Assembly: GCA_002256025.1 (NCBI GenBank)
Contig: NKIB01000371.1
Coordinates: 1 to 33,281, forward strand
Length of the DNA: 33,281 bases
Reading direction: 5' to 3'
DNA from: Asterionella formosa
Taxonomy: Eukaryota
The notes under the pieces are model-generated. The model ran no database searches, was not told where the DNA came from, and worked only from the letters and a program-made list of their open reading frames with translations. Below are positions 1 through 33,281 of this stretch, in pieces. Both the position numbers and the translations under genes were made by a program. Position 1 is the first letter of the stretch; each line of letters opens with the position of its first letter.

Positions 1-729
1 CATGTTTGAAGCAATAATTGAATTCATAATTGCCTGAGTGGGATTGGCACTGTCAGTGGAGGTGGTTGTTTGAGATACCCCATGCTGATTCAACAATGAT
101 GCCATGATTGACATCATCATCATGTTCATCATGTTCTGTTGCTGCTGTTGTTGTTGCTGCTGCAGGTTATCAGTATCAGTTCAAGTAGCCTTGTGAAGCA
201 ACTGTGTCGAAAGAAGAGAAAGCACTTTTTCAACAGGCCCAGCATTGTTTGACACTGCCTTATCTCTAAATCGAGGGGACACCATAGGTCGAGAAAATCT
301 TGAACCCGAAAAATTAGCATAAGCGGCAGATGTTGCTCCACCATTGTCTTCACTCTCCCCACCAGAAATCGCTATAAAATCATCATCATCATTTGGCTCA
401 TCAATATTGGGCTCATTGGGCTCTCTCTCTATTCCAAGATCATTGGATTCAATCTCAGCACTTGCATCTGCTTGTTGCTTGATTCCTCGAAAAATTTGTT
501 TGGCATATCTCACCTCAGCAGGGCATGTTGGGTCCCCAGTTGGTTTCTTAACTTTGTGCAGTTGTGAAAACTTTCGGCGAAGTGAAGGTCCTGTCCGTTC
601 TTTGTCTGGGAAATTCTCGTTGTGCTGTGATGCAACAACTTCCCATTTATGGGACCCAATTGGCAGGTGAGTAGAAATGGTTTCCAGCAATGAGAGAATC
701 TCATTGATCCTGAACTGTTGACCCCGAGG
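1..729 (-). pseudogene. DUF6818-like (Myb/SANT-like) protein pseudogene, probably a transposon-associated DNA-binding protein; runs off the window start
   Basis: The motif LLETISTHLPIGSHKWEVVASQHN..RTGPSLRRKFSQLHKVKKPTGDPTCPAEVRYAKQI resembles DUF6818 proteins. The frame continues past the TGA at 181-183 (TDTDNLQQQQQQQQQNMMNMMMMSIMASLL...) to base 1. Upstream the frame reads PRGQQFRINEILS and is preceded by a TAA with no ATG. Confidence 0.65.
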
Positions 730-1025
730 TGCTTACCAGGATTACCAAATTTGGTCAACACAAACACAAATTTTGGGGTTATGGGTACAACGATTTGTGT
801 TATAATACACATGATATAATTATTTTTTATTATCAGAGCGCGCCCACTAGGAGGTACGGTACCTGATACCGTATGATCTACCGGTACCGGTACTTCTGAT
901 ATTTCTAAGTGTTACATACCGGTAGAGGAGGAAACCGTAATGGATTTACCGCCTGTCATCAGCCGAATGGAATGTGTTGATTCTGGATGATACGCAGTAC
1001 TGGTACCAGGTGCCCTGGTTACCAG

Positions 1026-1117
1026 AGCAAGTTGCGGTAATTTTGCTTAAACTAAAACTTTAGCTATCTTAATCCCAAATCAAATTGTTTATTTAAGCAA
1101 AATGACCACAACTTGCT
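1026..1117. mobile_element. 92-bp miniature inverted-repeat element (MITE-like) with 26-bp TIRs
   Basis: The left arm agcaagttgcggtaattttgcttaaa matches the reverse complement of the right arm, agcaagttgtggtcattttgcttaaa, at 24/26 positions. The same termini bound the large element at 16477-25027. Confidence 0.65.
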
Positions 1118-1207
1118 GGTACCCCGGAGTAAGATGATTGGCTAGCTCGTTATGCACCTCAGAGTCACCACTTGCCTACCGAAAAGATTTTTGTTTGTTT
1201 TTGACTT

Positions 1208-2581
1208 TCATTCATCGTTGTTCAAAATTCGTACCAATCCTTTTTCAAGACTATACTCATAATTTGGTAACATGGATGCTGCTCCAAGAGCAACAACTTC
1301 CGATCGACCCTCTGGTACAATCAGAGTGTCAGCATTCCCTTGCAAGGCTTGCAACCCTTTTATGAGTGACCTTTCCATCATTTGCTGTTTAGCACCACCC
1401 CCTACCAACAACACATGATTCACTTGTTGAGGACTGCTATTCACATGCGTAAGGACATGAGTCAAGACTGACATCCATGTTGTAGCCAAATCAGTAGGTA
1501 CAGGCAACGCAGGAGAAAGTACCGATGGGTCAAGTCCTTGGACAATTTGCTCTTGTACCTTTTGTTCAATAATACTCCTTGAGATGGTTATATCCAAATG
1601 CTGAGGTTTTCGTGTTATCATATCCATACTAATGAATGGAATATGTATTTGAGCTTGTGTATGTGAATTGTATTGATAGACAGCAGAAATGGCAGCCATG
1701 TACACACGTTGCATGGCCATGGGGTCTTGTTTTAACATTGGACTGTTGTTGAGAATTTCACCAACCACCATGTCGGTATACAGTTCACCACCAAATCCTA
1801 ATGATACAGACGTTTGAACGACATTTTTCTGTACCATGGACACTGTCGTTCGAAAGCCTCCAATATCTACAACCAAAATGGTACCAGTGAGGAGTAGTTG
1901 TGGTTGTTGTTGCTGCTGCGCACCCCAAATGGCTGCTACTGGTTCGGGTACCAAGGTAGCTCCTGGTAGACAAGTAAATAATTCATCAGGTAAGTCGGCA
2001 ATAGGTGCAATGGTCAAAATAGATCGAACTTTGGTGTCATTCTTTTGCGCCAGCAAATCTAGCATCGCTTCTGTAATTACTGGTCGAATGGCAGAGGGGT
2101 CCTTGTAGGGCAATAGTAGTTTCCCATTTAATGGGAATTGATTTTCAAATGCCCGTTGACCCAATAAGAGTTCGTCATCACCAAGATGTGGCTGTACCAT
2201 ACCTGCAAAGGTAAATCGTCCACCACCTTTGTTCGCAATAATTTCTGATTTTGGATTTGCGTGGGCCATTTTTAGATGAATGGTTCCCAAATCAATAGCA
2301 ATGGTTGGATATATTGAGATTGAATTGTTCGTCGGTCCATTCTTGGTTTCATATTCCTGCAACAACCATTGATATTCTTCCCATTCATCTTCCATACGCT
2401 TCACAGCTCGCCATGAGTATCTACCAATGGCCAACACGCCAATCCCAAGAATGAGGGGCAAGATTTCTCGTTTAGCAGTACCATGATACTCTCTCTTATT
2501 GATGCTTAACACCGATGACGAACATGACAATGAAGACACTCGAAGGAGATTCCTTGACAATGCATGGCTCGACGATAGCAT
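1208..2581 (-). CDS. Atypical Hsp70/DnaK-family protein (nucleotide-binding domain only) with a putative mitochondrial presequence and an N-terminal transmembrane helix
   Basis: 457-aa ORF with degenerate Hsp70 motifs in the expected order: AIDLGT, VPEPVAA, VVDIGG, FGGELY, DPMAMQRV, IHIPFI, VLLVGGG, EVVALGAA. It stops right after the NBD. The N-terminus is Ser/Arg/Leu-rich and is followed by the hydrophobic segment ILPLILGIGVLAIG. Confidence 0.8.
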   Translation of the reverse strand: MLSSSHALSRNLLRVSSLSCSSSVLSINKREYHGTAKREILPLILGIGVLAIGRYSWRAVKRMEDEWEEYQWLLQEYETKNGPTNNSISIYPTIAIDLGTIHLKMAHANPKSEIIANKGGGRFTFAGMVQPHLGDDELLLGQRAFENQFPLNGKLLLPYKDPSAIRPVITEAMLDLLAQKNDTKVRSILTIAPIADLPDELFTCLPGATLVPEPVAAIWGAQQQQQPQLLLTGTILVVDIGGFRTTVSMVQKNVVQTSVSLGFGGELYTDMVVGEILNNSPMLKQDPMAMQRVYMAAISAVYQYNSHTQAQIHIPFISMDMITRKPQHLDITISRSIIEQKVQEQIVQGLDPSVLSPALPVPTDLATTWMSVLTHVLTHVNSSPQQVNHVLLVGGGAKQQMMERSLIKGLQALQGNADTLIVPEGRSEVVALGAASMLPNYEYSLEKGLVRILNNDE

Positions 2582-3860
2582 GATTACGAAGTGATACCAG
2601 TGACTGTAATCAAATGATGAACAACATTCTACATTGTTGTTGTTTTTGTACCGGGATTCTGCATGTTTTTACCGGTACCTGGTACTCTCAGCTATGATAG
2701 TTAGCATTATGTTGCATGTATCATATGAAGATACTATGATTTAGATATTATTTTAACATACTACCGGTATGTCCGGTATATACAGCCTCGAATAGGGTGT
2801 AGTATTTGGTAATGCTGGCACTGTATACCGGTAGTACTGTGTGGTTTATACTTCTGCTTGGCTGTTTTGTCAATCAGCTACCAGTACGACCGCTAGTAAA
2901 CAATTTTCAGTACAAAGTAAGTACCAGTACCCTGGTACCTGGTATTATCAGCTATCAGCCATGCATCGTCCTCAAGCCTTGCTGCGTTCTCTCTTGTGTG
3001 CCCTCTGCTGGTCGTTCATAATATCTGTGCAAATGTGTAGCCGAATATATTACTGCCCTAAGAAGGAGGGTCTATGACCTTGTGCATGCCATGTAACCAC
3101 ACAGACAGTGTTAGAATCAAGATCGACAGCAACCAAACTGTAGTAGTTTGCTGTGCATCTGACCAGCATAGCTACTACAGAATCAGTATCCCTCCCTCTA
3201 CATTCTAGACTTCAGCAGCACAAACCATATCAAATCATTTGGAAATATTTGTAGGGTGGTTGTATTGATGAGCTCATAACAAGACATGGTGAATCTGTTG
3301 GGTTATCAACAAGTTGCAACACATTGCTACTTCTAGCAAGGTTGTTGTTTGTTGTCATGTACCAGGTACCACAGGTACAACCAGTTCCTGGGACCTGGTA
3401 CCAGGTACCTGCTGAGAGTTGAGAGTATGGTACCTGTACCAGGTACTGGTACCGTGTGCTCATCATCTACATACCGGTAGCTATGACTAACAGTCTACTG
3501 AGCACATGATTTCATTCTGCTAGTACAATGAGCTGGACAGTATAGACTATTTGGAAGACCAATAGTTTGAATCGAATGATCAATGGTTATAAACTTATGA
3601 TCAATAAGTGTGAGATAGACATGGGTCTATCTATGAATTTATGTTCTGACAAATGCAAACAGCATTTGGAAAAATAGTTTGTTTGATTACTCAAACTGAA
3701 CAAACCTAACTAGTTTGCTTAGTAACTCACAATAAGAATCTTATGTTTCGATCTATAGTCTTCTTTGTCTAACGATAGATCTATCAACTAAAAGGTAATG
3801 CTTTAACACCATATAGTATCATATTAGAGGTTGTGTGGACGAGGTAGACCAGGTAGTAGC

Positions 3861-5567
3861 TCTGTGGGTATTCGCTTCCTCTCTCATATGAAGAATGATC
3901 AGGATGGATCAAAAAACTACAAGCCCAGACATGTGTATGCAAATCCTGAGGATTTTGCTGTGTGTCCAATCACTGCTTTGTTTGAGTAGATGTGTGTCAA
4001 CCCAGATATTATCCAAAACCCTGATGGGCCACTCTTTCCAGGTGCAAATCAAGAGAATCGCTTTAGAAAGATTCTCAAGCAACTTTTCAAGAAGCATGAA
4101 GGGAATTTAGATGGTTATGATATTGATGAACTAGGCACCCACAGCATACGCAAAGGTGCAACAACTTATGCTTCCAGTGGATCAACAGCAAGCCCATCAA
4201 ATGTTGCCATTAACAACCGTGGGGGTTGGACTCTAGGCAGTGTCAGAGATGTCTATATGCTGTATGAAAAAGCAGGTGACCATTATGTTGGTCTCATTTT
4301 AGCTGGGTTACCATTACTCTCAGCTCGGTTTGCTGTTTCTGAGCCACATTTTTGGGTGAAATGCCCATGGAATGATAGTGCCATACAAGACCAGTTGATT
4401 CTTGATGGAAAGGTTTTAGCTGGCTTGCGGGCCTTATTGGGTGATGTGCTTCGTCGACAAGTAGTTCTCATTCCATTTCTACAAGTGGGTCTTGCTTGTG
4501 TGTTGCATCACATGGAGAATCTACAAATACTGAGAAAGGATGAAACATCATCGATGCATTTAACAGGAGTGTATACATCAAATGAAATTGCAGCACTTTC
4601 AGATCAGGTTGTTGTTCGATATCCATTTGAAGAAAAGGATTTTTTCGCAATTAAATTGACTGGCATTCCTTCACATGTTGCGCACCTTGATGCCATAGAG
4701 CAAATGAGAGGTGACTTTCTCCGACTTGGTCCATCATTGCTTAGTGATTTTGAGAAAATGCTCAATGATCGAACTTATTCTGATGTCATTTCAGAAAATC
4801 TAATGGAGGCCATCATGGAAAAAATTATTGGGCAAAAGTTCCTTGGGTTGGCTGAACGACTAGACCAAGCAGCAACAAGGAATTATGCTGCATCAAACAA
4901 CCCAACAACTCCAAACAACCAGAAATCATCCTCCCATCTGTTTTTGCATCCTCATGATGGATTGTTCCGGAGAGTTTCAGTTAGATGGCAGTTTCCGCTT
5001 TGCACTGTAGCTGTTGCTTACTGTTTATGGCATATGGGAGATGACAGGAATAAAATTGGTCCATTAAATTTTTAAGACAATCGTGATGTCAGTTTTGAGA
5101 CTGTCACAAGGGCGAATGCTGATGGTGCCAATGGTGAGGAGCAAGTTGTTGTCTGGAAAGGATGCAAAAGGGGGATCAAGTATTTAGATGAGTTCAGGAA
5201 CATAATGAAAAGATTGGATGGCAGAGCAAAAAATCGAGGCTTCCTGCAACCTCAAATTACAAGAGAAAATGTCCTTGTTGCTCTTGAGCAAAGCAAGGAC
5301 TGTCTTGGCATTTCACCTGTGACTGCTCAAGGGAGGAAGAGACGTGTTGCAAGTCTGAAGTGGAACACTGCTTTTAGACAAATGCCTACAGAGAGAAATG
5401 TTGTAAGAAGTTGTGGCACTAATACTGGAAATAGTATTCCATACATTGGTGATCCAATGGTTATTGCCATTTTGAAAGATGGTGAAGCATCAGCAAACTT
5501 GCAAGATCTAAATGTTCATTCGTCACTTTCTATCTATTTAATTAAATATCAACCATATACTAGCTAG
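3861..5567 (+). mobile_element. Crypton-type (CryptonS-like) tyrosine-recombinase DNA transposon remnant; 5'-truncated, with two nonsense codons
   Basis: One frame from 3861 reads SVGIRFLSHMKNDQDGSKNYKPRHVYANPEDFAVCPITALFE*(TAG 3987-3989)MCVNPD..PLFPG..LGTHSIRKGATTY..RGGWTLGSVRDVY..AGDHYVG..LAGLP..WQFP..LWHMGD..IGPLNF*(TAA 5073-5075). It then continues in frame into the 5205-5567 ORF. The HxxR, W and Y catalytic residues of tyrosine recombinases are present. Confidence 0.85.
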
Positions 5568-6443
5568 TACATTTGCATTTACTTTATCACTAGATTGGTG
5601 CTCTAACCTGCTTTATATCATTCAGCCAAATACTAGCTACTAGGAGTAACACTCTGGCTATCTATGACCATTTCACCATTGCTTTGTACATTACAGTTAA
5701 TGCAGTATCAGTATAAGATTTGATTGACAATTTATTAGCATAAAGTACAACTGGTACCCCTGTTACCTGGTAGTATATTTAGTGCAATACCTCATCGGTA
5801 CCTGGTACCAGGTACCAGTAGGGCTAAATCCTGCTGTGTATGGACATAAAATTTCGTGTACAGGTATACCGTGTATCTTTGATGTACGTACGTAGTTAGT
5901 ATGTCGTACAGTATTCGAAACGATCAACCATAGAGGATTTCAAATCTGTGGGGAAAATCATCCACATTTTTCCGTCCAGTTGAGGTTGTCATGCTAAAAA
6001 TCGGCAATTTTAATGCCAAAAAATTCGATATGCCCCTATATTGCCCCTAAATAAAAATTACTTAAGAAAATATTTACAGCCTAACAATTACTTAGAAGTA
6101 CCCGAATGGCAAGACGATAGCTGGAGCGGGAATTGCTTCTTTTCCGCCCCTCCTCGAACAAACTGTTCTTCAGCAGGCATATAGATACAGGTACATGGCA
6201 CCAATACTCCTATGTACTCAGTAGCATCCTCAAAAGATATTTTATTGTTGTGTTTTTCTATGTGCCCTACAAACAACATGCAAGCGAATCCTGGTTGACA
6301 GTAACAACTGCGGGTTTTTATATGTTTCTGCGATAACATCGATTGACAATTTGTGTGTCCCTCTTGTCTCATCTCTGCCTCACAACTTTGTTATATTTGA
6401 GGACACCAACTGATTATTGTTCGGGATCTCAACAAACAACAAC

Positions 6444-7763
6444 ATGAACCAAACTACCGCAGAATACCTCGCAAGAAAACTCCGAATTGCTGGGAGAAGT
6501 CATGACGACGCCTCTACCTTGACACCAACCGAAAACCATCAACAGGAGGAGACATCGGAAAACAATCCCCCGTTTGCCGTGGGCACTATTGTCGATGTAG
6601 AAGCTGAGGAAAAGGCCCAACGTAAACGTCAAATCATGACAGCCTTCACATCATTTGCGGTGGCTGCCGTAGTAGCTACTGTTGTTGCACTCGCTGTTGT
6701 ATTTACCCGTCCGGACCCTAGTACTCTATCACCAGCTACAGCAGTTCCCATTGTTTTTTCTCTGGCTCCGTCAGACCTAGCATGGGATCCTTCCACACCA
6801 AGTCCTTCTCCTGCTGTTTCAACGTTCGCTCCATCGCCAAGTTTGTTTACATTCTTGGCTCAAAATTCTTTTGACAGTGGGAGGTCGCTTTCCATTGATG
6901 GGTCCTCACAACAACGGGCAATGACTTGGGTGGAAACATCGGTATATGATGGTGCCACAGACTTCATGTTGTTGCAATTCTATGCTTTGGCAGTATTTTA
7001 TTATGCAACCGATGGTTCCCTTTCACACCAATGGTTGCACCAAACTGGAAATGCTTCTCAATACCATTATTGCGATTGGGCTGGGATTGGTTGCAGCGGC
7101 GGGACAGATATCACAGGATTGTACCTTGCTAATGAAGGCCTTGTCGGATCCATTCCACCTGAGATCGGACTGTTGACAGGGCTCGATTATCTACGCTTAT
7201 ATGTCAATACTTTCACTGGCACACTTCCCACGGAGATTGGGCTGTTGACAAGTCTAACTTATCTCGACTTGTACTTCAGTACTTTCTCTGGCACACTCCC
7301 CACAGAGATTGGACGCTTGAAAATTCTAAATTATATAAGTTTGGGCTACAACAGATTCACAGGCACACTCCCAACCGAAATTGGACTCTTGACAGGGCTC
7401 AGTTACCTAGGTTTGTATGAAAATACTTTCACTGGGGCACTCCCAACAGAGATTGGACTTTTGACAAGTCTCACTGATTTACGCTTGTACTCCAATACTT
7501 TCAATGGCACAATCCCAACAGAGATTGGCCTTTTGACCATTCTCAATGACCTATGGTCATTTGACAATAGTTTCTCAGGTACACTACCAACAGAGCTTGG
7601 ACTATTGACAAACCTAGTGGAACTTGGGTTTCAAAATAACAAATTTACAGGTGCAGTGCCTACTGAAATTAACCTTTTGACAAATCTCACTGTTCTAGGA
7701 TTGAACAACAATACATTCAATGGTACAGTCCCTGCTGATTTTGGTTTGTTCTTTGCCAAGTAG
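6444..7763 (+). CDS. Membrane-anchored leucine-rich repeat protein (plant-specific-type 24-aa LRRs)
   Basis: ATG at 6444. TM helix IMTAFTSFAVAAVVATVVALAVVF, a Pro/Ser/Thr stalk, QQRAMTW and YALAVFYYATDG motifs, a CDWAGIGC LRR cap, then about 9 repeats of LxxNxFTGTLPTEIGLLTxL. Confidence 0.9.
   Translation: MNQTTAEYLARKLRIAGRSHDDASTLTPTENHQQEETSENNPPFAVGTIVDVEAEEKAQRKRQIMTAFTSFAVAAVVATVVALAVVFTRPDPSTLSPATAVPIVFSLAPSDLAWDPSTPSPSPAVSTFAPSPSLFTFLAQNSFDSGRSLSIDGSSQQRAMTWVETSVYDGATDFMLLQFYALAVFYYATDGSLSHQWLHQTGNASQYHYCDWAGIGCSGGTDITGLYLANEGLVGSIPPEIGLLTGLDYLRLYVNTFTGTLPTEIGLLTSLTYLDLYFSTFSGTLPTEIGRLKILNYISLGYNRFTGTLPTEIGLLTGLSYLGLYENTFTGALPTEIGLLTSLTDLRLYSNTFNGTIPTEIGLLTILNDLWSFDNSFSGTLPTELGLLTNLVELGFQNNKFTGAVPTEINLLTNLTVLGLNNNTFNGTVPADFGLFFAK
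7120..7745 (+). repeat. 72-bp coding tandem repeat (LRR units)
   Basis: ggcacactcccaacagagattggacttttgaca-like units recur with a 72-nt period. Confidence 0.85.
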
Positions 7764-8234
7764 TACGAACAAAAAATTTCATGTGCCTTCCAAATCAAAC
7801 AAGAAAGAGGAATTAGGATTCTTATTTAAAATATAATTTGTTTTGTAAATCAAATTTTCAAACATTTCCTGTCCACAATAGATGGTCTAAATATTCTTGT
7901 ATACTACTGGTATACCTTAAGTGCAATTTGGTGTTAATGGCTGGATTATGAAATGTAGCACCTAAGCTATTATTCAATTTTATTGCGATATTTCGATCAT
8001 GCTGATGGTTGGAACATTGAAACTCTTTGCAGCTTGCAAATCAAGAATAAATAATCAAATAAACAAAAGCTTCCCGTCAATAAATTGTGACAGTGCAAGT
8101 TGCAGGGCTGTTTAGCCTATGCGGAAGAGGGAAAGAAAAACGAACATACAAAGATTTACTCCATTCAATTTTTATATTTGGACTTGTTATAGTCTATATA
8201 GGTTAAACCATCGTGCAATCTATTCCGACTAAAT

Positions 8235-9101
8235 CTATTCATCGCCATCTGTCAAACCAACAATCGAAACGAAGAAACCATCATCATCTCTCTTCATATC
8301 AAACACATTTGTCACAATCCCTTCTACATGAGTCGGTAGTCCACCATAAATATGAGGACACACCCATGTATCCCAATCATTTCCAGTTGTTGTAGTTCCT
8401 ACAGGTTTGGCCTCTTCAAAGACAGTTTGAATTCCAACTTTAAGCAGTGCTGCTCTGGACAGCTCAAGACAAATCCAATCTCCTTTGCTGGAAGTATAAA
8501 AGTGATTGGCAGTTGTTATCAAACGTTGTGGAACTGCTGTGGCATGTGTAAACATACCATCTTCTTTGAAGGTGGGAGGAAAATAGGCAGATGTGCTGTC
8601 ATTCTTGGCTTGTTCCCAGCGAGATTTAGGACACATGTGATACAAGACCTCATCAGCAACTACTTCGTCCGTCGTCATCGTTGTTGTTGCTATTCCCTTG
8701 GCATGCAACTCCTGAAGTTTGCTAGAAACAGTGGTCCCATGTTCATTGTTGTCTTCACGTACACATCGATCTGGACGAAATGCAGGGAAGCACACTGGAA
8801 TGTATTCTGTATCAGCAACTGGAAAGACAGGACGAAATCGTTCTCCCGCTTGAATGAAACATGTTTCACCTTGTTGAACCGAAAGAACTTTGTCCTCATA
8901 ATGCAAGTTTACTGTTCCCTTGAGGACACAGATCCACTCATCATAGGCAAGGGTGAGCCATGGTTCTGACGTAGGTTCGGATACTGTTACAACTGCAATC
9001 GACAATGTATCACAATTAGTAGCAACATTTCCAGCCATTTCATCAATGATTAAACCATCGTGGTCGACAACTCGAACCGCTTTCCCAATGATCTTTGGCA
9101 T
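8235..9101 (-). CDS. Cupin (EutQ-like) plus DUF952-like domain fusion protein
   Basis: N-terminal cupin: EPWLTLAYDEWICVLKG..VQQGETCFIQAGERFRP..YIPVCFPAFRPD. C-terminal DUF952-like region: LYHM..WEQA..YFPPTFKEDGMFTHAT..ANHFY..LEL..VFE..PHIYGGL. Confidence 0.8.
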   Translation of the reverse strand: MPKIIGKAVRVVDHDGLIIDEMAGNVATNCDTLSIAVVTVSEPTSEPWLTLAYDEWICVLKGTVNLHYEDKVLSVQQGETCFIQAGERFRPVFPVADTEYIPVCFPAFRPDRCVREDNNEHGTTVSSKLQELHAKGIATTTMTTDEVVADEVLYHMCPKSRWEQAKNDSTSAYFPPTFKEDGMFTHATAVPQRLITTANHFYTSSKGDWICLELSRAALLKVGIQTVFEEAKPVGTTTTGNDWDTWVCPHIYGGLPTHVEGIVTNVFDMKRDDDGFFVSIVGLTDGDE

Positions 9102-9979
9102 TTTATTGTAGATTAGTTCGACAAGATATGGGAGCTAAATATATGTCAGTTCCAATGCTCAATATATTTTACGGAGAAAGAGAACCTGCTGATAGCATCA
9201 TAGTACATACTCCAAACATCAGGCATAGATCTGACGGATGCGTTGGTGTGAGAGATGTGCTGACGATGTTGATGATGAGGTGATGTCCATGTAGTAGTGG
9301 TACCAGGTACCAGGTACCTCGTAAACGAGTATCATGTATTAGTAAATGACAAGTGTGATAATATTGTGAAGTGAGTTCTGTGATGGCTACTCTACATACC
9401 GGTACTGGTACCCGACTGACAAAAACACTGGGCGGATGAGGAAGGAGTACCACTCTACCTGGTGATATAAGATTCTGACTTTTTTAAAATTTGTATATTT
9501 ATATGTCTATTCGGTTATGAATACTCCTTTATACTTTAGCAATTATTTTTTTACATACTATACCTACATGTGCATCCTCACAATACATGTCGCTGCGAGC
9601 AGGAGGTCAACTGTGCTGGTGTGACGAGCCGGTGTATACACATACCCCCAGTATTCTATTTTTACCGGTCGTGCTATTCGCTCCCGGCAGCGCGCAACCA
9701 CAGCAGCGAGTACCGGTAGATAACATGCTTACCCGTATCGGTATACCAGTTCTCCAATGTAACTTATGGTTTCGAAATTGGACCAATATACACATACCGG
9801 TATGCTGCTTGCTAGGTGACCAGCACCGGTACCAGGTACCAGTATGTAAACTACCCATGTCCCTGGTACTGGTACCATACAACATAGCTACCAGTATTGG
9901 TTTTAGACTCTTGCTCTTCACGATATATTTCTAAACAAATGTAATCATAAAATATTACCAGTCCTCTACATGTCCCAAA

Positions 9980-10609
9980 ATGGCATCGTCTCACAATCTC
10001 GCTGCAGCCAAGCGTCTCCGAAAGGAACTCCAAAGTCTGGAGAGACAAGTTGATGTCGACGACGATGTCTACCTTCGCCCGAGCAACAGCGATTCGATAC
10101 TGAAATGGACAGCACTGCTCCGAGGGCCGAGTCAGACCCCCTACGAAGGCGGCGTATTTCAATTGTCCATCCAATGCGGACCAGACTATCCTTTAGCACC
10201 TCCCACCATTACCTTTGTTACCAAGGTGAGTGAAAAATTCGATCTTTCTCTTCTTCGTCTTGCTTTCAACATGGAATTCATCTATAATACTAACGGTATA
10301 TTTACTTACTCTCACTCTGGCTACAAAAAATTTTATTTTCTGAAGGTCTTTCACCCTAACGTACATTTTACAACTGGAGAAGTTTGTTTAGATATTTTGA
10401 AAAAAGAATGGTCTCCTGCCTGGGGTCTACAAGCTGCCTGTCGTGCTGTCTTGGCCTTGTTGTCAGATCCAGATGCAGATTCACCATTGAATTGTGATGC
10501 AGGGAATATGATTCGGGGTGGTGATACCATTGCCTACCGATCGACAGCTAAATTATATGCTGTCGAAAATGCCATGTTTTTAGAGTGGCCGTTGGGGACA
10601 AAGGAGTAA
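9980..10609 (+). CDS. PEX4: Ubiquitin-conjugating enzyme E2, PEX4/UBC21-like; exons 9980-10225 and 10346-10609 (169 aa)
   Basis: AAKRLRKEL, TPYEGGVF, YPLAPP, FVTK|VFHPNVHFTTGEVCLDILKKEWSPAW, and DSPLNCDAGNM (PEX4-type). Removing the GTGAGT..AAG intron 10226-10345 restores the canonical E2 core. Confidence 0.85.
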   Translation: MASSHNLAAAKRLRKELQSLERQVDVDDDVYLRPSNSDSILKWTALLRGPSQTPYEGGVFQLSIQCGPDYPLAPPTITFVTKVSEKFDLSLLRLAFNMEFIYNTNGIFTYSHSGYKKFYFLKVFHPNVHFTTGEVCLDILKKEWSPAWGLQAACRAVLALLSDPDADSPLNCDAGNMIRGGDTIAYRSTAKLYAVENAMFLEWPLGTKE

Positions 10610-11195
10610 ATGGGACATTGTTGCAAAGTACATACCGGCATACCTACCGGTACTACAATCAAGAAGAAATGATGCGATCATATTGTCGATGATTTCTAAT
10701 GTGTTCTTGGGTCTTGATAATTATACAAATTAGTTGTCTTTGACAGAAAAAATATTGGTACAGCACACATGATCGTCACTGACATCATACTGACCCAAAA
10801 GTAGTAAATTTAACTGCTTTTATTCTAGAGGTTGACTATAACCTGATGATGGGAGCATATGGCTGAAGAAAATGTTCATGGTATTGTGTGAAATATTGAA
10901 ATGATCAGCGTCTTAAGATAAAATCACTCATGACGACTAGAACATAAAATGACTCAGAAACAGCATAACAACAGAGTGATGTACCGGTAAATTGCATAAA
11001 ATGGACCTAAAAGTATTCAAGATTACCTTGGCAGCGTAAAAAGTCATATTAGATCACATAATTCATAGGACCAGGAGTTGAATGATCCAAAGTCTCAATG
11101 TTTTTCGTGATGAGACACAATTTTGTTTCCCACTCCATCTCGTTTTGCTTCGACAAACGGTTTCCAAACATACACACACAATGACATGATTCATC

Positions 11196-12503
11196 CTACA
11201 CCACCGAAAAACCTCTTGGCTTGTCAGCACGAATATTCTTGGCTGGTGTTTCCATGTTATCCTCCGTCAATTCCCAGTTGCCCATCATGCAGGAACAATC
11301 TTCTTCCACCTTGATGGAAGCCAACGAGTTTCGTTTGTACGACACATTCTCCTTGGTCGATGGGACGACAATGCGAGCATCCATCGACGATCCCGAAAAA
11401 GGATTTTCCTGCATTTCACGCAAGCCACCATCATCGGCCATGAGAGTCATCACAAAGCGCTTGGGACGGAAGGTGCGGACAACATTGCTAATGAGAGAAC
11501 GATAAGACGTCACTTGCTGGTTGGTTTCAAAGGATGCGTAGGAAGATCCAGTCTCGGGAGTAATGTGAATCGTATAGTAAGTACGAAAGAGAATGGCATT
11601 CATAGAATATCCACATGGCTCAAAGGCACGAGGATCCACAATGGCACCTGGAATCAAATCGCTAATACCAGAATCTGTCGTCATCCTCTTGGAGATGCGA
11701 GCCGTTTCTTCATCCTTGCCTTCTCCTTCCAACTGTTCGTATGATCCGTAGTAAAACTTATGAGCCACTTCCTCATCAATATCAAACATCATAATGTTCA
11801 AGACACGGTCAGTATCAGTATCAGAGTTGCTGCGGACAGTGTGATCAGCCACAAAGACAAACCAATGGTCTCCAGTGACGGGTCCCAAGGTGTATCCACT
11901 TCCACCCAAGCGATCACATAGGTTTTGGTGCGAATACAAATAGTCCAATTCTTGATGAAAGGACTGGTGAGGAAATGCCTGGTCCCCTGGAAAGTTGAAG
12001 TTCTTGCGACTGTATCCCACCCAATCAATCTCCAAGCCGATTCTGCGTCCCAAATCAATCAGTGTGGCAATGCATCGGAGGAGGGTCGTGGTTCCACACG
12101 TCTTCAATACCAACATGTATGGGTAGACAAAGAGGGACGACTCAGACAGCACGTAGGCATCAACGTATTGGTTGGAAATAGAGGACAAGATAGTGCAACG
12201 AGCCCGAGCGCAGATGCGGTCCAAATCCTCGCGAGCTAGGCGTCGGAGCCCAACCTTGCCATTGACAGAAGGGGCATCATGGGTTATGGAGCGAAGGCGA
12301 CGAAAGCAAACTTCGAGCGTCTTCTCCGGTCCTTCAAAGACGCCAGTGTACTCTCTAAGATCGCCCGAGTGGTCATCGTCGGGTGCCTGCTGTGGCTGCA
12401 CCACCACTTCCAGGTCGGCCACATTCACAATAGTGTGATGTTCATTGGAGGACTCGCTCGCGTGCGTGCGGTCGTCGGACAGTTCGCAGTCAAGGACGTT
12501 CAT
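11196..12503 (-). CDS. SAMDC: S-adenosylmethionine decarboxylase proenzyme (AdoMetDC/SAMDC)
   Basis: FEGPEKTLEV, YVLSESSLFVYP (autocleavage E/S site), LKTCGTTTLL, FEPCGYSMN, TIHITPE..SYASFETN. Confidence 0.97.
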   Translation of the reverse strand: MNVLDCELSDDRTHASESSNEHHTIVNVADLEVVVQPQQAPDDDHSGDLREYTGVFEGPEKTLEVCFRRLRSITHDAPSVNGKVGLRRLAREDLDRICARARCTILSSISNQYVDAYVLSESSLFVYPYMLVLKTCGTTTLLRCIATLIDLGRRIGLEIDWVGYSRKNFNFPGDQAFPHQSFHQELDYLYSHQNLCDRLGGSGYTLGPVTGDHWFVFVADHTVRSNSDTDTDRVLNIMMFDIDEEVAHKFYYGSYEQLEGEGKDEETARISKRMTTDSGISDLIPGAIVDPRAFEPCGYSMNAILFRTYYTIHITPETGSSYASFETNQQVTSYRSLISNVVRTFRPKRFVMTLMADDGGLREMQENPFSGSSMDARIVVPSTKENVSYKRNSLASIKVEEDCSCMMGNWELTEDNMETPAKNIRADKPRGFSVV

Positions 12504-12538
12504 AATGAACCGGCTCGTGGGTAACTCAGTGGGGGGTG

Positions 12539-12853
12539 TCAGGAAAGAAAGGCCTGGACACGAACGAACTTGGCTGCTTCAGCCAAGACGATGGGTACGG
12601 CGACAAGAATTGCTCCGGACTGCACGGTGCAAGCGAATAAAGAGGAAGAGTAGGAAGAGGTGAAAGAGGGAGAAGAGTGAGGAACAATGTTGGAAGCAGG
12701 AACAATAGTATTCCGATAACTCTCCCGAGAAAAGAGAAGGCCGGAGGGAATACCGAGCCACGTTGGATTCTACTTGAACCGACGGCGGACTCCATCGGAA
12801 CTTGCTGTTTCTCGATCTACAGCTGCCGTTGCGTCAATTGCACTTACAGGCAT
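12539..12853 (-). promoter_or_regulatory. Predicted spliced upstream ORF of AdoMetDC: join(12853-12848, 12619-12539), 28 aa MPSGAILVAVPIVLAEAAKFVRVQAFLS
   Basis: ATG CCT is followed directly by a perfect GTAAGT donor (12847). A CTCAC branch-like motif, a long pyrimidine tract and a TGCAG acceptor (ending 12620) follow. Exon 2 has coding-like codons and ends CTT TCC TGA, 35 nt before the main ATG. Confidence 0.65.
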
Positions 12854-14419
12854 AAAAGGGTAATCGGCTCTATCACTGACAACGCCGGCTATGGAGTAGT
12901 CAGTTGATATATTCCACTTTCAAACACTGCAAAAGTAGAAGCGAATTTCTGTTTTGTTTGAGCCAAACACTCCCCATCAAAATTCAAGTCGCTTATCTAC
13001 ACTACCAGGTACCAACTCTCACGTCAAACACAGCACACCGCTACACCATAGTCTACTACTGCTGAATACTGATACCGGTATACTACTGGGAGGTAGACTA
13101 CCGGTACCAGGTGTACCAGTACCAGGGTGCCGATGATCATATCATACTACCACCACAGAATCACAATTCCTTACATACAGAAATGTTGCTATACTAGAAC
13201 GCGTGGCGCTGGATGGATGCTGTGATGGTACCAGGTACCAGGTACTGGTACCACCAGGTAAGTAGGATACCTGGTAACACCCCACCATACGTCATCAGTG
13301 CTGAACAATACCGCAAAACAGCTACCTGGTATCATTGTACCAGGTACCTCTTATGTACATAACGGTATACTGATATGAATTCTCCGGGTACTTTCATTCA
13401 ACGTGTGCTGCAATTCAAGTCAATAACAACGGACAACCGGTATGTACTACGGTATGTGCAGAGAATTGTTGGTGAAATCATAGTACCGGTAGTAAGGTGC
13501 TTGCTTGTTCCCTGATGTCGGGCTCCTGCACATATGCCCTGGCATCTACCGGTACTCAGCTTTGATAGGAGCACAGCATGCGCCGGAATGTTTTATTTAT
13601 CAAGAATCTGTATGGCTGGCACGACTTCATTCGACATGAGCGTGTGGACAAAGGTTTGTTTTTGCCAGTTTAGAAATAACAGCTATGAATATGTATCTCA
13701 AGTATCATGCATGCATATATATAAATATACATGGTATGCACATTTCGGTGATACTGTATATAAATTTTCCCCAATATAACAAATAACTTCATATATGAAG
13801 CAAATACCCAGTATGTTGACCCATGCACACATCCTTGACTAAAAATAAAACCAAGTGCATACCGATATCTTCTATCTTTCCTAGATGATGGCAATTATCA
13901 AGTTCACAAGGAGACAAGCGTACCGGTAGATAGTTTACAGACCAGAGCTAATCTTCAAAATCATCGCTACAGGTCGATTCTGATTTTAGTAAGCCAGATG
14001 GCAGACCATTCATCACTACTGGTAGACTGCTGGCCCTTCCACCTTGACTTTGGTTAGACTATTTCATTCATAGCGCTTGAGATAATAGCTAGTACTAGAT
14101 CCTAGGTATTTGATAAATGCATGTTCAAAAGAAACCTAGATTGCATTGTGCTACTAAGTACTAGTAGGACGAGCAATGACTGTTGGTAGTCTAACACGCA
14201 CCAAAAGAAAAGTAGTACTAGCAGTCGTCCCAGTACTACTTCATAGCAGTCTGGTTTTATGTAGTAGCATATCAGCATCACATAGCAATAAAGACCAACA
14301 AAGTTTGCATATAATAAATTATTTTCAATCACAGTCGATGCCGAAATGAGTTAGCTGCTTATTTTTATTTGTTTTATTGGTGATGGTGAACCCAGACAGA
14401 ATCCAGAAATGTTTTTGCC

Positions 14420-14914
14420 TCAATGATAGTCCAAGGTAATGGTTCGTTTCAGTTTTCTAATGGCCGACTGCCAAAATGTTTCAGCTAATTCTGCAGCTTT
14501 CGTTTGTTTCGCAGAGTGCAATCGTCGCCTTGCGCTTTTGTGTGCTCTTTTTTCTGCAAGTCGAATCTCTATTTCTGGGACTCCGAACTCATGGGACAAT
14601 AATTCTTTTCGTTCTGTGCTTGATAAGCGAGTGCTGCTCCGCCGTACTAGGTGATCGGCTTCAAATGTATCTATGCCTTGTGCTGGTACTTCAACGTACT
14701 CCCAACCTATTGCCATAGGTGGACCGACAACACAGTCTGGGTGATCACCCACAATCCGAACATATTCGCGGATGGAAACACTTGTGAATCTCACTTTCTT
14801 CTTGCTTTCGTGATCTGCACCATTAAAACTCAATTTGGTTGCTGGTGGGGATTCGCCGCGAAAGAATTTTGAGGCAACGGAAGAAGATTGAATGGATGGT
14901 TTGAGAGGCGGCAT
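14420..14914 (-). CDS. Small uncharacterised protein with an RVxF-type motif; paralogue 1 of a tandem pair
   Basis: 164-aa ORF containing KKVRFTSVSIREYVRIVGDHPDCVVGPPMAIGWEY. It aligns over its length with the 15642-16130 ORF. Confidence 0.85.
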   Translation of the reverse strand: MPPLKPSIQSSSVASKFFRGESPPATKLSFNGADHESKKKVRFTSVSIREYVRIVGDHPDCVVGPPMAIGWEYVEVPAQGIDTFEADHLVRRSSTRLSSTERKELLSHEFGVPEIEIRLAEKRAHKSARRRLHSAKQTKAAELAETFWQSAIRKLKRTITLDYH

Positions 14915-15641
14915 GGTTGCTTGTCATTTGACTTGTTCATTGCTAGATTAATATTTGGGAATTGAATCATGTTTGCTTTTTGAACCGGTTATTACGTCGA
15001 ACTGCCGGTACCGGTATGATCATGCTGTATAAATTTGTGCTTCTCGTTGTTTTCCTGTGAATGTGCTAAATTGTGGGACTTTGTTGTTCGTTGCTTCCAC
15101 TCTGACAACCCAAGACATATTTTAGTATCTGGTATCGTATGTTCATAACTTATATCTATGGGTGTGCTTGAAACGTGCGTCTAAAATAAAATCGTCCTTT
15201 GGCCGCTCTTGAAAATGCAAAGGTTCGTCACTGTTCCGAAGAAGTATCCGTGAGTACCGGTACCTATGTATGGATGATAGTCCATTTGCATAATACGTGA
15301 TTGGTACGGACTAACTACCAGGTACCCTGGTGGGCACTCTTTCATGGTACTCCAGTACCTGGTACAGACAGGACCATCAGGTATCGTTGATTCTGCTGAC
15401 AGTCACTTAGTACTTTTGTTTCCTCGTCGGTAAATTTATTACTCATGGCACCCACGCCTTCGATTATGACACCTTGAAAGTTGCTTGCTTCGCATTTTGT
15501 AGAATGCATTGAACAACAACGAGATATCTATAACTTCAATTGTATATTAGAAAAGATTCCGTGCTAATTTCTAGCATCTGCATGATCAAGAATCGTTATC
15601 AACGGTGAACGTAACAAAAACATGATGGGAATCGTATATTT

Positions 15642-16130
15642 CTAGCTTTGAGCGCCTCGATTGTTGAACGAAAGGGCACGTTTCAGTTTTCTCTTCGCGG
15701 ACTGAAAAATCACTTCGGCTCGTTCTTCAGCTTTCGATTGTGTCACGGTAAAGTATCGTAACCGAGAAGTTTCTTGCACTGCCATTTCTGCGCGACGAAT
15801 ATCTACTTTTGCGACGCCGTATTCTTTCACCAAAATTTCCTTTCGTTTGATGCTAGACAAATGAATGTTGCGCCTTGTTTGAGTTTCCTCAAATGCATCA
15901 AGGTCTTGTGGTGGCATTTCTATGTACTCCCATCCAAGAGTGATAGGAGGGCCTTCTTTGCAGTCAGGGTGGTCACCGACCGTCCGGACATATTCGCGGA
16001 TTAACACACTTGCGAAATTCACGCTTTTCTTTGTCTTGTGGGTACTCGGGGTTATTTGATCAGACATGTCTGAGTCAAGGAAAGAAGAAGATTGAGTGGG
16101 AGTAATAGTGTTTGCATTTAGAGGGGGCAT
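15642..16130 (-). CDS. Small uncharacterised protein with an RVxF-type motif; paralogue 2 of a tandem pair
   Basis: 162-aa ORF containing KKSVNFASVLIREYVRTVGDHPDCKEGPPITLGWEY. It shares the MPPL start and the QSAxRKLKR end with paralogue 1. Confidence 0.85.
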   Translation of the reverse strand: MPPLNANTITPTQSSSFLDSDMSDQITPSTHKTKKSVNFASVLIREYVRTVGDHPDCKEGPPITLGWEYIEMPPQDLDAFEETQTRRNIHLSSIKRKEILVKEYGVAKVDIRRAEMAVQETSRLRYFTVTQSKAEERAEVIFQSAKRKLKRALSFNNRGAQS

Positions 16131-18919
16131 GTTGCGATATTTTGCTTTTTGGCTTGCTTCTTGCTTGATGCTTTTGTCGGACTATCTCCTGTCACGATTT
16201 CGTTGCAATGAATCTTTATGAATCTCTGTTTTGGAAATTATGATAGGTCTCTGGACAAAGAAAATACCAGGTACAGGTACGCCCCCGGTATTTGATATTA
16301 TACCGGAATGTTATTTCCCTCTTGACGGTACCCTGGTACCAGTACCGTAATGTAGTAGTCGCAAACTGCCGAGTATTTGACTATCTGGAAAACAAAGCTA
16401 AACTTCTGAAATAACGTAACTTGCCTGTGACCAGGTGCAATGATGTGCGTATGAAAAATACGTAACAAATGGTACCAGCAAGTTGTCCTCAATTTGCTGA
16501 AACGGACAACGTGACGCAGGACAGACACTCAAAACAACTAAAAAGAGAACGTCATCAACTCCTCTCTCTTTGAGTCAACAGTATCACGACTTGTTAGTGA
16601 TGTAAATAATTAGTTCGTATACACACCGACATGTCAAGAAGAGCCAAATGGCTGAAAAGAGAAAATGACAATGACTGGGGCAATAAAAGGGCAGCCCAAA
16701 GCTAAAGTAAGCAAATCTTGCTTAGCTATGTTGCTTTATTCTCTCCAAACTCAAGATCATTCTCCTTTTCTGGCCAAATTGATGAAAACAACCAATAATG
16801 AACGATTCTATATCAATTAGGATTTGAAATGCTAGCATCATCATACATAACAACTAGTGGCACCAGTAAAAAACTGCATTGACCCACTGTTTTATCCCAT
16901 TTGTTTGATTAATTTGACTAACACTTATCTTGCCTCTCTCTGAAATTTGTTCGGAAGTATTGATGTCATAAGGCGTTGATACATTAGCATCCTGTTTCTA
17001 GTTAAATTGAACATCTGGATCAGAAGATGTTTATATTCACTTAGACATAAAATTCAATCTCAGTGGGTCAATGCAGTATATGAAAATTTTACCATACCTT
17101 AAAGTAATTATATATTTGTTGGAGAACACGGATTATCCTGTTTGGTTCAAAGCAAAAAGACATAAAATGCATGATGCTCCTTACATTAAACCGGTACCAT
17201 GTACCAGCACTGGTACCATTCCTGGTACTATAGATGTACCAGTTTTTACACATGGTTAGCTACATCTAAGCCGCGTATTACGTGAAGTGACCATCACGTA
17301 AATAAGCCTAGTTGATTTTGAATGGATCACATGAATTAGTTGAATACATCAAAATCCTTACTTGAACATATCTATATATTATCTGAATACATCACAATAA
17401 TTATTTGATCAGAGTATCATGCTGCATGCATCCTGATCATCACTATATTACGTGATCACCTTCACGTAATTATTTGAAATACTTCAATTAATTCTGTAAT
17501 TTAGTTCAAATTGCCTTATAATTTTGTTCACGTAATTCTATATATAGTTCATGTAATGTATTAAAATTATTTACGTAATTTAAAAGTACTATCAAATATG
17601 TTGATTTCTAATTCAACTGCCGGTATTTCACATTACATGGGAAACAAATCACGATATGCAATCAAACAAAGCAGTCCTTTCAGAATGGCATCTTCAGTCT
17701 TGAGAAGGCAGGCATTATGAGATGTCTGTAAGGACAATGCAAGACAAACAGAAGCCGTTCATTCTGAATGAAAAAATTATTCATTCTTGAGGAGGCATCA
17801 TGGTGCAAAATCGCAACAGGAATGTATCACACTGGCTTCCTTCTTGTCCTTGAAATGACTTCTTCATTGATCTGCAAAGATTTATATAACAACAGTTTGT
17901 CAGTAATTCATTTAATAGAACTAGCAACAGCAGGAAGCAACACACACATGGGCTATTCAACTGTTTCACGGAGCAGTCAAATTGACAGCAAGACACCGGC
18001 AACAACCAGGCAGCACCGCAACTCACTGATGCATTCAAAAGAATGCTCCTGTTGTGAAATGGACGGCTAAAATGGAAAATAAATGTAGACAACAACAATA
18101 GAACCACGTGATTTATCGCTCGCTTTGCTGATGTGATGACAAAAACTGAAGATTAAGCTCACCTGAAAGGCCTCCATTGCGGGCCTCCATATTGCATCCT
18201 CATTTCACCTTCTATCACTCCTGCTTTCAAAAGAACACTCCTTTTCTGAAAAGGCCTGTTCAAATGTCAAATGAATGTTGAGAACAGCAGCATATCATTA
18301 TGAATTATCACTCGCTTGGTGATATGATAGCAAAAATAGCATGCAAATAAATCTTACCTTAAAAGCATCCATTGCGGACCATCTCAATGTTGCATCATTC
18401 CACCTTTGGTTGGTGCAACAAACCATATGTGAGCTGATAAAAGATTTGTTTATAGTAAGGCAGCTGAAAATCTGGAAAGAGGGATGCTAGCTAGTTGTAA
18501 GGGTCGTCCCCATGTTGAAAATAAATTGTTCCAAGTGGTGTTGAATGTTGGCGTTTTTATGAATTCAGATGGTCAAAAATCCTTGCGCAGCCATGCATGA
18601 CTTCCTCTTTGCCTTGTACCAACAGAACCTACAATCTACGCAAAAAAATCTGGCGCAGTCTTGCTAAAAATTTCGTCGGGACAAATTTCTGAGGCTACAA
18701 TTGTGACTTGAACAAATATGACAAGAGGGAGAGGACACAGCCAATAGTGACTACTCCTAATTGCACATGCACTGAATGATCTACCATTAGCCTTGTCCTA
18801 CTATAGTAAAAAAACGCCTTGATTTTATATTGAAAACAATTAACTGATGAGATAACCAATTCACTTGCATGATGAAATTTTAATCTGTTGTGTCTTCCTC
18901 AATTCTGTGTGATTCCTAC

Positions 18920-19455
18920 ATTCAGAGCATTGTAGCAACTGCGTGGCAACCCATAGGTCCCATGCTTGTTCCGCCTAAAAAGAGCTCTTGAATCTCTTGA
19001 GTGTCATTGACTCCATATGACGTTTTTCTCCTTGTTCTCAGTTCATCTTCTAGAATGGCTTCTATTACTGAAATCACTCCATCTGGCCCTATCTAATCGG
19101 TTTCCAGTCAAATACAGTTTGGTCACAGCGTACCCTCTCCTGATCCCATCAGCCAACGCCATGGCTCCTTCTTCCCGCATGTGATTCCCTGCCAAGTAGA
19201 GCGTATGCAAGGCAGATCCAAACAAAGCACGTGCCTATGATCTAATCCCATCATCGCCGACTTAGTTGAATCCAAGATCCAACGATCCCAAAGAAGCGCG
19301 GTGTGCTGAAATCCCGACAGCCAATGTATTAAAACATACCTCTGTTGCCCAAGTTGTTGTAACCTGGTTTGAGAATGGAAAGATTTGAATTCTGCAGCAG
19401 GGCCACATTGACTAAGCGTGCGTCCGATGACTGCAATCCTCCCTGTGATAATCAA
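18920..19455 (-). pseudogene. Decayed fragment of a ribonuclease-inhibitor-like (RNI/NLRC3-type) LRR gene
   Basis: With stops and frameshifts it reads GLQSSDARLVNVALLQNSNLSILKPGYNNLGNRG / LAVGISAHRASLGSLDLGFN*VGDDGIRS*ARALFGSALHTLYLAGNHMREEGAMALADGIRRGYAVTKLYLTGNRL / IQELFLGGTSMGPMGCHAVATML. Confidence 0.8.
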
Positions 19456-20091
19456 TCTACCAATCGTGAGTACGGATGGAGAATTTGAGGGAAAAAAGCG
19501 CCAAGGAGTTAGAACAACTGAGCCATGACACAGCGCAAGACAGCAACACGCACTCAGGGTGTGCTTCTACCAGTACTTAACTTGGTTAGCTATCATCGCA
19601 TGAGTGCTTCTGATAAGCGCTGAAGGACACTCTCTCGAGTCGGCGTTGCTTTGGCGTCGTGGTGCGAGTTCAATTTGCCAATTTTACATTGTCAGTGCGC
19701 ACTTACTTCAGCCTACAGTGGCGATGTTTATGGTTGCGTCAATTTGGTGTATGAGGATGGCGAAAACTCTTTTCACTGTCATTTCTTGGCCAATTCATAC
19801 CTTCTCGGCATATGTACCATACGTTACTTGAGTTGCATTTCGCAATGATTTATCCTCTAAAACAATTTTATCTTGAACCTTTAAAATATGTAGTTGTAAC
19901 ATGAACTAGTTTTGTGTTGGAAATCACTGTATGATTCTGAACCATCACATGAAAATCTCGAAGAGAAGTCTTGTTCACTATAATAGTTCATATTATTTAC
20001 GTGAACTGCACAACTATAAACTGTAGATTGTCCATGCATGAAATAAGACACTACAAATATCCTTACTATTTCACAAATAAAGATGTGTGTA

Positions 20092-20561
20092 GTAAATGAA
20101 TTAGGCATGAGAGCAGGATATTAGTCGAACTTTGAAATGAATTATTTGAAACATCAACTAATTCAGTCTCGAGTTCAAAGTTCATTGTGAAAAATTCTCA
20201 TGAAACCGTTAAAAGTAACCTTTTTTACGGGAAGAGTGGCATTAATTCATGTCAAGTACCCCATCATTAACACTCCTACGTAACTTAAATTTCGAAAAGT
20301 GGCGTATTTCGCGGCTTAGATGCATGTCGTAAATGAATTATCCTCAAGAGCCGGACTTAGTTGAACTTTGAAATGAATTATTTGAAACATTAACTAATTT
20401 AGTCTTGAGTTCAAAGTTTTTTGTGAATGCTTCACATGAAACTGTTACAAGTAATCTTTTTTATGTGAAAAGTGGCATTAATGCATGTGAAGTAAAATAT
20501 AATTAACACTCGTGCATACTAGACGAAATTTCGAAAAGTGGCATATTTCGCGGCTTAGATG
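20092..20561 (+). repeat. Tandem duplication (~237-bp unit) of the right end of the TA-flanked element, including its TIR
   Basis: Units ~20092-20322 and ~20329-20561 both run gtaaatgaatta..gaactttgaaatgaattatttgaaacat..tttcgaaaagtggc(g/a)tatttcgcggcttagatg. Confidence 0.9.
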
Positions 20562-21323
20562 TACCAGGTACCGGTACTTATAATGGCCTGCCTACATAGA
20601 TACCGGTATTACATGGCCGACCGGGTTTCATCAATTTTTATTTACAGAATTATTATTGACAAGGTTAAGGATAAGCCATGAAATGCGAGAAATTTATATA
20701 CATCGTTGTACACAATATAAGATGCGAACTCCAAACTTGGGATAATTTGTGCTTTTCATTTTTTTCTTCGATCACCAGTTTCGACCTAAATTAACGAAAG
20801 ATCGACGTCCAATCGGCTGAGAACTAACAGTATGACTCCATCCACTATATGCTCAAGATACATTCTGGAGCTTACTAAGAAATAGAGAGTAAATGATTTT
20901 TTATAACAAAACGTGTTTTTTATCCTGTCAGTGGGTCAATGCAGTTCGAAATTTTTCCCAGTGGCTTAATGCAGTTTTTAATGGTATCCGATATACCTAT
21001 TATACCATACCAGCACCGTATGTATGCTGGTGGCTGGACTCATACTGCTGGACATGCCGCTCAGGGTACCCGAGGTACATAGCGGCAGCACTCATCAGCG
21101 CATGTATATAGTTATTTAGATTAGATTATTCGATTCTTTTCTATGTATGATGTATTTTCAGGTATACATAGTAGCACTATGGAGTACAGAGTAACTGTGT
21201 AGTCGTCATGAGCGGCTGGAGTATGCATGGTGCATCATGTCATCTCAGCCTTGACCATGACAAAATTAACAAATATCTCCATAAAAATGAAAATGACGCT
21301 TTACTATTTGGTACATATATTAA

Positions 21324-22325
21324 GGTTCCTGCATTTCAACCCTAGTTTAGAGGTAGGGTTAAAAATATAATATTGAGTCAGAGTACTCAAGCACACACTT
21401 CGTACGAGTAAAACATAAATGAATATCGCTAAGCGGAGCTTTCACCAATATACACCCTTTCCATATACTTAGATACAGTCTTCTGGCAAATTAGGGGTAT
21501 AGGTCAACGCTATATATCGTCAGGATATAGGATCTGTCGAGAAAGTGCAGAAAGGAACTTCGGTTTTTAAACTATGCTGAAAATAGTGGATTTTACCGAA
21601 ACAACTCCTCGTTTATTTGGTCTAGTAAAAAACCGAATTTCCTTTCTGCACTTTCTCGCCGAAAGTTAACTTCTGGGGCTATATGAAGATTACCTATGTA
21701 CTTAACTCTTCTTTAAACCCTGCCAACGTTAAGCTATCGTCGTTTAAAAATTCGACAATATTGGCCTGTTCAACGATCTCCAAAATGTCGGAATCAGAAT
21801 CAATAATCGCCGAAACAACATCATCGGAATTGAAGATATTTTGATTTGTCAAGTTCAATTACTTATCGACATTTGATTGGCCCGGTTTGCGAGGTCTTGC
21901 AAACCAACACCGGCCACACTGGATACTTATTTAAAATTTTCTTGTGTGATCGCCGGTATGCCGGTATCATATCCACTACGGGTACCAGTAGATGATTATC
22001 ATTTGACACACGCGTACCACTCCTAGAAAGCACTTCAAATATTTGCCGAGCCGCCGGGTCGGATGACACATAAACCGTCGATCGTTGCATAGAGTGTATA
22101 CTGGGGGTAGCTATATATATATATAGAGGATGTACAATCTATATCTATATATTTAGCGAATTTGAAAAGGAATCTATGCACGTACGCGCAAATTTCCACT
22201 GATTTGAATATTTCAAATGGAATCATGTAATTCCAAAACAGCTCATATAAATTCTTAGTTCCAGGGAGTTTCAATAACTCTAAGCACTATTTTAGTTTTT
22301 GCCTTAGGATTGAAATGCAGGAACC
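21324..22325 (+). mobile_element. 1.0-kb non-autonomous TTAA-specific DNA transposon (Kolobok-like GG..CC termini), copy 1
   Basis: TTAA|GGTTCCTGCATTTCAA...TTGAAATGCAGGAACC|TTAA. The matching position in the opposite arm (24303-24306) has a single TTAA, i.e. an empty site. Confidence 0.9.
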
Positions 22326-22752
22326 TTAAGCACGATAAAGAAAATACGCAACAATCGTAAAAGAATAGCTGTAATAACTCTAATATTGACAAAGAAAATT
22401 GAAATAGCCGATAGTGCATTTTAAATCATTTTATATGATTAATTTATAGATTCACAATTCAAAATAACGATGCTATCAGCAGGTTTGACACTTTCACAAT
22501 AGCTGTGGTATAACTACTACAAAGACGACAAAGAATTCATGTATGGATTAAAAATATGTTACTGAAAGACAACATTATGAGTCAAAATGGGTAAAATTAA
22601 ATTGCTTAGATCTCCATAAATATATGTTCTACTTCAAAACTGATTGAATGATAATTATCCCCACTCTAACGACTACAATAAGGTTCGTACTTGGTTCGAA
22701 TTTTATCATTTAAGAAACTTCGATAATTTTAGTCAGAAAAAGGAGTTATTAA

Positions 22753-23779
22753 GGTTCCTGCATTTCAACCCTAGTTTAGAGGTAGGGTTAAAATAAACTA
22801 TTGAGTCAGAGTAGTCAAACGCACACTTCTTAGGTGTACAATGTAATGTATATAGCTAAACGGAGCTTTCAGCAATTCTAAAGCTTTCCATATGCTTCGA
22901 TACAGTCATTAATCAAAGTAGGGGTGGGGTATAGGTCAACTCTATATAACGTCAGTATATAAGATCTGGCGAGAAACTGCAAAAGGAACTTCGGTTTTTT
23001 ACTATGCTATAAAGACTAGAAATTTTGGGGGAAATCACTTTATTTGGCATAGTTTAAAAACCGAATTTCCTTTCTGCAGTTTCTCGCCAGAAGGTATATG
23101 CTGATGCTATTTGAAGGCTACCTATGTATCTAAATCGGCTTCAGACCCAGCCAACGTTGAGCAATAGTCGTCCAATTTTTTTTGGCCTTTTCAACAAGCA
23201 ATTGCCTCCAAAATATCGGAATCAGAACCACTTAGTGCCGAAACATCATTATCCGAATGGGAGTCTTGTGATGCAATATTTAGTTGTAAAATTTCATGTA
23301 CCAAAAATTCCATTGTAAGTGCGCGCATTATTATTGACACACTGATTGGCTATTGCGAAATACTTATCTCCGTTTGATTGTGCAAGGAAATGCAACCCAC
23401 ACCGGCCACATTGGAAAGTTCCCATGTAACATTTCCTTTGGTGTACCATTTGGCTAGTACTATATACACTATGGGTACCAGTAGATGATCATCATTGGAC
23501 ATCATACGAGTACCACTGGTTGTTGAGTGCACTTTCAAATATTTGCCAAGCCGCATAACCGTTGGTACATATACATGGTGCGATGTAGAATGTCTATATA
23601 AATATATATTTAGCGAATTTGAAAAGAAATCTATGTAAGCGCAAGTTTCCACTGTTTAAAAATATTTCAAATGGAATCATGTCATTCAAAAATAGCTCAT
23701 ATAAATTCTTAGTTCCAGGGAATTTTGGCAACCCTAAGCAATATTTTAATTTTTGCCTTAGCTTTGAAATGCAGGAACC
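22753..23779 (+). mobile_element. 1.0-kb non-autonomous TTAA-specific DNA transposon (Kolobok-like), copy 2
   Basis: Same 16-bp TIR with TTAA flanks (22749-22752 and 23780-23783). It is colinear with copy 1 over its length, in the same orientation, and diverged. Confidence 0.9.
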
Positions 23780-25221
23780 TTAACCGTTGAATCTCAGTTT
23801 TTAGGTGGTACCAGTAAGTATGTACAGTTCGTAAGCATGTTGTGTTTACATATACTGGTATACTATACACTATATCGACTGTTAACTAATGACGATAAAA
23901 GTATACCAGTACTTATGTTATGTATACTATATTAACTGTCAACTACATAGTACAGGTTTATTGAAAAAAACCAATTTTGAAATCTCATCACCATCATGCT
24001 TACTACATCATTCCCATGTCACAATGTATTCATTTTGCGGCGTCGACACAAGCAATCAATTCTAAGCTAATAAATAACTTGTTTCACATCATTTGCTTTA
24101 ATTTATTATACTATTGTTGAAGTCGTCTTTTTAGTTGTTGTAAAGCTACTGTGAAAGTGTCAAATCTGCTCATAACTTCGTCGTTTTGAATTGTGAATCC
24201 ATAAATTTCATTAAAAAATGCGCTATCGGCTATTTCAATTTTCGTTGTCAATATTGATGTTATTACAACTATTCTTTTACAATTGTATTTTCTATATCGT
24301 GCTTAATATATGTACCCAATAGCAAAGCTTCGTTCTCATTTTTCATGGAGATATATTCATTATTTTCATCATGGTCATGGCTGAGAGAACATCATCATGC
24401 ACCATGCATCCAGCCACTCACAACAACGAAACAGTTACTGCCTAGTACTATACTGGTAAATATATCATATATAGAAAATAATCGAATAATCTAAGCTTAA
24501 TCATTATATACAAGCAAGTGCTTATAAGTGCTACCTCAGTTACCCTGAGCAGCCATGAGTCCAGCCACCAGCATGCATACTACAGTGGAATGGTATAATG
24601 CATAGTTATGATATTGAGTACCACTAGTTGTTATGTATGATCATGCTAGCATGTGAATATTCAAATCCTACTTGATATAGAACTATTCATTGTTGGTTCT
24701 TTCATCACTTTGGCCAAAAAAGGAGAATTATTTTGAGTTTTGTAAAGAATAAAGCAAAGTAAGAAACAAGACTTGCTTGCTTTTGCTTTGGGTTGCCCCT
24801 CTATTGTCCCAGTCATTGTCATCTTCTTTTTTCTGCCATTTGCCTCTTTTTGATGTTTCTGTGTATAGACAAAGTAATTATTTTTATGTCACTAATGACA
24901 ATAAGTTGTGATACTGTCAATTCAAAGAGAGAGTTGATGACATTCTCTATTTGGTCTTTTTTAGCGCCTGTCCTGCGTCACGATGTCCATTTCAGCACAA
25001 TTACCGTACCTGCCGCAACTGCTTGCAGGTGCCTGTAATGCGGATGAGGATGATGCAAGTGATAAAAACGGTTGCAAATATCGGTACTGGTAGTCATTTT
25101 TCCATTTCCACGAACATGATCCAATCCTCCATCAACGCGAACGACTATTCCATCCTTTGAAATATATCTTTGTGCATACCTACCGGTAGTATCTACCGCT
25201 TCTCCTTACCCTAGTTTCACC

Positions 25222-27126
25222 ATGTCATCAAACCTCGCTGCAACAGTTGCTTTGCTTCTCTCGGCACTCTCGTCCTCTCACAGCCTGAGTGCCCAGCCAC
25301 AAACGACCACCACCACCACAACAGCAACAACAACATCCATTCATCCAAACCCGTTCTGGCGCACAACAGGCACAACCATGTTGCATCCAAATGGTCGTCC
25401 CATGTCCCCCAAACTCGTGGAAGCTGTCGAGAGCAACACACACCCTACCGAATCCCAAGAGGAACTTGGTCAAGGCAACTTTGTGGCTTCGGATTGGCGA
25501 CAGGCTTGGTGGACGTATCAATCGCCACCAGACAATCCCGCCTTGATTGATGACACGAATGGCCATGCCCAATATGAAGTGAAAGAAATAGATGGCATAC
25601 TTCCTCTTGACTTGGCAGGGACATTGTATCGCAATGGACCTGGCAAGTTTGGTGTGAATGGACAACGTGTGGCGCATGTGTTGGATGCCGATGGTCTTGT
25701 ACTAAAAATTACTATCCCTGTGCATAACGACCAAAAACAACGCACTGTGACTGTACAGTCGAGATTCATTGAGACAATAGATTTTCAAAACGAAAAAAGC
25801 AATGACCAATTCATGACAAGAGGTACCTTTGGAACAGGACCCATGGGAAGCACCGTCGGAGCAGGACTAAATGAAGATCCTGCGGCACCATCCATGTGGA
25901 CCAAACTTGTTCATCGAGCCTTCAAGGTGGACATTAAGAATACAGCAAATACACAAGTCATTGCGTTTGGAGGCAAGGTGTTGGCCTTGTTTGAAGCGGG
26001 GTTGCCGTATCGATTGGATCCAGTCACTCTTGAAACGATTGGAGAAGATGACATGGCTGGCACGTTGCCACAAGGGAACAAACTAGCTGTCCGTGCTAGT
26101 TCTGTTCCCACTCTCGACTTTTTAGGAGGTGCAGCCCACACGGCACATCCCAACATATGCCCACGCACGGGAAATTTGGTGGGATGGTCATGGACTCAAC
26201 TGCCCCAAGAGGGATCCTTGGAGGTGACTATTCGTGAATGGTCTCCTGACGATTTTTCACTCATCGCGTCCTGCACATATATTATTCCGGATTGTGATTT
26301 GGCTCCTCACGACATGGCCCTCACAGAAAATTATGTGGTATTTTTGGTGAATGCGTTGGAAATGAATACTTTGGAATTTTTGAGTGGTTTAAAAGGACCC
26401 GCAGAATCGTTGAAAATGGATGGTAGGAAGCCGGTCAAGGCATGGATCCTTCCTCGACCCACATCATGCAAGGTTCAGGAACCTCGTTTGGTGGACAACG
26501 TTCCACCTTGTTTTTCAATTCACATGTCTCACGCCTACGAAAACGACGACGACGACACCATTGTTGTATATTTTTCTGGTTGGCCCCCTTCGGACTCGAC
26601 TGACTTTTTAGGGGCTTGGGGTGGATTTTGTCCCCTTTTCCATCAAATTCCTCCCACTTTTCTTTGGCGATTGGTCCTAAGTTCTGATGATGCACCGACG
26701 TTGACGACAGTTTGTCCAACACTTTGTGCGGAACATCCAGTGGTACATCCACTCATGACACAACCCAAGTATTCGTATGCTGTGGTAAGTAACAATGTCG
26801 GTGATTCTAGCCCTCCCTGTGGGTATGCTCGAGTTCAGGTTGACATGATGGGTGAAAGTAGTGAACAGTATTGGTTCGGGTCTCGTTATTTTTGCGGCGA
26901 ACCCTTGGTTGTTCCCAAGATGGGACGGGTCGACGAAGATGGCGCGTATCTCTTGGGGATGGTACAAGATTCAGTCCGGCAGTTGTCGTTTGTGGCCATT
27001 TTTGATTTGGAACAATCTCTATCATTAGGACCTGTGTGCAAGATATGGCTCCAAAGCGCTGTCCCACATGGCCTGCACGGGTGCTTTGATCCCGGATCCA
27101 ATGCACGCACTTCGTACTTTTGCTGA
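25222..27126 (+). CDS. Carotenoid oxygenase family (CCD/RPE65/lignostilbene dioxygenase-like) protein with an N-terminal signal peptide
   Basis: GTLYRNGPG, HVLDADGLV, KNTANT, LALFEAGLPYRLDPVTLETIG. Four candidate Fe-ligand His residues are present: TAHP, PHDMALT, IHMSHAYE, PHGLHG. Confidence 0.93.
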   Translation: MSSNLAATVALLLSALSSSHSLSAQPQTTTTTTTATTTSIHPNPFWRTTGTTMLHPNGRPMSPKLVEAVESNTHPTESQEELGQGNFVASDWRQAWWTYQSPPDNPALIDDTNGHAQYEVKEIDGILPLDLAGTLYRNGPGKFGVNGQRVAHVLDADGLVLKITIPVHNDQKQRTVTVQSRFIETIDFQNEKSNDQFMTRGTFGTGPMGSTVGAGLNEDPAAPSMWTKLVHRAFKVDIKNTANTQVIAFGGKVLALFEAGLPYRLDPVTLETIGEDDMAGTLPQGNKLAVRASSVPTLDFLGGAAHTAHPNICPRTGNLVGWSWTQLPQEGSLEVTIREWSPDDFSLIASCTYIIPDCDLAPHDMALTENYVVFLVNALEMNTLEFLSGLKGPAESLKMDGRKPVKAWILPRPTSCKVQEPRLVDNVPPCFSIHMSHAYENDDDDTIVVYFSGWPPSDSTDFLGAWGGFCPLFHQIPPTFLWRLVLSSDDAPTLTTVCPTLCAEHPVVHPLMTQPKYSYAVVSNNVGDSSPPCGYARVQVDMMGESSEQYWFGSRYFCGEPLVVPKMGRVDEDGAYLLGMVQDSVRQLSFVAIFDLEQSLSLGPVCKIWLQSAVPHGLHGCFDPGSNARTSYFC

Positions 27127-27201
27127 AAACGAAACAGTGTTGTACTAGAATTATACTTTGTTTGGAACCTAGTGTTATACTACCGTAGTCTGCTATTACT
27201 A

Positions 27202-27954
27202 TCAAGCAGTTGTTACTCTTGGACCTGTAGTTTCAATAACAAAATTCTTGGATGTACCAACCACCATGTGAGATGACAGTCGTACCGTGAGTGTTCTTGT
27301 TCCACTCTGTGTTGTGCGGTCAACCATGAACGATGCATTGACACAATTTTCCCATGCCAATCCCAAGGCAGGGCGAGCAAGGGACAGTTGATTAATAACC
27401 ACAATGGGAATCGCCCATTGCTTCCACAGTGCGGCCAAACGAAAGAGGAAATCCGAGCGTTGGACAGTCGGAGTAGACCGGAACATTCCTGCCAAACTAT
27501 CCACAATGATCAATCCGAAATCTCGTGGAGTGATCTGAAGTAGCTCCTCTTCGTTGCGGACTCGACACAGGACAATGTTGTTCAAATTGGCATTCATTTG
27601 ATTCAATCGATGTGCCAACGATGGAATGTTGTCCTTGTCAAGTGCCAAGTACAATGCGGTGGATGAGGCGGCTGCTGCCTGACGCAAGAGTCCCAACGCC
27701 AATTGTGTCTTGCCAGATCCAGCAGGTCCCACCAGCTCCGTAATGCCCACAGCCAGTGGGAACAATGCCTCCGTTGGTGCTGGCACTACCGGTAGTGGCT
27801 CGGACGGCGGACATTCTAGCAAGTGATAGATATGTTGCCGCTTCGGTTGATGTAACAATGCCAAGGCAGTGACTGGGACAATGGAGCAATCATTGTTATT
27901 GGGTTGATGACTGGGTACAGCAGAGGTTGGATGATTGTAATGAGCCGATATCAT
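27202..27954 (-). CDS. XRCC3: RAD51 paralogue, XRCC3-like
   Basis: GITELVGPAGSGKTQLAL (Walker A), LIIVDSLAGMFR (Walker B), VVINQ, and PALGLAWENCVN, which is typical of XRCC3. Confidence 0.75.
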   Translation of the reverse strand: MISAHYNHPTSAVPSHQPNNNDCSIVPVTALALLHQPKRQHIYHLLECPPSEPLPVVPAPTEALFPLAVGITELVGPAGSGKTQLALGLLRQAAAASSTALYLALDKDNIPSLAHRLNQMNANLNNIVLCRVRNEEELLQITPRDFGLIIVDSLAGMFRSTPTVQRSDFLFRLAALWKQWAIPIVVINQLSLARPALGLAWENCVNASFMVDRTTQSGTRTLTVRLSSHMVVGTSKNFVIETTGPRVTTA

Positions 27955-28153
27955 GATCCAACTATCGGTATATACATGTATCTGATGTCTTCATATTCAA
28001 ACTCCTGTGCATGGACTGCCAGTACCAAGGTGCCAAGTACCTGGTAAGTAGCTACCGGTACATACCGTATTATCCTAGCTATGAGGAATACTGAGGACAA
28101 AGCTAGCTACAATAGTACACATTTAGTACGAAATGCTGTGCAGAAATATACTG

Positions 28154-28245
28154 TTTGAATTATGGCGCGCAGCATTCACCGAATTTTGATTGGTCGACGG
28201 CATTGTAGGGGCTAGGGATACAACAGCGCGCCAAACAAATTGAAT
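28154..28245. promoter_or_regulatory. Putative E2F/CHR/CCAAT cell-cycle promoter module between the divergent XRCC3 and RNR genes
   Basis: TTTGAA at 28154-28159, TATGGCGCGC at 28161-28170, ATTGG at 28189-28193, and GCGCGCCAAA (TTTGGCGCGC on the - strand) at 28226-28235. Confidence 0.55.
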
Positions 28246-28464
28246 CGCTTTCTTCTTGGTGCTAAACACAACGATGTCATGCTTTTCTGTAAGTGCAAGC
28301 ATGGCATTACGAGCTATTTTCCCGTTTACCACATATCATCATGACAATCGAAAATCCCATAAAACAAAGAATCCAATTCAATTTCACCACTTGTCTCTCC
28401 CTCTTGTCTCCATTCGACCTACTTGTCATCGTCCCACCGCATTAAATAGAACATGTGGTCCTCT

Positions 28465-31056
28465 ATGTATGTTGTCAAGCGAAACGGAAAGAGTGAATCG
28501 GTGCATTTCGACAAAATCACCAGCAGAGTCTCCAAGCTCTGTTACGGCCTTGATCCAAAAGTACGTCTACTTGTGTCGCATCAGTTGTTGTGCTTTTACT
28601 TGACTTTGCTTTGCTTTTACTTCACTTTACTGTTCTGACACACCCAAACACCCACGCAGCATGTAGACCCCGTCGTTATTTCTCAAAAGGTCATTCAGGG
28701 CGTGTACCCCGGCGTCACCACGTCGGAACTGGACGAACTCGCGGCCCAAACCGCCGCATCGTTTGCCACTCAGCATCCAGACTATTCCGTCTTGGCCGCG
28801 CGCATTAGCGTCTCCAACCTTCACAAAATGACCACCAAGACCTTTAGTGAAGTCATTGAAAAGATGCACAAGTACGTTCACCCAAAAACCGGCACGCCAG
28901 CCCCCCTCGTGTCGGACGAAACATTTGACATTGTCATGGCCCACAAGGACCAACTCGATGCCGCCGTCATTCATGACCGGGACTTTGATCTCGACTACTT
29001 TGGATTCAAGACTTTAGAGAAGAGCTACCTTTTGCGTATGAACAATGCCATTGCCGAACGACCCCAGCACATGCTGCTGCGCGTGGCGGTGGGCATTCAT
29101 GGCAATGACGTGGACAGCATCATTCCAACGTACGATTACCTGTCGCAGCGATACTTGACACATGCGACACCGACCTTGTTCAATGCTGGGACGCCCATGC
29201 CACAAATGTCGAGTTGCTTTCTCTTGTGTATGAAGGAAGATTCGATTGATGGGATTTATGATACGCTTAAGAATTGCGCGATTATTTCAAAGTATGCTGG
29301 AGGACTTGGATTGTCGATTCACAATGTGAGAGCGTCGCAGTCCTACATTAGAGGAACGAATGGAAGTTCCAATGGAATTGTTCCTATGCTTCGTGTCTTT
29401 AATAATACGGCGCGCTATGTCGATCAAGGGGGTGGAAAGGTGAGGCATGTTGGAACAACTGGTTTGTTGTAGCATGATTGCAAGTGTACTCACCCTAGGT
29501 TGTTATAGCGCAAGGGAAGCATCGCCGTGTACTTGGAGCCTTGGCATGCTGATATTTACCAGTTTCTCGACCTTCGCAAGAACCACGGAAACGAATCGGA
29601 CCGTGCACGGGATTTGTTTTACGCATTGTGGATCCCAGATTTGTTTATGGAACGGGTGCAAAGCAATGGACAGTGGACCCTCATGTGTCCTAACGAATGC
29701 CCTGGATTGGCTGACTGCTATGGAGAAGAATTCAAAATCAAGTACGAGACTTATGAACAGCAAGGCAAGGGGCGCAAGTCCATTTCTGCCCAGTCGCTGT
29801 GGTTTGCCATTTTGGATTCTCAGGTGGAGACTGGAACGCCATATATGCTCTACAAGGATGCTTGCAACTCGAAGTCGAATCAAAAGAACTTGGGTACCAT
29901 CAAATGCTCCAACCTTTGTACTGAAATCGTGGAGTATACGGCTCCGGATGAAGCTGCGGTATGCAACTTGGCCAGTATCTCCCTTTCCAAGTTGGTCACT
30001 CCTGCCATAGACTATAGTGGAACCACTGGTTCGTTTGATTTTCAAAAATTGTTTGAGATTTCCAAGGTTCTGACGAAGAACTTGAATCGTGTCATTGACC
30101 GAAACTTTTACCCCATTCCTGAAACTCGGAAGTCCAATATGCGGCACCGACCCATTGGCATTGGGGTACAAGGTCTGGCTGATGCATTTCAAATGCTCAA
30201 AATATCCTTTGAGTCGGATACCGCAAAGAAACTCAACAAGGATATTTTTGAAACCATTTACTTTGGTGCCTGCACTGCTAGTTGTGAACTTGCTGCCGTC
30301 GACGGCCACTATGAGACCTACCCTGGTTCCCCTTCTAGCCAGGGGATTCTTCAGTTTGATATGTGGAACGTGACTCCCTCGAACCGTTGGGATTGGGCCG
30401 CCTTGAAGGAAAAGATTGCTGTTCACGGACTTCGAAATTCCTTAATGGTTGCTCCGATGCCAACGGCTTCGACCGCTCAAATTCTCGGAAACAATGAAAG
30501 CACTGAACCATTTACTTCCAACATGTACAACCGTCGTGTGCTGGCCGGAGAATTCACAGTAGTGAACAAGCACTTGTTGCGTGAACTCACAGCCAATGGA
30601 ATGTGGACGGACTCTGTGCGCAATCAAATTATTGCCGACGGCGGATCTGTCCAGGGTGTGGCGGAGATCCCTAAGGAAATTCGTGAGGTATACAAGACGG
30701 TTTGGGAGATTCCACAGCGGGTCATTTTGGACATGGCGGCCGACCGTGCCCCTTTTATTTGCCAGAGTCAGTCGTTGAATGTTCACATTGCCGATCCCAC
30801 TACTAAAAAATTAACATCCATGCACTTTTATGCCTGGAAGAAGGGTCTCAAGACTGGAATGTACTACTTGCGAACCAGACCCAAGGCGGATGCCATTCAA
30901 TTCACTGTCGATCAACAACAACTTGTGGCAGACAGAAAAAAGGGTGTGGCTGATAAGGAAAACGTGAATCCTTCGCCTCCCGATGCGCCAACAGCCAAGT
31001 TTAAAAGTCTGGATGTCCAGGATGAAGCCGATGAATGTCTCAACTGCGGAGCATAA
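28465..31056 (+). CDS. RRM1: Ribonucleoside-diphosphate reductase large subunit; exons 28465-28560, 28660-29439, 29509-31056 (807 aa)
   Basis: [19 protein letters not shown] (ATP cone), [63 protein letters not shown] and C-terminal CLNC. Two phase-0 GT-AG introns of 99 and 69 nt. Confidence 0.97.
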
Positions 31057-31164
31057 GGTACAACGAGCAACTCTTGCCACGATGTGTGTTTATAAGGTGA
31101 CGTTGTATAAAATCGAATAATATGGGGCGTTGAAGAATTCAATTGTGCGGCTCTTGTTAAAATT

Positions 31165-32682
31165 TTATTTGCTAGATTCGCCAGGCATTTCGAATTTCAA
31201 GGCAAATGCCTCTACTTCCTCCCGAAGACTATCGATGGAATTTTTTATACCTTTATTCGTAGTCAGAACTTTGAAATAGTCCTTTAGGAGCACCTTTGCC
31301 TTGTTGTTACCATCAATCTTGGCTATTTGCTCAGCCTCAAGTTGTGCCTTCACCGCCACCTGGGCACCTCTATGTAAGAATTCAGCCACAATATCAAAGT
31401 CTTCCTCTTGAAAACCACGAGAAGTAAGCGCTGGTGTCCCCAAGCGGACTCCACCTGGATTAATAGCAGACGTATCACCAGCAACACTATTTTTGTTGGT
31501 GGTGACACTGATGAGCTCCAAAACTTTCTCGACCTTGGATCCCGTCAATCCCATGGGACGGACATCCCAAAGCATCAAATGATTGTCAGTTCCACTTGTG
31601 GCAAGCGTATGTCCACGACTTGTCAATCCTTTCGCCAGCGCCCGAGCATTGTCAATGACTTGTTGTGCGTATGTTTCGAATTCTGGTGACTTGGCTTCCT
31701 TCAAGGCCACGGCAAGTGCTCCGATTTGATGATTGTGTGGGCCACCCTGCAGAGATGGAAAGACAGCATAATTTATTTGTTCCATGTATTCCGTCTTGGC
31801 AAAAATCATCCCGGATCGTGGACCCCGGAGTGTCTTGTGTGTAGTACTTGTAACAACATCCGCAAAGGGGAATGGCGATTGCGCACATTTACCAGCAACT
31901 AAACCAGAAATATGTGCCATGTCCACCATCAAAAGTGCCCCTACCGAGTCAGCAATTTCTCGCATTCGTGCATAGTCCCATTCCCTGGGATATGCTGATC
32001 CTCCAGCAATCAAAAGCTTGGGCATGAACATTTTGGCTCTACGCTCCATGTCGTCGTAATCAATCAATCCAGTTGTGGGTGATACAATATATGGCATACT
32101 TTCGAAATACACACTTGTTGCTGACACTTTCTTCTTTGGTGTCTGGAAGCCATGAGTCAAGTGCCCTCCAGAGGGTAGGTCCAATCCCATAATACGATCG
32201 TGTGGCTTCAACAGAGCTGTGTAGACAGCAAAGTTGGCGGGCGACCCAGAGTAGGGCTGGACATTGACACCCCATTCGACAGGATCAAGACCGTATAGAT
32301 CCAAGGCTCGTTCCATGCAAAGAGCTTCAATGCGATCAATAAACTCGTTGCCGCCATAATATCGCTTCCCAACTTGTCCTTCACTGTACTTGTTGGTGAG
32401 ACAACTTCCCAGGACGTCTCTCACTGCCGCACTGGCGAAATTTTCTGACGCAATCAGTTCGAGGCCAGCGCGCTGTCGGTGTGCTTCTGCAGCAATTAAG
32501 TTTGCAATCTCAGGATCAAACAGTTGCACTGTCGCCACTGTCTTATCGTTGGTGGATACCATCGGAAGGGCACCAAATGGGGAGGGCCGACAAGCCTGGC
32601 AGGAACCCAACATAAAGGCTACTGCCAAGGAATGTCGGTTGGATCCCAGCACAAGCAGCAGCGCTATTCTGAATCCCATCAT
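31165..32682 (-). CDS. SHMT: Serine hydroxymethyltransferase, probably plastid-targeted (bipartite presequence)
   Basis: [55 protein letters not shown] (PLP lysine), GGPHNH. First ATG at 32682, followed by a hydrophobic signal ending ..AVAF. Confidence 0.96.
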
Positions 32683-33281
32683 TTTTGTAAAATGTACACT
32701 AATCTGGAACAAAAGTGATGTGCTGAGTTGATGAGTGCAAATGATGGGGATGTGTAATACCTGTAGATTATATCATACCGTAATTGGTAAAATTAAACCC
32801 AAGTTGTATTTTCCCGTAGGCCTCTGGTATGTGTCTACTGGGTCATGTTAATACTGGCACGGTATTGATCTGAAAATACTAGTGGAAGCACCGTGTTACA
32901 ACAGTATTTGCCGGTACCTGGTACCTGGTACTCGGTACTTCGGTATGCAGCAGCAGTAAGGAGAGGAAGGTGTGACTGATGGGACACCAACAGCAGGTGA
33001 AGGAGGGAAATCTGAGCTGCCAGTTTGCTTTTGGAACTATATACTTGGGTTGCACTGCCTCCCAGCAGATCGAGATGCAATGTCACCTAGTTTTGATACC
33101 AATGTGGATGACAGCAGCCAGTCGACTCTCGTCTTGAAGGAGTGTTGACTCCGCCCTGACTACTAGTTATTGGTGGTAGCAGGAGTGACAAGTATGCAGA
33201 ATGATGATTGAGAGTCCAGAAATGCCTCAAATGTGGTGTTTGAAGAACTTTTCAACAATTAACAAGTTGATGAACCAACAG

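Follow-up and report, generated by a model that had tools for sequence, protein, structure and literature searches.

AdoMetDC commits S-adenosylmethionine to polyamine synthesis, and in animals and plants it is the classic case of a gene controlled by a metabolite-sensing upstream open reading frame (uORF). Does a diatom AdoMetDC gene carry a control element of this kind? The window investigated here is a contig of 33,281 nucleotides from the freshwater diatom Asterionella formosa (GenBank assembly GCA_002256025.1, contig NKIB01000371.1). An earlier note on this DNA, made from the sequence alone, had proposed that its AdoMetDC gene is preceded by a short uORF that is assembled only by splicing. 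Is this uORF present in the mRNA? Is it peculiar to this locus, or does it have relatives upstream of other AdoMetDC genes? And, if there is such a family, what has been selected in it, and what might its translation do to the AdoMetDC that follows?

The gene itself is readily recognized. The open reading frame at 11196-12503 (435 codons) matches the Pfam family SAM_decarbox with E = 2e-95; its ATG, at 12503 on the minus strand, has an A at -3, and the coding region is contiguous in contigs from two of the RNA runs described below (X1 record 1 and X5 record 9). The nearest named proteins are the AdoMetDCs of the diatoms Nitzschia, Fistulifera and Seminavis, at 66-73% identity, and two further proteins, P0002 and P0003, are nearer, at 84% and 83% identity. 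The convergent neighbour of the gene, an open reading frame at 9980-10609 on the plus strand, has a ubiquitin-conjugating enzyme domain (Pfam UQ_con, E = 2.3e-34). This match falls into two stretches, so that there is probably an unannotated intron inside the frame. The window also contains a palindrome-like motif, GGTACCWGGTAC, which is the heptamer GGTACCA in short tandem runs. It has 22 copies, on both strands, between 2674 and 32931 of the window (shuffled sequences lead one to expect 0), for example at 9299-9318, 13227-13253 and 13337-13348. Several of the copies are within 300 nt upstream of the AdoMetDC transcript, and the motif may belong to promoter regions or be a repeat dispersed between genes.

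The minus-strand sequence and the coordinates that had been proposed for the spliced uORF all agree with our re-reading (Table 1). The first exon of the frame consists of ATG (12853-12851) and CCT (12850-12848), directly followed by GTAAGT (12847-12842). The intron ends in a pyrimidine-rich stretch and an acceptor CAG whose last base is 12620, and the stop codon TGA is at 12541-12539.

Table 1. Features of the AdoMetDC transcript and its uORF in the window
Feature	Position	Strand	Basis
mRNA exon 1 (AUG-free 5' leader and uORF codons 1-2)	12848..12944	-	RNA contigs
uORF start codon, weak context (T at -3, C at +4)	12851..12853	-	sequence
228-nt phase-0 intron, GTAAGT...CAG, directly after uORF codon 2	12620..12847	-	RNA joint
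uORF exon 2, 26 codons, hydrophobic core VPIVLA, TCC TGA then C	12539..12619	-	sequence
AUG-free spacer, uORF stop to AdoMetDC AUG, 35 nt	12504..12538	-	sequence
AdoMetDC coding region, intronless, eukaryotic-type, 435 aa	11196..12503	-	ORF and Pfam, contiguous in RNA contigs

Is the frame spliced in this way in the cell? For the stretch 11196-12950, 22 sequencing runs were listed, of which 20 contain all or part of it; 18 of these 20 are recorded as RNA, from 16 studies, and they are mostly metatranscriptomes of lakes, freshwater and estuaries. The RNA contigs of four runs from four studies (X1, X5, X7 and X8) were compared with positions 10900-13500. All four join 12619 to 12848, skipping 228 nt that are bounded by CT..AC on the plus strand, that is, GT..AG on the minus strand. 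The depths of the contigs at this joint are 2883 (X1), 32 (X5), 1465 (X7) and 45 (X8); as assembled contigs, these data demonstrate the spliced form and not exact 5' ends or abundances. A single contig of 1616 nt (X5 record 9) joins 11101-12619 to 12848-12944, and X1 record 7 spans 12848-12933 of the first exon. Since the X5 contig ties the coding region to position 12944, the upstream AUG (uAUG) at 12853 is inside the AdoMetDC mRNA. The spliced leader from 12944 to 12504 contains one ATG only, the one that opens the 28-codon uORF, and at least 91 nt lie between this uAUG and the 5' end of the contig that reaches farthest. The 28-codon spliced uORF upstream of AdoMetDC is therefore real, and the intron, the two-codon first exon and the uORF length that had been read from the genomic letters are those of the mRNA, with the predicted 12848/12619 junction present in every run compared.

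Other forms of the leader are conceivable. An ATG farther upstream (12977-12975) would open an extra 25-codon uORF if transcription started beyond the ends of the contigs; none of the four runs has RNA coverage of 12988-13074. One contig is unspliced (X1 record 6, 12590-12877, minus strand), at a depth of 50 versus 2883 for the spliced joint, and represents either intron retention or pre-mRNA or DNA. With the intron kept, the uAUG opens a 27-codon frame, which is followed by an 89-codon ORF at 12526-12795, and retention would thus replace the conserved uORF by uORFs of 27 and 89 codons. The unspliced 89-aa ORF was also considered as a gene and rejected, as it has no Pfam match and is mostly intron. 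The runs contain some strain variation as well. A contig of X8 (1351 nt, over 11172-12522) has 10 differences from the window, and a variant A>G at 12528, in the spacer between uORF and AUG, is present in X5 and X8, which come from different studies. This is the one difference at 12528; there are none in 12529-12619 in the RNA runs.

Relatives of the uORF were looked for upstream of other AdoMetDC genes. An alignment of 24 diatom AdoMetDCs was used for a metagenomic search, in which 200 of the 256 pattern matches encode a relative, and the best 80 of the 200 loci were kept (L numbers below). Their AdoMetDCs are at most 71% identical to that of the window, and the leaders of P0002 and P0003 are not among them. 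A low-stringency tblastn search with the 26 residues of exon 2 gave weak matches again and again, at approximately 100-200 nt before the point where the match to AdoMetDC begins. With a short regular expression, 17 of these best 80 of 200 loci proved to have a similar peptide ahead of their AdoMetDC. A peptide profile was then built from the relatives and run against the 80 loci and the window, translated in all six frames and cut from stop to stop. Among the best 80 of 200 loci, 31 matched at E <= 7.7e-7 in the second round and 35 at E < 1e-3 in the third, in which the pieces of the window were not scored. Every one of these matches in the loci is upstream of AdoMetDC and on the same strand. 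The best matches elsewhere had E = 4.1 (second round, in a different part of the window) and E = 5.4 (third round, within the loci).

Four more members, L002, L012, L021 and L022, were added as judged by eye. This brings the family to 39 of the best 80 of 200 loci, or 35 non-redundant members, counts that are phylogenetically non-independent. Examples are at L032:140-220, L003:92-175, L038:114-197 and L021:56-148. Where the start can be assigned, the members have 25-31 codons (28 in the window), and they end 21-301 nt before AdoMetDC (35 nt in the window). On sequence comparison, diatom AdoMetDC leaders carry a family of conserved-peptide uORFs; the nearest of nine named proteins (54-86% identity) and their taxonomy give no more than a hint that it spans pennate and centric diatoms. 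The test of conservation proposed in the earlier note is thus positive, with a related peptide upstream of AdoMetDC in 39 of the best 80 of 200 loci and with the synonymous variation described below.

The family is not seen at every locus. The profile search and inspection by eye gave no recognizable member in 41 of the best 80 of 200 loci. Of these, 16 have less than approximately 200 nt of upstream sequence and eight have an AdoMetDC of only 43-52% identity; the remaining 17 are diatom-like, with at least 200 nt upstream, and count against a universal family. We also examined 23 profile-negative loci upstream of AdoMetDC for the nucleotide ending of the members, TCY-stop-C, which is absent from 12 of them. 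Suggestive short frames with this ending are present in L045, L048/L050, L060 and L077. Short frames ending Ser-stop-C include some upstream of distant AdoMetDCs (43-52% identity, possibly non-diatom). Those of L060 (~223) and L077 (~192) end about 50 nt before the start, and those of L045 (~2127), L048 (~123) and L050 end about 220-450 nt before it. From these frames one might suspect that the signature at termination predates the peptide family or extends beyond it.

What do the members have in common besides the peptide? Their starts are poor. With the window counted, the uAUG has T at -3 in 24 of 28 cases and C at +4 in 27 of 28; residue 2 is variable (Pro, Leu, His, Gln or Arg), and its codon almost always begins with C. 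The AUGs of AdoMetDC itself have A at -3 in 23 of 29 cases. By these counts the uORF start is kept weak and the main start is kept strong. The position of the intron recurs as well, with a candidate donor directly after ATG-CCN in six loci (L008, L009, L029, L058, L071 and L078) and directly after ATG-CTN or ATG-CAY in four (L004, L005, L062 and L080). The ATG CCT|GTAAGT of the window is identical in L008, L009, L058, L078 and L022. In another species, a transcript (L021) and a genomic sequence (L022) agree at 100% identity once a 481-nt intron, GTAAGT...CAG, exactly after ATG CCT, is set aside. The intron after codon 2 is not universal, since the long contigs L034, L039 and L042 read through. 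The end of the frame is the most uniform part. Of the 35 members, 30 have TCC as their last codon and three TCT; the stop codon is TGA in 28, TAG in seven and TAA in none (0), and the base after the stop is C in 34. UGA-C is a poor termination signal in eukaryotes, C being the poorest context after a stop. The terminal Ser, which the earlier note had stressed, is near-invariant in the family, encoded by TCC or TCT in 33 of the 35 non-redundant members.

How well does the window fit? It shares with the family ATG CCT|GTAAGT, the T/C start context, the length of 28 codons, the ending TCC TGA C and a short AUG-free spacer. The core of the family is a hydrophobic run, V/L-P, two hydrophobic residues and L-A, of which the window has VPIVLA. 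It is these six residues that align when the window peptide alone is compared with the family profile (7.0 bits, E = 3.2e-4 for one target); in the pooled search the 76-residue stop-to-stop piece of the window scored 2.8 bits (E = 79), with the match in its intron-encoded part. The penultimate residue is Pro (CCN) in 22 of the 35 members, which end Pro-Ser-stop, and the other 13 are without Pro. In the window it is Leu (CTT), one transition from the commonest codon, CCT, and the frame ends Leu-Ser-stop. The SAKS motif of most members is also missing from the window, which has AAK and extra residues before the ending. The uORF of the window is thus very probably a member of the diatom-wide family, a divergent one and its weakest.

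The window is not alone in the loss of the Pro. In a quick AdoMetDC tree with SH-aLRT support, the window pairs with L014 (SH-aLRT 90), whose uORF likewise has no penultimate Pro. Other Pro-less uORFs are those of L001, L002, L003 and L005, of L010-L013 with L021 and L022, of L056 and L062, and of L026. Because they sit in several branches of the tree, this suggests that the penultimate Pro has been lost independently several times. One sub-family, L010-L013, L021 and L022, has an AdoMetDC nearest to that of Seminavis and a second Pro in the core of the peptide. Its uORFs end Glu-Ser-Ile-Ser-stop or similar, which resembles the mammalian Asp-Ile-Ser-stop.

Has the peptide been selected, or the RNA that encodes it? 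Selection was measured family-wide, over the 406 pairs of 29 distinct sequences. The mean pairwise differences at codon positions 1, 2 and 3 are 0.456, 0.315 and 0.618, and the 21 nt after the uORF stop differ by 0.609. In the conserved columns of Pro, Val and Ala, each residue is encoded by three or four different codons. Position 3 is therefore as variable as the non-coding flank and position 2 half as variable, and this, together with the synonymous codons, argues for a translated and selected peptide and not for an RNA element. An RNA or splicing element as the target of conservation, with a reading frame only by chance, is extremely improbable. It would account for some nucleotide preferences, namely TTG for the invariant Leu (24 of 29) and, at the end of the frame, TCC for Ser, preceded by CCT; it does not fit the codon positions, and Rfam has no family in 12300-13100 at E <= 1. 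Nor is it probable that the selected peptide is a free micropeptide, small and hydrophobic, that is co-expressed with AdoMetDC and acts in trans. Purifying selection on the amino acid sequence and the hydrophobic core agree with such a product. However, the hydrophobic run of about 10-12 residues is short for a membrane span, and of the nine peptides compared with Pfam, that of the window and eight relatives, none matched a family at E <= 10, in a search where the peptides are very short and the HMMER filters drop most weak matches. The strongest invariants, moreover, are at the very end of the peptide and in nucleotides that encode none of it (the base after the stop and -3 of the AUG), which points to events on the ribosome. 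For these reasons we regard a trans-acting micropeptide as very unlikely.

The structure of the transcript, the family, the selection on its peptide and the contexts of start, splice site and stop are features of the mRNA and of the family's sequences. A weak start, a short peptide and a near-invariant final codon and stop context also point to the ribosome, at initiation and at termination. The explanation that we favour, and think somewhat more probable than the rest taken together, combines a divergent family uORF, leaky scanning, a peptide-dependent stall at termination and repression of AdoMetDC. Some scanning ribosomes would pass the weak uAUG and reach the AUG of AdoMetDC in its strong context. 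Those that translate the uORF would make a peptide short enough to stay wholly in the exit tunnel, and would terminate slowly, owing to the hydrophobic core of the peptide, the Ser codon at its end and the poor UGA-C signal. A ribosome stalled there would block those that follow, and less AdoMetDC would be made. By analogy with the AdoMetDC uORFs of plants and mammals, stalling, repression and polyamine dependence are the likeliest reading of this arrangement: the uORF probably lowers AdoMetDC translation, and the repression would most likely be stronger at high polyamine levels, as it is in both of those cases.

The main rival of the stalling explanation is a generic uORF that works without its peptide. 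The arrest peptide would have decayed, and the frame would capture scanning ribosomes that reinitiate poorly over the 35-nt spacer, with no sensing. The window peptide invites this reading, having neither the penultimate Pro nor SAKS and matching the profile over six residues only, and several branches of the quick AdoMetDC tree have lost the Pro too. With both features gone, the lineage of the window could have a weaker stall or none at all. Yet the window has kept the frame, the 28 codons, the weak start, the two-codon exon and TCC-TGA-C. The Pro-less uORFs of L001, L002, L003, L005 and L010-L013 retain peptides that are conserved among themselves, and the terminal Ser is retained in 33 of 35 members. 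We consider a generic uORF unlikely on this evidence. Rather improbable, too, is a more far-reaching version of the stalling explanation, in which the diatom arrest peptide is independent of that of plants, polyamines are sensed at UCC-UGA-C with no need of a penultimate Pro, and the intron and the length of the frame have roles of their own. If it were true, working Pro-less versions would exist in the window and in no fewer than three further branches, and would converge on the hydrophobic-Ser-stop ending of the mammalian MAGDIS uORF. The conserved intron would be a second layer of control, in which retention leads to uORFs of 27 and 89 codons and switches AdoMetDC off, and the length of 25-31 codons would set the distance of a ribosome queue from the stall site to the weak uAUG.

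Against the known systems, the stalling explanation for the diatom family can be compared first with the small uORF of plant AdoMetDC, which is AdoMetDC_leader (PF08132) in Pfam. Both have a conserved peptide before AdoMetDC, and most diatom members likewise end Pro-Ser-stop. The earlier note had held that the window peptide resembles neither the plant nor the mammalian uORF and may have evolved independently; it very probably belongs instead, as a divergent member, to a diatom-wide family in which 22 of 35 members share the Pro-Ser-stop of the plant small uORF. The AdoMetDC small uORF of plants and green algae is homology group 3 of the conserved-peptide uORFs (PMC2075485), a paper that does not mention diatoms. 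In plants its action is sequence-dependent and polyamine-responsive, and it is 48-55 codons long and overlapped by an upstream 'tiny' uORF (main-text passages of PMC2811004). The window differs from it in its 28 codons, in the one AUG of its leader and in the missing penultimate Pro, and its peptide, like those of eight relatives, has no Pfam match at E <= 10. The mammalian AMD1 uORF, MAGDIS, is similar in its hydrophobic residue followed by Ser and stop. It has six codons, starts 14 nt from the cap and stalls ribosomes at termination in a manner modulated by polyamines (passages of PMC2811004), in contrast to the window, which has 28 codons, a uAUG at least 91 nt from the 5' end and an intron that splits the frame. 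A third comparison is with the upstream conserved coding region (uCC) in the mRNAs of antizyme inhibitor and ODC homologues, which has a weak start and a conserved C-terminal region, ends Pro-Ser in animals and uses non-AUG starts (same passages, PMC2811004). The diatom family resembles it in its weak start context and conserved ending; the uCC belongs to another gene and starts at a non-AUG codon, whereas the start in the window is an AUG in poor context. A ribosome-queuing model has been proposed for the uCC.

Diatom AdoMetDC uORFs were not new when the window was read, although the earlier note knew of no description. In the passages of their paper considered here, Ivanov, Atkins and Michael (Nucleic Acids Res 2010; PMC2811004) name diatoms, in one sentence, among the groups with AdoMetDC uORFs, that is, for the same gene, leader position and group of organisms as in the window. 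They describe peptide-dependent, polyamine-responsive repression of translation by the mammalian and plant AdoMetDC uORFs, with stalling at termination in mammals, and give a penultimate Pro as the rule outside vertebrates and the sea squirt. This rule fits 22 of the 35 members found here; with 13 of 35 members and the window lacking the Pro, it is not valid for all diatoms. The two-codon first exon, the weak start context and TCC-stop-C were found here and not in the main-text passages of that paper. In what a full-text search of the literature returned, a diatom AdoMetDC uORF is described nowhere besides PMC2811004, and the word uORF is absent from the searched passages of two papers on polyamines of diatoms and microalgae (PMC6356823 and PMC10968388). 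AdoMetDC uORFs in diatoms have thus been in print since 2010, and the family-wide features and the Pro-less forms are additions. The link to silica that the earlier note drew is weak, because the passages of the same two papers ascribe the synthesis of diatom long-chain polyamines to separate SAMDC-aminopropyltransferase fusion genes (PMC6356823, PMC10968388); any relevance of the uORF to silica formation is indirect.

What does this mean for the diatoms? The mRNA of a freshwater diatom is shown to carry an AdoMetDC uORF, and the diatom family is now concretely defined by its peptide core, weak AUG context, two-codon exon and TCC-stop-C ending. Because the first exon is only two codons long, gene annotation pipelines will miss these uORFs. 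A one-line mention in the literature becomes a testable model, and the natural Pro-less variants, including that of the window, are ready-made mutants on the question of whether stalling needs the penultimate Pro.
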